Virus record (IMG/VR): IMGVR_UViG_3300008963_000001
Coordinates: 64,678 to 128,677 of that record
Direction: 5' to 3' (one strand)
DNA: 64,000 nucleotides
DNA from: a virus
Below, piece by piece: positions 1 to 64,000 of the stretch. Numbering within the stretch: the stretch's first letter is position 1; the number at the start of each line of letters is the position of its first letter. A program made the position numbers and the translations under genes. The notes below the pieces were generated by a model. That model saw nothing but the letters and a program-made list of their open reading frames with translations. It ran no database searches and was not told the DNA's origin.

Positions 1-2
1 GA

Positions 3-248
3 GATGTATGGGAAAACCTCTATCACGGTATAAATCTGCTGTTTATTGACGAGTTAGTCGACAGCGGCATGGATGCGAGCGGTGTTGAGAATTCAATAGG
101 TGTTCTCAAGAAGATGTCTAGAGAAAGAGAGAAAAATGTATTCTTAATCAGTCATCGTGACGATCTTGTCAGCAGAGTGAACCAGGTGTTGAAAGTCATA
201 AAAGAAAACGGATTTACATCGTATTCAACGGATGTAGATATTGTATAA
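3..248 (+). CDS. gp46: C-terminal end of Rad50/SbcC-like recombination ATPase (T4 gp46-like), truncated by the window start
   Basis: Manual translation of frame 3: DVWENLYHGINLLFIDELVDSGMDASG...VFLISHRDDL...VDIV*. Shows Walker B (LLFIDE), D-loop and H-switch (ISH). Stop TAA 246-248 abuts the next ATG. Confidence 0.85.
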   Translation, partial: DVWENLYHGINLLFIDELVDSGMDASGVENSIGVLKKMSREREKNVFLISHRDDLVSRVNQVLKVIKENGFTSYSTDVDIV

Positions 249-518
249 ATGAGCACAGAAAGCCACGACAAAATGATCGAAGCATTCCAGCAATACTTCA
301 AGTGGCAAACTAATTTTGAATATAAAGGCTCTGACGAAGCAGGTATCAAGGCACGTTATTGGCTATCACAGATACGCAACTGTGCGTCCGAACGCAGAAA
401 AGAAATACAGGCAAAGCGAGAACAACGAAAGGCAGCCAGAAAAGGCATGATAGGAAGGCCGAAACAAGTAAGTAAGTCTGATGACAAAGTGGACATATCG
501 GGGAAAGGAAATCAATGA
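249..518 (+). CDS. Small basic hypothetical protein
   Basis: 89-aa ORF coupled to the upstream stop (TAAATG); Lys/Arg-rich C-terminus. Confidence 0.7.
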   Translation: MSTESHDKMIEAFQQYFKWQTNFEYKGSDEAGIKARYWLSQIRNCASERRKEIQAKREQRKAARKGMIGRPKQVSKSDDKVDISGKGNQ

Positions 519-936
519 GCTTCCAAACGAGTGCGAAGGCTTTGTCTATCTTATCACTAATCTTACCAACAATAAAAAATACATAGGCAAAAAACTAGCA
601 CGTTTTAAAACTTCAAAACCACCTCTCAAAGGCAAAAAAAATCGCAGGCGCGGATATAAAGAAAGTGACTGGAGAGACTATTGGGGATCTTCAGATCATC
701 TTTTAGCAGATGTAGAAACACTAGGCCCCGAAAAATTTACTAGAGAAATTTTACATTTTTGTCCCAGCAGAGGCGTCTTATCATATCTAGAGGCTAAAGA
801 ACAGTTTGACAGGCGAGTATTAGAAACCGACGAGTATTACAACGGTATAATCAATGTTCGCGTAGGCAGTTCAAGGCAACTTTCAGAAACACTACAACAA
901 ATATATGGAAATCGTCCACCGCAGTTGGACGATTAA
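481..936 (+). CDS. GIY-YIG family nuclease (Seg/EndoII-like)
   Basis: GFVYLITNLTNNKKYIGKK matches the GIY-YIG signature, followed by a conserved-type Arg region and a later Glu (YLEAKEQ). Confidence 0.8.
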   Translation: MTKWTYRGKEINELPNECEGFVYLITNLTNNKKYIGKKLARFKTSKPPLKGKKNRRRGYKESDWRDYWGSSDHLLADVETLGPEKFTREILHFCPSRGVLSYLEAKEQFDRRVLETDEYYNGIINVRVGSSRQLSETLQQIYGNRPPQLDD

Positions 937-1466
937 CACCGTCAATTAAGCCCCCACCGGCGCTGTTATGGTGGACTTAGACCTGGCCAGCTACGTGAGC
1001 ACAGGGAATTGAATTTCCGTTTGGCGGCGGAGACTCGCATCACTACCCGAAAGGATGATGATTGGATATGCCTAATTAACCAATTTGATGCGTTTATAGA
1101 AGAATTCATTCGAGGCTAAGGACGAGATAATCAAATCTCAGGTTTTGTATGCAAGACAGCATTTGTGTACAAGGCTGCCGTTGGACATAAGAAACTCTAT
1201 CGGAACGAGCAGGTACCGGCCAACCGCCTGTGAGGTGTGCTATAAAGAAAGTGCATTACAGTTGTATGCATTGTTTATAAAACATCATAGTTCCAATGCT
1301 GTGGTGACTGTGCTACTCAGATAATGCGCAGAACAGTGAGCCCCGCAACGGGCTCTATGTGACCGCTTAATCTAGATAATACTTAAACTGCTTCGCAGTT
1401 AGAATATTGTTTCATTAAAAAAGCATTGAGCGCAAGCGAAAATGCAAACGATCTTTAGATCGTTTA
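937..1466 (+). ncRNA. Candidate large structured non-coding RNA (class unassigned)
   Basis: ORF-free gap with more than 10 helices, including long-range 998-1004/1308-1314 and 1023-1028/1174-1179. GNRA loops (GAAA 1049-1052, GCAA 1432-1435) and G-U pairs work only on the + strand. Confidence 0.6.
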
Positions 1467-1470
1467 TTAA
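1446..1470. terminator. Perfect 8-bp hairpin between convergent transcription units, probable bidirectional terminator
   Basis: AAACGATC-TTTA-GATCGTTT (1446-1465), just past the stop of the minus-strand ORF at 1467-1469. Confidence 0.55.
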
Positions 1471-1700
1471 AAGAAAGGCATCTGTGTTTTCTTTGTTGTT
1501 TCCAAATTGTCTTTGATTATCTCTGAAACAATTTGTCTTTCTTCGTAGCTCATATTCATGCCCTCGCTATAGGATAGTCCTCTCATATACCAACACATTT
1601 TAAGAACTTCCTTTTTGATGTTCCGAACATCTTTATCCATATTTTTAGCGATCTCTTGGATCTCTGATTCCGGAAGTCTCAGGATCCTGGCGCGAAAAAA
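1467..1700 (-). CDS. gp51-like small tail/baseplate assembly ORF, probably expressed as a -1 frameshift extension of the upstream gene (own ATG at 1640 would give 57 aa)
   Basis: Manual translation FFRARILRLPESEIQEIAKNMDKDVRNIKKEVLKMCWYMRG...EERQIVSEIIKDNLETTKKTQMPFF*. Not in the ORF track. Confidence 0.7.
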   Translation of the reverse strand, partial: FFRARILRLPESEIQEIAKNMDKDVRNIKKEVLKMCWYMRGLSYSEGMNMSYEERQIVSEIIKDNLETTKKTQMPFF

Positions 1701-2536
1701 GTCGTTTGATCCATTGTTACAGGCATGTCATAGTTGTGCTCACAGGAATTACAGGTTACAGGAATAACTTTAGCGCCACCGTTGCCTTTCATGTTTGTGA
1801 TGTGATCTGAAATAGTTTGAAACACTTCTTTGTCTGCGTTGTTTACGAACTCTTGTATCATGTCTGGATCACTGACAGAACCTTGAGGCGTTTGTATTTC
1901 TCGAATACAACCTGCTATAACATCTACGGTCATTGCGGTAAGTTTTACAAAGCTCTCGCCGAACATTTCTATTTTTTGCTCGTCTGAAATGGTATCGTCG
2001 TTGATCACACTGAAAATTCTCTGCTGCTCGAACGTTTTGAGATTGGTTTTTGTTATTTCGCTGTAGGAGTATGGCTTTATGTGGATAGTAAGTTCGTCCA
2101 GTTGTATTACTGATTGATACTGGAACTGAGCAGTTTCCGCCAGCCAATTTGTGAGATTGATAGCAAATTCGTTGTCTGCTTCGCATGAAGGACAAGTACT
2201 GCTTACTTCCATGTCTTCGCCGTAGGTTGCGATTCTTATGGCTATAAGAGCGGCATCTACGTCGATTGACGGCATCTGCCACGGGTCTTTTATAGCTGGG
2301 ATGCAGCTTTTGATTACTTCTACAGTGCTTTGTCCGCTGAGTAGTGCGTCGGGTGTCTTAAACATCAATTCGTCTTTTGCAGTCATTGCAAAAACTGCAT
2401 ATTTCCCGTCCTGAGACAGATCCAATGTGCCTTCTGGATAGAATTCTCCTCGGCTGGGTAGATCAATATAGATCTTAGGCTGTCTATAATACTGTGCTAG
2501 CGGGTTGGGGTTTGTCAGTCCTTCAAATTCGGCCAT
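1679..2536 (-). CDS. gp26-like baseplate hub / tail assembly chaperone
   Basis: YYRQPKIYIDLPSRG, TAKDELMFKTPDALLSG, CPSC and CNSC Zn-type pairs, FF near the C-terminus. ATG 2536 preceded by GGAGAT (2541-2546). Confidence 0.7.
   Translation of the reverse strand: MAEFEGLTNPNPLAQYYRQPKIYIDLPSRGEFYPEGTLDLSQDGKYAVFAMTAKDELMFKTPDALLSGQSTVEVIKSCIPAIKDPWQMPSIDVDAALIAIRIATYGEDMEVSSTCPSCEADNEFAINLTNWLAETAQFQYQSVIQLDELTIHIKPYSYSEITKTNLKTFEQQRIFSVINDDTISDEQKIEMFGESFVKLTAMTVDVIAGCIREIQTPQGSVSDPDMIQEFVNNADKEVFQTISDHITNMKGNGGAKVIPVTCNSCEHNYDMPVTMDQTTFFAPGS
1694..1700 (-). other. Slippery heptamer T TTT TTC (putative programmed -1 frameshift site)
   Basis: In frame (acT TTT TTC) four codons before the TGA; the -1 frame stays open for 77 codons. 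Confidence 0.6.
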
Positions 2537-2548
2537 TGTTATCTCCAA

Positions 2549-2578
2549 TAAATAAGTAAGCTATAACAAATATTTATA
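2549..2578. promoter_or_regulatory. Face-to-face pair of T4-type late promoter boxes
   Basis: TAAATA on + (2549-2554) pointing to the tape-measure gene; full TATAAATA on - (2571-2578) pointing to the chaperone gene. Confidence 0.55.
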
Positions 2579-2603
2579 TGCGCAGATTATGGGTTTTTAA
2601 TTA

Positions 2604-5255
2604 ATGGCAGTGCAAATAGACATCCCCGGCGTTGGATTAGTAACAGCAGAAAATGCTGCGTCGGAAGCAACCCTAGAAGAACTTCTCGAAGTATTCAAAA
2701 GGTACACAGGCGACGAAGGCGGCCGCAAGCCTAAATTCGATGATTTCAAAAAAGGTCTAGGCGGTGCCAAAACCAGTTCGGACAAATTTGCAATATCTGC
2801 AAGAATGGCAGGTAGAGGTCTGCTGGATCTAGCAAATTCGTCAACTAGACTGATTAATGAGTTTGCTAATGTAGGCAACAGCATCAGCAGTGCCACACAG
2901 ACACTGAGCTATATTCCAGTTGTTGGAAACACGCTGGCAAATGTTTTTACCGCAGTGGCGCGCAACGCTGAACAGCTGGGTAATTCTTTTATCAATGCCA
3001 CTGCTACTGGCGCTACATTCGGCGGTAGCGTGTTAGACATGGCAAGGTCTGCAAGCGAAGCAGGCATGACCTTAGACGATTTTGCTGGTCTCATGCAGAG
3101 AAACGGTGAAGCACTGTTGGGTTTTGGAGAAACCACAGCAGACGGTGCTAGAAGATTTTCACGACTCAGCAGAACTCTGTTAAACACCAACGACGGTCTC
3201 TATAACCTAGGATTGGGCACACAACAGATCAACGAAGGTCTATTAAACTACAGTAGACTGTTGCGTATCCAAGGTATTCAACAGGGCCTGTCTGATAGAC
3301 AACTGTTGTCTGGAACGCAAGATTATCTAAAAACACTAGATGAACTTGCCAAGGTCACGGGCGAAAGAAGAGATTCTCTAGCGGAAGAGCAGGCACAGAT
3401 TGCTAGTTCTGCACAATTTCAGGCGGCATTGCAAGGAACTAGCGCAGATGTAAGGCAAAGTTTTAACGATTTAATTACGCAAATGCCAAACAACGAAATG
3501 AAAGAGTTGGCAAAAGATGTTTTAGCTACGGGCACAGTTAGCCAAGAACAAAACCAATTATTAGCTAGCCAATTTCCTAATGTTGTCTCTGCATTACAAG
3601 AATCTAGAAAAAATATACAGTCCAACACTGTTCTAACAACTCGAGATAGACAGAGAATTGACAACATTTTGATACGCGAAGGTCAAAGAGTTGCACAGTC
3701 GATTTCGGGTATTGCAGGAGCAAACCAAGCCCTTTTTCCTGTAATGCAAACAGCAACAGCCGCACAACGTAGACAGATAGGTGCTATAATTGCAGCCGAA
3801 CAAGCACAGCAGTCGGCGGCCGAGGGTGGAGATAATTTTAATCAAGTCCTTCAACAGTCACAACAAGAAGTTGCTAGAATGGGCAACTTCTTTACAGTTG
3901 CACTTGCTCAAAGTGGATTACTACCGTTAGCGATAGATTCTGTTGTAATACTTGGTAACATAGTCAGCGGACTCGTGCTTCCGGCATTTAGATTAGTAGG
4001 TACGGTAATAACAGATTTTGTTGTTCCTTCACTACGATTCATAGGCGGAGTAATAGACGACTACTTATTTCCAATTCTCACAGGTGTTGCAGGAGCATTT
4101 ATTGCACTTAAAGGCGCTGCCGCTGCCCAAGCTATTGCCACTGGTATTCAAACAGGTGTTACTGCTACCGCAACTGCGGCAACGGGTGCATTTGCTGCAT
4201 TAATGGCAGCACTGTCGGCCCCTGTGCTAGCAGTAATTGCAGGTGCCGTTGCAGTAGGTGCAATTTTCAAAATTTTATACGACAAGGGATGGTCTTTAGG
4301 CGATATGTGGGAAGGCCTAAAAGACACAGCAACACTGCTAGGACTAGCCCTAAAAAATGCCGCAGGACTAGTAGCTGGCCAGTTGCAAAAATATCTAGTT
4401 CTGCCATTCCAAGCTATTACCAGTAAAATAACTTCATTCTTTGAAATAATGTTTATAAATCTTGCAGGCGCGATCGATAGATTAAAAACAGCATTAAATC
4501 CGTTCGCAGACGAAGAAGCATTTGCATCGCGTCAACAGTTGAGAGAACAGCAGTTAGAAGAGCTTAAAAATGCAGAAGCTGCCGCAAAGATAGCTAGACA
4601 ACAAGAAGTACAGCGCATAGATGAAAATAAGCAGCTGAGAGAACAAGAATATCAAAATGCTCTTGAAGATGTGCAAGAAAGAAGAAAAGCAAGAGCTGAG
4701 GAAAGGCACGACAGGGCTAGAGCACGTTCAGAAGAGCCTGGCCTTTTATCTGGTCTTTTAGGTAACCTCACAGGCGGAGGATCGTTTACTAGAGATCTAG
4801 AAAATCTAAGAACAAGAGAACTAGATGCTAGAGAAGAAATAGTAGACGACAACGAAGATTTTTCATACAGTAATCCCATACAAAGCCTAGTAAGAACCGC
4901 AGAACAAGCCGGCACCGCAGACGAATTTAGAGCACGCACAGGCGGACAGCCTGTTGATAGAACAGCACCCATGCCGTCTCCGGAACTTGCACAGACCGGC
5001 GGCCCCGAAACCGACACCCCCGGAGCTCCTGAAGAAGCGCGTGGAGGTGGAGGTGCTGGCAGGAGAGCAAGAAGAGAAGCGCAAGGTACAGGAACAAGGC
5101 CACAGGGCCAAGAAACACAAACAGACCCTATACAACAATTAAATACTAATATAACTGAATTAGTGAGATTAATGCGTGTCAACAACGATCTAACCAGAAG
5201 AGAAATATCAGTAACTGAAGGCCTTTCTGGAGATCTCTACAAGGCCATAGGATAA
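2604..5255 (+). CDS. Tape-measure-like protein (functional analogue of T4 gp29)
   Basis: 883 aa, Ala/Gly/Gln-rich helical composition, central hydrophobic stretches, charged coiled-coil C-terminal region; next to the gp26-like and portal genes. Confidence 0.65.
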   Translation: MAVQIDIPGVGLVTAENAASEATLEELLEVFKRYTGDEGGRKPKFDDFKKGLGGAKTSSDKFAISARMAGRGLLDLANSSTRLINEFANVGNSISSATQTLSYIPVVGNTLANVFTAVARNAEQLGNSFINATATGATFGGSVLDMARSASEAGMTLDDFAGLMQRNGEALLGFGETTADGARRFSRLSRTLLNTNDGLYNLGLGTQQINEGLLNYSRLLRIQGIQQGLSDRQLLSGTQDYLKTLDELAKVTGERRDSLAEEQAQIASSAQFQAALQGTSADVRQSFNDLITQMPNNEMKELAKDVLATGTVSQEQNQLLASQFPNVVSALQESRKNIQSNTVLTTRDRQRIDNILIREGQRVAQSISGIAGANQALFPVMQTATAAQRRQIGAIIAAEQAQQSAAEGGDNFNQVLQQSQQEVARMGNFFTVALAQSGLLPLAIDSVVILGNIVSGLVLPAFRLVGTVITDFVVPSLRFIGGVIDDYLFPILTGVAGAFIALKGAAAAQAIATGIQTGVTATATAATGAFAALMAALSAPVLAVIAGAVAVGAIFKILYDKGWSLGDMWEGLKDTATLLGLALKNAAGLVAGQLQKYLVLPFQAITSKITSFFEIMFINLAGAIDRLKTALNPFADEEAFASRQQLREQQLEELKNAEAAAKIARQQEVQRIDENKQLREQEYQNALEDVQERRKARAEERHDRARARSEEPGLLSGLLGNLTGGGSFTRDLENLRTRELDAREEIVDDNEDFSYSNPIQSLVRTAEQAGTADEFRARTGGQPVDRTAPMPSPELAQTGGPETDTPGAPEEARGGGGAGRRARREAQGTGTRPQGQETQTDPIQQLNTNITELVRLMRVNNDLTRREISVTEGLSGDLYKAIG

Positions 5256-5259
5256 GTCA

Positions 5260-6969
5260 ATGAGTTGGAAAAAATATTTTAGTCCTGTATCAGCGGACAA
5301 TTCGGGTTCTTACAGCCCTGTAGGAAACGGAGGCGGTGCTGGTCCTGCAAGATCAAACTATTCGTCATATCTTCCTGATGTATACGCAGGCTCTCCCAAC
5401 AGAACAGAGCGTTATACACAGTATGAAACAATGGACATGGATTCTGAAGTCAATGCCGCGTTGGACATACTGGCAGAATTCTGCACAGACAAAGACAACG
5501 AAAACGGAACGCCATTCAAATTTAAATTCAAAGGCAGTCCAACTCCGACAGAAACACGCATGTTGAATGACGCACTGGTTAAATGGAGCAAGTATCAGGA
5601 ATTTGAAACTCGCATTTTTAGAATGGTGAGAAACACTTTTAAATATGGCGATTGCTTTTTTATTAGAGATCCAGAAACACTCAAACTGCTATATGTTGAA
5701 CCTGCCAAAGTTTCAAAAATCATCGTAAACGAAAGCACTGGTAAAATACCAGAGCAATATGTTATTCAAGACCTTAACTTCAATTTTAAAGAAAATGTTG
5801 CAGTTACTCCTTTTGGAACACAAAACAATGCACCGCACGGCACCAGTTCTTATGTAAGTGGCGGTGCATTTGGCCGAGGTTATGTTGGTGATGTAAATCA
5901 ACCGCCTGGCACGCGCTTTCAGACCAATCAAAACGAAGTCACTGTCGATGCCAAACACATGGTACATTTGAGTCTTTCAGAAGGCATCGATTCTAACTAT
6001 CCGTTTGGCAACAGTCTGCTAGAAAGCGTTTTTAAGGTATACAAACAAAAAGAACTTTTAGAAGACGCTATTATTATCTACAGAATTCAGCGTGCACCAG
6101 AGCGACGCATTTTTTATGTTGATGTTGGAAACATGCCTGCACACATGGCCATGCAGTTTGTTGAACGTGTTAAAAATGAAATTCAGCAGAGACGTATTCC
6201 CAGTGCCAGCGGCGGCGGACAAAGTGTTATTGATGCAAGTTACAACCCGCTTTCCACAAACGAAGACTACTTCTTTCCTCAAACAGCAGAGGGCCGTGGA
6301 TCAAAAGTTGAAACACTGCCTGGCGGCACAAACCTTGGTGAAATAACAGATCTAAGATATTTTACAAACAAACTGTTCCGTGCCCTGCGTATACCCTCTA
6401 GTTATTTGCCAACAACGATCGACGAACAACCCAATACAGTTGCAGATGGCAAAGTAGGCACGGCATATATTCAAGAACTGCGCTTTAACAAATACTGTGA
6501 ACGTCTACAGAGCACTATTGTAGAGGTATTTGATCAAGAATTCAAGTATTGGTTACATCACAATGGATATAACATAGACAGCAGTCTATTTGAAATTGAC
6601 TTTAATCCGCCGCAAAACTTTGCCGCATATAGACAAGCAGAATTAGACGCAACACGTGCAAATCTATATGGCCAGATAGCAGACATTCCGTTTTTAAGCA
6701 AGCGTTTTGCTATGAAACGCTACCTTGGTCTAACAGAAGAAGAGATTGCAGAGAATGAGAGACTGTGGCGCGAAGAAAACACAGGCAGTCTCAAAAACGA
6801 ACTAGATTCTGAAGCGCAAATGCGCAGTGCTGGAGTAACTCCTGCTGGAATCGAAGCAGATCTTGCTGGAGAAACAGAAGAAGCACCTGCCGATATCGAA
6901 GGTGGCGACGAGGGCGGTGAAGCAGAAAGTCCGCTAGGTGGCGAAGAAGGCGGAGCAGCAGAAGGATAA
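5260..6969 (+). CDS. gp20: Portal protein (T4 gp20-like)
   Basis: LLEDAIIIYRIQRAPERRIFYVDVGNMP, EDYFFPQTAEGRGSKVETLPGG, YIQELRFNKYCERLQ. Confidence 0.95.
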   Translation: MSWKKYFSPVSADNSGSYSPVGNGGGAGPARSNYSSYLPDVYAGSPNRTERYTQYETMDMDSEVNAALDILAEFCTDKDNENGTPFKFKFKGSPTPTETRMLNDALVKWSKYQEFETRIFRMVRNTFKYGDCFFIRDPETLKLLYVEPAKVSKIIVNESTGKIPEQYVIQDLNFNFKENVAVTPFGTQNNAPHGTSSYVSGGAFGRGYVGDVNQPPGTRFQTNQNEVTVDAKHMVHLSLSEGIDSNYPFGNSLLESVFKVYKQKELLEDAIIIYRIQRAPERRIFYVDVGNMPAHMAMQFVERVKNEIQQRRIPSASGGGQSVIDASYNPLSTNEDYFFPQTAEGRGSKVETLPGGTNLGEITDLRYFTNKLFRALRIPSSYLPTTIDEQPNTVADGKVGTAYIQELRFNKYCERLQSTIVEVFDQEFKYWLHHNGYNIDSSLFEIDFNPPQNFAAYRQAELDATRANLYGQIADIPFLSKRFAMKRYLGLTEEEIAENERLWREENTGSLKNELDSEAQMRSAGVTPAGIEADLAGETEEAPADIEGGDEGGEAESPLGGEEGGAAEG

Positions 6970-6972
6970 ATA
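6967..6972 (+). promoter_or_regulatory. Late promoter box TAAATA, 5 nt before ATG
   Basis: TAAATA-gtagt-ATG(6978); overlaps the portal stop. Confidence 0.55.
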
Positions 6973-6977
6973 GTAGT

Positions 6978-7220
6978 ATGCTTTTGAGAGAGTTTTTGGC
7001 CTTCGACCAAGATAAAAATGATTTTGCAAATGATCGCAGATATGACAATCGCCGCGACAACAGTGTACTGTCTCGAGGCGACACCCGCAAGGTAAAACTT
7101 ACTCTAGGACAAATAAATCAGCTGAGACTACAAGCTGAAGCCCACAAAGCAGAGCACGAAGCCGAATCGGGCTTCATACAACAGATGTATGGAAACCCAA
7201 GTGGCGAAGAAGAGGCTTAG
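6978..7220 (+). CDS. Small hypothetical head-module protein
   Basis: 80 aa; contains RKVKLTLGQINQLR. Confidence 0.7.
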   Translation: MLLREFLAFDQDKNDFANDRRYDNRRDNSVLSRGDTRKVKLTLGQINQLRLQAEAHKAEHEAESGFIQQMYGNPSGEEEA

Positions 7221-7908
7221 AAAACTAAGGGAACAACAGGCAACTAAAAAACCAAACATTGCACACGTTGAAAAACCCAAAGTTGTAAAAAAAATCCAAA
7301 ACATACAAAGTCAAGACATTGCGTTTGTAGTAGGCAATGGCACTAGTAGACTGTCTGTAGATCCACAAGAACTTCAAAAAATAGGAACCGTTTATGGCTG
7401 CAATGCTCAATATAGAGAATATGAGCCAGATTATCTCGTGTCGGTAGACGTTAAAATGGTCAACGAAATTGTTGCTAGCGGGTATCACAGAAATCATCAG
7501 GTTTGGACAAATCCAAACAAAGGCATAAACGCTAAATCTGGTATCAACTACTTTTCGCCGCACAAAGGCTGGAGTTCTGGACCAACGGCACTGTGGTTCG
7601 CAGCTACAAATGGCCATAAAAAGATCTTTATTTTGGGTTTTGATTATCAAGGCAACCGAGGCAAACTCAACAATGTGTATGCTGACACATTCAATTATAA
7701 GAAATCTACAGACGCCGCAACCTATTTTGGAAATTGGTTAAATCAAACTGAAAAAGTGGTAAAAGAGTTTGTGAACACCAAATTTTATAGACTAATACCA
7801 GAAGGTGGCTTTGTGCCAGACAAGCTCAGCACCCATAGAAATTTAGAGCATATTTCCTACGATCAAATGCATGAATTGTTCGATTTGACTATATATTCCA
7901 AAAAATGA
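7189..7908 (+). CDS. Sialyltransferase/Maf (GT29/GT42/DUF115)-like protein
   Basis: AFVVGNGTSR, YGCNAQYRE-EPDYLVSVD, SSGPTALWFA, KKIFILGFDY reproduce the motif order of the Maf/CST-II fold. Confidence 0.55.
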   Translation: METQVAKKRLRKLREQQATKKPNIAHVEKPKVVKKIQNIQSQDIAFVVGNGTSRLSVDPQELQKIGTVYGCNAQYREYEPDYLVSVDVKMVNEIVASGYHRNHQVWTNPNKGINAKSGINYFSPHKGWSSGPTALWFAATNGHKKIFILGFDYQGNRGKLNNVYADTFNYKKSTDAATYFGNWLNQTEKVVKEFVNTKFYRLIPEGGFVPDKLSTHRNLEHISYDQMHELFDLTIYSKK

Positions 7909-7950
7909 ATCAAAAAAGTACCATTTAAAGCCAAAAATGTTAAAATATTG

Positions 7951-7956
7951 TAAATA
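7951..7956 (+). promoter_or_regulatory. Late promoter box TAAATA upstream of the core/protease/scaffold/capsid operon
   Basis: In an AT-rich intergenic gap; SD GAGGAG precedes ATG 7991. Confidence 0.55.
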
Positions 7957-7990
7957 GTACTACAGCCTTACAACTAGAGGAGATTAAATT

Positions 7991-8815
7991 ATGTCAGACA
8001 AGACACTTGAACAGATGCTAGAGCATCTTGTAAACGACGAACAAGACAAAGCGGAAGAGCTTTTCCACGAGTATGTGGTAGCTAAGTCGCGCGAAATTTA
8101 TGAAAGCCTAATCGAAGCAGAAGAGGGCGAATTCGAAGAAGAAGTCGAAGAAGCTGCTAATGATGCAGATGAAGACGAAGACGACAAAGACGAGGAAGTC
8201 AAAGAAGAAGACATGATGGATCTTCCAGACGAAGAAACAGGCGACCTCGAAGACGAAATCACAATCGATGATGAAGAAGGCGAAATGGACGATGAAGAGG
8301 GCGAAGAAGATCCTGAAGAACTCTTCCAAGACCTTGAGTCTATTGTAGACGAACTACAAGCCAAGTTCGACGAACTCAAAGGCGAAGAATCCGAAGAAGA
8401 GCCCGAAATGGACGCAGACATGGAAATGGATGCTGAAGAAGAAGGTGAAGAAGAAATGGAAGGCTTTGCAAGTGAAGAAGATCAAGCTTTCGAAGCAGAA
8501 CTTGCACAGGTACGTGAATACGTAGAAAAGATGGACGGCAAAGGTGCTTCCAGTTCTGAAACAGAAGCAGACAATACAGATTCTGTAGTCGACAACATGA
8601 AGAACGACATGGGCGGAACAACCGAAAACATCCTCAGCGGCGGCGAGGGTGAAACAGGCGGTTCTTCAGAAACACCAAAAGACATGAACACAGGTAATGT
8701 CAACAAAGTTGGTGGAACAAAGTCGTCTAGCATGTATGGCAAAGCGCCAGCAGGTGCAGACAGCAAAGAATCCGGTGCAGACAACACCGACAGCGTTCTC
8801 CGTAGCAAGCGATAA
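7991..8815 (+). CDS. Very acidic prohead core/scaffold-like protein
   Basis: D/E-dominated low-complexity 274 aa, immediately before the protease. Confidence 0.6.
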   Translation: MSDKTLEQMLEHLVNDEQDKAEELFHEYVVAKSREIYESLIEAEEGEFEEEVEEAANDADEDEDDKDEEVKEEDMMDLPDEETGDLEDEITIDDEEGEMDDEEGEEDPEELFQDLESIVDELQAKFDELKGEESEEEPEMDADMEMDAEEEGEEEMEGFASEEDQAFEAELAQVREYVEKMDGKGASSSETEADNTDSVVDNMKNDMGGTTENILSGGEGETGGSSETPKDMNTGNVNKVGGTKSSSMYGKAPAGADSKESGADNTDSVLRSKR

Positions 8816-8825
8816 GGAAATTTAG

Positions 8826-9452
8826 GTGAAACAAACTCTTGCAGAACATTTGAGTTTCGACCAGGCTAAGATTGTCTTGGAGCGACAAGAAGAGGAAAAC
8901 GGCAAATCTCTGTATATGAGCGGTATTTGCATACAAGGTGATATCCGCAATCAGAACCAGAGAGTTTATTCTTCTCGTGAAATTGGCAAGGCTGTTGAGT
9001 CGCTCAACGAACAGATCTCTGGAGGATATTCAGTCTGTGGAGAAGTTGATCACCCTGAGGATTTAAAAATCAATTTGGATAGAGTCAGTCACATGATTAC
9101 TAACATGTGGATGGATGGTCCAAATGGCTACGGAAAACTCAAGATCCTCCCGACTCCCATGGGGCAACTAGTGCAAACCATGCTGGAGTCGGGTGTGAAA
9201 TTGGGTGTTAGTTCGAGAGGAACAGGAGAAGTAGACGGCGACGGCAATGTAAGCGGTTTCGACATTGTAACTGTTGATGTTGTAGCACAACCGTCTGCTC
9301 CGGGTGCATACCCGACAGCAGTTTATGAACACCTTATGAACGAAAAAGGTGGATACAAGGCAGTGCAAATTGCACATGAAATCAAAGGCGATCCAAAGGC
9401 ACAAAAATATATAGCAGAGAGTCTGAAAAATATTATTTCGGGGCTCAAATAA
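8826..9452 (+). CDS. gp21: Prohead protease (T4 gp21-like), GTG start
   Basis: NQNQRVY, GEVDHPE, RVSHMI, LGVSSRGTG, TVDVVAQPSAPGAY. Confidence 0.95.
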   Translation: MKQTLAEHLSFDQAKIVLERQEEENGKSLYMSGICIQGDIRNQNQRVYSSREIGKAVESLNEQISGGYSVCGEVDHPEDLKINLDRVSHMITNMWMDGPNGYGKLKILPTPMGQLVQTMLESGVKLGVSSRGTGEVDGDGNVSGFDIVTVDVVAQPSAPGAYPTAVYEHLMNEKGGYKAVQIAHEIKGDPKAQKYIAESLKNIISGLK

Positions 9453-9466
9453 AGTAGGAGAATCAC

Positions 9467-10555
9467 ATGCTAGATTTTGTACAAAACCTATTAGAAAATG
9501 ATGTGATTTCCGAAGAAATGAAATCGGAAATTGAATCTGCTTGGCAAAACAAGATTCAAGAAAACCGTGATCAAGTCAGCGCAGAACTTCGTGAAGAGTT
9601 TGCTCAAAAATATGAGCACGACAAAGCCGCGATGGTAGAAGCAGTCGAAGCAATGCTTGAAGAGCGTCTTCAAACAGAGCTTGGAGAATTTGCAGAAGAC
9701 CGTCAAGGACTAATCGAAGCACGTGCCAAATACGTTGAGAAAATGAAATCAGATTCTCAAGCATTTGAATCGTTCTTGCTCTCCAATCTCAAAAACGAGA
9801 TTGCAGAACTTCATGAAGATAAAAAGCGAATTGCAGAAAATGTCAATAAGCTAGAACAGTTTATTGTGGACTCATTAGCGAAAGAAATCGCAGAATTCCA
9901 GTCCGACAAACAAGATCTTGCAGAAACCAAAGTTCGTTTGGTTAAAGAAAGCAAGGCCAAGTTTGAAGAAGTCAAAAAAGACTTTGTTAATAAGTCAGCC
10001 GAAGCAGTTAAGGAAACAGTATCGAAAGGTCTGCGTTCTGAAATGACTCAGCTGAAAGAAGACATTGAAGCAGCTCGCAAAAATGACTTTGGTCGTAGGA
10101 TCTTTGAAAGTTTTGCAAGTGAATATGCAACAAGCTATCTCAACGAGAAGAGCGAAACTGCTAAACTAATGAAAGTTGTTCAGCAGAAAGAGCAAGAACT
10201 CGAAGAAGCAGCAAAAATTGTTGCAGAAAGTAAAAAAGAAGTAGAAAATCGTGAGCGTAAAATCAAGCAAATTAAAGAGTCAGCAGAAAGAAAAGAAGTT
10301 ATGAACGAGCTTCTTGGAACGCTGAATCGTGACAAGCGTGAAGTTATGTCAGAATTGCTAGAATCAGTGCAGACCGATAAACTACAAGCTACCTTTGAAA
10401 AGTATTTGCCAGCCGTTATGGACGGGCATACACCTAAGAAGAAGGAAGCGTTAACAGAGGCAAAAGAAGTTACAGGCGATAAACAGGCACAAACAGTCGA
10501 AGCGGAAAAGAAAACCGCTGACGTATATGACATCCGCAGGCTTGCGGGACTTTAA
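9467..10555 (+). CDS. gp22: Prohead scaffolding protein (T4 gp22-like)
   Basis: E/K-rich coiled coil between the protease and the major capsid gene. Confidence 0.8.
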   Translation: MLDFVQNLLENDVISEEMKSEIESAWQNKIQENRDQVSAELREEFAQKYEHDKAAMVEAVEAMLEERLQTELGEFAEDRQGLIEARAKYVEKMKSDSQAFESFLLSNLKNEIAELHEDKKRIAENVNKLEQFIVDSLAKEIAEFQSDKQDLAETKVRLVKESKAKFEEVKKDFVNKSAEAVKETVSKGLRSEMTQLKEDIEAARKNDFGRRIFESFASEYATSYLNEKSETAKLMKVVQQKEQELEEAAKIVAESKKEVENRERKIKQIKESAERKEVMNELLGTLNRDKREVMSELLESVQTDKLQATFEKYLPAVMDGHTPKKKEALTEAKEVTGDKQAQTVEAEKKTADVYDIRRLAGL

Positions 10556-10578
10556 AAGTTTTAAGGAGATATAGAAAA

Positions 10579-11750
10579 ATGTCACAACTACTCGAGTCAC
10601 GCTGGTCGGAAACCTAAGACGCACTTCTTGAAGGTCTCCAAGGCAACAAGAAGACAGTTATGGCAACAACTCTGGAAAATACCCGCAAGTATCTTGCAGA
10701 GAGTGCCACAGCTGGTGCTACTTCTTCCGGCAACGTAGCAACCCTAAACCGTGTAATTCTACCAGTAATTAGACGTGTAATGCCAACCGTTATTGCTAAC
10801 GAGTTGGTCGGCGTACAGCCAATGACTGGTCCAGTAGGTCAGATCCACACACTGCGTGTTCGTTATTCGGACGCATTTGACAGCACAAGTGGCACTGACG
10901 TAACAGCAGGCGAAGAAGCACTTTCGCCATTCAAGATTGCTGAAGGTTATTCCGGTGCAGCAGACGACAAGGCAGCTTCTACAGCCGCTCTTGAAGGTGT
11001 TGCTGGTAACAAGCTTTCAATTCAGATCTTGAAGCAGACTGTTGAAGCCAAAACTCGTAAGCTCAGCGCACGCTGGACTTTCGAAGCAGCGCAAGATGCA
11101 CAGGCTCAGCAGGGAATTGACGTCGAAGCAGAAGTAATGGCCGCGCTAGCGCAGGAAATTACTGCTGAAATTGACCAGGAAATTCTTGCTTCTCTAAGCA
11201 CGCTAGCTGGCACAGCCGCACTGACATATGATCAGGCTGCTGTTTCGGGTACTGCTACATTCGTTGGTGACGAGCACGCTGCACTAGCTGTTCAAATCAA
11301 CCGTGTTGCAAACTTGATTGCACAGCGTACACGTCGCGGTGCTGGTAACTATGCTGTTGTTTCGCCAACAACACTCACACTGCTCCAGAGTGCAACTACT
11401 AGTGCGTTTGCTCGTACTACAGAAGGCACTTTCGAAGCTCCAACAAACACCAAGTTCGTTGAACACTCAACGGTGCAATGAGAGTGTATGTAAACGGCTA
11501 TGCAACATCTGACGATGTATTGGTTGGTTACAAAGGTTCGACTGAATCAGACGCACCTGCGTTCTACTGCCCATACATTCCGCTGATGAGCAGTGGGGTT
11601 GTACTTGACCCAACTACGTTCGAGCCAGTCGTAAGCTTTATGACACGTTATGGTTATGTTGAGCTTACAAACACAGCGTCATCGCTAGGTAACGCTGCTG
11701 ACTACCTCGGCAAAGTTGCGGTTACTTCCAGCAACCTACGCTTTGCATAA
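10579..11750 (+). CDS. gp23: Major capsid protein (T4 gp23-like); interrupted as given by TAA at 10615-10617 and a 1-nt deletion near 11460
   Basis: MSQLLESRWSET*DALLEGLQG...RRVMPTVIANELVGVQPMTGPVGQI...KTRKLSARWTFEAAQD; the frame switches at TKFV/(G)TLNGAMRVYV...FYCPYIPL...FMTRYG. SD AAGGAG before 10579. Confidence 0.93.
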
Positions 11751-11772
11751 GTCTACACTTTGTGTAAACTGG

Positions 11773-11799
11773 AAAGGGCCTTTACAAGGCCCTTTTTTT
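11773..11799 (+). terminator. Rho-independent terminator after the capsid gene
   Basis: AAAGGGCCTT-TAC-AAGGCCCTTT followed by a T tract. Confidence 0.85.
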
Positions 11800-11815
11800 A
11801 TGCTTAAATATTCAT

Positions 11816-12094
11816 ATGAAGATAGAAAGCGATCAAGACTTCGACAAAATCGAACAGCATATTAGAAAGTATAAAAAAAATTTTCCTATTTTTATCAAAG
11901 ACATTAAAAAAATAGAAAATACAATCGAACAATATAAAAAAGACTATGGCAACTTCATGGTGGCGCATAGACAAAACAAAAATCGTGCCAGCCTCGAGCG
12001 TGCTCAAGAACAAATCAACAAAATCAGTCATCTGCTGGACATGCTAGATAAAATCGAACTGTTTGCCCTAATGGCCAAGCACGGATCTAGATAA
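11816..12094 (+). CDS. Small hypothetical protein
   Basis: 92-aa ORF; TAAATA (11805-11810)-ttcat-ATG, no SD. Confidence 0.7.
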   Translation: MKIESDQDFDKIEQHIRKYKKNFPIFIKDIKKIENTIEQYKKDYGNFMVAHRQNKNRASLERAQEQINKISHLLDMLDKIELFALMAKHGSR

Positions 12095-12186
12095 ATAAAA
12101 TTGTCTACAAGTGTGCCGCCTACCAGTGGTGGACTTATGCGGATACCCACCGCGTAGACCTAGAACGTCACAACAAGGAGAAACAA
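12092..12186 (+). promoter_or_regulatory. Late promoter box plus structured 5' leader (candidate cis-regulatory RNA)
   Basis: TAAATA 12092-12097; stems 12116-12120/12128-12132 and 12136-12142/12150-12156; alternative 12103-12108/12154-12159; SD AAGGAG at 12175-12180. Confidence 0.45.
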
Positions 12187-12630
12187 ATGGGACGCCCGAT
12201 ACAAAAAAGAAAAATTGGCGCAGGTGAAGCCAAAATACAAGTAACATCAGCTTATTTTACAGGTGATGGATCTGCCACCACAGGTGGTACTGCTACTCCT
12301 CTTTATATTGAGAGACAAAGAAGCTCGCGGAGATTTAAAGTAACACAGGTAGGAACTGGCAAGACCGAAGTTCTACTTATGACGCCAAAAGCAACTCCAG
12401 CAGAAGGCGAATTCAGCATTCAAATTACACTAGATAGTGTTGCAGATACAAATCTAGATGATTCGTCACTTTACTATGCATATCGTTTACACAATAGAAC
12501 CGTTAGTTGTTGCCCTGACGATGATGAGTCAAATATGATCCACCTTCCATATACATTACAAGACGGCGAAAATGATCAGGAACTGTTAGCTGACGGATTT
12601 ATTTTAGCAAACATTGACACGCAGGCCTAA
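12187..12630 (+). CDS. Putative virion structural protein
   Basis: 147 aa, strong SD, first gene of the baseplate/fiber operon. Confidence 0.6.
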   Translation: MGRPIQKRKIGAGEAKIQVTSAYFTGDGSATTGGTATPLYIERQRSSRRFKVTQVGTGKTEVLLMTPKATPAEGEFSIQITLDSVADTNLDDSSLYYAYRLHNRTVSCCPDDDESNMIHLPYTLQDGENDQELLADGFILANIDTQA

Positions 12631-12636
12631 TTGTAA

Positions 12637-13608
12637 ATGAGCAAGGTTATTCAAACCAACGGTGACTTTTCGATAAAGACATCGGATGCAGGAAACATAC
12701 TCCTCGACACTGGTCAAGGTGTCGGGGAGGTCCGCATCACTGGCAATTTGAATGTAGAAGGAGAAACTTTCACAGTTTCTGCAGAGAACTTAAACGTAGA
12801 AGACAACAGCATAGTTTTAAATTTTGGTGAAACAGGCGCTGGTGTAAGTTTACGTTATGCAGGAATCGAAATTGACAGAGGAAGTCTGCCTAATGCATCT
12901 ATAATCTTTGATGAAAACGACGATGTTTTTAATTTTGCAAAAGGATCAGCAGATACCGGAACGCTAGATTATGCCGACAGTAAAATAAGACTTAAAGAAA
13001 TATTAACTAATAGCACTACTGATGATGGAGATCTTATACTAATCGGAGAAGGCACAGGTGTAGTAAAAGTTTTAGGCACTAATAACTACGAAGATCAAGT
13101 TACACAAGACGACGATATTCCTAATAAAAAATACGTTGACGATGCCATTAGAAATAATCCAACCTTCCAGATTATTGACGACGATACTCGTGTTATAGTA
13201 ACAGATGTCGATGTAGCAGGATCTGAAGACTTTCTTTTGAATAATGTAGGCTACTCTACGTTTGGCGAGAGTGCTGTAAGTGTTGTGGTTAACGGCGGAT
13301 TAACTGCTCAATTCTATAGAGACTTTGTGCAGTTTCAAGACCTTGAATTTAATAAAAATGAAATTACAACCGCAGGAAATACAAACGACAATATCGTTGT
13401 GAGAACGCAGGGAACAGGTAAGCTGGAAACTAACTACGGACTACAGTTAGAAAAGTTAACACTGACGCCTGCGTTTGTTAATGGGTCTGTAATCTTACAC
13501 GCAAAAGATCCAGACATCGGAGACACTGGATTATATTTTTCAAACTCAAAAGAAACTGGAGAATTAGTAAACAAAAACAGGGCACTGCTTTTTAGTTTAA
13601 TATTTTAG
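12637..13608 (+). CDS. Baseplate wedge / fiber-like structural protein
   Basis: Beta-rich; GNLNVEGETFTVSAENLNVEDNSIVLN and AGIEIDRG motifs typical of fiber connector proteins. Confidence 0.55.
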   Translation: MSKVIQTNGDFSIKTSDAGNILLDTGQGVGEVRITGNLNVEGETFTVSAENLNVEDNSIVLNFGETGAGVSLRYAGIEIDRGSLPNASIIFDENDDVFNFAKGSADTGTLDYADSKIRLKEILTNSTTDDGDLILIGEGTGVVKVLGTNNYEDQVTQDDDIPNKKYVDDAIRNNPTFQIIDDDTRVIVTDVDVAGSEDFLLNNVGYSTFGESAVSVVVNGGLTAQFYRDFVQFQDLEFNKNEITTAGNTNDNIVVRTQGTGKLETNYGLQLEKLTLTPAFVNGSVILHAKDPDIGDTGLYFSNSKETGELVNKNRALLFSLIF

Positions 13609-13616
13609 GATAGATT

Positions 13617-13997
13617 ATGATATACAATAAATTGGTAACATCAACATCAACATCGGTTCCCGAACTTGTTTATACCAGCACAAATACCGGTGATACTGTT
13701 GCTAACGGAGCAACAGAACAGGAAAATGCCATAACAACGATGGTGCTGTGTAATACAGGCACGCCCGATATCACAGATGAAAGCGTCAACAGTGTAACTG
13801 TAAGCATTCACATTGTCAAAAAAGGTGATGCATATGGAGCCGAAAATAAAATTGTAAGCAATTTAATTGTTCCTGCAGGGGAAAGTGTGTTCTTTAGCGA
13901 CGAAAAAATTATACTAGACGGCGGCGACGAAATTTATGTAGGAACCAGCACTGCAAGTTTAATCAGTGTTATGGTAAGTTCGTTCAAGGTTAACTAA
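13617..13997 (+). CDS. Small beta-sandwich structural protein (family with 17980 and 32440)
   Basis: Shared pattern: ..LCN..V.V.I....IV....VP......EKIIL..G..I.V. Confidence 0.55.
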   Translation: MIYNKLVTSTSTSVPELVYTSTNTGDTVANGATEQENAITTMVLCNTGTPDITDESVNSVTVSIHIVKKGDAYGAENKIVSNLIVPAGESVFFSDEKIILDGGDEIYVGTSTASLISVMVSSFKVN

Positions 13998-13998
13998 T

Positions 13999-14526
13999 AT
14001 GAAGTTTTTAAAAAGCCAAAACACATCTAGATATAGCCCGTCAGACAACACTTTTTTTGCAAACCCATATGGACGAGTGGTTATAGATGCAAACGGCGGT
14101 TTACTTATACCTAAAGGAACAGAAGCACAACGCCCTGATCTGGTGGGGGTAAGACAGCCCGAAGATGCAAACGGAACTATTCGATACAATACAGATACTA
14201 ATGAAATCGAAGGGTATGTAGGCGGCGCATGGGAAACCATACGAGCACCGGGTGCTAGCACTATATCGATAGAAACATTTGGACCCGGCGATGCCGACGA
14301 AACTGTGTTTGGTCCGTTAGCTAATGTGCCATCTAGTGCAAACAACATAATTGTGTTGGTAGAAAATGTAATGCAGATTCCTACTACCAACTTTACTCTA
14401 GAACAGAGTGTAGGCGGAAGTCTTACGGGACCTAATGCACCATATGCAGACGGCTGGTATCTAAAATTTACATCCCCTGTTCCTTTCAGTAAAAACGTGA
14501 CGGTGTTTTTTGGATTCGCTAACTAA
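13999..14526 (+). CDS. Fiber/baseplate connector protein with Mtd_N-like motif
   Basis: LIPKGTEAQRP...GTIRYNTDTNEIEGY..GAW. Confidence 0.55.
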   Translation: MKFLKSQNTSRYSPSDNTFFANPYGRVVIDANGGLLIPKGTEAQRPDLVGVRQPEDANGTIRYNTDTNEIEGYVGGAWETIRAPGASTISIETFGPGDADETVFGPLANVPSSANNIIVLVENVMQIPTTNFTLEQSVGGSLTGPNAPYADGWYLKFTSPVPFSKNVTVFFGFAN

Positions 14527-16808
14527 TGGCACAGCAACTTGGTAGAATTGGAGGGCATCTACTTAATCCAAACCTTGTAAGAGAGGGGGTAGACCTTGCC
14601 TTTAAAAATACCTCGTTTGATTCCGAACCTATATTATTTTTAGATGTCGAAAATGGACGTGTGGGCATAAAAACTGACAGTCCCGTATATGACTTAGATA
14701 TTCGTACCGACATAAGCACTACTAATTTTGGCGCAACTGATCAAATGGAAATTGATCAAGTATATATCAATGCCGATGGTTTTTTTACAACAGGCACAGG
14801 TCCTTTACAGATCACCCCAAGCGGACCTGATCCTATAATTGTACTAGAGCGCCTTATCAGTGACAATATACAAATCACAGACAACAAAATTTCTACATTT
14901 GATAATTCGTCTGTAGAGTTTGACCCTAACGGTACAGGAACAATAGAACTACAAGCAGATGTCAATTTAGTAGGCAATATTTCTACAACAGAAAACATAA
15001 ACATTAACGGTGATCTTTCTACAGCCTCTAACATTATAATTGGTGATAGTCCACTAGACACCGTTACTATTACACCAGAATTAGAGCAAGGACTAACCAC
15101 CGGTTCTGATTTACAATTTAACTTAGGATCATCTTCGCGTCGCTGGGCAGAAATGTATTCTCCCGATATGACTAATATTGCTAATGTAAGACCAGAGGCA
15201 GCCCGCGTAAGTTCTCAAATGTTGATCGATGGTGTTAACAATGAAATTAATACGCTACAATCAAACGATAGTATAGATTTAATAACTGGTTTTCAAAATT
15301 TTGTAGTAGATGAAATTGTTAATCCTAATATTTTCGGAACAGAAGAAAACGATAATTTTGGGAGATCAGTAGACACAGTAGAACAATACTCTATAATCGG
15401 AGCGCCGAGCGAGGACGACGGTCTAGGTTTGTCTAGCGGAGCAGCTTACATTTTTGATAATTTTGAAAAAAGAATAAAACATAAGATTTCTAATCCTAAT
15501 GCCGAACGAACATCTAATTTAGATCGATTCGGATCGTGTGTAGCTATTAATAGCACCATATGTATTGTTGGCGCCCCTTTTGAAGATAGCCAAAACGGCA
15601 CTGGAAGTTTTGACGAAGGAAAAGCTTATATTTTTGATAATTTTAGCGGAGAATTACTTTTTACACTTAATCAACCTACAACTATAGTAACAGATCCTCA
15701 GGATAATTTTGGTTTTGATGTTGCATTAAATGAATCATATATTATTGTTAGTGCTCCCAAATTTAACAAAGACGGAGTTAATAGCGGCGCTGTTTTTTTG
15801 TTTAATACAAGCGGCGATCTTCTACATACATTTTTAAATCCAGACCACGATAATAATCCGTTAAACGATAGATTCGGAGAGTCTATAGCAATATCTAATC
15901 AATATGTAATAGTAGGATCGCCAAATGAAAATTCTAACGAAAGTAACAGCGGAAAGGTTTACATATTTGATTTAGAAACAAGATCTTTAATCCATTCTAT
16001 ATCTAACATAAATGCAATAGGCTCGGAACAAGATGATAAATTTGGATCCAGTGTAGCAATATCTGATGAATATTTTGTTGTGGGTTCTTACAATGAAGAC
16101 AATTATTCTGGAAGGTGTTATGTGTTCGAAACAAAGAATGGTAATCTAATACACACTCTTTCAAATCCTTTAGGATCTTTTGGAGCATTTTTCGGGTTTG
16201 ATGTAGATATCTCAAAAGATATAATACTAGTTGGTGCGTATAAGCAGAATGATTCTTCTATTATAGATAACGGAAAAGCGTTTGTTTTTAATGCGCGCAC
16301 AGGAAACCTATTATCGACAATTGACAATCCAAATCCAGTAGGCTCTGGAGATGAAGATTTTTTTGGAAGGGCTGTTTCAATATTTGTAGGTAATAATACT
16401 ACGAATAAATTTAACCAGTGTTTAATTGGTGCTGATCTAGCAGATAATCAACTACCAAATAGCGGCAAAACCTATCTCTTTACACAAAATAAATTTCCTT
16501 TGGAAATCGAGTCAACTACTTGGCTTAACAGCATCATAACAAACAATTTAAATACCCCCTTAACTCTAGCAAGCACCGGTATAGGATACACTAGGTTTAT
16601 AGGATCAAACGGAATGATAATTCCTGCAGGAACAAATGCGCAACGCCCTGCCGTACCTGAAATCGGAGACACTAGATGGAACACAGATGAACAATACCTC
16701 GAGTGTTTCGATGGTAGTGTCTATATTGTCTCTATCGGAGAAGGCGATCCTGTAACCGAAGCAGACATGGAAGATTTTGGAACAATCTACAGCCTCTTCC
16801 TAGGCTAA
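14526..16808 (+). CDS. Fiber-like structural protein with an inserted 7-bladed FG-GAP beta-propeller
   Basis: Seven FG-x-V-x(6-8)-IVGA repeats, each with G-x-Y/F-F/L-F motifs; N- and C-termini paralogous to 16924. Confidence 0.75.
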   Translation: MAQQLGRIGGHLLNPNLVREGVDLAFKNTSFDSEPILFLDVENGRVGIKTDSPVYDLDIRTDISTTNFGATDQMEIDQVYINADGFFTTGTGPLQITPSGPDPIIVLERLISDNIQITDNKISTFDNSSVEFDPNGTGTIELQADVNLVGNISTTENININGDLSTASNIIIGDSPLDTVTITPELEQGLTTGSDLQFNLGSSSRRWAEMYSPDMTNIANVRPEAARVSSQMLIDGVNNEINTLQSNDSIDLITGFQNFVVDEIVNPNIFGTEENDNFGRSVDTVEQYSIIGAPSEDDGLGLSSGAAYIFDNFEKRIKHKISNPNAERTSNLDRFGSCVAINSTICIVGAPFEDSQNGTGSFDEGKAYIFDNFSGELLFTLNQPTTIVTDPQDNFGFDVALNESYIIVSAPKFNKDGVNSGAVFLFNTSGDLLHTFLNPDHDNNPLNDRFGESIAISNQYVIVGSPNENSNESNSGKVYIFDLETRSLIHSISNINAIGSEQDDKFGSSVAISDEYFVVGSYNEDNYSGRCYVFETKNGNLIHTLSNPLGSFGAFFGFDVDISKDIILVGAYKQNDSSIIDNGKAFVFNARTGNLLSTIDNPNPVGSGDEDFFGRAVSIFVGNNTTNKFNQCLIGADLADNQLPNSGKTYLFTQNKFPLEIESTTWLNSIITNNLNTPLTLASTGIGYTRFIGSNGMIIPAGTNAQRPAVPEIGDTRWNTDEQYLECFDGSVYIVSIGEGDPVTEADMEDFGTIYSLFLG

Positions 16809-16822
16809 TTTTTCGATTAGAC

Positions 16823-16923
16823 TAAATACTATTGTCAGCAAAGACCAACGCTGACCTTTTACTGTGGTCAACCCGCAATGTAAGGTGGTTGGAGGGACAA
16901 GATCCCCGTGGTAAGGAGAGCGA
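16823..16923 (+). promoter_or_regulatory. Late promoter box plus leader with H-type pseudoknot potential
   Basis: TAAATA 16823-16828; S1 GTCAGC 16834-16839/GCTGAC 16850-16855; loop GACCA 16843-16847 pairs with TGGTC 16865-16869; SD AAGGAG 16913-16918. Confidence 0.45.
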
Positions 16924-17976
16924 ATGGCTATTGGTCGTATTAGTGGTCCGCTCTTAAAAGCAAATCTCGTCCGCGACGGGATTGATCTAGCTTTTGAGAA
17001 CGATCTACTCTATCTTGATGTAAACAATGCTCGCATTGGAATTAATAATTCCAGTCCAGCCACAGATTTGGATGTCATAGGCACAGCACGTGCAACAACA
17101 ACCGTAGTAGACAACGAAGTCCAAGTAGGTAATCTTACTGTATTTGGCAACACAATACAGAGTGACTTAAACACTATAAGTTTTCAACCAAGCGGTGATG
17201 ATCCTGCTGTTTATAATGCCAAACTACAAGTAGATGATTTTCAGATACAAGGAAACAAAATTTCAACTTTTGTTTCTAATTCTAACATCGAAATAGAGCC
17301 AAACGGAACAGGAACTATCGAGTTTATCGGCAATACAAACATTACCGGTAACTTAGGTGTAACCGGATCTGTTACGGCAACAGGCAATATAACAATACTA
17401 GGCGATATTACTATCGGTGATGAAACTACCGACACGATCGAATTTAACGCCAGCATTCAAAGCGATATAATACCAGAAGAAGACAACACTTATAGCATAG
17501 GTAGTCCTACAGCAAGATGGTCTACAATACATACTAACGATCTTTTTGCCGACTTTTTAAATTTACCAGAATTAGATATTGGAAATTTAGAATTTAGAGA
17601 CACGTCGATAACTACTACCGTAAACGATTCGATTTATATAGACGGTAACGGCGTAGGCGGAGTTCGTTTAGCTAATTTTGAGATAGTAGGAAACAAGATT
17701 ACAAATGTTTCCAATAATGCAATTACGCAAATTGCACAAACAGGAACGGGTTATTTTAAAATTGGTACAACTAATGGTTTTGTGCCGCCAAGAGGCGGAA
17801 ACGAAACAAGACCTACAGCTTATGCTGTTGTAGGTATGACAAGGTACAACACCGATTCAAATGCATTAGAAGTGTGGGATGGCAACGCATGGGCAAGTCC
17901 AGCAGGTGCGTCCGGTGCTGTGTCTGAAATTCAAGCAAACGACATTGCTGCAACATTTGCGCTAACCTTAGGATAA
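16924..17976 (+). CDS. Fiber-like structural protein, paralog of 14526 without the propeller
   Basis: MAIGRISGPLLKANLVRDGIDLAFE...RIGINNSSP; C-terminal RP...GMTRYNTDSNALEVWDG. Confidence 0.7.
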   Translation: MAIGRISGPLLKANLVRDGIDLAFENDLLYLDVNNARIGINNSSPATDLDVIGTARATTTVVDNEVQVGNLTVFGNTIQSDLNTISFQPSGDDPAVYNAKLQVDDFQIQGNKISTFVSNSNIEIEPNGTGTIEFIGNTNITGNLGVTGSVTATGNITILGDITIGDETTDTIEFNASIQSDIIPEEDNTYSIGSPTARWSTIHTNDLFADFLNLPELDIGNLEFRDTSITTTVNDSIYIDGNGVGGVRLANFEIVGNKITNVSNNAITQIAQTGTGYFKIGTTNGFVPPRGGNETRPTAYAVVGMTRYNTDSNALEVWDGNAWASPAGASGAVSEIQANDIAATFALTLG

Positions 17977-17979
17977 AAA

Positions 17980-18312
17980 ATGCCAACAATTTTTAGACAA
18001 TCAGTAACAACAGGAATAGGAACAACTCCGGTAGATGCTGTACAGATACAGCCTGGAGTTCGTGCAACAGTAGTAGGTATTAACCTTGCTAACACAACCG
18101 AAAATGATTTGGTTGTTGTCAACGTTTTTGTTATAGACGAAAATTCAACACAAGGTAATTATGTGAAAGACATTCCTATTCCGCCTGCAACTAGTCTAAA
18201 AGCAATAACTCAAGGCGAAAAACTAATTTTACCAGAAACAGCAGGTTTGCGGATTGTGTCTGACGTTGAAGATAGCATAGACGCAACTGTGAGCTACGTT
18301 GAAATTTCGTAA
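17980..18312 (+). CDS. Small beta-sandwich structural protein (family with 13617 and 32440)
   Basis: GINLANTT...VNV...IPIPPATSL...EKLILP. Confidence 0.55.
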   Translation: MPTIFRQSVTTGIGTTPVDAVQIQPGVRATVVGINLANTTENDLVVVNVFVIDENSTQGNYVKDIPIPPATSLKAITQGEKLILPETAGLRIVSDVEDSIDATVSYVEIS

Positions 18313-18321
18313 GGATATATC

Positions 18322-18741
18322 ATGGCTAATACATATTATTTAGGAAGAGATCCAGAACAGGTTCTAGGCGAAAGCACAAGATTCTTCTATGCTCTTCGTC
18401 GCAATGAAGACGGTGAACTATTCTTTCAACGGATAGACCTGTTAAAAGATCAAGATGTGGTAGATGTCAACAGAATAGGTGCTCCTGAAGATACTTTTGA
18501 AGACTTTGAGGAAGGAATCGACTTTTTTGAAGGCATCGACGATGACCATGTAAATCAATATCCCAATTTGATATATCCACAATACAGATGGGATGATAGA
18601 TCAGTTTTTTACTATATAGATGACGAAGGAAGATTTGTGCAACAGATCAACAGAGGATACGATTATCCGGAAGGGGTATCATCAGATGAGTCTGAGAATC
18701 CTGTATCCCAATCAACAAACGTAGGAGGCGCTTATGGCTGA
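18322..18741 (+). CDS. Hypothetical acidic structural-module protein
   Basis: 139-aa ORF with SD, overlapping the next gene. Confidence 0.65.
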   Translation: MANTYYLGRDPEQVLGESTRFFYALRRNEDGELFFQRIDLLKDQDVVDVNRIGAPEDTFEDFEEGIDFFEGIDDDHVNQYPNLIYPQYRWDDRSVFYYIDDEGRFVQQINRGYDYPEGVSSDESENPVSQSTNVGGAYG

Positions 18742-21700
18742 GTTTAAATTTAGCAGGCTTAGATATAAGTGGAAGGGAAACTGGAATACATCGATTGATT
18801 ACAATCGCGATGATGTAATACATTATAGAGGAAAAAGTTGGATTTGTATTCGACAACATACATCTACCGATTTTGCTGCAGATGTGAATTTTAAATTTCC
18901 AGGGGACACAAACACTTCGCCGGCTTGGTTGCTTATGGCAGAAGGATACGAGTGGAGGGGAGACTGGACAGCCACTACACTTTATCAGCCAGGAAATTTA
19001 GTCTTATTCGGAGGCACAATTTTTCTTTGTGTTATTTCGCACACCGGGACAGTTTTCGAAGATGATGAAACTAATTGGACTGTCTATTCTCAATCTGACA
19101 GATACAGAGGAAATTGGAATGACAACACTACCTATGGACTTAGCGACGTTGTAAGAAATAATGGCATTGTTTATAGATGCATATCTACACATACTTCCCA
19201 AGCTACATTAGAAGACGATTTGAATAAGTGGGAGGTAGTATACGATGGTATTGTATACAGGGGAGTATTTGAAGAAAATACCTATTATGTAACCAACGAC
19301 TTGGTAAAATTTGGACCTACGATTTTTAGATGCATTACTCCACATTCTTCTAATGCTAGTTTTGCAGATGAAAACTTTCAAATTGAGTTTTTTGGATCTA
19401 CGCATGCAGATGATTGGCAATTAGATGTCGCATACGGTATAGGTGATATTGTTTTACATGGCGGTTATCTCTACATAGCCGTTCAAAATTCAGCAGGAGA
19501 AATTCCCGATAGCAACGAAGGAATCACTAATCCGTCCTGGGCAGTCCTATCAGAATCTCAACGATATCAAGGTATATGGAATGTCGATACTGAATATAAA
19601 GCAGGCGATATAGTAACACGCGGAGGAATTGTATATAAAGCGAAAGTTAACTCTTTTGATGACGGTTCTACACAGGATTATCTCGCAGACGATTACTGGG
19701 AAGTTGTAATTCCTGGTAATAATTGGCGTAATTTTTGGCATACTGAATCGCAATATTTTGTAGGTGATATCGTATCCTATGAAGGAAATGCTTATAGATG
19801 TAATTTTACTCATTTTTCTAGTAATGAAAATTATCCCGGCGACAACGGAAATGGATTTGATTTCTGGAATTTAATTTTACAAGGTAGTGATAACACAGCA
19901 CTTTCTAAAGAAGGCGATCTTTTGTCATTTGGTCTGTCAAGAAGCAGAACAGGAGACACCAGCACACTTGGCGCATCTCCTATTCCTATAGGAAATCCTG
20001 GCGAAATACTTACTGTAAGCACAAATGATGATTTTGAATATAAAAAAATAGGGCAGTCGGAAAGATTCTTTTATGTTACGCTTGATGGAATTGATGATGA
20101 TCTTGACGCGGAAAGAGGAATAAGTCCATTTAAACCTTGGAGAACAGTTGAGTTTGCATGCGAACAAGCAAACGATAATTATCCAGGTCTTACCACAATT
20201 AATATTGGTCCAGGATTATACGAAGAAGTTTTACCGATAGTTGTGCCTAAGCGAACCGCTATTAAAGGAACAGAATTAAGAACAACAACAATAACGGTCA
20301 ACTCTCCCATAGAAGATTTAGATATAACACAATTTGTTAGAAAACATCATTTATGCATTGATAGAATTTCAGATTTAATGGAATCTCTCCTAGTAGACAG
20401 AGATGTAGAAAAAACAGAAACAAACCCAATAGATCCTGTTTATTCAGTGCAAAGAAATTTAACTTTCGACGGAACAGGAAATCCGGTAACTGATCAAGAA
20501 GGAAACTTAATCTTTGAAACAATAGATCTTGCAAGTGACAGCGCAACTACAGATGATATAGTTGAATTACTAGCAGACATTAAGACTTATGTTAATTTTA
20601 ACGGTCTAGGAACAGGATCTAATGTAGTTGTAGACGGATCTAACAGTTCGGTAAACACAGAAGTAGTCAATAATGCTATTATTAATATAAATGACAATGT
20701 AAACTTTTTGATTCAAGAGGCGATTGCATTTGTTGAGCTAACTAACATTTTTTCATCGCAGGAAATTTCATTACTTGAACAAACTATAAAAAGGTACCTT
20801 AACGCATTTACAAAAGATTTAAGATCTCCTGGCAATTACCATACAGTCAAAGCGGCAAAATATCAAACGAATCTACTGATAGGATCGGCTGGAACTGACA
20901 TGTTCTATGTAAGAGATTCTAGCGGAATCCGTAATCTTTCATTAGAAGGACTACGCGGTGACTTAAATCCAAGCGGTGTTTTTGAACTATTTCAAAGACC
21001 GACAGGCGGATCATATGTATCTCTAGATCCAGGTTGGGGTCCAAACCACGAAGATTGCTGGATTATGAATAGATCCTGCTATGTCCAAAATGTAACAACA
21101 TTTGGTTATGGTGCAGTCGGTCAAAAAATAGACGGAGCTTTACATAATGGCGGCAACAAATCAATTGTATCGAATGATTTTACACAGGTAATTTCCGACG
21201 GTATTGGCGCATGGGTATTAAATAACGGAAGGGCCGAGCTAGTATCTGTGTTTACATATTATGCACAGGTCGGATATTTAGCGGAAGACGGCGGTGTTAT
21301 TCGTGCAACAAACGGAAACTGCTCGTATGGTAACTTTGGAGCATACGCAACAGGATTTGACGCAACAGAAGTATATTCAACAGGTTTTGTTAATAATCGC
21401 GCACAAGATGCAATTATCGACAAAGCGTTTGCCGGAGAAGTAAACGACGAAATACTTGCGTTAGAATATATTAACGCCGGAATTGGATATTCTCAAGCTC
21501 AAGCTAGTTTTCTCGGAGCTGGAGTAAACGTAGATGTTGAATACGATGATTTTAGAGATAACGCAATATTCAGATATGAAATTACCAATCCGTTAGACAG
21601 CGGAGTTCCCGGCGGCGGCGGATACACACAAAATCAAAATAACGCACAAACAGGCGATGAATTTACAATTACAATCGCATCAAGTGATGAAAGTTTAGAA

Positions 21701-24340
21701 TCTGAATTACTAGGTTTACGTATTTTGATTACATCAGGAACAGGTACAGGACAATATGGTTATGTACAGGCCTATAACGATATCACCAAAGTTGTCACAG
21801 TTTATCGTGAAAGCGATAATCAACCAGGTTGGGATCACATAGTAAGTGGGACTCCGCCAGTGCTGTTAATGGATACTTCTACTCTTTATAAATTTGAAGC
21901 AAGGCCAGTAATAGCAGACCCTGGATTTACATCCGAATCGGTGGACTTAACAGTAAACACAAATTGGGGAGCAGTTGCATTTGGGCCTACTACAGAACAA
22001 TTTACAAATGTAATTGCATCATTAGGTTCTGGCACAGTAGTTACAGATGACGGCCTCGAAAAGACAGGTGCGTCTTTCGATGTAGATAAAATTGGAACTG
22101 ATTATTCTGTTAGTTTAAGAAACGGTGGCGCTGGATATGCTGTCAATGATACTATTATTATTAGCGGATCCGATCTAGGCGGCATATCGCCCGACAATGA
22201 CATCGAAATTATTGTATCCTCTGTAAGTGATGATAGCACAAATGCAATAGTAACTTTCTCGGCATCTGGTAATGGAACAACAGGACGTTTTGTTATTACG
22301 TCAAGCGTAGGAAATACAGTTGCATATTCAAGTAACGGCGATGATTGGGAAATTTCGCTATTGCCATTTAACGGGAACTGGAGTATACTACAAAGCGGCG
22401 AAAATAAATTTTTAGCTCTTAGACCCGATGAAGACCCAAATAATGTAGGAGCAGTAAGTTCAGATGGAATAAATTGGACGTCATTTTCATTACCTACAAT
22501 AGAACTTTGGCGCGATATAGTTTATGGAAATGGTATTTGGTTAGCGGTTGCATCATCAAATAATAGAGGAGCATTTAGTGTGGACGGCGGAGAAACTTGG
22601 TCATCTACAACATTACCTGAAGCTCCAGATAGTTCGTTGAATCAATGGGTTAGCGTAACTTATGGCAGAGGAAAATTTGTAGCTATATCTAATAGTAATA
22701 ATGTTGCCGCTGTAGGCACATACAATACCCAAACTGGAACATTCTCATGGGAACTAGAAATATTAGATGTTATATCAGACTCTTCGCAAAAAGACTGGAT
22801 AAGTGTAGAATGGGGTAATAACAGATTTGTTGCACTGTCTAGCCAAGGAGATATTGCATACAGCTTTACAGGAGACCTTTGGCTTTCTGCTACAATGCCA
22901 ACTCCCGATGGGTCTACGCAGATGACATGGACGAATTTGTATTATGATCAAGGAATCTTCTTTGCAATCTGTAATACTGGAGGAAGAACTGTTGGGGGCG
23001 ATGAAACAACAGGGCCCACGAATTATTGTGCTACTTCCAAAGACGGTATAGTATGGACAAACAGGTTCATGGAAAGCGAAGCTAACTGGGTAGATTTAGC
23101 ATACGGCGGTGTAGATATAACCGTAGGTGATTCTTCTATACAAAATAGAACTCCTACTTGGATAGTAATTACCGATGATCAAACCGCTTCTGCTGAAAAA
23201 GTGTTTACTGGCGCAAAAGCAGAGGCACGAGTAGAGGTATTAAGTGGAAGGCTGATAAAAGTTAACATATGGGACCCCGGAAGCGGATATAGATCCATGC
23301 CAGATATTGATTTTGTTGATCCTAACAACACCAGTGATGTTTTTGTAACACCAAGAATCGGCGACGGTGTCTTAGCACAGCCTTCATGGCTCGAAAGAGG
23401 GCAAGGATTCAGGACGTCGTCGACTACGGTTACAATTACTGGTGACGGCGTAGCTGATGTTATTCCGATTAACAATCAATTATTTGTTGACGGTTTGACT
23501 ACGTCACTTGGTCCGGGATCGCAATTATTAATAGAGGGTTTGACTGAACCTAGAACTGTGGTTTTGATTACTGAACTACCGCCAAACGCAGACGGAACAT
23601 TGAGAGCAAGAGTGCAAGTTGATCCAGGATTTACCACAGAAATAAATCCAGAACATCTAGCACCTATTCGTGTGAGAGAAAGATATTCTGCCTGCAGAAT
23701 TACAGGACACGATTTTCTTGATATAGGAACAGGCAATTTTGTTGAAACAAATTATCCTGATATATATGCCTCCGGCGAATTCTTTGTGTTTGCGCCGGAA
23801 AACGAAGTTACAGAAACAGACGGCGGCAGGGTTTTTTATACTAGTACAGACCAAGACGGCAACTTTAGAGCTGGCGAGCTCTTCGCGGTTGAGCAGGCTA
23901 CAGGTGTTGTAACAATCAGTGCTGAATTTTTTGATTTAGATGGTTTAAGTGAATTGCAATTAGGCGGCATTAGAGTTGGTGGTTCAGGTGTTGTAATTAG
24001 AGAATTTTCAACCGACCCACTCTTTACTGAAGATTCTAACAACGTTATCCCAACACAACGAGCAATTGCGGCATATTTGCAGAATCAATTAAGTGTCGGC
24101 GGTTCGGAACTTACCTTGAGTAATTTTATTGCAGGAACAACGAGTGTCGGACCCGATAATATTAGATCTAGTGTAGGCAATTATGTTAGATTTCCTGAGC
24201 CTTTGAATTTCCAGGCTGATATTAATGAACTAGATGAAGAAGGAAATATAATCGAGGATCAAGGGCAGGTAAAAGGAACAATTCTAGCACATACATTATT
24301 CAAGGCCTCGTTTAACGACGATCCGGACAGACAAACATAA
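18734..24340 (+). CDS. Giant adhesin/tailspike-like virion protein (1868 aa)
   Basis: Seven N-terminal W-x-G-x-W...Y...GD-x-V...Y-x-C...HTS repeats (CBM5/12-like), beta-helix-like centre (DPGWGP, SNDFTQVISDGIG), Asp-box-like SxDGxxW repeats. Confidence 0.7.
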   Translation: MAEFKFSRLRYKWKGNWNTSIDYNRDDVIHYRGKSWICIRQHTSTDFAADVNFKFPGDTNTSPAWLLMAEGYEWRGDWTATTLYQPGNLVLFGGTIFLCVISHTGTVFEDDETNWTVYSQSDRYRGNWNDNTTYGLSDVVRNNGIVYRCISTHTSQATLEDDLNKWEVVYDGIVYRGVFEENTYYVTNDLVKFGPTIFRCITPHSSNASFADENFQIEFFGSTHADDWQLDVAYGIGDIVLHGGYLYIAVQNSAGEIPDSNEGITNPSWAVLSESQRYQGIWNVDTEYKAGDIVTRGGIVYKAKVNSFDDGSTQDYLADDYWEVVIPGNNWRNFWHTESQYFVGDIVSYEGNAYRCNFTHFSSNENYPGDNGNGFDFWNLILQGSDNTALSKEGDLLSFGLSRSRTGDTSTLGASPIPIGNPGEILTVSTNDDFEYKKIGQSERFFYVTLDGIDDDLDAERGISPFKPWRTVEFACEQANDNYPGLTTINIGPGLYEEVLPIVVPKRTAIKGTELRTTTITVNSPIEDLDITQFVRKHHLCIDRISDLMESLLVDRDVEKTETNPIDPVYSVQRNLTFDGTGNPVTDQEGNLIFETIDLASDSATTDDIVELLADIKTYVNFNGLGTGSNVVVDGSNSSVNTEVVNNAIININDNVNFLIQEAIAFVELTNIFSSQEISLLEQTIKRYLNAFTKDLRSPGNYHTVKAAKYQTNLLIGSAGTDMFYVRDSSGIRNLSLEGLRGDLNPSGVFELFQRPTGGSYVSLDPGWGPNHEDCWIMNRSCYVQNVTTFGYGAVGQKIDGALHNGGNKSIVSNDFTQVISDGIGAWVLNNGRAELVSVFTYYAQVGYLAEDGGVIRATNGNCSYGNFGAYATGFDATEVYSTGFVNNRAQDAIIDKAFAGEVNDEILALEYINAGIGYSQAQASFLGAGVNVDVEYDDFRDNAIFRYEITNPLDSGVPGGGGYTQNQNNAQTGDEFTITIASSDESLESELLGLRILITSGTGTGQYGYVQAYNDITKVVTVYRESDNQPGWDHIVSGTPPVLLMDTSTLYKFEARPVIADPGFTSESVDLTVNTNWGAVAFGPTTEQFTNVIASLGSGTVVTDDGLEKTGASFDVDKIGTDYSVSLRNGGAGYAVNDTIIISGSDLGGISPDNDIEIIVSSVSDDSTNAIVTFSASGNGTTGRFVITSSVGNTVAYSSNGDDWEISLLPFNGNWSILQSGENKFLALRPDEDPNNVGAVSSDGINWTSFSLPTIELWRDIVYGNGIWLAVASSNNRGAFSVDGGETWSSTTLPEAPDSSLNQWVSVTYGRGKFVAISNSNNVAAVGTYNTQTGTFSWELEILDVISDSSQKDWISVEWGNNRFVALSSQGDIAYSFTGDLWLSATMPTPDGSTQMTWTNLYYDQGIFFAICNTGGRTVGGDETTGPTNYCATSKDGIVWTNRFMESEANWVDLAYGGVDITVGDSSIQNRTPTWIVITDDQTASAEKVFTGAKAEARVEVLSGRLIKVNIWDPGSGYRSMPDIDFVDPNNTSDVFVTPRIGDGVLAQPSWLERGQGFRTSSTTVTITGDGVADVIPINNQLFVDGLTTSLGPGSQLLIEGLTEPRTVVLITELPPNADGTLRARVQVDPGFTTEINPEHLAPIRVRERYSACRITGHDFLDIGTGNFVETNYPDIYASGEFFVFAPENEVTETDGGRVFYTSTDQDGNFRAGELFAVEQATGVVTISAEFFDLDGLSELQLGGIRVGGSGVVIREFSTDPLFTEDSNNVIPTQRAIAAYLQNQLSVGGSELTLSNFIAGTTSVGPDNIRSSVGNYVRFPEPLNFQADINELDEEGNIIEDQGQVKGTILAHTLFKASFNDDPDRQT

Positions 24341-24372
24341 ACAGATAAATAACATAACGGAGTTAGTATACA

Positions 24373-26700
24373 ATGGCAGAATTTAGACTTGGTAGAATTA
24401 GGTTTGTTTGGAAAGATGCATGGCAACCAAACAAAGAATATTTTGTTGATGATGTAATTAGATATGGCGGCAAAGTTTACATATGCCAACAAGGACACAC
24501 CAGCGACCAAGATTTTTACACAGATTTAGATATTGTTCCATCGAAATGGAATTTATTAGCCGATGGTTCTGCCTGGAAAGGTTTATGGGATGTTGATACA
24601 TTTTATAAATTAGGCGATATTGTAAAATATGGAACTACCCTTTATATTTGTAATACTCCCCATACTTCTAACTCTGATTCAAGTCTTAGTTTAGAAGCTG
24701 ATCAAGAAAAATGGGACCTGTATGCATCTGGTTTAGACTATAAAGGTGAGTGGACAACAGATTTCTTTTATAAGAAAAACGATCTAATAAGATACGGCGG
24801 AGTAACATATGTATGTAACACGACACATACATCTGCATCGACAAATGTTTTAGGGCTAGAAGACGATCAAGAAAAGTGGGATATTTTTAACCAAGGGTTT
24901 GCATTTCTAGGAAATTGGGAAGACTTAGAGATAAATTCCAGAGTCAAACAGAATGATGTAGTAAAATTCGGTGGAGGTTTATTTCTAGCAACAGCATCAC
25001 ATAATAAATCTTCTGATTTTTTAAACGATTCTGCTAATTGGGTAATCTTTGTAAATGGTATAGAATTCGAAAATGATTGGAATATTGCAAGACAATATAA
25101 ACCGGGTGATATTGTAACATACGGTGGATATCAATATATTTCAAAAACAACCCACACAGGAGCCATTCCGTCTACTGATACAACAAATTGGGGTGTGTTT
25201 TCATATGGATTTAAATACGAAAACGAATTTGAATTTTCTACTCCCTACAGAATAGGTAATGTAGTAAAACAAAGAGAATACACTTATCTTGTAACACAAG
25301 ATGTAAATCCACAAAATGATGTAGTTAATACAACTTCAGCGTCAGATAACACTTTTCATGTTACTTCTACAACAAATTTAGAAGTAGGATTTGCAATCAA
25401 GTTTTTTGGAGCAACATTCGGAAGTGTATTTACAGCAGGTGATAGCGCATCAAGTGCAATTTACTACATCAAGTCTATTGAGGATAGCACCCGCATAACT
25501 ATAACCGATGAGCCAGGAGGCACAACTTTTACTCCTACAGACGGATCGGGTTCTATGGGTGTGTCGTTTAGTCCTATTCCACCTAACACAGATTACTTCG
25601 CCCCTCTCAGCAGTGGCATAAGTTGGCAGGGTGAATGGCAAGATGATTTTGAATATTTTGTCGGAGACGCTATCCGTTATAATAATAACGCATATCTGTG
25701 TGTCAAAAATCATAGATCCGAAGCTGATGACGGATCAACTATTAGGCAACAGGGCGGTGGTTTAACAGATAGCAGACCTGATAATGACACAGCAGGAATG
25801 TATTGGAACCTGCTGGTTTTAGGCAATGAAACTACAGTATTACAACAGACAGGCGATTTGGTTTACTTTAGCGGAGCCGGTCCTTCCAGACTGCCGATTG
25901 GGACAGAAGGGCAGGTCCTACGAGTAAGCTCCGACCTTACTCCAGAGTGGAGGACACTAGGACAAAGTATAAACGGGTATTATGTGGCAGAGCACGGAAC
26001 TGATGGCACTGCTCCTGTGCATGGACTGTCAATTGATAAACCGTTTAGAACAATTCGACATGCAGCTGAACAGGTCGAAAATGGCATAAAAGTCCCTAAT
26101 GCTAGAAAGCTTTTAGAAAGGAACAGAGAGTTTATAAAACGCGAAGTAACAGAATATGTAATTTATGAAATTGCGCAAAATATTGAACCATTTGATAATT
26201 TTGATGGTTTTGATGATGCAATTTTTGAAAGAGATATGGGTTTTCTATTAGATGCTGTTATTTTTGATCTAACTCACGGCGGTAACGCACAAACTAGAGA
26301 AGAAACTTTTGAGACTATACAAGACATAGGACGCTATAAAAGCAACGATCCTAAACGAAGCAAATCTACATTAACGGTTGTAGAGAGGGGAAGATTGTTT
26401 GAAAGTTCTATGAGACTGCAATATATTGAAGCAATTGCATATCTAAACACATTAATAGGAAATGTTTTAGATCAAGTTGCGCCTGAAGTAAATTATCAAG
26501 TTTTAAACGGGGATAATAGTTCTGCTATTATCGAACAATATTTTGACCCTACTATTACAGTTGAATCGGATTACACAACGAATCCATTCTCCGGAGGAGG
26601 GTATGAAGGATCATCATATACAACCAACACAACTAGCAATAATGATTCTTATTCATTCGGCGGCAGTAGCAATAACAATGGACAATACGGAGCATATTAA
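24373..26700 (+). CDS. N-terminal part of a second giant adhesin (7 CBM-like repeats)
   Basis: MAEFRLGRIRFVWKDAW is paralogous to 18734; TAAATA 24346-24351 and SD GGAG upstream. Confidence 0.75.
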   Translation: MAEFRLGRIRFVWKDAWQPNKEYFVDDVIRYGGKVYICQQGHTSDQDFYTDLDIVPSKWNLLADGSAWKGLWDVDTFYKLGDIVKYGTTLYICNTPHTSNSDSSLSLEADQEKWDLYASGLDYKGEWTTDFFYKKNDLIRYGGVTYVCNTTHTSASTNVLGLEDDQEKWDIFNQGFAFLGNWEDLEINSRVKQNDVVKFGGGLFLATASHNKSSDFLNDSANWVIFVNGIEFENDWNIARQYKPGDIVTYGGYQYISKTTHTGAIPSTDTTNWGVFSYGFKYENEFEFSTPYRIGNVVKQREYTYLVTQDVNPQNDVVNTTSASDNTFHVTSTTNLEVGFAIKFFGATFGSVFTAGDSASSAIYYIKSIEDSTRITITDEPGGTTFTPTDGSGSMGVSFSPIPPNTDYFAPLSSGISWQGEWQDDFEYFVGDAIRYNNNAYLCVKNHRSEADDGSTIRQQGGGLTDSRPDNDTAGMYWNLLVLGNETTVLQQTGDLVYFSGAGPSRLPIGTEGQVLRVSSDLTPEWRTLGQSINGYYVAEHGTDGTAPVHGLSIDKPFRTIRHAAEQVENGIKVPNARKLLERNREFIKREVTEYVIYEIAQNIEPFDNFDGFDDAIFERDMGFLLDAVIFDLTHGGNAQTREETFETIQDIGRYKSNDPKRSKSTLTVVERGRLFESSMRLQYIEAIAYLNTLIGNVLDQVAPEVNYQVLNGDNSSAIIEQYFDPTITVESDYTTNPFSGGGYEGSSYTTNTTSNNDSYSFGGSSNNNGQYGAY

Positions 26701-29700
26701 ATGGCAACAGTAAAACAACAAATTCAAAATTTGACAGATATATTTTCGGAGGCGATAGAAAACGATAATGTAGATACTGTTCCTGCAAGACAGGTAGAGG
26801 ATGTCAGTATATTTGTTAAAACAGGAACTTATAGAGAAACTTTGCCTATTATTGTTCCAGAAAGCACAGTTATTTTAGGTGATGAACTTAGATCGTCAAA
26901 TGCCGGGCCTAGCAGCGGTGTAACGGACAGGTCTGATGCATTTTACAGCCAAAATTCTATGAATCATTTATCCAGCATTGTTAGAAGCATTGTGGTAGGG
27001 GATACAGTCACTCCTTCGGTGGGTAATACTGAAGTGCAAAGTCAAAAATTTCCTTTTGCAGATACTCCACAACAATCAGATCTTAAATTGTTAATCCAAA
27101 CAATTCAAAATAATATAGATTTTAGAATTGGCACAACGAACATGGCAGAATATAATTTTCCTGTAGGGTATAATGATACCTTTTTGCCTACTTTTGGTAA
27201 TGCACGTAAATTGTTGTCATACAATAAAGAATTTTTGAAAGCAGAAGTTGTAGCTTATATAAAAAACAATTTTCCTAATATTTTATACAGCAAGACAAAA
27301 TGCGCACAAGATGTAGGTTATATTGTAGATGCTATTGTTTATGACATGACTTATGGCGGAAACACACAATCTATAATAGCAGGACTTGCGTATTATGACG
27401 GCAACTCCTCGAATTTAGCAATCGATTCAACAGAAAAATCAGCTACAATATCTGCATATAACTTTTTAAAATCTAGAATAGAAACTGTGATCACTGGGTT
27501 TTTCCTACCATCGCCTCAGCAGTCGGATGTAACCCAGTTTACAGATACTGCGGGTAATTCAACAAGTATAAATTATGCTAAAGATTTAGTTGATATAATC
27601 ATTTCTATCTTGCAAAATGGCGTATCTGCCGCTCCTAATGTAACTGTTGTGACTATTACAGGAGCCGACACTCTAAATACAAGTGTTGCACACGGTTTAG
27701 AAGTAGGTGATTCGTTTACACCGAGAGCAACTATAAACGGTCTTGTTAAAAACAAAAAACATTGGATTGTTGATGTTCCTACAGCCACTTCTTTCAAAGT
27801 AAGCGAGTCGTTTGGCGGATCGATATTATCTCTAACAAACGGATCGAATTTGAATTTAATCGGTGATGTTATAGACTATCCTGTTACTACAAATGGAATC
27901 ACGACAACTACAGCATTAATTACAGCTGCAGAAACTTTAGATGCAGCTCAAGAGCAAATAATTAGAAATGTTATAGATGATCTTAACAAAGTTGCATACA
28001 ATTTTGATTTTACTGTAGATGACGTAAACCTAACCAACGATGATTTTCAAATTTATGTAGGAAAAGATGATTACGCCCACACATATGTAAGCGGAGGTAC
28101 TGTTACCAAATCAAACGGAACAGTTTTAAATGTTTCCAACTTTGTTTATAATGAAGCTACAGGTTACGCTACAATTACTACGTCAGTAGATCATGAACTT
28201 GAAGCAGGCGACATAGTTGACATACAGGAAATTACTGTTGAAGTTACGTTGAACGGACAACCGATAACTTTTGAATTCCCTAGTCCTACGAGCATAGACG
28301 GTAGCCAAACAAAGGTGCTATACAGACGTTCCAAATGTGAAAGAGATACAAGATTAATTCTTGAGGCAGTGATGTTTGACTTTATGTTAAATTCAAACTT
28401 TCAGAGTCTTAAATCAGGTTATGCATATCTAAGAGCAACTTCATCCGAAGTATACGGATTAGATCAAAAGCAAATAACAAGAGATGCTCTCGATAATGCA
28501 AGAACAGAAGCCTTAGCTAATGTCGGAGGAGATAGTACAGCCCAGTCTAGAATAACCCCGCTTATGGAACTAATAGATGCAATTATCTTTAGTGGATCCA
28601 TAGAAGGCACAAATAATGCAACCGTATTGAGAAACAATGATTATGCAATTCATCAGTTGGAGATGAATAAAGATTTTATTGTGCAAGAATTAACTTCTTA
28701 TATTCAAAGCGAATATTCGGACACAGTTAATCTATTGCAAGACTCTACATCATACATTAGTATATCTGATACAAGTTGGTTAAACAGAGGAGCCAGTATA
28801 AGATTTACAGGCGATGTACGGAGCACCATTGAAAAAAACAAAATTTATTACGTGCAGAATATTATAGACGAATACAATTTTACAATTTCAGAAACACGTT
28901 ATTCAAACATTCCTTTTGTGTTTGATGTAAATGACGATGAAATTCTTGATGCAGAACTTGCAACTAATTTTAGGGTAGAATTAGTATACAACACAGCTTC
29001 TTGTGAAAGAGATGTGTCTGCATATCTAGCGGCACTTAAATACGATCTAAAATACCCTGGAAATTATAAATCACTTTACGCAGCCAGATATTATGGTAAT
29101 AGTGTTATTGGATCTTTAGAAGAAGACATGTATTATGTCAGAAACGGAACCGGTATTCGTAATCAAACATTGGAAGGCTTGAGTGGAGATGTCTTAGCTG
29201 TCAATGAATTCGGAACAAGTCGCGTTAGTGCAGGTGCATTCGTATCGCTAGATCCGGGCTGGGGGCCAGATGACGATAGAACTTGGGTTAAAACACGTTC
29301 TTGCTATGTGCAGGGCGTAACAACATTCGGTTATGCGGCAGTCGGACAAAAGATTGACGGTGCCCTGCATAATGGTGGTAATGACAGTATTGTATCTAAC
29401 GACTTTACGCAGGTAATATCTGATGGCATAGGCGCATGGGTAACCAACAACGGTAGAGCTGAGCTTGTATCTGTGTTTACATACTATGCTAGAATAGGCT
29501 ACCTGTCAGAAAATGGCGGACGGATTCGCGGAACAAACGGTAACTGTTCTTATGGAACATTTGGCGCAGTAGCAGAAGGATTTGATGCAACAGAAACTCC
29601 AATTGAGGCAGTGGTAGATAATAGGCAAGGCTTTGATGCTGTAATTGGTAGTGTTTCAACAGATGGAGATAAGATACTAGGCTTCGAGTTTGACCATGCA

Positions 29701-32424
29701 GGTAATGAATATACAGAAGTTGAATATATAATTACAGGCGGCGGCGTTAATTCAGATGTAGAAAACGATGAATTTAGAGATGATGCAGTTTTCGAAATAC
29801 GCGGATTAGATCTAGGTAATGATTCATCAGGACAATTTGGCGGTGATGGATATCTTACTAATGCAAACACAGCACAGGGAGGAACTACAACTAAAATATC
29901 TTTAGCAGCTGTGGATCAGGAAGTAAGTTCTGCTTACATTGGTATGAAAGTCGTGTTAGATGGCGGGAAAGGTGCCGGACAGTTTGGTATTGTTACCACA
30001 TACGACTCAGGAACCAAAGAAGCAACTGTTGTAAGAGAAAGTGACGGCCAACCAGGGTGGGACCATTTTGTTCCAGGAACTCCTATAGTTGCGCCCGATC
30101 CATCAACAACTTATGTTATGGAGCCGGCAATATCTCTAAGCTCTCCAGGATTTTTATCCAGTGAAGTAACAATGTCGCAATCTGGGGTGTGGTCAGAATC
30201 TGTTTACGGAAATACATCAGAAGAGTATCTTGACAAGGCTGTAGATTCATACGAAGGTAACGGAACCGGAGCAAGCTTTAATATAACAAGAGTTGGCACA
30301 AAGTATTTTGTTACTCTAGAAGACGCAGGGGAAGGATATGCCAGACTTGACACACTGACAATATTAGGCAGTTCACTCAACGGAGATGACGTAACCAATG
30401 ATATTGTGATAACATTGACTTCCGTAAATTCAACCACCGGAGCAATTTTAGAGTTTGATTTTGAAGGTTCGGCATTCGGCGGAAGATTTGTAGCTGTTAC
30501 TACATCTAACAACAACGGATCATACAGTAACGATGGCGAAACATGGCAAGCAATGACACTGCCAACAGCCGCAAACGGTTACTCGTCCGTTGCGCACGGA
30601 CTTTTAGATGACGGCTCATCCTTGGTTAAGTTCTCTAAATTTGTTGCAGTATCACCAAACAGTGATATAGCAGCTTATTCGTCAGACGGTATAACTTGGA
30701 CGGCATCAACATTACCTATTAGCGCAAACTGGACAAGCGTAGCATTCGGAAATGGAAGATTTGTAGCAGTAGCATCTGATTCAACAACTGTAGCAGTTTC
30801 TAACGATGGAGAAGTGTGGGATTTAACGTCTACATTGTCAAGAACTGGCGCAAATGAAGTTGCCTATGGCATGGGACGTTGGGTAGTTGTTTTTGATAAC
30901 TCGTCCAGCGGGGATGGCGTGAATTATTCAGCAACAGCTTTAGGTAATTGGAATGCACCCGACAATGCGGACGAACAAATGCCAACCGGGGCAAACTGGA
31001 CTTCAGTAACATGGGGACAAGGTGCATGGGTGGCAGTAGCTAGTGATACAAACACAGGAGCTATAAGTATTGACGGCATAAATTGGAATTCAATGACTGT
31101 AGGATCTCCTGACTCTACTGATCCTGCCGGATACAACAAAGTCAGATACGGCCAAGGTTTGTTTATGGCCACACTAGAAGACACAACTGCTGGAATAACT
31201 GGCTATTCATATATTGCTAAATCAGAAGACGGGCTCTTCTGGGAGTTTGAAGGTGTTAACGATAACGGAAACGCTGTGAACGGGTACAATGCAATTTCGT
31301 TCGGTAATCCTAACTCAACAGGTTTTTGGTCAATTATTGAAAATCAAACTACCACAAGAGGAGTAAGAATTAGGACAGGCGCAACAGCTCGTGCGCGAGC
31401 ATTTGTATCAGAAACTAAAATTTTCCAGATTAGGATACTAGAACCAGGTTCAGGATACGAATCGCCTCCCTCTATAACTATAACAGATCCCAACAATATT
31501 TTTGAAGCACCATTCGACGTTCGAATAGGCAAAGGAGCACTAGCGACCCCTAGTTTTGTAAACCGAGGCGAGGAATACGGATCTGCCAATGCAGAAGTAG
31601 AATCCGATCTTTCTAACGGTTTCGCGGACTTTTTCCAGAATGGAAACTTTGTATTTGTAAAGAGATTAACTGAAAGACCTGTTCCGGGTGCTAATGTGGT
31701 ATTTGACAGTCTTCCTGATCAAGTATTTAGGCTTGTAAATGTGGTAACATTCTTAGGACAGAATGATGGAGCATACACAGCATTCTTACAAATCAGTCCT
31801 GAAATTCCAATCAGTCAAGCTCCGCCTCAGAATGACGGAGTAACAACTAGAATTAGATATTCGCAGGTTAGATTAACTAACCATGATTTCTTAGATATAG
31901 GAACAGGAAACTTTGTTACAACAAATTATCCTAACACTCCATTACAAGAACCTGATCCTAGCAAAGAAACAACAGATGCAAATGGCGGAAGGGTATTCTT
32001 TACATCCACTGACCAAGATGGCAACTTCCGAGTAGGTGATCTGTTTACAATCGAACAATCCACAGGTGTTGCAACATTGAACGCAGATGCATTTAATATT
32101 GCGGGATTGCAGGAACTATCTTTGGGAGAAGTTACACTAGGTGGTGGTTCGGCAAGTATTGATGAATTCTCAACAGATCCATTTTTTACAGCTGATTCAG
32201 ACAGTATTGTTCCTACTCAGAGAGCAATTAAGGCTTATATTGCGGCACAGATCGGCGGCGGCGGCGCGTCACTTAATGTAAATAGTGTAACAGCAGGAAG
32301 TATCTTTATAAATACTAACCAGATAAGAACAACCGATCAAAGCACGATACAGATGCGAGGAAAATTTGATTTCCAAGCTGAAATAAATGGGTATCCACTT
32401 GCGTGGAACTACTTCTTAAATTAA
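26701..32424 (+). CDS. C-terminal part of the second giant adhesin (beta-helix and Asp-box propeller regions)
   Basis: KTGTYRETLPIIVP..ILGDELR, DPGWGPDD, SNDFTQVISDGIGAW, FFTSTDQDGNFRVGDLF match the corresponding parts of 18734; GGAG at 26689-26692. Confidence 0.75.
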   Translation: MATVKQQIQNLTDIFSEAIENDNVDTVPARQVEDVSIFVKTGTYRETLPIIVPESTVILGDELRSSNAGPSSGVTDRSDAFYSQNSMNHLSSIVRSIVVGDTVTPSVGNTEVQSQKFPFADTPQQSDLKLLIQTIQNNIDFRIGTTNMAEYNFPVGYNDTFLPTFGNARKLLSYNKEFLKAEVVAYIKNNFPNILYSKTKCAQDVGYIVDAIVYDMTYGGNTQSIIAGLAYYDGNSSNLAIDSTEKSATISAYNFLKSRIETVITGFFLPSPQQSDVTQFTDTAGNSTSINYAKDLVDIIISILQNGVSAAPNVTVVTITGADTLNTSVAHGLEVGDSFTPRATINGLVKNKKHWIVDVPTATSFKVSESFGGSILSLTNGSNLNLIGDVIDYPVTTNGITTTTALITAAETLDAAQEQIIRNVIDDLNKVAYNFDFTVDDVNLTNDDFQIYVGKDDYAHTYVSGGTVTKSNGTVLNVSNFVYNEATGYATITTSVDHELEAGDIVDIQEITVEVTLNGQPITFEFPSPTSIDGSQTKVLYRRSKCERDTRLILEAVMFDFMLNSNFQSLKSGYAYLRATSSEVYGLDQKQITRDALDNARTEALANVGGDSTAQSRITPLMELIDAIIFSGSIEGTNNATVLRNNDYAIHQLEMNKDFIVQELTSYIQSEYSDTVNLLQDSTSYISISDTSWLNRGASIRFTGDVRSTIEKNKIYYVQNIIDEYNFTISETRYSNIPFVFDVNDDEILDAELATNFRVELVYNTASCERDVSAYLAALKYDLKYPGNYKSLYAARYYGNSVIGSLEEDMYYVRNGTGIRNQTLEGLSGDVLAVNEFGTSRVSAGAFVSLDPGWGPDDDRTWVKTRSCYVQGVTTFGYAAVGQKIDGALHNGGNDSIVSNDFTQVISDGIGAWVTNNGRAELVSVFTYYARIGYLSENGGRIRGTNGNCSYGTFGAVAEGFDATETPIEAVVDNRQGFDAVIGSVSTDGDKILGFEFDHAGNEYTEVEYIITGGGVNSDVENDEFRDDAVFEIRGLDLGNDSSGQFGGDGYLTNANTAQGGTTTKISLAAVDQEVSSAYIGMKVVLDGGKGAGQFGIVTTYDSGTKEATVVRESDGQPGWDHFVPGTPIVAPDPSTTYVMEPAISLSSPGFLSSEVTMSQSGVWSESVYGNTSEEYLDKAVDSYEGNGTGASFNITRVGTKYFVTLEDAGEGYARLDTLTILGSSLNGDDVTNDIVITLTSVNSTTGAILEFDFEGSAFGGRFVAVTTSNNNGSYSNDGETWQAMTLPTAANGYSSVAHGLLDDGSSLVKFSKFVAVSPNSDIAAYSSDGITWTASTLPISANWTSVAFGNGRFVAVASDSTTVAVSNDGEVWDLTSTLSRTGANEVAYGMGRWVVVFDNSSSGDGVNYSATALGNWNAPDNADEQMPTGANWTSVTWGQGAWVAVASDTNTGAISIDGINWNSMTVGSPDSTDPAGYNKVRYGQGLFMATLEDTTAGITGYSYIAKSEDGLFWEFEGVNDNGNAVNGYNAISFGNPNSTGFWSIIENQTTTRGVRIRTGATARARAFVSETKIFQIRILEPGSGYESPPSITITDPNNIFEAPFDVRIGKGALATPSFVNRGEEYGSANAEVESDLSNGFADFFQNGNFVFVKRLTERPVPGANVVFDSLPDQVFRLVNVVTFLGQNDGAYTAFLQISPEIPISQAPPQNDGVTTRIRYSQVRLTNHDFLDIGTGNFVTTNYPNTPLQEPDPSKETTDANGGRVFFTSTDQDGNFRVGDLFTIEQSTGVATLNADAFNIAGLQELSLGEVTLGGGSASIDEFSTDPFFTADSDSIVPTQRAIKAYIAAQIGGGGASLNVNSVTAGSIFINTNQIRTTDQSTIQMRGKFDFQAEINGYPLAWNYFLN

Positions 32425-32439
32425 ACGGAGAAAATAATA

Positions 32440-32760
32440 ATGGCAACAGGAAAACTTGGAGCAGAAGACTTAGCAGCAGCCACACCCACAGTGATTTACA
32501 CCGTCCCAGACGGACAATTCACAGTAGCTTCTATTAATATCTGTAACAGAAATACAAGCAACGTTTTGATTAAAATAGCAATTGCAGATGCCGACACACC
32601 TGCAGCAGGAGAATACATAGAATTCGATGCAGAAATCCTCCCCAACGGTGTCCTTGAAAGGACAGGCATTGTAATGAATGCTGACCAGCGCGTGGTTGTC
32701 GAAGCCAATGCTATTAATGTAAGTGCGAATGCGTTTGGTATTGAAACATCGGTATCTTAA
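32440..32760 (+). CDS. Small beta-sandwich structural protein (family with 13617 and 17980)
   Basis: SINICNRN...IKIAI...IEFDAEILPNGVLERTGIVM. Confidence 0.55.
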   Translation: MATGKLGAEDLAAATPTVIYTVPDGQFTVASINICNRNTSNVLIKIAIADADTPAAGEYIEFDAEILPNGVLERTGIVMNADQRVVVEANAINVSANAFGIETSVS

Positions 32761-32785
32761 GATAAATAGCTAAAAGGAAGAAATA

Positions 32786-33241
32786 ATGGGTAGAAAAATA
32801 TCCGGCGGTGTAAGACAACCGATTAGTAATACATTTTCAGGGACTACAGCCGAAAGACCGACAAATGTATCACCGGGAATACAATTTTTTAACACAGACA
32901 TTAATCTGTTAGAAATTTATGATGGCAGCGGCTGGCACAGAATTAATGATTTTATACCAGTTGCTGTTGCAACTTCTACTACTATTACTGCTAATAAAAC
33001 TTACTGGGTAGATACTGCCGGCGCACCGGTAACAATAACATTACCTAGTAGTCCTGTTGCACAAGATTTTATTAAAATTACAGATATTTCGGGGTCTTTT
33101 GATAATAACAATCTTACAGTAAACCCAAACGGCCATCCTATAATGCGGACTTCAGATTCAATGACGGTTAGCACACAGGGTGCATCGTTTATAATGGTAT
33201 ACTATAATGCTACTACCGGTTGGTTATTAGAGGGTATTTAA
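32786..33241 (+). CDS. Fiber connector protein (Mtd_N-like motif plus C-terminal fiber module)
   Basis: SGTTAERP...FFNTDINLLEIYDGSGW; VDTAGAPVTITLPSSP. TAAATA at 32763-32768. Confidence 0.55.
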   Translation: MGRKISGGVRQPISNTFSGTTAERPTNVSPGIQFFNTDINLLEIYDGSGWHRINDFIPVAVATSTTITANKTYWVDTAGAPVTITLPSSPVAQDFIKITDISGSFDNNNLTVNPNGHPIMRTSDSMTVSTQGASFIMVYYNATTGWLLEGI

Positions 33242-33250
33242 GGATAAAAC

Positions 33251-34099
33251 ATGCCATTTAATTATGAAACGCTAAAAAGATTACAAGGCGATGCTGTAAT
33301 AGATCAATCTCTCACCTCCGATGATATAAAGGATGGCGATATTGACGCGGATAAACTCGATAATAGCTCTATTTCTAGCGCACAACTAGCTGATGCGGCA
33401 GTAAATCTAAGCGGTAACAAAGTTACTGGATCACTTGCTGTCAACAAAGGAGGCACAGGATTATCAGGTATCTCCGGAGCATATCAGGCAGTAACTACAA
33501 GTGGTAGCAACAACACACTACGCCCGCACGGAATCTACGGCATGCAGGTGTTCACAGGCAACGGGACCTGGAATAGGCCAAGTAATGTCAGATACATCAA
33601 AGTTCAGGTAGTAGGCGGTGGTGGCGGCGGCTCGGGCCACGGCGAAGCCGGTGGATCTGGTGGCTATGCAGAAGAAATTATTAATGTTGAAAGCATAAGC
33701 AGTGTTCCAGTTACCATCGGCGGCGGTGGCGGTAGTTCGTATTACTCCGGTGCTGGCGGCAACGGTGGCGCAAGCTCTTTTGGACCTTATGTATCAGCAA
33801 GTTTAGGTTATGGCGCAAACAGAAATAACCAGCACTCTGGTGGAGTTAGTGGTGTAGGAAGTGGCGGTAACTTAAATATTCATGGCGGCGGTGGTGGAAA
33901 TCATCACCAGAGATCTGGAAAAGGCGGCGGATCGTATTGGGGCGGCTCTACAGCAGGAGGACATCCGCAAGGTGGACAGTTTGCTTATAATCACCGCAAC
34001 CACGCAGGCCCCGGAGCCGGGGGCGCAGGCGGATATTTTAATGGAAACAGGGGTGCAATAGGCAAAGCAGGTATGGTAGTTGTTACCATGTTTTACTAA
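33251..34099 (+). CDS. Glycine-rich adhesin-like protein, paralog 1
   Basis: VVGGGGGGSGHGE, GGGGSSYYSGAGGNGG, GANRNNQHSGG, HPQGGQFAYNHRNH. Confidence 0.7.
   Translation: MPFNYETLKRLQGDAVIDQSLTSDDIKDGDIDADKLDNSSISSAQLADAAVNLSGNKVTGSLAVNKGGTGLSGISGAYQAVTTSGSNNTLRPHGIYGMQVFTGNGTWNRPSNVRYIKVQVVGGGGGGSGHGEAGGSGGYAEEIINVESISSVPVTIGGGGGSSYYSGAGGNGGASSFGPYVSASLGYGANRNNQHSGGVSGVGSGGNLNIHGGGGGNHHQRSGKGGGSYWGGSTAGGHPQGGQFAYNHRNHAGPGAGGAGGYFNGNRGAIGKAGMVVVTMFY
33812..33903 (+). repeat. 92-nt perfect direct repeat, copy 1
   Basis: Identical to 35545-35636 by base-by-base reading; flanking bases differ. Confidence 0.85.
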
Positions 34100-34110
34100 A
34101 GAGAAAACAT

Positions 34111-34965
34111 ATGGCATTTGATTATAGAACTTTAAAAAATATAACAGGAAGAGCATTTGTTTCTGAAACTTTAGAAGCAACAGATCTTGCAGATGATGCA
34201 ATCACCTCTAGCAAAATCGAAGACGGTGCTGTAAATGCAAATAAAATGCAAGAGGGATCAGTTAACTTAAGTGGAAACAAAGTAACCGGGTCTGTAAGTG
34301 CAAATGCTGGCGGAACCGGTTTAACATCACTCGGATCCGCTTATCAAATTTTAAGTGTAGATTCAGGCGGCGGTAACCTTACATATGCGAATTCTAGCAT
34401 TAGAAGTATGCGTGTATACACAGGTAATTCGACTTGGACGAAACCCAGCGGTGTTAGATATGTAAAAGCCTGTGTTGTAGGCGGTGGTGGCGGCGGCTCG
34501 GGCCACGGCGAAAGTGCAGGAGCCGGCGGGTACGCAGAAGAAATTATAGATGTAACTGGCATAAACAGCGTATCGATAACTGTAGGGGGAGGCGGTGGCA
34601 GCTCGTATTACTCCGGCGCAGGAGGAAATGGCGCAAGTTCGTCGTTTGGACCTTATGTATCAGCCAGCGGCGGGTATGGCGCAAACAGAAATAACCAGCA
34701 CTCCGGCGGTGTTGGCGGTGTAGGAAGTGGCGGAAATTTAAATATTTACGGCGGAGGAGGCAATCCTCATCACACAGGATCAAGCACCGGTGGAGAGTCA
34801 TTCTGGGGAGGTAACACAGCCGCAGGACATCCGCAAGGTGGACAGTTTTCTTATAATCACCGCAACCATGCCGCTCCGGGAAGTGGCGGCGCAGGCGGCC
34901 ATTATAATGGAAACAGGGGTGCTATAGGCCGAGGCGGAATGGTCGTTGTTTACGAATATTATTAA
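34111..34965 (+). CDS. Glycine-rich adhesin-like protein, paralog 2
   Basis: Same motif series as 33251. Confidence 0.7.
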   Translation: MAFDYRTLKNITGRAFVSETLEATDLADDAITSSKIEDGAVNANKMQEGSVNLSGNKVTGSVSANAGGTGLTSLGSAYQILSVDSGGGNLTYANSSIRSMRVYTGNSTWTKPSGVRYVKACVVGGGGGGSGHGESAGAGGYAEEIIDVTGINSVSITVGGGGGSSYYSGAGGNGASSSFGPYVSASGGYGANRNNQHSGGVGGVGSGGNLNIYGGGGNPHHTGSSTGGESFWGGNTAAGHPQGGQFSYNHRNHAAPGSGGAGGHYNGNRGAIGRGGMVVVYEYY

Positions 34966-34977
34966 AGAGAAAAACAT

Positions 34978-35832
34978 ATGGCATTTGATTATAGAACCTT
35001 AAAACAATTGTCTACTGAAGATATAGTAGACGGATCGCTTGAAAAAACAGAATTAGCAAACGGTGTAGGTATTTCACGCACCGTAGCTAATAGTGCTGTT
35101 GGAGATACAAAACTAGCTAACAGTTCAGTGGATTTAGGCGGCAATAAAGTGACGGGTACATTGGGCGTAGGTTCAGGAGGAACAGGATTAACGTCCGCTG
35201 GAAGCAACTTAGAAGTATTGCGTGTTAACGGCGCCGGCAACGCTCTGGAATACTCTCGAATAGGTATCAATGCAATCAGAGCATATCAGGGCAATTCAAC
35301 ATGGAACAGACCTGCCGGTGTAAGATATGTTCATGTGCAAGTTGTAGGCGGTGGTGGTGGCGGCTCGGGCCACGGCGAAAGTGGCGGTGCAGGCGGGTAC
35401 GCAGAAGAAATTATTAATGTAGAAAGCATAAGTTCGGTAAGCATAAGCATAGGGAGTCGAGGCGGTAGTTCGTATTACTCCGGTGCCGGCGGCAACGGAG
35501 GATCAACCTCCTTTGGACCGTATTGCTCTGCAGGCGGCGGGTTCGGCGCAAACAGAAATAACCAGCACTCTGGTGGAGTTAGTGGTGTAGGAAGTGGCGG
35601 TAACTTAAATATTCATGGCGGCGGTGGTGGAAATCACACTGAAAGTTCGGGCCCCGGAGGATCATCATTCTGGGGAGGTAACACCGCAATGGGACATCCG
35701 CAAGGCGGACAGTTCACATATAATCACCGCAATCATGCCGCTCCAGGAAGTGGCGGAACTGGCGGATATTATAATGGAAACAGGGGTGCTATCGGTCGCA
35801 ACGGAATGGTTGTGGTAACTGAATACAGATAA
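34978..35832 (+). CDS. Glycine-rich adhesin-like protein, paralog 3
   Basis: Same motif series as 33251. Confidence 0.7.
   Translation: MAFDYRTLKQLSTEDIVDGSLEKTELANGVGISRTVANSAVGDTKLANSSVDLGGNKVTGTLGVGSGGTGLTSAGSNLEVLRVNGAGNALEYSRIGINAIRAYQGNSTWNRPAGVRYVHVQVVGGGGGGSGHGESGGAGGYAEEIINVESISSVSISIGSRGGSSYYSGAGGNGGSTSFGPYCSAGGGFGANRNNQHSGGVSGVGSGGNLNIHGGGGGNHTESSGPGGSSFWGGNTAMGHPQGGQFTYNHRNHAAPGSGGTGGYYNGNRGAIGRNGMVVVTEYR
35545..35636 (+). repeat. 92-nt perfect direct repeat, copy 2
   Basis: Identical to 33812-33903. Confidence 0.85.
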
Positions 35833-35854
35833 ATAGGATTATAGGAAAATATTC

Positions 35855-36361
35855 ATGAAAAAAGTTTTAGTAAGCTTAGAAGGTTATGTAATGCAAGTCG
35901 AAGAACCCGGTAGTGACTTTGACATATACGAAGGTCCAGATGCAACATTTGCATGGGTAGATGCACCCGATGATGTGACATTACAATGGACACTAGAATA
36001 TAGCCCATCTCAAGGTAAAATGATTTGGGTCAATAGAGATGCACCTCCAGTCGATTTAGGAATGCAAAGAAGAGTTGCGTATGGCACCGTGGAGGATCAA
36101 TTAGACATGCTTTATCATGATATGAAAGACGGAAATCTCACAAGCGGATCTTGGTTTAATCATATTGATATAATCAAAAAATCAATTCCTAAGCCTCCTC
36201 CAAGCGAAGAAGAGTTATCTCCTGAGGAGCAAGAAGCTTTAGATGCAATACGCGAGCCGGATGTTAACTCCCCTATGAAATTTTCGACACCGGAAATGCC
36301 ATCATGGGTAAGATGCCCGGGATGGAAATATTACGAAGGTGATAAGGAGAAAGATGTATAA
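35855..36361 (+). CDS. Tail-fiber-associated/assembly-like protein
   Basis: QRRVAYGTVEDQLDMLYHDM...WFNHI..IK..IPKP; follows the fiber genes. Confidence 0.5.
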   Translation: MKKVLVSLEGYVMQVEEPGSDFDIYEGPDATFAWVDAPDDVTLQWTLEYSPSQGKMIWVNRDAPPVDLGMQRRVAYGTVEDQLDMLYHDMKDGNLTSGSWFNHIDIIKKSIPKPPPSEEELSPEEQEALDAIREPDVNSPMKFSTPEMPSWVRCPGWKYYEGDKEKDV

Positions 36362-36582
36362 TGGCTACACTTAGAGCAATTGGTCCTGTAACGGTCGAGA
36401 ATGTATCTTTGGGGAAATTATTTGAAGCTTCTCTAGTTTCATTTGAAAAAAAGGTTAGTCTAGTAGTAGAAATAAATGGACATAATGTGTCTTTAGCTTA
36501 CGATACCGATGGCAATGATTATGAAGCTGATCATAATGGACATAGGTATAGGGCTATGAATCCTAAATTTGTAGCAGAATAA
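36361..36582 (+). CDS. Small hypothetical protein
   Basis: 73-aa ORF coupled to the upstream stop. Confidence 0.6.
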   Translation: MATLRAIGPVTVENVSLGKLFEASLVSFEKKVSLVVEINGHNVSLAYDTDGNDYEADHNGHRYRAMNPKFVAE

Positions 36583-36598
36583 ACTATCTTATTTGCAT

Positions 36599-36624
36599 AA
36601 AGCAGGTCCTGCCCTGCTTTTTTT
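36599..36624 (+). terminator. Rho-independent terminator closing the fiber operon
   Basis: AAAGCAGG-TCCTGC-CCTGCTTT plus T tract. Confidence 0.8.
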
Positions 36625-36646
36625 ATCATCCCCTGATAATAAACGT

Positions 36647-36652
36647 TAAATA
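36647..36652 (+). promoter_or_regulatory. Late promoter box TAAATA heading the halogenase/oxygenase operon
   Basis: Lies between the terminator and the SD (GGAG) of ATG 36676. Confidence 0.5.
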
Positions 36653-36675
36653 TATCCAAGTTTAGTGGAGAAAAT

Positions 36676-38280
36676 ATGAAAATAAAAAAGGTGTGTATTG
36701 TTGGTGGCGGATCGTCGGGCTGGATGACTGCTGCTTCGTTAGCAAAACTTTGTCCTCATCTTGATGTCGTGTTGGTAGAGTCAAAATCAGTCGGCACTGT
36801 AGGTGTTGGTGAGTCTACCCTAGGACATATTAATAGATTTCTAAAAATGCTCGATATCACAGACGAGATGTGGATGGCCGATTGCAATGCTACATACAAG
36901 AACTCGATTAGATTTACAAGCTTTAGAGAAAACAACAATGAAGTTTTCGAGTATCCTTTTTGTCATGGGTTCGATTCTACCTTTGGAAAAGAAAACGGAT
37001 TAGAAACGTGGAATGAACTTTCTGCCCTATACCCGGATATTTTTACTCCTGAGACGTTCGCAGAATTTCATGCTTTATCAAATACTACTCTTGCTACATA
37101 TAATAAACAAACAAGAAATGAAGAAAAAAAATTAAAGTTTTTTGATTTCGGTCTAGATACTGCATATCATATGGATGCACAGTTATTCGGCGAATGGTTA
37201 AAAAATAATATTGCGTTACCCAATGGAGTAAAACACATCACAGGTAATGTAATAAATTTTGCTGACGACGGAAAAGGAAAATTATTCAAGTTATTTGTAG
37301 ATTCGGGCGACGAAATCGGCGCAGATTTATTTATTGATTGCACTGGATTCAGATCTTTATTATTAGAAAAAATAATGGGCGCACAATTTATTTCATTCGA
37401 AGATTATCTTGCAAATGATAGAGCATGGGCAGTTAGACTTCCGTATTCAAACAGAGAAGAGCAAATGCACAATGTAACTGATTGTCATGCGTTAGGCAAC
37501 GGTTGGGTGTGGAATATACCTCTCTGGAACAGAATAGGGACCGGTTACGTATATTCCAGTCGTTTTATTGACGATGACGGCGCACTGAAAGAATTTAAAA
37601 ATCATTTAAATGAGAAACATGATGTAGATCTAGAAGAAGCAAAATTTTTCCCCGTCCAAATCAGGCACGGTAAGCGGACTCGTGCTTGGATAGGAAACGT
37701 AGTAGGTATAGGTCTAAGTTATGGGTTTGTTGAACCTTTAGAATCAACAGGTCTACTAACAACACACGAAAATATTATAAGATTAGTAGATATGCTAAAC
37801 ACAAGGGGCGGATATCTTACTAGATCAGAAAGAGAAGCATTTAATAAAGCAGCTGATACGGATATAGAAGGATTCAAACAGTTTGTTTCTATGCACTATG
37901 CATTATCTAAAAGAAATGACACAGCATACTGGCGTTGGGCAACTCAAAAAAATGAATACGAGCCCTTGCAGTTTAACGATTTTCAATCTTCAAGATATGA
38001 TTATAAAGATATCTTAGGACCTATAATAGGAAACCTAGCAATGAACGATAGATATCATGGAAATAACTTTATTATTGCTGGTATGGGAATGCGATCAATT
38101 TCTACCGTTGGTCTTATTAAAGCAAGATATAACTACGACAGACTAAGTGAGCTTGAAAAGATAAAAAATGAATTTTTACACAAAAGAGACAGTGTTAGAC
38201 AATATGTATCCGCCCTCCCAACACATTATCAATATTTAAAAGAAAATATATACAATAATATTGACAACTATGATGTTTAA
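36676..38280 (+). CDS. Flavin-dependent (tryptophan-halogenase-family) halogenase 1
   Basis: GGGSSG FAD motif, VGVGES, ATYKNSIRF (catalytic Lys position), FIDCTGF, GWVWNIP (WxWxIP), FVEPLESTG. Confidence 0.85.
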   Translation: MKIKKVCIVGGGSSGWMTAASLAKLCPHLDVVLVESKSVGTVGVGESTLGHINRFLKMLDITDEMWMADCNATYKNSIRFTSFRENNNEVFEYPFCHGFDSTFGKENGLETWNELSALYPDIFTPETFAEFHALSNTTLATYNKQTRNEEKKLKFFDFGLDTAYHMDAQLFGEWLKNNIALPNGVKHITGNVINFADDGKGKLFKLFVDSGDEIGADLFIDCTGFRSLLLEKIMGAQFISFEDYLANDRAWAVRLPYSNREEQMHNVTDCHALGNGWVWNIPLWNRIGTGYVYSSRFIDDDGALKEFKNHLNEKHDVDLEEAKFFPVQIRHGKRTRAWIGNVVGIGLSYGFVEPLESTGLLTTHENIIRLVDMLNTRGGYLTRSEREAFNKAADTDIEGFKQFVSMHYALSKRNDTAYWRWATQKNEYEPLQFNDFQSSRYDYKDILGPIIGNLAMNDRYHGNNFIIAGMGMRSISTVGLIKARYNYDRLSELEKIKNEFLHKRDSVRQYVSALPTHYQYLKENIYNNIDNYDV

Positions 38281-39043
38281 TTTTAAAAAGAAAAAACCAA
38301 AAATACGATTTTACAGTACCGAGCCCGGAGTGCCTGATGTGTTTCCTGTTGTTCCAACATCTCAAATTGAGAGATCGTGGTTAAATTTACCTAATTTTAA
38401 TCATGATACAAACGGCGATATGTGGACAAAAAATTGTCCAGGTATAAAACTTATTATGAATGCAGGCTGGGTAATTCCTGCACCTGCAGATTTTATTATT
38501 GAAACAAACGGCGATGGTATTGACTTTCAATGGATTGAACCCATAAAGTTTGCCCACGAAAAACCACCCGGAAACGAAATTTATATAGGCTTCCATGACA
38601 AAGATCAATCTGCCAGACTAGTAAACAAAAAAAATACTTTACAAACTGTTGTTAAGGTAAACACACCCTGGAGAGTTGAAGTTTCAGACGATTATCTATT
38701 ATTGCAAATGCCAGTGTCTTATAATAACGAATTTAGGTTTACCTCGGCACAAGGAATCCTAGATCCTAGATACGCACATGTTTTAAATATTCAGTTGTTT
38801 TGGCACGAAACAAACTCAAAAACCATAATCAAAGCCGGAACTCCTTTAGCACAGTTTATTCCTATAAAAAGGAACGAATATATTTCAACAAATTTTGATT
38901 TCAGTGTAACAGAAGCAACAGAAAAGGATAAGCAAAAAGAACGAGCTTTTAACTATGCTCTCCGATGCTCCGAACTCAAATATGACACTTTAAAATCGAG
39001 ATTAAAAAGAGTCAAATCAGTTCTAAGTAAATATGCTTTATAA
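38270..39043 (+). CDS. Conserved phage hypothetical protein (DUF6065-like)
   Basis: CPGI..IMNAGWVIPAP, KVNTPWRV, GILD, IIKAGTPLAQFIP. Confidence 0.5.
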   Translation: MMFNFKKKKPKIRFYSTEPGVPDVFPVVPTSQIERSWLNLPNFNHDTNGDMWTKNCPGIKLIMNAGWVIPAPADFIIETNGDGIDFQWIEPIKFAHEKPPGNEIYIGFHDKDQSARLVNKKNTLQTVVKVNTPWRVEVSDDYLLLQMPVSYNNEFRFTSAQGILDPRYAHVLNIQLFWHETNSKTIIKAGTPLAQFIPIKRNEYISTNFDFSVTEATEKDKQKERAFNYALRCSELKYDTLKSRLKRVKSVLSKYAL

Positions 39044-39054
39044 GGAGATATAAT

Positions 39055-39306
39055 ATGACATATAAAATAAGTTTACAAGAAGTTACAGATAAAATTAAAC
39101 ATAAAAAAGAAGATACTGAAATTAAATTACAAACGCTAGAAAATGAATTAAACGACACTTCATTGAATCCTTACGGAATAACCACAATAGATTTTTCGGA
39201 AAGAAATGAAATGTTAGAAGATATCCTTAAAATGGAAGGAGTCTTAATGGGACTTCAACTAGCAATGGAAACATATGACGAAGCTTTTTTAGAGAAAGAT
39301 GAATAA
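39055..39306 (+). CDS. Small acidic helical hypothetical protein
   Basis: 83 aa, SD AAGGAG. Confidence 0.65.
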   Translation: MTYKISLQEVTDKIKHKKEDTEIKLQTLENELNDTSLNPYGITTIDFSERNEMLEDILKMEGVLMGLQLAMETYDEAFLEKDE

Positions 39307-39886
39307 TGCAATATGCGTCGATCCGTTTCCTTCGTTAATTTGGAAATATAAGTTCAATTTTAGATTTCCAGAGTGGAAAGCAAAACTGTATTTGCATTCT
39401 GAAAACAATACTTCTCATTCATATTTGGAAGAAGGCGATTCATACTCTAGTGTGTCGTCGCAAGACCAACCCATTCACTTATGGGACGAATTAAATGAGT
39501 TTAGAATTTGGCTACCAAACATAATTAAACAGAATTGTAAATATCATTGCTTTAAGGATAAACAATATACAATTTTAAATTCATGGTTTAATATTCACAG
39601 GCCTAGTGGAAAAACTTTAGAACATTATCATAACAAGACAGATTTAGTAGTAACTTGTTATTTAGATAAACCACAAAACACCGGCAATATTGAATTTAGA
39701 GATCCCTTAGAATACCATAAATCAAACACATCAATAGAACCAGAAGAATTGTTATGGAAAGAAGTTGATTGCAAAACAAATGACATTTTAATATTTCCAG
39801 GCTGGGTTCGACATAGAACACAACCGAATCGAGGGGATAAAGATAGAGTTGTAATGACAATAAACATAGGAAGTTATGAATTTTAA
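39299..39886 (+). CDS. 2OG-Fe(II) oxygenase-like protein (TIGR02466 type)
   Basis: SWFN...EHYH...CYL...IEFRDP...LIFPGWVRH...RVVMTINI. Confidence 0.75.
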   Translation: MNNAICVDPFPSLIWKYKFNFRFPEWKAKLYLHSENNTSHSYLEEGDSYSSVSSQDQPIHLWDELNEFRIWLPNIIKQNCKYHCFKDKQYTILNSWFNIHRPSGKTLEHYHNKTDLVVTCYLDKPQNTGNIEFRDPLEYHKSNTSIEPEELLWKEVDCKTNDILIFPGWVRHRTQPNRGDKDRVVMTINIGSYEF

Positions 39887-40634
39887 TCGGTGTGTTCCGG
39901 ATGCGAACAATTATAAAAACGAAGTAAAGATCAAAAGTTTACAGGATATCGAAATTGAATCCATAAACTTTGGAGAGATACACTGTTGGATTTTTAAAGA
40001 TATATTTAAGAAGGACGGATTCGAAAAAATAAAAAATGTTATAGGATCATTTCCTATTCAAAAAAATAATAATATAGACACTAATTATGATCCTAATCCG
40101 TTCGATACCATACATATCCCTGCGTGGGCTTACAAAGAAGTTTGTTTCTTACTGCGAGATTTCTATTTAAAATTTCTCTGTGACAGTCCTTCACCTACTA
40201 ATTTTGAGATTTTTGAATGGGGAAATGTTTATTTTAAGGATAAATCAAGACCAATAATAAGTAATCGTTTACCACATATAGATTTTTTGCATGGTATTGT
40301 AGGTAACTTATGGTTAGAACAACAAGGAGGCGAAAGCGGAACTTCATTATACAGCTATAACGGGCAAATAATAAATGGTCAATATGATTTTATGGTAGAC
40401 ACTAATCACAGGAAGCACTTAGATTATATGGAATTAGTGCAGAAAGGACGATCAGAGAATTGGTTTAATTTTGATAGCAATTTTTTGGCTGATTTCGGTT
40501 TTGTGTTTGAAGGATATTTACCTAGCATGGAAAATACAATGACCGTATACAGATCTAATCAATATCATACTCCATTTATAGACGACTTAACAAATTTTAG
40601 ATGGTCGCATACATTTGCATTTTCTCACAGGTGA
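39876..40634 (+). CDS. 2OG-Fe(II) oxygenase-like protein
   Basis: LPHID...GTSLY...NTMTVYRSNQYHTP. Confidence 0.6.
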   Translation: MNFNRCVPDANNYKNEVKIKSLQDIEIESINFGEIHCWIFKDIFKKDGFEKIKNVIGSFPIQKNNNIDTNYDPNPFDTIHIPAWAYKEVCFLLRDFYLKFLCDSPSPTNFEIFEWGNVYFKDKSRPIISNRLPHIDFLHGIVGNLWLEQQGGESGTSLYSYNGQIINGQYDFMVDTNHRKHLDYMELVQKGRSENWFNFDSNFLADFGFVFEGYLPSMENTMTVYRSNQYHTPFIDDLTNFRWSHTFAFSHR

Positions 40635-40649
40635 AACTAAACTATAAAA

Positions 40650-41258
40650 ATGAACAAATTCGAATACAATCATGATTTTAGAATTACCGAACTATTTCCG
40701 GTTCCGCTGTTTCAAACGGTAATTGATATTCCTGATATTAATAAAGACGACTGGGTCTGGAAAGATAATTTAAACAATCAAATTTCTGAGAATCAAAAAA
40801 TATTAGAGCACGAAAGTTTATCTATACTCAAGAAAGACATTGAATTAAATTTAAATACATTTTGGCGAAACGTTCTAAATGCAGATTGCGAAGCTGACAT
40901 AGAAATAACACATTCTTGGCTGAATATCACGCATACACATCAAAGTCATCATTTACATAGGCATCCTAATAGCTATATTAGTGGTGTTTTATTTTGGCAA
41001 CATCACGAATCTGCAATTGTTTTTTCAAATGATCGGTATAGTCAGATACAGTATGAAGTTTCGTGCACAAATATGTTAAACAGTAATACATGGAGAGTGT
41101 GTCCGGAACCTGGACTACTTTTATTGTTTCCTAGCTATCAAAGTCATGCGGTTGAATATGTATCACAGGAACAATCCGAAAGATTAAGTTTGAGCTTTGA
41201 TACATGGGTTCGTGGCAGCGTGAACAGTATTCCTAATCAACAATTGATAATAGGATGA
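40650..41258 (+). CDS. 2OG-Fe(II) oxygenase-like protein (TIGR02466 type)
   Basis: SWLN...HRHPNSYISGV...PGLLLLFPSYQSHAV...RLSLSFD. Confidence 0.8.
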   Translation: MNKFEYNHDFRITELFPVPLFQTVIDIPDINKDDWVWKDNLNNQISENQKILEHESLSILKKDIELNLNTFWRNVLNADCEADIEITHSWLNITHTHQSHHLHRHPNSYISGVLFWQHHESAIVFSNDRYSQIQYEVSCTNMLNSNTWRVCPEPGLLLLFPSYQSHAVEYVSQEQSERLSLSFDTWVRGSVNSIPNQQLIIG

Positions 41259-41277
41259 CTATCTTTATGGAGAAGTT

Positions 41278-41874
41278 ATGAATTTAGATTATTATTTTCC
41301 AACTCCTGTTTGGTGGACAGATACTACATTCGATAATACAGATCTGTTAAAATTATATAATGATCTCAGGACCAAAGACCCAGTAGGAGCAGAATTAAGT
41401 AATTTTGGAGGCTGGCAAAGTAAATCTTTCGCCCACAATGAATTCAACTGTACGTTACAAATATCGGATCTAATTTTAAACCAAGGAAGTAGAATTCTAT
41501 CAGATTATGGATTAGAACCGACCTGTCATGTATTAGAAATGGATAATATGTGGTTTAACTGTAACAAAGGAAAAGATATAAATCAAGTCCATATTCATGG
41601 AGGATCTGATTTCTCAGGAGTTTACTACCTTTCGGCTCCCGAAGGATCAGGAGATATAGTCTTTTATAAAAATTATCACGAAGAATTTTTTACGAACAGT
41701 TTAGGAAATAATTTTGAGAGAATAACACCTGTTAGTGCAACTGTTGCTAAGTATCCGTCTAAAAACAAAAGATTAATCTTATTTCCTTCGAATTTACAAC
41801 ACGGTGTTCTTCCTAGCTCAACAGAAAGAGAGCGAATTTCTATCTCTTTTAATATTAAGGTAAAGCATGTTTGA
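41278..41874 (+). CDS. 2OG-Fe(II) oxygenase-like protein (TIGR02466 type)
   Basis: MWFN...HIHGGSDFSGVYY...LILFPSNLQHGV...RISISFN. Confidence 0.8.
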   Translation: MNLDYYFPTPVWWTDTTFDNTDLLKLYNDLRTKDPVGAELSNFGGWQSKSFAHNEFNCTLQISDLILNQGSRILSDYGLEPTCHVLEMDNMWFNCNKGKDINQVHIHGGSDFSGVYYLSAPEGSGDIVFYKNYHEEFFTNSLGNNFERITPVSATVAKYPSKNKRLILFPSNLQHGVLPSSTERERISISFNIKVKHV

Positions 41875-42580
41875 AAATTTATGTGAAAAAATATTAAAAA
41901 AATATAATTTACAGTATAACGATCGACCAGTACACTTTGAAAATGTTTTTAACGACCCGTCAATACTAGCTAACTGGACGACTATCGAAAATTGTATTAA
42001 CTTTCCTGCAATGTATGAATTTGAATTAATTGATTTTCATAATCAAAAGATTGAAATTCCTAGATATAGGAAGATGTGGAATTCAATAAAAACTGTGCAA
42101 GATAAAGAATTTGTTTTTAATAAATTTATGCAGGGGTATGGCTTAATCATAACAAATTACGATAATAACAACGAGTATATAAATAATTTGCTTAGATGTT
42201 TTGAAAACTTTTTTGATGTTTATACCGATGCGCATTTATATTGTGGTTTGAAAAATGCTAATTCTTTTTCAATTCACGAAGATTATCCATCAAATTTTAT
42301 TGTTCAAATCGACGGAACAACACATTGGAAAGTATTTAAAAATAGAATATCAAGCGTCTATAGGACAGGGTTAATGAACAATCTACTAAAAGAAGATCAA
42401 TTAGAAACAGTGTTAGATGTAACTTTGAATCCTGGTGATATGTTATACATTCCTGCTAGAGCCTATCACTGTGCACAACCATGCAACGAGCGTATAAGTA
42501 TTAGCATTCCTTGTTGGAGCAGAACATTAGCTGATGACCCTGCATTGCAAAATGATAGAAACATATATAGGATAAATTAA
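41867..42580 (+). CDS. JmjC/cupin-4 (ribosomal-oxygenase-like) protein
   Basis: FSIHED...FIVQIDGTTHWKV...LNPGDMLYIPARAYHCA...RISIS. Confidence 0.8.
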   Translation: MFENLCEKILKKYNLQYNDRPVHFENVFNDPSILANWTTIENCINFPAMYEFELIDFHNQKIEIPRYRKMWNSIKTVQDKEFVFNKFMQGYGLIITNYDNNNEYINNLLRCFENFFDVYTDAHLYCGLKNANSFSIHEDYPSNFIVQIDGTTHWKVFKNRISSVYRTGLMNNLLKEDQLETVLDVTLNPGDMLYIPARAYHCAQPCNERISISIPCWSRTLADDPALQNDRNIYRIN

Positions 42581-43147
42581 ATGTTTGAAACTCAATTGGT
42601 ATACGGAATATTAGATACAAACGAATTTAAAGAAATAAATGATTTTGTAAACGGCACAGAAATAACCTGGACACATATAAAAGATACAACATATGAAAAT
42701 GGCAGGACACCCAGTATTGATACACCTGCCTTTGCTCATATACTGTTGGGTCACGACGGGTATCGAAGCCCCTTTCTCGATAAATTTACGCCTCTGCACC
42801 AAGCATTAATGAATAGATTAGATATAACTCCTAAGAATGTATTCAGAATGAGATTAGGTTTTTTATTAAATACACGCTACACTTTTCCAAGTCAACCGTA
42901 TGTTTATAATTCTCCGCATAAGGATGCAGATTTTGATCATCTAACAGCAGTCTTTCATTTTATGCATTCTGACGGAAATACAGTAATTTTCAATCAAACA
43001 GAAGAAAGTGATGCATATTCAATTAAGGAGAGCATTGAACCTGATCAAAACATGGCGGTAGTTTTTGATGGAAATTATTATCATGCAAGCACATGCCCAA
43101 AAGTATTTACTAAAAGAATTGCATTAACAATTAATTTTACTATCTAA
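42581..43147 (+). CDS. 2OG-Fe(II) oxygenase-like protein
   Basis: PHKD...DGNTVIF...VVFDGNYYHAS...RIALTINF. Confidence 0.75.
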   Translation: MFETQLVYGILDTNEFKEINDFVNGTEITWTHIKDTTYENGRTPSIDTPAFAHILLGHDGYRSPFLDKFTPLHQALMNRLDITPKNVFRMRLGFLLNTRYTFPSQPYVYNSPHKDADFDHLTAVFHFMHSDGNTVIFNQTEESDAYSIKESIEPDQNMAVVFDGNYYHASTCPKVFTKRIALTINFTI

Positions 43148-43801
43148 ATGGAAAATTTTAAAAATAAAAATATAAAACCGCTTGTTCCTACTATTATCAT
43201 AGATGACTTTTTTGAGTCGCCGTCGTTGTGGTTAGAATATGCAAAACAATTAGAGTATTTTAAAGGCGATAGAGGCACCTGGCCCGGTTATAGATCCGAT
43301 TTATTTTCTAATATGAATACTGAGCTGCAGAATATAATCGATAATAAGCTCTTACAACATCTTTTTGAATTCGATAAATTTACAAAGAATGATATCAGCA
43401 TACAATGTGTATCAGAAGAATGGGGCCAGGGATGGATTCATGACGATGATCCAAAATTTTATGGTGCCGCTGGAGTGATATTTCTTAATAAAAAATATCC
43501 TAAAAATACAGGAACAACAATCTACAATCAACAGATAGATCCAAGTTATGAAAAGTTTGGAAATATATTTTTTGATGATGTTACAGATGTAGAAAGAAAA
43601 CATAATGATCTCTATCTAAAACACCAACAAGAACAAAAACAAATGTTTAAAGAAACTATCAAAGTCGAAGGAAGATATAATAGGTGTCTAATATTTGATC
43701 CGAGACAATGGCATGCGGCAGATAATTATTTCGGCACAAGCAAAGATGATAGTAGATATACAATTGTTTTTTTTGTAAACAACAAGGATTCATTAAACTA
43801 A
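43148..43801 (+). CDS. 2OG-Fe(II) oxygenase-like protein (DUF6445-like), paralog A
   Basis: IIIDDFF...WPGYRS...WIHDD...GTTIY...YNRCLIFDPRQWHAADNYFG...RYTIVFF. Confidence 0.7.
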   Translation: MENFKNKNIKPLVPTIIIDDFFESPSLWLEYAKQLEYFKGDRGTWPGYRSDLFSNMNTELQNIIDNKLLQHLFEFDKFTKNDISIQCVSEEWGQGWIHDDDPKFYGAAGVIFLNKKYPKNTGTTIYNQQIDPSYEKFGNIFFDDVTDVERKHNDLYLKHQQEQKQMFKETIKVEGRYNRCLIFDPRQWHAADNYFGTSKDDSRYTIVFFVNNKDSLN

Positions 43802-44469
43802 TGCTATCACCAGAGGAGAGTTCGAGACTCATAAAAGAAAATGATCTAAAAAACAGGATAAAATATCCGAGATTTCCTAGTCGTATTATAGAAGATTTTT
43901 TACCTTGTCCGTATGTATGGAGAAACTTAGCCTTACAACAAGATTATTACGATACTGATCTGCCTATTCCAGGCCAGCGCAGTAAATTTCTCGAACAAAT
44001 TGATGCAGATATATTTACAGACTTTGCTCGTATATTTTTAAAACATTTTCCTATTTTTTCTGGTTTTCAAAACCTTTCTGTTTGTTTTCAATTGGTCGAT
44101 GAAACATATGGCCAGGGGTGGGTGCATGACGATGATCCTACAGTTACCTTCTCAGGGGTAATATATCTTAACCCACATGCTGCAGCCAATACCGGCACAA
44201 CTTTATATGATGATCAGGAAGACACATATGCTAATGACTTTAAAGATATGATTTGGAAGGACACCCTTCAATCTAGTGCCGATGAAAGAAAACAATGTAG
44301 TAAATATAGATTACAGCAACGAGAAACATTTACTCCTTCACTTACGGTCGAAAACGTTTTTAACAGAGCATTTATTTACGATCCGAGAACTTGGCACAGT
44401 GCAGATAATTTTTTCGGCTCAGATAAAGATGATTCAAGATTAACAATGGTATTTTACGGTAAAATTTAA
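43801..44469 (+). CDS. 2OG-Fe(II) oxygenase-like protein (DUF6445-like), paralog B
   Basis: WVHDDD...GTTLY...FNRAFIYDPRTWHSADNFFG...RLTMVFY. Confidence 0.7.
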   Translation: MLSPEESSRLIKENDLKNRIKYPRFPSRIIEDFLPCPYVWRNLALQQDYYDTDLPIPGQRSKFLEQIDADIFTDFARIFLKHFPIFSGFQNLSVCFQLVDETYGQGWVHDDDPTVTFSGVIYLNPHAAANTGTTLYDDQEDTYANDFKDMIWKDTLQSSADERKQCSKYRLQQRETFTPSLTVENVFNRAFIYDPRTWHSADNFFGSDKDDSRLTMVFYGKI

Positions 44470-45107
44470 TGAGTTCTGACGATATAATAGTAATAGATAA
44501 TATAATAACAAAAAGTTATCAAAATGCAATCTTAGATAGGGTTACTGCTCACACATTTCCGTGGTATTTCAATCCTAATCTAATCACGCCAAATTTTGCT
44601 AAAGGCAAAGAATATATGGATAGCAATCCAGTAGGATTAAATCATTTTTTATTCGAAGATGGTAAGGTCGATTCGCCATTTTTTGATTTTCTTTATCCGT
44701 TGATATTAAGTATTCAGGACATGAATATGTTTCCTAAGGCCTCGACAGAACGCATGAGGATGAACCTTACACAGCGAAATCCTAATTCGACAAAAGAACA
44801 TCATCTACCACACATTGATAGTTTTTATGAACACTGGAATGTTATTTATTACGTAAATGATAATGACGGGCCTACCTATATTTTTAACGATACTAATAAA
44901 AATTATGAATATAAAGATCAAGATTTTATGCTCACAAATAACTTTTCGGTAAAACAAAAAATTTATCCGAAGAAGGGAAGAATTGTTGCCTTTCCAGGAT
45001 TTTATTATCATGCTTCTAGTTTTTGCAAAGAATTTCCTTACCGGATTGTTTTAAATATCAATTTTTCAGGATTACAAGATGTACTGCAAAGATCACGAGA
45101 TACATAA
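44469..45107 (+). CDS. 2OG-Fe(II) oxygenase-like protein
   Basis: PHID...IYYVNDNDGPTYIF...PKKGRIVAFPGFYYHASS...RIVLNINF. Confidence 0.75.
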   Translation: MSSDDIIVIDNIITKSYQNAILDRVTAHTFPWYFNPNLITPNFAKGKEYMDSNPVGLNHFLFEDGKVDSPFFDFLYPLILSIQDMNMFPKASTERMRMNLTQRNPNSTKEHHLPHIDSFYEHWNVIYYVNDNDGPTYIFNDTNKNYEYKDQDFMLTNNFSVKQKIYPKKGRIVAFPGFYYHASSFCKEFPYRIVLNINFSGLQDVLQRSRDT

Positions 45108-45609
45108 TTCGCAATTAATTCTCAAAAATCATACAAAAATGGTAAATGATTTATATTTTGTCTATGATTTTTTCAAAGACATATTTCCTTATGGAGATAG
45201 CACAGAGGCATATCCTCTTTATAATGTGTTTTGTGCAACCTCTCCCGATCCTGTATGGTATCAACTACTACAAGAACTTAAATTAATTATCAGAAATTTT
45301 GCAGGCCATAATGATCCTTTGTGGATGCAAGCTTGGCTAAATTATCATACACCGGAAACTGTGCTAGGTTGGCACGGGCACGATTGGCCGATACATGGAT
45401 ATATCAACATTAATCCTTTCGATACGGAAACACAGTTCGAAGATTATACTGTAAAAAATAAAATAGGAAATATCTATATAGGTCCAGGTCATCGATTACA
45501 TAAAGTCAATGTAAAAAGCAATTTTATAGAGCCTAGATTAACAATCGGGTTTGATGTTCACGACAAGCCAGAACCACCGTTTAGACATTTTTCATTGATG
45601 CCGCTATGA
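45079..45609 (+). CDS. 2OG-Fe(II) oxygenase-like protein
   Basis: AWLNYH...WHGH...HGYI...YIGPGHRLHKV...RLTIGFD. Confidence 0.6.
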   Translation: MYCKDHEIHNSQLILKNHTKMVNDLYFVYDFFKDIFPYGDSTEAYPLYNVFCATSPDPVWYQLLQELKLIIRNFAGHNDPLWMQAWLNYHTPETVLGWHGHDWPIHGYININPFDTETQFEDYTVKNKIGNIYIGPGHRLHKVNVKSNFIEPRLTIGFDVHDKPEPPFRHFSLMPL

Positions 45610-46175
45610 ACTTAAATAAACCAATTTTTTTAAACAGAATTGTCGACGAAAAATTATTAGATTTTGTCACTAGAGAATTAAAAATAGCAGCCAATGCTGC
45701 CAGAATATTAGAACCGCACTCTGGATACGAAGAAGGATTTGCGGATAGTTTTAATTTTTATTGTCCGCCATGTTTAGAAGTTTTGTCGGAAATAATTCAG
45801 CCAGTAATAGAAAACAAACTACAACTAAAACTATATCCTAGTTACACTTATGCACGGTTATATCGACATGGATCCCGTTTAAATAAGCATTATGACAGAC
45901 GAAGCAGCGAATTTACAGTAAGTTTATCACTGGAATATGATGATTCAAATTGGCCTTTGTGTATTTTAGATGATGAAAATAACATAAACAAATTTGTGCT
46001 TAACAAGGGAGAAGCCGTAATTTATAGCGGCAGGCAATTTGCGCACTGGCGTGACGGTCCTTATAAAGGGAAAGAACAAGCACAAGCATTTTTTCAATAT
46101 GTAGACATAAACGGCGATAGTGCTGATCTCAAATATGATGGCAAAATAGCACCGGGCCTTCCCTTTACCTTTTAA
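45606..46175 (+). CDS. Prolyl-hydroxylase-like 2OG-Fe(II) oxygenase
   Basis: PSYTYARLY...KHYDR..SEFTVSL...WPL...GEAVIY.G...HWR...QAFFQY. Confidence 0.75.
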   Translation: MNLNKPIFLNRIVDEKLLDFVTRELKIAANAARILEPHSGYEEGFADSFNFYCPPCLEVLSEIIQPVIENKLQLKLYPSYTYARLYRHGSRLNKHYDRRSSEFTVSLSLEYDDSNWPLCILDDENNINKFVLNKGEAVIYSGRQFAHWRDGPYKGKEQAQAFFQYVDINGDSADLKYDGKIAPGLPFTF

Positions 46176-46178
46176 ACA

Positions 46179-47690
46179 TTAATCAGTAACTTTTAAACTA
46201 GAAGCATAATTTACCAGATCGTTTACTGATGGTGTTGCATCTAAAAAATCAATTCCTTGCATTGCTAAATTAATTGCTTCTCTATGTTTTACAGTTTGGG
46301 GTAGTATACCCTGTCTTATGTTATAAGCTTTTTTATGTAAATGCGGCATTTGCCCCCAAAGGTTAGCTATTTCTTTCCTATCTAATAATCGCAAGCCCCA
46401 CATAACTTGCGTGTAATTAAGACTTTTAAACATGATAAAATGATCGTTGAATGGTTGATGAGAAGGAAGATATTTCTTAAAATCATCTAAATATTCTCTG
46501 TTAAAATCTGTCAAAATTAAGTCAGAATTAATCCAGCGCCAAAACTCACTGTCGCGTCTTTCTGTTATATAATGTATTTGAACAAAATCAATTATATTTT
46601 CAGAAACCTGTTTAAATCTCTTATTATATATTTTTGCACTTGTTTTATCATTTTTATGCCAATGTGGTAAACTGGTAATTAAACCAAACATCTGTTGTAT
46701 TGTAGAACCAATGCTGGTTGCTTCTAGCGGTTCAACAAACATACTGGCAAGACCTACACAAACACAATTTTTTGTCCAGTTTTCGTCTAAATATCCTGCA
46801 GAAAATTTTATTTTTTTAGCTATTTCTATTTTATCCGAATGTTGCGATTGCGCCTCGCTTATAGCTTCGTCTTCATTTATGAAATCGTCACAGTAAACAT
46901 AGCCGTTACCGAATCTGTTTTGTGTAGGTATTCTCCACATCCAGCCTGAGCTTAAAGCTCTTGCTTCAGTGTGCGAAGGTATGTCTTCCTTATATCCTGT
47001 AGGAAATGCGATGGCACTGTTCATAGGAAGATAGTCTTTGCAGTCTATCCATTTTACACCAAGCTTTGATGCAATCACTCTTCTAAATCCGCTACAATCA
47101 ATGAAGAAATCTGCTGTATAAATTTGTTTTCCGTGAAGTTTAGATACAAAGCCGCTTTCATCTAATTCTACATCGTCTATAGTATCATTTATGAAAATTA
47201 CGCCTTTATTCTCACACTTTTTATGAAAATAGTCATTAAGTTTTTTTGTATCAAAATGAAACTGATTTACGCTTTTAGAAAAAGGCCCGGCGTGCCTACT
47301 CTCTAAAGTTTCTTTCCATACCGATGCAAGCGCATCTTCTCCGTTGGCAATTTGATCTACCATGCTAAGGTACAAGCCCGACCTCGGGTCTTGCGAAAGA
47401 GTAAACTCGGCAAGGGCATGCCAATATTCAGTGTTATCGCCATGCCAGTTATTAAATCTTATACCGGTTTTAAAAGTTGCATCTGTTTCTCTTAGTAATT
47501 CAGGAATATCGATTTCTAAATATTCCATAAGGTGTGCCCAGTGTTCTGTTGACCCCTCACCAACTCCTATAATTCCAATATCCTTTGATTCTATCAGGGT
47601 TACATCTAATTTTGGAAATGCGTGTTTACAACACAGGGCACTTATAAGACCTGCTGTTCCGCCTCCCAACACAATTAATTTATTAATCAT
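46179..47690 (-). CDS. Flavin-dependent halogenase 2
   Basis: GGGTAG, IGVGEG, ATFKTGIRF, FIDCSGF, GWMWRIP, FVEPLEATS. ATG 47690 with GAGG SD. Confidence 0.85.
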   Translation of the reverse strand: MINKLIVLGGGTAGLISALCCKHAFPKLDVTLIESKDIGIIGVGEGSTEHWAHLMEYLEIDIPELLRETDATFKTGIRFNNWHGDNTEYWHALAEFTLSQDPRSGLYLSMVDQIANGEDALASVWKETLESRHAGPFSKSVNQFHFDTKKLNDYFHKKCENKGVIFINDTIDDVELDESGFVSKLHGKQIYTADFFIDCSGFRRVIASKLGVKWIDCKDYLPMNSAIAFPTGYKEDIPSHTEARALSSGWMWRIPTQNRFGNGYVYCDDFINEDEAISEAQSQHSDKIEIAKKIKFSAGYLDENWTKNCVCVGLASMFVEPLEATSIGSTIQQMFGLITSLPHWHKNDKTSAKIYNKRFKQVSENIIDFVQIHYITERRDSEFWRWINSDLILTDFNREYLDDFKKYLPSHQPFNDHFIMFKSLNYTQVMWGLRLLDRKEIANLWGQMPHLHKKAYNIRQGILPQTVKHREAINLAMQGIDFLDATPSVNDLVNYASSLKVTD

Positions 47691-48321
47691 TGGTTTGTTC
47701 CTCAAAAAAGTCTTTCTTAATTGTTGATTCTAGTTTAATAACTGCAATAGAATCTCTTGCTAAATTATAATTAATTTTACCTGTGGGTAACACATTAAAG
47801 CTTATTGTGTATCTATCAGTGTCATCAAAATTAGGCATAGTAGAGTGATACATCCAACTAGGAAATAAAATTAATTTTCCAGGTTCTGGGTTTATGCGAT
47901 AAAAAGGAGAGAATTCATGTTGAAGGACTTCGATTTGAGCATGTGTTCTTTGAAATACTGGGTCCTCAAACACAGTAGGCGCGCCCTCTGTTAAATAATA
48001 AATTCCACTCCATAAACTCATAGAATGTCTATGTGGAGCATGATACATATCAGAGTTACGATAATATTTATTAGCCCAACTGCTTGAAATTTCTAGCATG
48101 TCGCAATCATACTTATGATCATCTTTCAGCATGTTTAAACAGGAATTTATCCAATTAAATAAGCCACAAAATTGATCTTTTACGTGCAGATTATCAATAG
48201 AGCTTAGTGCATTATGTTCACCGAATGTTTCGTCATCCAGCAGTGAAATCAACTTGTCGTTATCGAGGGTATCATTGTTAAAAGAGTAGATTGAAACGGG
48301 GAATAAGTTTATTTTATCCAT
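47683..48321 (-). CDS. 2OG-Fe(II) oxygenase-like protein (TIGR02466 type)
   Basis: SWAN...HRHSMSLWSGIYY...PGKLILFPSWMYHST...RYTISFN. Confidence 0.8.
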   Translation of the reverse strand: MDKINLFPVSIYSFNNDTLDNDKLISLLDDETFGEHNALSSIDNLHVKDQFCGLFNWINSCLNMLKDDHKYDCDMLEISSSWANKYYRNSDMYHAPHRHSMSLWSGIYYLTEGAPTVFEDPVFQRTHAQIEVLQHEFSPFYRINPEPGKLILFPSWMYHSTMPNFDDTDRYTISFNVLPTGKINYNLARDSIAVIKLESTIKKDFFEEQTND

Positions 48322-48342
48322 TGTCTATCCAAATTATTAGTA

Positions 48343-48386
48343 TATTTAGTTTTACATTTTTAGACTATGTGATTTAACGATAAATA
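48343..48386. promoter_or_regulatory. Back-to-back late promoter boxes
   Basis: TAAATA on - (48343-48348) and on + (48381-48386). Confidence 0.5.
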
Positions 48387-48406
48387 AATTGCAGGGAACA
48401 TTAAAA

Positions 48407-50908
48407 ATGGCAAAAACAGAAACATTTAACTTCATCAGAATTATTCCTAGAGAGACTGATTTTTTACAGAGAAGAGTCGGAGCTAGAGGAGAAATTTTCC
48501 TAGACAGAGAAAACCAGACCTTAAGATTTTTTGATGGGGAAATTCAAGGCGGAGCTACTTTAGCTAGAACCGATTTAAAAAATATAGATATAGAAACACT
48601 CGAAGATGCTATCAATTCGGCGGGATCCGCATTTATATCTTACACTGTAACAATCAATAATACAGGAGATGGAAACAAGTATATTCTGAATGGAGATTAC
48701 AAGCCTGTTTTGAACTTTGTAGCAGGATACACGTATGAATTTAATCAAGATGATTCCACAAATGTATATTATCCTAATGCAACCGGCACAACAAATAATC
48801 AACATCCTTTGAATTTTTCAGCAGATGACCCTAACGGTGAAGCAGGTGATGGGACTGTGTATACCGCCGGTGTAACTTACCTTTTAGACAATGTAGCAGT
48901 TAACAAACAAGCCTACTGGGACGGATTCGAATCTGCAACTTCGCGCAGGGTAAGAATTAAAGTAACAACCGATACACCTTCTGTTCTTTATTATTGGTGT
49001 CAAAATCATCTTAATATGGGAAACGAAATTGCAGTAGCTGTCCCAGGAACCGGATCAGGAAGTTCCTTAGACATAACCTACACTGCTGATGAAAACCTAG
49101 ATTGGGCAGCAGGGTCCTATGATTTTGGAAACAACATAATCAAATATTCAAATGCTGTCCAGCTAGAAAGTGAGCTGTCAAATTATTCGCCTGCTACATA
49201 TCATGGTATGACAATGCATGTCCATGAGTCCGGAGCATTATATTATGCACATGCAGGAGAATGGCGCAAATTAGTTACAGATACAAGCTATGGAGATCCT
49301 GTATCGGTCGGTTACACAGATCCTTTAAATTCAATTGCATATGACGGTTTGACATTAAGTAATGGAACCGGTATAAGTATTCAGTCTCCTTCGCCTAATA
49401 GTTTTACAGTAAGTTCAACAGGTCTGCAATCTCTTGCATTTTCTGTGCAAGGACAAACTACTTTAGAACAAACGTCTGACACCGGAAGTTTAAATTTAGT
49501 TGGCAACAATTTATCTATCTCAACAGATGAGGAGAGCAACACAATCACATTCACTGCGCCGCAAGCTGTAACACAGGCATTTACTCGAATAACGGTATCG
49601 GGCGAAAGTGACATTGTTGCAGACCAAGCAGAGGATGCGTTTCAACTTGTAGCCGGACCTAATATATCAATATCCACAAGTCCTGGCGGCGACTCTATTA
49701 CAATTAGCGGAACTTCGGGCGACGGGGAAGCAAGCGGAGTATCAACTGGACAAGCGAACAGACTTGCTAGGTATGCTTCAACAGGACAGGTTATACAGGA
49801 TACAGGCGAAAACCTAATTTTCGATGGCACAAATCTAATTTTAAACGGAAGCCCAGTAGTAACGGCGTCAACCGAAACAAAAACGGAATTTTTTATAGCC
49901 GCAGACGACTCTACTATTCGGTTAGTAAGAAATCAGGAAAGTGTGAAGTTTATAGGCGGCACAGGAATTACCACAACTAGTGATGTAGATGGTAACATTA
50001 CAATTACAAATACCTCAACAGACCAAAACATATTTTCAACTATTTCGGTTGCTGGGCAAGACAACATTACAGCCGATACAACATCAGACACGCTTACCTT
50101 TGCGGCCGGGTCGAATATTACACTTACAAATGATGCACTATCTAATACAGTTACAATTGCGGCAGCAGGCGGAGGAATAGCGTCTAACACTTTTGAAACT
50201 ATAGCTGTAAGCGGACAATCTGATGTTGTAGCAGATAACTCTACAGATACACTTACATTAGTTGCTGGCTCAGGAATTGTTATTACAACAGATGCAGATA
50301 ATAACAGTATTACTGTTGCTAGTTCTGCAGCTACTCCTGATTTATTCCAAACTGTAGAAGGTGATAACGGCAGCGTAACCGCAGATAGTCCTACAGAAAC
50401 ACTAACTATCGCCGGCGGCACAGATATTTCAACATCTGTATCTGGCAATACTCTAACAATAGGATTCACAGGTAGTGCTGGCGCGGCTAATTTTTCAGAG
50501 TTAGGAGATGCAACAGATGCATCATTGACAGTTGATGATTTTTATCTTCCGGCAATTACCAAATTAATTGTAGACAACAATTTAGCTTCGGCCTACACAT
50601 TCGATCAATATTCAGGTGATAATCCAACTATATATGCGATAAGTGGTTTAACTATAGCATTTGATCTTAATAATATTCAAGGACATCCTTTTCTGGTTCA
50701 GGATCCGGCCGGGTCTAATTACAGCACAGGATTAGTTCATGTAGATTCAGACGGGACAGTGAGTGAAGGAACCAACGCCCAAGGCAAGACCAGTGGAACT
50801 TTATACTGGAAAATACCTTCTAGTATTTCTGGGGGTTATAGATATCAATGTTCTGTGCATTCTAGCATGGTTGGTTCGATTCAAATTAAAAGTATAGCAA
50901 CTATCTAG
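48407..50908 (+). CDS. Repeat-containing fiber-like protein with two cupredoxin-like domains
   Basis: HPL...YYWCQNHLNMG and HPF...YQCSVHSSMVG (H...Cx2Hx2M); about five F-x-T-I-x-V-x-G...ADxxxDTLT repeats. Confidence 0.65.
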   Translation: MAKTETFNFIRIIPRETDFLQRRVGARGEIFLDRENQTLRFFDGEIQGGATLARTDLKNIDIETLEDAINSAGSAFISYTVTINNTGDGNKYILNGDYKPVLNFVAGYTYEFNQDDSTNVYYPNATGTTNNQHPLNFSADDPNGEAGDGTVYTAGVTYLLDNVAVNKQAYWDGFESATSRRVRIKVTTDTPSVLYYWCQNHLNMGNEIAVAVPGTGSGSSLDITYTADENLDWAAGSYDFGNNIIKYSNAVQLESELSNYSPATYHGMTMHVHESGALYYAHAGEWRKLVTDTSYGDPVSVGYTDPLNSIAYDGLTLSNGTGISIQSPSPNSFTVSSTGLQSLAFSVQGQTTLEQTSDTGSLNLVGNNLSISTDEESNTITFTAPQAVTQAFTRITVSGESDIVADQAEDAFQLVAGPNISISTSPGGDSITISGTSGDGEASGVSTGQANRLARYASTGQVIQDTGENLIFDGTNLILNGSPVVTASTETKTEFFIAADDSTIRLVRNQESVKFIGGTGITTTSDVDGNITITNTSTDQNIFSTISVAGQDNITADTTSDTLTFAAGSNITLTNDALSNTVTIAAAGGGIASNTFETIAVSGQSDVVADNSTDTLTLVAGSGIVITTDADNNSITVASSAATPDLFQTVEGDNGSVTADSPTETLTIAGGTDISTSVSGNTLTIGFTGSAGAANFSELGDATDASLTVDDFYLPAITKLIVDNNLASAYTFDQYSGDNPTIYAISGLTIAFDLNNIQGHPFLVQDPAGSNYSTGLVHVDSDGTVSEGTNAQGKTSGTLYWKIPSSISGGYRYQCSVHSSMVGSIQIKSIATI

Positions 50909-51170
50909 GAATTTTATTATCCTTAATAATTTTTTGAATATCTTTTCTGATTGAAACTATCTTAAGTCTGTTAGAATTTATAGTCTCTGGAATAGCGTTT
51001 GTAATATGAAGATCATTATGCATTTTGTCTATTAATTTAACCTCATCTATCAATCTTTCAATTAAAATTCTTAAATCCTGTTGTTGTTTTTGATCATCTA
51101 TTTCTGCCATAGCAGTTTTATAGGTGTGTAATTCTTTTTTAAATTTTTGGCTTTTTTCAAGTTGCATCAT
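50901..51170 (-). CDS. Small helical hypothetical protein
   Basis: 89-aa ORF overlapping both neighbours. Confidence 0.6.
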   Translation of the reverse strand: MMQLEKSQKFKKELHTYKTAMAEIDDQKQQQDLRILIERLIDEVKLIDKMHNDLHITNAIPETINSNRLKIVSIRKDIQKIIKDNKIPR

Positions 51171-51540
51171 GCTGTAACTCCAAAATTGTTTCTATTTTAG
51201 CTTTTGTTATACTGTTGGTTAAGGTATTTTTTAAACCCACGTGTATATTTTTAGGTAAATTATCGACGCCTGCCCAACAATAGGTTTTTGATTTGCTTGC
51301 TAAAAATTCTTGATCTACAATACATACATACGTACTGTATTCAAATCCGTTGTCTCGAGATATGTAAAGCTCAATTGGAATAATTTTGCCGTGAGCATAT
51401 TCGTCTAAAGTATTTTTTGCATCTTCAATCAATGCACCAGATTTAGGAAACGTGGGCACAGTCCACTTTTGATTTTCAAGAATTAAAAGAATTCTTTCTG
51501 ACGACTTGCTTATGTACAAAAGCCCGGCACGTTGATTCAT
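51157..51540 (-). CDS. Degenerate NUDIX-fold-like protein
   Basis: AGLLYI...RILLIL...W-x-P opening and Y-x-W closing resemble Nudix enzymes, but no intact GX5EX7REUXEE box. Confidence 0.4.
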   Translation of the reverse strand: MNQRAGLLYISKSSERILLILENQKWTVPTFPKSGALIEDAKNTLDEYAHGKIIPIELYISRDNGFEYSTYVCIVDQEFLASKSKTYCWAGVDNLPKNIHVGLKNTLTNSITKAKIETILELQHDAT

Positions 51541-51547
51541 ACACTAA

Positions 51548-52978
51548 TTATACAGAATCTAATTCAATTCTCCAGAAACCTGAAGCGTATTCGCCTTCGA
51601 ACGATTTAAGCCATTGCGATCCGTTCCAAACATATTGTATGCCTGTGCGAAGGTTTTGTATGTATGTTGGATCTTTGCCAGACACCGGACTAAACACTGC
51701 CTGCCATTCTGTGCCGTTCCACTCCACGATATAATTCAGTCCCATCTCACCAGTTTCGCCGTCTAGGTTAGTCCAGCCTAAGGGCCGATCTACAATGTCG
51801 TCTAACAATAGATACCTTGTACCTACTGGAATGTTGTCTAACGAGCCAAACTGTGTCAGAGGATCAAATTTTTCTGGATCCACTATGGCGTCAATTGTGC
51901 CTCTGTTTTCAACACCTTGTAATATTGTGTTTGTAGGTATAGTGTCTTGATCCAGTGTTACAACCAGCTGGCTTGGGTCTATCTCGTTTACAGCAAATGT
52001 GCCTACAACTTCATATCCAGACGGCTGTTTAAAAAAGATTTGATTAGAGCCTGCTTTGTACTGTCCTGAGACTTGTAAGATTGTGTTCCAGTCAATGCTG
52101 TCGCCAATTTTAAACTCGCCTCCCAGTCTTTGAAGGTTAAGTGCAATTTCGTCTTGATCCAGCAATGTTAGATTATAATCAAGCGATTGTCCGTTGTTAG
52201 ATTTCAGCAGTAACACACTGTAATCTATGGCAGGAGTTCTAGTTTCTGCATTAGCTTCTTGGGTGTTATAAACCAATGAGTTGATATCTTTTACGTCTCC
52301 TTGCTCTGTAAAGATATTTGAAATAATATTTTGCACAACTCCGAGCTTTTTAACCTTGGCAGGCGGAGTAATATAGATAGGCATAGTAAAGTCAACTGAA
52401 CACACATCTATGTCAGAATCTATGCCTTGTGGTATACTTCTGGAAGTAAATGTAATATTGTTAAGGTAAACAGCACTCAAACTAGTCCAATCGATATAGT
52501 TGTCCGTGGTCTGTATTTCTAAGCTGGGATTAAATAAAACCAATATTTGTTCTAGGAGTTGCAGTTTTTGCTCGGTATTGCTGGTCCAAATGTCGCATCG
52601 CATCGATAATGTAAACGGAGTCGGCATTAGTCTTTCGATCGTATAAGCTCCGCCCTGCGAGCCTGTATACTGAGGATTTCCGTTTGAGTCAAACGAATAG
52701 TCTCTTTCTCTCACATTCATTTTACTGACAAACGAAGGATCTGTTAGACGCTTTGTGTCTAGTTCTAATCCAGTTATAAAACAAGCCATCCTAGGAACAG
52801 TTGGCAGTTTGTTTTCTGAATTCTCTCTAATAATATTAGCAACTTGACGTGTTAGGTCGCCGTACATGACAGGCACGGTACGCTGTGTTTCGTCCCCCGC
52901 CTCGGTTCTAAAACCAATAAAGATACGCATGAATTGAGTCACATAGCGTCTTATTTGGCCATCATAAAAATAATTCAT
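51548..52978 (-). CDS. gp15: Tail sheath stabilizer / tail terminator (T4 gp15-like)
   Basis: YFYDGQIRRY, VPVMYG, PRM, PTPFTL, EQILVLFNPS. Confidence 0.7.
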   Translation of the reverse strand: MNYFYDGQIRRYVTQFMRIFIGFRTEAGDETQRTVPVMYGDLTRQVANIIRENSENKLPTVPRMACFITGLELDTKRLTDPSFVSKMNVRERDYSFDSNGNPQYTGSQGGAYTIERLMPTPFTLSMRCDIWTSNTEQKLQLLEQILVLFNPSLEIQTTDNYIDWTSLSAVYLNNITFTSRSIPQGIDSDIDVCSVDFTMPIYITPPAKVKKLGVVQNIISNIFTEQGDVKDINSLVYNTQEANAETRTPAIDYSVLLLKSNNGQSLDYNLTLLDQDEIALNLQRLGGEFKIGDSIDWNTILQVSGQYKAGSNQIFFKQPSGYEVVGTFAVNEIDPSQLVVTLDQDTIPTNTILQGVENRGTIDAIVDPEKFDPLTQFGSLDNIPVGTRYLLLDDIVDRPLGWTNLDGETGEMGLNYIVEWNGTEWQAVFSPVSGKDPTYIQNLRTGIQYVWNGSQWLKSFEGEYASGFWRIELDSV

Positions 52979-54366
52979 TATTCGTCAGCCTTTGGTTTAA
53001 GTGCTTGAGATAGACTTTGCCGTTCTTGGATTTCTTTACCATTGATAGTGTCAGTATTTGTATTGTTAATAAATGTGGATTTTTGATTTTGTCTATCTTC
53101 TTTGCCTTCGAACCTAGCCCCTTCGGCTACGTCGCTAGATCCTAAATTGCTCATCGTCATTCTTACATCATCTTCTATTTTGACCCAACGAGATCCGTTA
53201 AATCTAAACAGCCTGTTTGGCAAGTAATCTGTTCTCAGAGCAAACTGTCCTTCCACAGGATTCAAAGGAAATGCAATGCCGCTAGAAAAGGGCGCTCCGT
53301 TTTCTGGTATTGCGTCGTCAGTCAAATAGCCGTCATATGCACTACCTTCCGGGCTAGCATATACTGTGTCTGCTCTATAATCCATGTAAATAGGATCGCC
53401 GTTTTCGTCAACCAACTCGTTGCCTTCACTGTCAGTAGAAGGAATCAGCTGTGTATCTAGATCTGCACCAACGATTTCAGCTTTTCCGTTTTCGTCAGGC
53501 TGCAGGGTATAAAATCTTTTAGTGTTGTATCCGGCCTGCGGCGCGTCCTCTTCTGCTTGATTTAGCACCGCTTCTGTAATCTGCATTTCTTTTTCGTATG
53601 TGCTCATTAGATCTCGTAGACTGTCTGCAGGACGGTAGTATGTGGAACCTTCTGCGCTGGTAGGATCAACACCCTGCACAGGTTGAGACACAATATATTT
53701 TTCGCCATCAGAACCTAGTACAACATCATTAGGCTGATATTGCACAGCAGGGTTGTACGCGCCCTGATAGTCTTCTTCGTTTGCGAGATTATCGAGTATG
53801 TCTTTGAATTCTTGGCTGTCAACCAATGGCACGCACTTGGCTCTGTACAGGTGCGGATACCACAAAGGAGAAAAACCCTCTGCTGCTCGATTTACATCTT
53901 CTATAACATAGAATCTTTTGAGTGCGTATTGTAAATCGTTCAGTGCATATTGATCTTTTAGGTGCGGCAATTCTATAACATCGCCTGGTATAATTTTACG
54001 AGCCAGTTTATCAACTGTGTCATTGATATGAAAAGTAATAAAAACAACGTCGTTTTGTAAAAATAATCCAAATTGACTTAGATTAAAATCAATGTCGTTT
54101 ACATTGTATATTCCGCGCAGTTGATATACGTCCTCAGAATATTTTCTATCTCTGTTTTCGAGGAATAACAAATCCTGAATATTGCTCACACTGTCTTGCG
54201 CATATTGAGGTGTAGTTGGTGTGGCACCAGATGTAGATTCGCCCGGGCCGATATATTTGTGAATCAGTACATCGGTTCCGCCTACTTGGAACTGCTCCCA
54301 AATAACACGATCGTAAAAGTCGTAGTCATTGCCTTTTTCTGGGCGATATAGACTTAAGCGTGGAAT
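52978..54366 (-). CDS. Neck / head-closure protein (T4 gp14-like), probable ATT start
   Basis: The frame extends 59 codons upstream of the tracked start to ATT 54366 (IPRLSLYRPEKGNDY), with AAGGAG 7 nt upstream; FGLFL..D and LPHL motifs. Confidence 0.65.
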   Translation of the reverse strand: MPRLSLYRPEKGNDYDFYDRVIWEQFQVGGTDVLIHKYIGPGESTSGATPTTPQYAQDSVSNIQDLLFLENRDRKYSEDVYQLRGIYNVNDIDFNLSQFGLFLQNDVVFITFHINDTVDKLARKIIPGDVIELPHLKDQYALNDLQYALKRFYVIEDVNRAAEGFSPLWYPHLYRAKCVPLVDSQEFKDILDNLANEEDYQGAYNPAVQYQPNDVVLGSDGEKYIVSQPVQGVDPTSAEGSTYYRPADSLRDLMSTYEKEMQITEAVLNQAEEDAPQAGYNTKRFYTLQPDENGKAEIVGADLDTQLIPSTDSEGNELVDENGDPIYMDYRADTVYASPEGSAYDGYLTDDAIPENGAPFSSGIAFPLNPVEGQFALRTDYLPNRLFRFNGSRWVKIEDDVRMTMSNLGSSDVAEGARFEGKEDRQNQKSTFINNTNTDTINGKEIQERQSLSQALKPKADE

Positions 54367-54387
54367 AGCTATTCTCCTTGTGTTTTA

Positions 54388-54408
54388 TATTTATCGTACG
54401 GATAAATA
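54388..54408. promoter_or_regulatory. Back-to-back late promoter boxes for the two neck genes
   Basis: TAAATA on - (54388-54393); TAAATA on + (54403-54408)-acaat-ATG 54414. Confidence 0.55.
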
Positions 54409-54413
54409 ACAAT

Positions 54414-55172
54414 ATGAGCCAAGTTGACACACTAAAACAAGAAGTTTTTGATTACTGCCGCCTCAATCTAGGCGACGGAATGGTCGATGTTGAGCTCGAT
54501 CCAGAGCATTATGAAACAGCTCTAGAAAAATCACTTGGTGTTTTTAGACAGCGTGCAGACAATGCTGTGGAAGAAAGCTATGCTTTTTTATATTTAGAAG
54601 AAGACAAAAACGAATATATTTTGCCGCGCGAAACACAGCAGGTCAGACAGATATTTAGGCGTTCTGTTGGTTCGCGAAGCGGCGGCGGCACAGGCGGCAC
54701 AGTGTTTGAGCCATTTAACCTAGCTTATACCAACACTTATCTGCTGAGTTCGACCAATATGGGCGGACTGCTAACATACGAACTGTATGCAGGTTATCAA
54801 GAACTTGTAGGAAAAATGTTTGGCTCGTTTATCAACTTTGTGTGGCATCCGCACAACAAAAAGTTAATTATACAACAGAGGCCACGAGGCACAGAACTGG
54901 TCATGCTGTGGGTGTATAACGAAAAACCCGACGAAGTGTTGCTTACTGATGTGTATTCGAAACAGTGGCTAAAGGACTACACACTAGCGAACTGCAAAAT
55001 GATATTGGGCCAAGCTAGAGAAAAATTTGCATCGATTGCAGGTCCGCAGGGCGGCACTGCGTTAAACGGCTCTAGCCTAAAAGCAGAAGCCGTAGGAGAC
55101 ATGGACAGATTGATTCAGGAACTTACTACACAGGTTTCTGGGGGACAGGGCTACAGTTGGATTATAGGCTAA
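54414..55172 (+). CDS. gp13: Neck protein (T4 gp13-like)
   Basis: LNLGDGMVDVELD, WLKDYTLANCKMILGQAREKF..I.GP.GG..LNG. Confidence 0.75.
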   Translation: MSQVDTLKQEVFDYCRLNLGDGMVDVELDPEHYETALEKSLGVFRQRADNAVEESYAFLYLEEDKNEYILPRETQQVRQIFRRSVGSRSGGGTGGTVFEPFNLAYTNTYLLSSTNMGGLLTYELYAGYQELVGKMFGSFINFVWHPHNKKLIIQQRPRGTELVMLWVYNEKPDEVLLTDVYSKQWLKDYTLANCKMILGQAREKFASIAGPQGGTALNGSSLKAEAVGDMDRLIQELTTQVSGGQGYSWIIG

Positions 55173-55468
55173 TGAAAGCAAGCGAATTTATTACCGAGGA
55201 AGAAACCTTAGCAGAATTTAAACGTGCGTTTAAACGCACAAAATCAGGTACCCCGAAACTTAGATTTAGATGTCCTAGCGGACCAAGAAAAAACAGAGTG
55301 GTTAGTAAGCCGTCTGACTGCTTTAAGGCTCCGAACCCTGCACAAGCGGCAAAGATGCGTGTTACACGCAAACGCACAGGAATACGCCAGGCTCGTAAAG
55401 CCAAAAGAACCAAACGCGTTAACCCATTTTCTAAATTAGTAAGACAATTAAATAAAAGAATGACTTGA
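55172..55468 (+). CDS. Small basic protein, possible internal head protein
   Basis: ATG 55172 overlaps the upstream stop; MKASEFITEE then a very R/K-rich body. Confidence 0.6.
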   Translation: MKASEFITEEETLAEFKRAFKRTKSGTPKLRFRCPSGPRKNRVVSKPSDCFKAPNPAQAAKMRVTRKRTGIRQARKAKRTKRVNPFSKLVRQLNKRMT

Positions 55469-55492
55469 CTTTGAGTCTAAGATTGTTATAAT
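55465..55492 (+). promoter_or_regulatory. Sigma70-type promoter for dNMP kinase
   Basis: TTGACT (55465-55470), 16-nt spacer, extended -10 TGnTATAAT (55484-55492); SD AAAGGAG at 55501. Confidence 0.7.
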
Positions 55493-55517
55493 AACTCCAT
55501 AAAGGAGAAAAACAATA

Positions 55518-56141
55518 ATGATCATAGGCATTTGCGGCTTTATCGGCTGTGGCAAAGATACTGTTGCAGACTATCTTATCAATCAACACGGATTCCAACG
55601 AGAAAGTTTTGCAAGCACCCTCAAAGATGCTGTATCTGCGGTGTTTGGATGGGATAGAGAAATGCTAGAAGGTCGCAGCAAAGAAGCCCGCCTTGCTCGT
55701 GAAGAAGTTGACGAGTGGTGGGCAAAAAAGTTAAACATGCCCAGTCTTACTCCTCGTTGGGTCTTGCAGTATTGGGGAACAGAAGTTGCCCGCAAAAGTT
55801 TTCACGATTCTATTTGGGTTCACAGCCTAGAGAGAAAACTGCTAGACAGCACCAGCGACGTTGTGATCACAGACTGCCGATTCCCTAACGAAGTTAAAAC
55901 AATCAAAGAAGCAGGCGGCCAGGTGGTTTGGGTTCAGCGCGGCGCAATGCCAGATTGGTTAGATGCGGCAAGAGCTGCAAACGAGGGCGAAGTGTGGGGC
56001 ATTAACACAATGAATGTTTTAGAAATCCATTCGTCTGAATGGAGTTGGCTGAATACTAACTTTGATCACATTTTAGACAACAATTATGATTTGACTCACT
56101 TATACGATCAGATCGAAAGTATTCTAGAAGTCTGCAACTAA
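55518..56141 (+). CDS. Deoxynucleoside monophosphate kinase (T4 gp1-like)
   Basis: GICGFIGCGKDTVA P-loop, TPRWVLQYWGTE, VITDCRFPNE. Confidence 0.88.
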   Translation: MIIGICGFIGCGKDTVADYLINQHGFQRESFASTLKDAVSAVFGWDREMLEGRSKEARLAREEVDEWWAKKLNMPSLTPRWVLQYWGTEVARKSFHDSIWVHSLERKLLDSTSDVVITDCRFPNEVKTIKEAGGQVVWVQRGAMPDWLDAARAANEGEVWGINTMNVLEIHSSEWSWLNTNFDHILDNNYDLTHLYDQIESILEVCN

Positions 56142-56459
56142 GTCTCCCTGTTTCCAAACAGAATCCGTGTGTGCTAACTCTATTCTACAATTGGCACACA
56201 CTGTTTTTAGATTACTGCGTCTACAATTGTCAAGATTACCATCGATGTGATAAACTCTAAACACGTCTTTGTGCCTACTTTTATAACCACATTTATCGCA
56301 GTAATTGTTCATCCTATAGCCGGCACGGTACCATCTAGGGACTCCTGTGTTGACGCCGTGCTTCAAGCACACCTCACATAACTTTCTGTAATAAGTTTTG
56401 CCCTGCTTTTTATAGTTCACTGCGCAGGGTCTAACGCCGCATTTGCATAATGGTCTCAT
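56124..56459 (-). CDS. Zn-ribbon / HNH-like protein
   Basis: CKCG..C, CEVC, CDKCG, HIDGNLDNC...NL...CANC. TAAATA (56465-56470)-cgcac-ATG. Confidence 0.65.
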   Translation of the reverse strand: MRPLCKCGVRPCAVNYKKQGKTYYRKLCEVCLKHGVNTGVPRWYRAGYRMNNYCDKCGYKSRHKDVFRVYHIDGNLDNCRRSNLKTVCANCRIELAHTDSVWKQGDLVADF

Positions 56460-56571
56460 GTGCGTATTTAACTGACCGCACCTTTTTCTCCCCTTTTTAA
56501 CCGTTGATATACGGGCGATTTTTGTGTTTCACACTAAATACAAGAACAAACTATTACCAGGAGATGTGGGA

Positions 56572-59500
56572 ATGGCATTACAATCACCGGGCGTAGAAGT
56601 TAACGTCATTGATGAAAGTTTTTACACCCCAGCGGCACCAGGAACAACACCACTTATTGTTGTTGCAACTGGTGAAAACAAAACCAACGGCGCTGGGACA
56701 GGAGTTGCACAAGGTACGCTGAAATCAGCGGCCGGCAACGCATTTAGAGTTACAAGTCAGAGAGAACTAGTAGATCTGTTTGGTGCACCTTTCTTTGAAA
56801 AGTCACCGAGCGGAACACCAATACACGGTTCCGAAAGAAACGAATACGGACTTCTAGCAGCTTACAGCATGCTAGGAGTTATCAACTCTGCATTTATTGT
56901 TCGTGCAGATGTTGACCTAAACGCATTAGAAGGACAAGCAGAAGCTCCGGGAGCGAATCCGGACGATGGGACATGGTGGGTTGACACACGAGCCACACGC
57001 TACGGCATTCAAGAGTGGAGCGGCGCACCTATCAGCGTAACAGGCGGACAAAAGTTTGCAAACAAAGTTCCAACAGTTCTAACTGATGCAGACGCTAACA
57101 AAATTGAACCTTCCAGCTATGGCCGCAGACCAAAAGCAGGTGTGGGTTCAATCGGTGATTATGCTGTTGTGTTTGAAACAGTTGATGGCGGCGACAGCTT
57201 TGCCGCAAACAGAGAAAATGCCAGAGTTTATTACAAGAGTGCAGGCAATACAGAAGCAGGCGTGGCCGCAGGCGAATGGGTATTAGTTGGTTCGCCGCAG
57301 TGGCGTGCAAGCTGGCCGATCGTAGAAGGTTCGGGTGTAGTAACAGGCACACTAACTGCAGATTCATTTACTATAAACGGCCAAAATGTTGATATTAACG
57401 GCGGCGACTCACTCGACAACGTTGTAGCAACTATCAATAGTAATAATGTTCCTGGTATAACAGCAAAGAATGTTAATTCTGTACTAAAATTATACTATGA
57501 CGGCGCACAAGAAAGCGGCAATGCTATTACACTTGCTGGAACTGGCCTAGAAGCCCTAAATCTAACAGCAGGCACATACAACGGTGTAGAACTTGTTCAA
57601 GCACCACACACAAGTGTACCGGCCTGGAAAGTGAACGACGAAGATCGCCCAACAGGATCTGTTTGGATTAAAACAACTGATCCTAATCTTGGTGCACGCT
57701 GGAGAATTAAACGCTGGAGCAGTGAGACAACATCCTGGGTAGAGTTTGATGCACCATTGTATGCATCGACACACAGCGCTCTGTTTGGACTAGATCGCGC
57801 AGGCGGTGGCGCTAACATTCCAACTGATAGTTTATTTGTTCAAACAAATGCAAATTACAACGACGGTTATGATGCTACTCCGTCTACTGCAACGTTTAGA
57901 GTGTTTTATAGGAATTCAACAGGAAACACCTTAGCAACTTCAACAATAATTGAAGCCAATACTTTTACAGCAGGAACTAATACTTTTTCGCTTAGAGAAA
58001 GTTCAAACGGCGAGCAAACGCTAAGTGATATTGTAAACATTAGTTTCCAAGCTTCCGGCGGCGCAGATGATGCATTTACTATTGCTGGAGCAATAAATGC
58101 CGCAGGCTTAACACACGTTGAGGCAGGTGTTACTGACGACAATAGACTTACTATTACACATAAACAAGGCGGTGATATACGTGTAATTGACGATACAGCA
58201 AGTATTGCTAACATCTTTGTTCCGTTTTCGATAGACGACAGATCAGGCACTGCAAACTTTTACCAGCTACCGCAGGGCGCTGCAGAAGATTCAAGCGGCC
58301 AAACAGTGTATTTGATTTCTAACTGGAAACCGCTTGCAGCAGATGACTTCCAAGCAAGCCCAGATGATCCTACAAATGAACCAGCAGACGGGCAGCTGTG
58401 GTATAATCCAGAGTTTACCGATGTAGACATAATGTATCACAACGGAACTACTTGGGTAGGTTATCGCTACGACGGCTCTGATGTTGTTAACTTTGGAACA
58501 GCGGCATTTCCAAACACAGATCCAAACGGACCTCAGGTGCAGTCTGACGCACCCACAGTCCAAAGCACAGGCGATGCACTAGTAGATGGAGATCTATGGA
58601 TTAACACTTCAAATATCGACGCATTCCCAGATGTTTACCGTTGGAACGGCGATCTACTTGAATGGGTACAACTAGATACAACCGATCAGGTTACAGAAGA
58701 TGGTGTTTTATTTGCTGATGCACGCTATGGCACAACCGGTGCTACAGGTAATACAGCAGCATCAATTAGAGATCTATTAACTTCTAACTTCTTAGATCCA
58801 GATGCACCTGATCCAGCACTGTATCCAAGAGGTATGCTGTTGTTTAACACACGCCGAAGCGGCGGTAACGTAAAAGTCTACAGAAACAATTATATTGATA
58901 CTTCTGCAGACAACACACGTCAAAACGACGAAAGCATGACTGCTTATGCAACCGATCGCTGGACAACAGCTTCGCCAAACCAAGAGGACGGTAGAGGCAG
59001 CTTTGGTAGATTTGCACAGCGCATTGTTGTAACGCAAGCACTTAAGAGCGTTGTAGATACTAGTCAGCAGATACGCGATACTGAAAGAAGAAACTTCAAT
59101 CTTATTGCATGTCCTGGCTATACAGAGCTAATGAGCAATCTTGTAAATCTCAATATCAGCAGAGGTTTAACAGCTTTTGTGATTGGTGATACACCACTGA
59201 GACTTCCAGATGATGCTACAAGCATAAGCTCATATGCTACTAATGAAAACCTAGTAGTAGACAACAGCGAAGAAGGCCTTGTAACATTTGACGAGTATCT
59301 AGGTATGTTCTATCCAAACGGATTCACAACAGACCTAAGTGGCACTAATGTTGTTGTTCCTGCATCGCACATGATGCTAAGAACAATTGCACTTAGCGAC
59401 AATGTATCGTTTCCGTGGTTTGCACCAGCGGGCACACGACGCGGCGGCATCACAAATGCTACAGCAGTAGGCTACATTGATGCAGAAACAGGCGAGTTCC

Positions 59501-59940
59501 AAACAATTGCTCTAAATGAAGGGCAAAGAGACACGCTCTATAACAACAAGATCAACCCGATTCCGTTCTTTGTAGGTGTAGGACTTGTCAACTACGGTCA
59601 AAAAACACGCGCAAGAAATGCAAGCGCACTAGACAGAATAAATGTTGTGCGCTTGGTAGCATACTTGCGTGGACAGCTTGATAGACTTGCTCGTCCGTAT
59701 GTGTTCGAACCAAATGATCAGATCACAAGAGACGAAATAAGACAGGCAGTTGAAAGCTTGTTGCTCGAACTAGTTGGATTAAGAGCAATCGGCGACTTTG
59801 CTGTGGTGTGTGACGAAACAAACAACACACCTGCAAGAGTAGATAGAAACGAACTGTATGTAGACATTGCTATTGAGCCAATCAAAGCAGTTGAATTTAT
59901 ATACATTCCGCTGCGTGTTCAGAACACAGGAGAAATTTAA
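56572..59940 (+). CDS. gp18: Tail sheath protein (gp18-like), enlarged by internal domains
   Basis: ALQSPGVEV, SQRELVDLFG.P, WFAPAGTRRG, QRDTLYNNKINPI, RINVVRL, PIKAVEFIYI. TAAATA 56535-56540 and SD CAGGAG upstream. Confidence 0.92.
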   Translation: MALQSPGVEVNVIDESFYTPAAPGTTPLIVVATGENKTNGAGTGVAQGTLKSAAGNAFRVTSQRELVDLFGAPFFEKSPSGTPIHGSERNEYGLLAAYSMLGVINSAFIVRADVDLNALEGQAEAPGANPDDGTWWVDTRATRYGIQEWSGAPISVTGGQKFANKVPTVLTDADANKIEPSSYGRRPKAGVGSIGDYAVVFETVDGGDSFAANRENARVYYKSAGNTEAGVAAGEWVLVGSPQWRASWPIVEGSGVVTGTLTADSFTINGQNVDINGGDSLDNVVATINSNNVPGITAKNVNSVLKLYYDGAQESGNAITLAGTGLEALNLTAGTYNGVELVQAPHTSVPAWKVNDEDRPTGSVWIKTTDPNLGARWRIKRWSSETTSWVEFDAPLYASTHSALFGLDRAGGGANIPTDSLFVQTNANYNDGYDATPSTATFRVFYRNSTGNTLATSTIIEANTFTAGTNTFSLRESSNGEQTLSDIVNISFQASGGADDAFTIAGAINAAGLTHVEAGVTDDNRLTITHKQGGDIRVIDDTASIANIFVPFSIDDRSGTANFYQLPQGAAEDSSGQTVYLISNWKPLAADDFQASPDDPTNEPADGQLWYNPEFTDVDIMYHNGTTWVGYRYDGSDVVNFGTAAFPNTDPNGPQVQSDAPTVQSTGDALVDGDLWINTSNIDAFPDVYRWNGDLLEWVQLDTTDQVTEDGVLFADARYGTTGATGNTAASIRDLLTSNFLDPDAPDPALYPRGMLLFNTRRSGGNVKVYRNNYIDTSADNTRQNDESMTAYATDRWTTASPNQEDGRGSFGRFAQRIVVTQALKSVVDTSQQIRDTERRNFNLIACPGYTELMSNLVNLNISRGLTAFVIGDTPLRLPDDATSISSYATNENLVVDNSEEGLVTFDEYLGMFYPNGFTTDLSGTNVVVPASHMMLRTIALSDNVSFPWFAPAGTRRGGITNATAVGYIDAETGEFQTIALNEGQRDTLYNNKINPIPFFVGVGLVNYGQKTRARNASALDRINVVRLVAYLRGQLDRLARPYVFEPNDQITRDEIRQAVESLLLELVGLRAIGDFAVVCDETNNTPARVDRNELYVDIAIEPIKAVEFIYIPLRVQNTGEI

Positions 59941-59942
59941 AA

Positions 59943-60584
59943 ATGCCAATTACTTCACTTAACAATTTAGGTGTTCCAACCGACGGCGGCAACCAAGTTC
60001 TGTTAATGCCAAAACTGCGCTATCGCTTTAGGGTCATCCTTACAAGTTTTGGTGCAGAAGCATCTACAGAACTAACCAAGCAGGTTGCAGATGTAACAAG
60101 GCCAACGGTTAACTTCGAAGAGATGGAACTGCATGTTTATAACTCTAGAGTTTATCTTGCAGGCAAGCAACAGCTTGAAACTATCACGCTTACACTGCGT
60201 GACGACGCAACCGGCCTAGTACAAAAGCTTGTTGGTCAACAGCTACAGAAACAATTCGACTTTGTAGAGCAGGCTTCGGCTAGAAGTGGCATTGACTACA
60301 AGTTTACCACAAGAATCGAAATGTTAGACGGTGGCAACGGTGCTAATACACCAAACGTACTCGAAACATTTAATCTGTATGGTTGCTTCTTACAGAATGT
60401 TAACTATAACGAGTTAGCATATGATTCTAACGAACCAGCCACGGTTGCACTTACCATACGCTTCGATAACCTCGAGCAGTATGCTGCAGGCGAATCGGAA
60501 GTTTCGGCAGTAGGCGGTATAGGTGCAGCAGTAGGAAGAGCTATTGCAAGCGAGGCCGCAACAGGCGCGGGTTCTGTAGAATAA
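59943..60584 (+). CDS. gp19: Tail tube protein (gp19-like)
   Basis: LMPKLRYRFRV, RPTVNFEE, YLAGK, TLRDD, GCFLQNVNY..L.Y; follows the sheath gene. Confidence 0.85.
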   Translation: MPITSLNNLGVPTDGGNQVLLMPKLRYRFRVILTSFGAEASTELTKQVADVTRPTVNFEEMELHVYNSRVYLAGKQQLETITLTLRDDATGLVQKLVGQQLQKQFDFVEQASARSGIDYKFTTRIEMLDGGNGANTPNVLETFNLYGCFLQNVNYNELAYDSNEPATVALTIRFDNLEQYAAGESEVSAVGGIGAAVGRAIASEAATGAGSVE

Positions 60585-60605
60585 AAATACACCCTAGGCC
60601 AAGCC

Positions 60606-60634
60606 AAAAGCCCAGAATAAACTGGGCTTTTTTT
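60606..60634 (+). terminator. Rho-independent terminator after the tail tube gene
   Basis: AAAAGCCCAG-AATAAA-CTGGGCTTTT plus T tract. Confidence 0.85.
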
Positions 60635-60650
60635 ATGGATAAATATTAGT

Positions 60651-61739
60651 ATGGCAAATAAATTCACAAGGTTCCTTTCGGGCCTAGGCAAAGGCATAGT
60701 CAGTCCAAGAGGTACACCCAGTACCTACCAGCATGCCGCAAGGTTGTATCTAGACGACAATTTTAGACTGTCGCCGCGCACAAAATTTAATTATTTTGTA
60801 AAATTTGAACTAGATCCTACTGCAATCAAAGCACCACAATTTGATCGTGGAAAAATAGAAGAAGCAGGCTTGCTTGTAAAAAACCTGCAACTGCCTAGTT
60901 TTAGTTTTGATACTGTCACTAAAAATCAATATAATAGAAAGAAAATACTCTACAAAATGATCAGTTATGATGCTCTTAATCTAAGTTTTCATGACGACAG
61001 TGACGGTGTAGCAAATGCCCTGTGGGCAATTTATTATGGTTACTATATTGCAGATAGAAATTTGCCAGCGTCTGCATATAATGCTACCAAATACACACCG
61101 GTATCTAAAGAAGAAAACCTCAGCTATAGATACGGTTTAGACAATAACATAGGTGCACCCTTGTTTAGGAAGATACATCTATATACAATGAGTAGGCAAC
61201 GGTTTTTGAGTTATACGCTCGTTAATCCTAAAATAACCAAATGGAGCCACAGTGACATGGATTATTCTCTGTCAGAGCCTGCACAGAATCAAATGACTGT
61301 AGAGTTTGAAGCAGTGCAATACGGCGGCGGCAGAGTTGATTTTAATAATCCTCCAGGATTTGCTAATTTACATTACGATTCTGCTCCATCACCGCTCAGT
61401 GTTGCAGGCGGCGGTGTTGCATCACTAACGGGTGCAGGCGGCGTGTTAGACGGAATGGAACAGATATTCGGTGCAGTGGGGGACGGAACTGCGTTTAGTA
61501 GTCCTCAAAGTGCAATCGGAACAATAGCGAAAAGTATTAATACTTACGAAAATCTCAAAGATCTTGACAGCGATAGTCTTGCCCAGGAAGCAATAGGAAT
61601 TTTATCTAGTCCGCAGGGGATCGAAACAATATCTAATACAATAACAGGTGTTGCCGGAGCTGTGTTTCCTAAAGGTAATACAGAAGAGCCTACAACAACT
61701 GCAACTCAAAAGAGAGTTGCACCGCCGGGGATACAGTAA
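60651..61739 (+). CDS. Tube-fold baseplate protein (gp54/gp48-like tube initiator)
   Basis: VKNLQLPSF...NQYNRKK...LSFHDD...LVNPKIT.W. TAAATA (60640-60645)-ttagt-ATG. Confidence 0.55.
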   Translation: MANKFTRFLSGLGKGIVSPRGTPSTYQHAARLYLDDNFRLSPRTKFNYFVKFELDPTAIKAPQFDRGKIEEAGLLVKNLQLPSFSFDTVTKNQYNRKKILYKMISYDALNLSFHDDSDGVANALWAIYYGYYIADRNLPASAYNATKYTPVSKEENLSYRYGLDNNIGAPLFRKIHLYTMSRQRFLSYTLVNPKITKWSHSDMDYSLSEPAQNQMTVEFEAVQYGGGRVDFNNPPGFANLHYDSAPSPLSVAGGGVASLTGAGGVLDGMEQIFGAVGDGTAFSSPQSAIGTIAKSINTYENLKDLDSDSLAQEAIGILSSPQGIETISNTITGVAGAVFPKGNTEEPTTTATQKRVAPPGIQ

Positions 61740-62105
61740 ATGCCAACCAATTTACCTCCACAAGAGTTTAATGATTCAGCTGACGGTACACGCTTATTTT
61801 TTGATAGATATGGCGTAGAGCCTAATCAATATAGAGCTGTAGACATTGACGCGGCAGTGAGCTTTTTTGAAAGTGCTGGGTTTGATCGAGAAGCTGCCGT
61901 TGTAAGTGCAATTACAATTCTACAACAGGCAAAACGCGAAGGCAGTAATGTTTTTACTATTCTAGACAGCCTACAAAAGTTAGACTCTGTGAGATTGAGT
62001 CAGCTCGTTGCAGAAATACTTAACAACAACAGAGTGCCTACATCTGCGCTGGGTTATAGAGCTCAAATTACATCAGACATTAAATCGAGAGAAATAGGTG
62101 CGTAA
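61740..62105 (+). CDS. Hypothetical protein
   Basis: 121-aa ORF coupled to both neighbours. Confidence 0.65.
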   Translation: MPTNLPPQEFNDSADGTRLFFDRYGVEPNQYRAVDIDAAVSFFESAGFDREAAVVSAITILQQAKREGSNVFTILDSLQKLDSVRLSQLVAEILNNNRVPTSALGYRAQITSDIKSREIGA

Positions 62106-62545
62106 TGCCTAAGTTTGCACAGGGTCGATTTGAACCAAAAAACCCCGACAAGTATGTGGGAACACGGAAACCACATGCTAGAAGCAGTTGGGAATTTGTG
62201 TTCATGAAAATGCTGGACGAACATCCAGGAGTAGAAAGCTGGGCAAGCGAAAGTGTGCAAATACCTTATAGAGATCCACTTACTGGCAAATCGACTATAT
62301 ATGTGCCAGATTTTTTTGTGGTGTACAAAAACAGAAGTGGTGCTAAAAAAGCCGAACTTGTAGAAGTTAAACCCAGTAACCAGACACTGAGAGAACGTGT
62401 AGGAAAAAGCAGATACAATCAAGAACAGTATGTCAAAAACCTCGCCAAATGGGAGGCCGCCAGTGCATGGTGTAAACAACAGGGTATTAAATTTCGTGTT
62501 ATAAATGAAGGTGATATTTTCCACCAAGGCGGAAAAAGAAAATAA
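62105..62545 (+). CDS. gp4: Head completion nuclease (T4 gp4-like, TnsA-type)
   Basis: RSSWEFVFM...WASE...IPY.DP...YVPDF...VEVKP...KWEAA..WC...F.VI.E. Confidence 0.85.
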   Translation: MPKFAQGRFEPKNPDKYVGTRKPHARSSWEFVFMKMLDEHPGVESWASESVQIPYRDPLTGKSTIYVPDFFVVYKNRSGAKKAELVEVKPSNQTLRERVGKSRYNQEQYVKNLAKWEAASAWCKQQGIKFRVINEGDIFHQGGKRK

Positions 62546-62553
62546 GTAATATT

Positions 62554-63048
62554 ATGACAAAGAAATTAGAAGAACTTTGGGATTTAGACAGCAAAGAAGA
62601 AGCTGGAAAAGACGAATCTCCTGCGGAGGAAGTGCCAGAACCTACACACGAACAGGTTAAGAGTCTGGACGATAGTTATAAAGCGGTACAAGAAATTACT
62701 AGAGACTTGCCCGCAGTAAGCGAATTAGACACTATCGACGATACAGAACTTGATCATCTCGCCTCCAAAGCAGAACAGGCATATGATGACTTAATGGACC
62801 TGGGAATGAATGTAGAAGTTCGCTACAGTGGTAGAATATTCGAAGTAGCAAGCTCGATGATGAAAAATGCAATTGACGCCAAAACTGCTAAGGTAGATAA
62901 AAAACTTAAAGCAGTAGACGCTAAACTTAAAAAATACAAAATTGATAAAGATAACGCCACCGAAGGCGACGGCGATGTAATCAGCGGCGAAGGTTATGTT
63001 GTAACAGATCGCAACGAATTGCTTAAGAAATTAGGCGGAAAGGAATAA
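62554..63048 (+). CDS. Acidic helical protein, possibly terminase small subunit-like
   Basis: TAAGTA-atatt-ATG; DDLMDLGMNVE..Y.GRIFEVA motif; position near the head-completion gene. Assignment weak. Confidence 0.35.
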   Translation: MTKKLEELWDLDSKEEAGKDESPAEEVPEPTHEQVKSLDDSYKAVQEITRDLPAVSELDTIDDTELDHLASKAEQAYDDLMDLGMNVEVRYSGRIFEVASSMMKNAIDAKTAKVDKKLKAVDAKLKKYKIDKDNATEGDGDVISGEGYVVTDRNELLKKLGGKE

Positions 63049-63056
63049 ATACTACT

Positions 63057-63626
63057 ATGAAAACTTTCAAAGAATATCTTGCGGAGAGCAAAAAATATTA
63101 CTCTTTTAAGGTCAAAGTTGCTGGCGATTTGCCAGAAAAATTTAAAGAAAACCTTAACAGTAGGTTAGAGAAGTATAGTGTTGCCACACTAGAACAGACT
63201 GGCAAAACTCCTATACAGAAACTTCCGCATGATTTTCCAGAAATGGAAAATTCCGAAGTTACAATGTTCGAAGTAGTAACAGAGTATCCTCTCAATGGAC
63301 CTCAGCTAGAAACCGAATTACGCGACATGGGTATAGAACGCAACAGATACAAAGTTAGAACAGCAGGACAGGAAGCAGATATAGAAATTGCCGATGAAGA
63401 TTCTAATCTAACTGACGGTGCCCTGCTTGACGATCCCGAGTACAAAGAAGCAGAGGGCGTTAAGGCAGAAGATTACTATGGTGACGAATTTAACACCAAT
63501 TTTTTAAAAGATTTACAAAAAACAGCCGAAGAGCGCAAAAAAGAATTAGAACAAAATAACAATGCCGACGTTTACGACCGCAAAATAGAAAGTGTTGCTG
63601 GCGATTCTCCGGTTGGGAGCAAATAA
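63057..63626 (+). CDS. Acidic protein with capsid-targeting-like N-terminus (putative internal head protein)
   Basis: MKTFKEYLAE; TAAATA (63046-63051)-ctact-ATG. Confidence 0.6.
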   Translation: MKTFKEYLAESKKYYSFKVKVAGDLPEKFKENLNSRLEKYSVATLEQTGKTPIQKLPHDFPEMENSEVTMFEVVTEYPLNGPQLETELRDMGIERNRYKVRTAGQEADIEIADEDSNLTDGALLDDPEYKEAEGVKAEDYYGDEFNTNFLKDLQKTAEERKKELEQNNNADVYDRKIESVAGDSPVGSK

Positions 63627-64000
63627 TGGATTTACATGATTTAATCAACAAACTAGACAACATAGACAGGTCTGTAGTAAACGAAGACTCAATGGCAGTT
63701 GACGTACCACAACAGGCACCGGCGCCTGTTCCAGAACCCAAGCCAAGCATGAGTGTTAACATGAATGCAACGGGAGCAGAAGGCATGGCTGAACTGTTAA
63801 ATCTTATTTCGTCTATAAGCGCACCCAAGGCAACGGATACAGAAGTTATTGCATTGCCCGACGAAGAAGAGACAGAAGAAGCGTATGCTAATGCACCTGA
63901 GCCGGAAGAAAAAGACATTGACTATATGACTAATAAGCTTGCAGGCGGGATGAACAAGCCGAAAAAAACATATGATATTGTCTCAAAAGGGGATAACCCA
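63626..64000 (+). CDS. Hypothetical acidic protein, truncated by the window end
   Basis: Manual translation MDLHDLINKLDNIDRSVVNEDSM...AYANAPEPEEKDIDYMTNKLAGGMNKPK...; TAATG overlap with the upstream gene. Confidence 0.65.
   Translation, partial: MDLHDLINKLDNIDRSVVNEDSMAVDVPQQAPAPVPEPKPSMSVNMNATGAEGMAELLNLISSISAPKATDTEVIALPDEEETEEAYANAPEPEEKDIDYMTNKLAGGMNKPKKTYDIVSKGDNP

What the first reader, a model, noticed from the sequence alone, without database searches (positions are those of the whole stretch)
937..1466. ~530-nt ORF-free segment that folds like a large multi-domain ncRNA
Seen: this is the only long non-coding gap in an otherwise wall-to-wall coding window. Long-range helices: AGCACAG 998-1004/CTGTGCT 1308-1314, and GGCGGC 1023-1028/GCTGCC 1174-1179. 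Nested junction: CGCATCA 1036-1042/TGATGCG 1086-1092 encloses a CC-GAAA-GG hairpin and ATTGG/CCAAT. Further stems at 1124-1139, 1145-1172 (two G-U pairs), 1210-1230, 1252-1270, 1338-1355, 1386-1400 and 1423-1445 (GC-GCAA-GC). The heptamer AGATAAT recurs three times (1125, 1319, 1374). GNRA loops and G-U pairs indicate the + strand. Established: phages carry large ornate ncRNAs of unknown function (GOLLD, ROOL). Inference: this is such an RNA, known or new; I found no tRNA, tmRNA, RNase P or group I/II intron signature.
Basis: partly seen in the sequence, partly recalled or inferred. Interest (0 to 1): 0.85.

Follow-up and report, generated by a model that had tools for sequence, protein, structure and literature searches.

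The report
Large pseudoknotted phage RNA with twin heptamers
The gap holds a real RNA gene of about 530 nt from an uncultured giant T4-like phage: its first 150 nt are the known Polynucleobacter-1 motif, and the rest is an undescribed, heavily knotted domain carrying two 7-letter words that always stay identical to each other, for no reason yet known.

Summary
Window 939-1466 (+) is one conserved, ORF-free structured RNA.

- **Known part:** 949-1095 is Rfam RF01718 (Polynucleobacter-1), at 107.8 bits against a cut-off of 37.
- **New part:** 1096-1466 matches no Rfam family but is conserved with the known part.
- **Family size:** I collected at least 255 distinct relatives from IMG/VR phage contigs. 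None came from a cultured phage.
- **Structure:** on 78 full-length members, an 83-pair structure is 93% paired. Shuffled controls give 76% and slid controls 35-44%. 67 pairs show changes on both sides. The new domain has three covariation-supported pseudoknot helices.
the two long-range helices are not conserved. The local stems are.
- **Context:** the RNA starts 3 nt after the stop codon of a small GIY-YIG nuclease gene and ends at a hairpin shared with the converging baseplate genes. The nuclease link is synteny, not dependence.
- **Twin words:** A-CUC-AGAUAAU (1315-1325) and A-UCU-AGAUAAU (1370-1380). At least 18 different 7-letter words occur across the family, and nearly always the same word sits in both copies. 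No complement in cis, ORF or promoter role was found.

Function is unknown. My best guess is an RNA scaffold that presents two identical sites to one partner. Other first-stage notes of this scan flagged this same stretch.

The parts
481..936 (+). Context: 151-aa GIY-YIG (SegE-like) nuclease gene whose stop codon (934-936) lies 3 nt before the RNA.
   Evidence: Pfam PF19835 at 1.5e-33 and PHROG 447. Catalytic-type motifs are visible in the translation. A homolog sits directly upstream of the RNA in almost all loci with enough flank.
939..943 (+). 5' leader strand of pseudoknot PK1 (CCGUC), pairing with loop 1023-1027 (GGCGG) of hairpin P3.
   Evidence: MI pair 942/1024 shows GC:56, CG:14, UA:4. 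All 5 pairs of helix 1 show changes on both sides. Overall 73% paired, lowered by MAFFT misalignment of two leader types, ACGG/CCGU and CGCC/GGCG.
949..1095 (+). 5' domain, Rfam RF01718 Polynucleobacter-1. P1 954-958/970-974; P2 about 982-988/996-1005; P3 1016-1019/1028-1031; P4 1037-1042/1086-1091 enclosing P5 1047-1048/1053-1054 (GAAA loop) and P6 1060-1065/1080-1085.
   Evidence: cmscan gives 107.8 bits (cut-off 37), E 2e-22, over the full model 1-141. Helices 2-7 are 85-99% paired with many compensatory changes.
1096..1123 (+). Linker between the domains, with a conserved AGGCUAAGGA-like stretch (1113-1122).
   Evidence: Conserved columns in A2 and A3. A possible pairing of AGGC with the P6 loop GCCU was not settled.
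1124..1139 (+). P7 hairpin (GAGAU/AUCUC). Here it contains a third AGAUAAU, shared only with the closest relative L007.
   Evidence: Helices 8-9 are 90-98% paired with changes on both sides. GGG/CCC replaces the stem in relatives.
1143..1174 (+). P8 hairpin (1145-1149/1168-1172 and 1151-1154/1163-1166). Its loop 1156-1162 (ACAGCAU) forms pseudoknot PK2.
   Evidence: Helix 10 has 11 of 11 pairs with changes on both sides and is 95.8% paired.
1180..1230 (+). Pseudoknot core. P9 1180-1184/1220-1224 is interleaved with P11 1210-1214/1226-1230 (H-type). P10 5' strand is 1203-1206. Contains the nearly invariant GGUACCGG...ACCGCC.
   Evidence: Helix 12 is 98.2% paired (CG:39/UA:39 and GC:45/AU:29). 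Helix 14 is 95.4% paired. Helix 13 is 92% paired with 4 of 4 pairs compensatory.
1232..1288 (+). Variable expansion hairpin. Absent from most members: L007 has a related one, and L082 and L089 carry insertions of their own at this site.
   Evidence: The alignment gap in A2 and A3.
1290..1302 (+). 3' strands of P10 (1290-1293) and of PK2 (1296-1302, AUGCUGU).
   Evidence: PK2 helix 11 has 7 of 7 pairs with changes on both sides and is 99.4% paired.
1315..1325 (+). Twin word 1: A-CUC-AGAUAAU.
   Evidence: The word is the same as in twin 2 in almost every family member.
1338..1355 (+). P12 hairpin between the twins (GAGCCC/GGGCUC). It is followed by a conserved GUGAC (1359-1363).
   Evidence: Helix 15 is 89.5% paired with changes on both sides.
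1370..1380 (+). Twin word 2: A-UCU-AGAUAAU.
1386..1400 (+). P13 hairpin (CUGC-UUC-GCAG core).
   Evidence: Helix 16 is 93.9% paired, UA:40/CG:21.
1423..1445 (+). P14: outer stem 1423-1427/1441-1445 with an inner GC-GCAA-GC hairpin (1430-1437).
   Evidence: Helices 17-18 are 85-96% paired with changes on both sides.
1445..1466 (.). Terminal hairpin (ACGAUC-UUUA-GAUCGU), the likely 3' end of the RNA. It also serves as terminator for the converging ORF 1467-1640.
   Evidence: Terminator-like site. The stem covaries (AU:36/GC:31). Relatives have a U-run after it on the + strand.

Best explanation
**What it is (about 0.9)**
- Window 939-1466 (+) encodes one member of a large family of phage RNAs of about 450-530 nt.
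- The known Polynucleobacter-1 motif (RF01718) is only its 5' domain.
- A previously undescribed 3' domain follows. It contains hairpins P7 and P8 and an H-type pseudoknot (P9/P11). Two further long-range helices are P10 and PK2, which pairs the P8 loop with 1296-1302. After these come a tandem module of twin word - hairpin - GUGAC - twin word - hairpin, a GNRA hairpin and a terminal hairpin.

**How it is made (inferred, about 0.6)**
- It is transcribed rightward as the last unit of the gp46 / small ORF / nuclease operon. No sigma-70-like promoter was found.
- The RNA begins 3 nt after the stop codon and ends at the bidirectional terminator hairpin.

**How it works (inferred, about 0.25)**
- The pseudoknotted body is a rigid scaffold. 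It displays two identical single-stranded 7-nt words about 55 nt apart.
- The RNA therefore most likely acts by engaging two copies, or a dimer, of one sequence-reading partner. Alternatively the two words contact each other. That would make it a scaffold or decoy RNA.
- It is unlikely to act as an antisense RNA, a coding RNA or a cis-regulator.
For: - Rfam match at 107.8 bits.
- Whole-length homology in relatives found through the neighbouring baseplate-hub gene. All such loci with enough flank carry it.
- Covariation on 78 members:
  - 93.3% paired against 76.4% in shuffles
  - 1077 cells changed on both sides against 297 in shuffles
  - score 0.497 against at most 0.086 in slid controls
  - PK2, P9 and P10 are 92-99% paired, with 14 of their 16 pairs changed on both sides
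- Strand: G-U pairs and a better fold on the + strand.
- Members found through the 5' motif alone have the twin module 145-362 nt downstream.
- No promoter and only the terminal terminator-like site were found in 700-1800.
- Twin words are identical in 128 of 128 and 118 of 120 pattern matches that left them free to differ.
- Nine further words turned up in the set chosen by the 5' motif.
- There were at least 16 joint A/G flips on a tree built without those columns. 8 of 8 independent supported pairs flipped the same way.
- The words have no complement in cis.
Against: - No expression data.
- No helix supported by covariation bridges the 5' and 3' domains. The 3' domain also occurs with other 5' domains (classes B and C). 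'One RNA' therefore rests on adjacency.
- The partner of the twin words is unknown.
- Frequent joint flips are hard to reconcile with a slowly evolving protein reader.
- Recombination moving both words as one 60-nt block could inflate the count of independent flips. Against this, the sequence between the words is only weakly linked to the word state.
- Ascertainment: two of my patterns fixed the flanks ACUC and AUCU.
Confidence: 0.6

Rival explanations
1. The RNA is the partner of the nuclease encoded just upstream. It would act as guide, scaffold or regulator in a nuclease-RNA particle, in the way OMEGA RNAs serve IscB and TnpB.
For: - A GIY-YIG gene ends 0-30 nt before the RNA in nearly all class-A loci.
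- Weinberg 2010 noted the same neighbour.
- In L058 an unrelated PD-(D/E)XK nuclease (PF24608, 2.5e-29) sits in exactly that place.
- The protein has a basic insert.
Against: - Phage Melnitz has a 78%-identical protein but no such RNA anywhere in its genome.
- Homologs in P-SSM2, S-SRM01, ACP17 and phiM12 have no large non-coding neighbour.
- In class B, three unrelated gene families are inserted between the nuclease gene and the RNA.
- Proteins 72-82% identical to the window's go with a different RNA class and a different word.
- The pattern fits a homing-type nuclease parked next to a conserved gene equally well.
Confidence: 0.15
2. The region is not one RNA but several adjacent elements: the Polynucleobacter-1 small RNA, a separate 3' RNA, and terminators.
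For: - The 3' domain is found with at least two other 5' domains.
- Rfam models only 141 nt.
- No bridging helix has been shown.
Against: - Constant order and spacing hold in all class-A members.
- No promoter-like or terminator-like site lies between the domains.
- Members found by the 5' motif that have enough downstream sequence carry the 3' module wherever inspected. 33 were found automatically and the 8 misses I inspected were regex false negatives.
Confidence: 0.15
3. The twin words act at the DNA level as iteron-like or operator-like direct repeats, for example at a replication origin next to the recombination genes. The RNA structure would be secondary.
For: - Repeats identical within an element but differing between relatives are typical of iterons.
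- The locus follows the gp46-type recombination genes.
Against: - The surrounding sequence shows strand-specific RNA covariation with G-U pairs and pseudoknots.
- At least 16 joint flips would each need a matching change in a protein reader.
- The word is not enriched elsewhere in the phage.
Confidence: 0.08
4. It is a 3'-UTR element acting in cis on the upstream nuclease mRNA, controlling its stability or expression.
For: The RNA starts 3 nt after the stop codon and no promoter of its own was found.
Against: - 500 nt with three or more pseudoknots is far beyond known 3' stabilisers.
- The RNA stays while the upstream gene changes.
- Homologous nuclease genes do without it.
Confidence: 0.1
5. 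It is a translational bypass element like T4 gene 60, with matched take-off and landing words, a stop codon after the take-off site and a hairpin in a gap of about 50 nt.
For: - The words read sense-sense-stop (CUC/UCU-RSA-URA) in most variants.
- The gap is 47-68 nt and contains hairpin P12.
- The setting is a T4-like phage.
Against: - No conserved ORF runs into the first word. The open frame upstream has a median of 14 codons and a range of 2-75.
- The landing word is itself followed by the stop codon.
- Some words lack a stop codon (AGCAGAA, GACGAAA).
- RNA helices cover the supposed coding part.
Confidence: 0.02

Closest known systems
Polynucleobacter-1 RNA motif (Rfam RF01718; Weinberg et al. 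2010, PMC2864571)
   Same: Window 949-1095 matches the full model far above threshold, with the same five-helix layout. It has the same gene neighbour, a homolog of P-SSM2 PSSM2_218, and the same aquatic metagenome source.
   Different: The published motif is 141 nt, was built from 16 sequences, was filed as a possible cis-regulator or sRNA, and was 'not detected in any sequenced purified phage'. Here it is the 5' third of an RNA of about 500 nt on phage contigs. A leader-loop pseudoknot and a roughly 370-nt 3' domain are absent from the model.
GOLLD and ROOL large ornate RNAs of phages and prophages (cryo-EM: PMC12286853)
   Same: Large size, many helices and pseudoknots, phage-borne, unknown function, GNRA loops.
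   Different: No sequence or model similarity. This RNA is smaller and has no tRNA neighbours. Oligomerisation was not tested. Nothing like twin identical words came up in what I read of those RNAs.
Tandem-module RNAs such as the guanidine-II (mini-ykkC) or glycine riboswitches (from my own knowledge)
   Same: Two similar modules in tandem that are thought to work together.
   Different: In those RNAs the shared motif is the same in all members. Here the word differs between members but matches within a member. The position, at the end of an operon facing a converging gene, does not fit a riboswitch.
T4 gene 60 bypass cassette with MobA (from my own knowledge)
   Same: T4-like phage, matched short words about 50 nt apart, a stop codon after the first, a hairpin in between, and a nuclease gene next door.
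   Different: There is no reading frame into or out of the element.

Membership tests
Rfam RF01718 Polynucleobacter-1 | Covariance-model score at or above the gathering cut-off (37 bits) over the whole model | tested here: met
   107.8 bits, model positions 1-141 of 141, window 949-1095 +.
Rfam RF01718 Polynucleobacter-1 | Consensus helices kept with compensatory changes in relatives | tested here: met
   Helices 2-7 are 85-99% paired, with many changes on both sides.
Rfam RF01718 Polynucleobacter-1 | Lies downstream of a GOS11034 / PSSM2_218-type gene (Weinberg 2010 supplement) | tested here: met
   The upstream protein matches P-SSM2 PSSM2_218 by tblastn (37% identity, 7e-15).
GOLLD / ROOL | Match to the Rfam models | tested here: not met
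   No match even at E <= 10 on 800-1700.
Group I / group II intron | Match to the intron models, and interruption of a host gene | tested here: not met
   No Rfam match. The flanks are a complete nuclease gene and a converging ORF.
tRNA / tmRNA | tRNA-like domain detected | tested here: not met
   ARAGORN finds none in the window. No Rfam match.
Programmed translational bypass (gene 60 type) | Conserved ORF reading into the take-off word and out of the landing word | tested here: not met
   Upstream open frames have a median of 14 and 5 codons. The landing word is followed by a stop codon.
Nuclease-guide RNA systems (OMEGA-like) | Obligate co-occurrence of the nuclease family and the RNA | tested here: not met
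   Close and distant homologs of the nuclease lack the RNA. The RNA occurs with another nuclease or with other genes directly upstream.
CRISPR mini-array / solitary repeat units | Repeats of 23 nt or more with a variable spacer | tested here: not met
   The repeat is about 13 nt. The 'spacer' is a conserved hairpin plus GUGAC.

The most novel reading that the evidence does not exclude
The two words obey a self-matching rule because they read each other or are copied from one another. Examples would be a parallel homo-pairing contact, or a templated jump between the two ends of a roughly 55-nt unit. Either would be a kind of RNA constraint with no described precedent in natural structured RNAs. 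It would make this a new functional class of phage RNA, possibly catalytic or templating.
Probability: 0.15. Interest if true: 0.9.

Novelty: new variant of a known kind. Interest (0 to 1): 0.68.

Why it matters
- **Redefines a known motif.** Polynucleobacter-1 has been an orphan Rfam motif for 16 years. It now appears as one domain of a large, multi-pseudoknot RNA on phage contigs. Their structural genes are T4-like, and the largest contigs reach 354 kb.
- **A strong target for structure work.** That makes it as good a candidate for cryo-EM or probing as GOLLD, ROOL or OLE.
- **A sharp, testable anomaly.** The twin-word rule is an identity covariation: not Watson-Crick, seen with at least 18 words and many joint flips. 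Standard covariation tools would not report it. Explaining it should reveal the partner or mechanism of the RNA.

Tried and rejected
- **Known RNA classes:** GOLLD, ROOL, intron, RNase P, 6S and tmRNA all rejected (Rfam at E <= 10, ARAGORN).
- **Twin words as a phage-wide promoter or motif:**
  - YYYRGATAAT occurs 6 times against 3.1 expected.
  - AGATAAT occurs 21 times against 14.8 ± 4 expected.
  - The extra 11-mer copy in the genome lies inside a gene on the opposite strand.
- **Complement of the words in cis:**
  - A perfect 7-mer complement occurs in 14 of 225 sequences, at scattered places.
  - A 5-mer peak upstream turned out to be the YYN codons of the nuclease gene.
  - Allowing G-U pairs gives a weak excess only in the already paired, AU-rich P8.
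- **Antiparallel helix between the two modules,** or a fixed closing stem around each word: none found.
- **Coding or bypass reading:** rejected.
- **tmRNA-like 'GCA AAC GAU' tag:** it lies in the covarying terminator stem, so it is coincidental.
- **Resemblances to T-box (GGUACCG), box C/D, CsrA GGA sites, boxA and type III antitoxin repeats:** considered from memory only. None survives the variation seen in the words.
- **Cultured relatives:** blastn of class A and class C RNAs against 50,697 phage records found nothing. Melnitz and the syntenic PA5oct locus lack the RNA.
- **Cellular genomes:** only 5 of 120 pattern hits are real. Four of them are contigs of 1.5-2.4 kb in metagenome bins, so they are probably phage DNA. 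I did not look up the record behind the fifth (L266).
- **Not settled:** pairing of the P6 loop (GCCU) with the linker (AGGC).

Full report
**1. The observation**

Region 937-1466 lies between a + strand ORF (481-936) and a - strand ORF (1467-1640). It contains only short ORFs of 36-59 aa and is the largest gap between substantial ORFs in the window.

As RNA, the + strand folds to -159.6 kcal/mol. That is z = -2.89 against dinucleotide shuffles, with 0 of 100 shuffles as good. The - strand gives z = -1.44.

No sigma-70-like promoter is found in 700-1800. The only terminator-like site is the hairpin at 1445-1466.

**2. A known motif at the 5' end**

Rfam 15 places RF01718 (Polynucleobacter-1) at 949-1095 on the + strand. 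The score is 107.8 bits against a cut-off of 37, over the full model. Nothing else in 800-1700 matches any family, even at E <= 10.

The only paper in the library that names the motif is Weinberg et al. 2010. Its supplement makes these points:
- The motif has 16 sequences from fresh water or estuary and from one Polynucleobacter genome.
- Most copies lie downstream of GOS11034 genes 'with possible homology to PSSM2_218'.
- It was not detected in any sequenced purified phage.

**3. The setting**

The window is part of a 128,677-base IMG/VR virus record that CheckV rates 36% complete. The genes around the RNA are T-even-like:
- the end of a gp46/SbcC-like gene
- an 89-aa ORF
- a 151-aa GIY-YIG protein (PF19835, 1.5e-33)
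- on the other strand a small ORF and a baseplate hub
- then a large structural protein and a T4-type portal

The portal's best cultured matches are jumbo phages of the PA5oct type, at about 51% identity. Some RNA-bearing contigs reach 262-354 kb. The window has no tRNA or tmRNA.

**4. The whole gap is conserved, not just the Rfam part**

- A first relative, L007, aligns over the entire roughly 530 nt at 86% column identity. It shows visible compensatory changes and the same gene order.
- Loci fetched through the baseplate-hub protein do not depend on the RNA sequence. All of them with enough flank carry the RNA.
Two targeted the 3' domain and one the 5' domain.
- In total I hold at least 255 distinct family members.
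- About three quarters of the first set match a profile over the full length. About a quarter match only the 3' half. Those have other 5' domains (classes B and C) and no RF01718 match at threshold.
- Members chosen by the 5' motif alone have the 3' module 145-362 nt downstream.
- The genome collection gave only 5 real hits among 120. Four are tiny contigs in metagenome bins; the record behind the fifth (L266) was not looked up.
- No cultured phage has the RNA.

**5. Structure**

I ran mutual information and a helix search on a MAFFT alignment of 78 full-length class-A members (A3). I then counted a named 83-pair structure on it.

| Measure | Observed | Shuffles | Slid controls |
|---|---|---|---|
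| Cells paired | 93.3% | 76.4% | 35-44% |
| Pairs with changes on both sides | 67 of 83 | about 51 | 31-41 |
| Cells with changes on both sides | 1077 | 297 | 115-195 |
| Covariation score | 0.497 | 0.187 | at most 0.086 |

None of 500 shuffles reached the observed value on any measure.

In window coordinates the structure is:
- **5' domain**
  - PK1 939-943/1023-1027, pairing the leader with the P3 loop
  - P1 954-958/970-974
  - P2 about 982-988/996-1005
  - P3 1016-1019/1028-1031
  - P4 1037-1042/1086-1091, enclosing P5 (GAAA loop) and P6 1060-1065/1080-1085
- **3' domain, first half**
  - P7 1124-1128/1135-1139
  - P8 1145-1154/1163-1172
  - PK2 1156-1162/1296-1302 (7 of 7 pairs compensatory, 99.4% paired)
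  - P9 1180-1184/1220-1224, interleaved with P11 1210-1214/1226-1230 as an H-type pseudoknot
  - P10 1203-1206/1290-1293
- **3' domain, second half**
  - P12 1338-1343/1350-1355
  - P13 around 1388-1398
  - P14 1423-1445, with a GCAA inner hairpin
  - terminal hairpin 1445-1466

Segment 1232-1288 is an expansion absent from most members. Invariant or frequent G-U pairs fix the strand as +.

Their local stems pass.

**6. The twin words**

The window has A-CUC-AGAUAAU at 1315-1325 and A-UCU-AGAUAAU at 1370-1380. Hairpin P12 and a conserved GUGAC lie between them, and another GUGAC-like stretch lies before the first word.

Evidence that the two words are held identical:
- One pattern left position 0 free (A or G) in both copies. 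All 128 matches were AA or GG.
- A second pattern left three positions free in each copy. 118 of 120 matches had the same word twice. One of the two exceptions looks like a chance hit in coding sequence.
- The set chosen by the 5' motif added nine more words. One member has a near-twin, GACGAAA/GACGAAG, so the identity is not absolute.
- At least 18 different words are now known.
- I built a tree of the 78 class-A RNAs without these columns. Position 0 changes at least 16 times, in both copies together. 8 of 8 independent supported pairs go the same way, p = 0.008.
- Positions -5 and -6 also tend to match between the copies. The triplets CUC and UCU next to the words stay different, which argues against simple gene conversion.

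What the words are not:
- They do not pair with a complement in cis.
- They do not pair with each other's module in an antiparallel helix.
- They are not ORF ends. Open frames upstream are short and variable, and the 47-68 nt spacing shows no mod-3 preference.
- They are not a motif used elsewhere in the phage.

Caveats:
- Two of my patterns fixed the flanks.
- Recombination could move both words as one block. However, the sequence between them is only weakly linked to the word state.

**7. The nuclease neighbour**

A homolog of the GIY-YIG protein ends 0-30 nt before the RNA in nearly all class-A loci. Its divergence roughly tracks that of the hub protein.

The link is not obligate:
- Methylophilales phage Melnitz has a 78%-identical protein in another context and no such RNA.
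- P-SSM2, S-SRM01, ACP17 and phiM12 have homologs without a non-coding neighbour.
- In L058 a PD-(D/E)XK nuclease (PF24608) replaces the GIY-YIG gene at the same spot.
- In class B, three unrelated families of unknown proteins sit between the nuclease gene and the RNA.
- Proteins 72-82% identical to the window's accompany class B or C RNAs with other words.

I read this as long-standing synteny. It may reflect a homing-type nuclease parked beside a conserved gene, or a recombination nuclease in its operon. I do not read it as a nuclease-guide pair.

**8. Mechanism**

*Shown:*
- A conserved, strand-specific, pseudoknotted RNA structure spans 939-1466.
- The two words are held identical by selection.

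*Inferred:*
- The RNA is co-transcribed from the upstream operon and terminates at the shared hairpin.
- It is a single two-domain RNA.
- It acts as a scaffold presenting two identical sites to one partner, or the two sites contact each other.

I could not obtain expression data. Other first-stage notes of this scan flagged the same stretch and proposed a nuclease-RNA system. My tests weaken that reading.

**9. Verdict**

The RNA is real. It is partly known (the RF01718 domain) and largely new: the 3' domain, the phage assignment, the size of the family and the twin-word rule. Its function is unknown.

Noticed in passing
window 12116-12189 (+): Rfam RF02980 'freshwater-2' RNA, just above threshold (51.3 against 49.9 bits). 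It ends at the start of ORF 12187-12630, so it may be a 5' leader element in the head-gene block.
   Followed up: no
L058:3963-4484 (+): In this relative a 173-aa PD-(D/E)XK nuclease (PF24608; PHROG 244, 'RusA-like resolvase') occupies the place of the GIY-YIG gene directly before the RNA. This is a non-orthologous nuclease swap at one spot.
   Followed up: partly
L047:8190-9017, L133:4570-5400, L099:7780-8556; L075:536-1606, L099:6736-7779; L112:2219-3208, L028:7789-8772: Three unrelated families of 260-356-aa proteins have no Pfam or PHROG match where tested. They are inserted between the nuclease gene and the class-B RNA, so that junction is a hot spot for gene insertion.
   Followed up: partly
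L022:6536-6961 (-), L026, L071, L028: RNA classes B and C share the 3' module but start with another 5' domain (GUUUGRUCGAGGUAGCUCGA...), which is not RF01718. Class C uses words such as ACAUGAA and is at least as abundant as class A.
   Followed up: partly
L268 (Melnitz MZ577097.1 30449-30889): A cultured marine OM43 phage encodes a GIY-YIG protein 78% identical to the window's. The identity is far higher than for the structural genes, and the gene sits after nrdB. This suggests the nuclease gene moves between phages.
   Followed up: partly
L480:456-1968 (PA5oct NC_071039.1 about 75.7-77.2 kb): The syntenic region of jumbo phage PA5oct, left of the hub and portal genes, is about 1.5 kb with only tiny annotated ORFs and strong promoter-like boxes. 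It is not homologous to this RNA but could hold other non-coding RNAs.
   Followed up: no
L184, L189, L215, L181 (genome contigs): Four of the five true hits in the bacterial genome collection are contigs of 1.5-2.4 kb in metagenome bins. They are probably phage fragments mis-binned into MAGs. The record behind the fifth hit (L266) was not looked up.
   Followed up: no
window 1467-1710 (-): The small ORF 1467-1640 after the baseplate-hub gene is conserved in relatives (tblastn). Another first-stage note proposes a -1 frameshift here. I did not examine it.
   Followed up: no
window 1046 and 1056: In P5 and its flanks, C...U and U...C swap together (UC:50, CU:28) along with the loop type (GNRA tetraloop against UUAACA hexaloop). 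This looks like an exchange of a tertiary-contact module.
   Followed up: no
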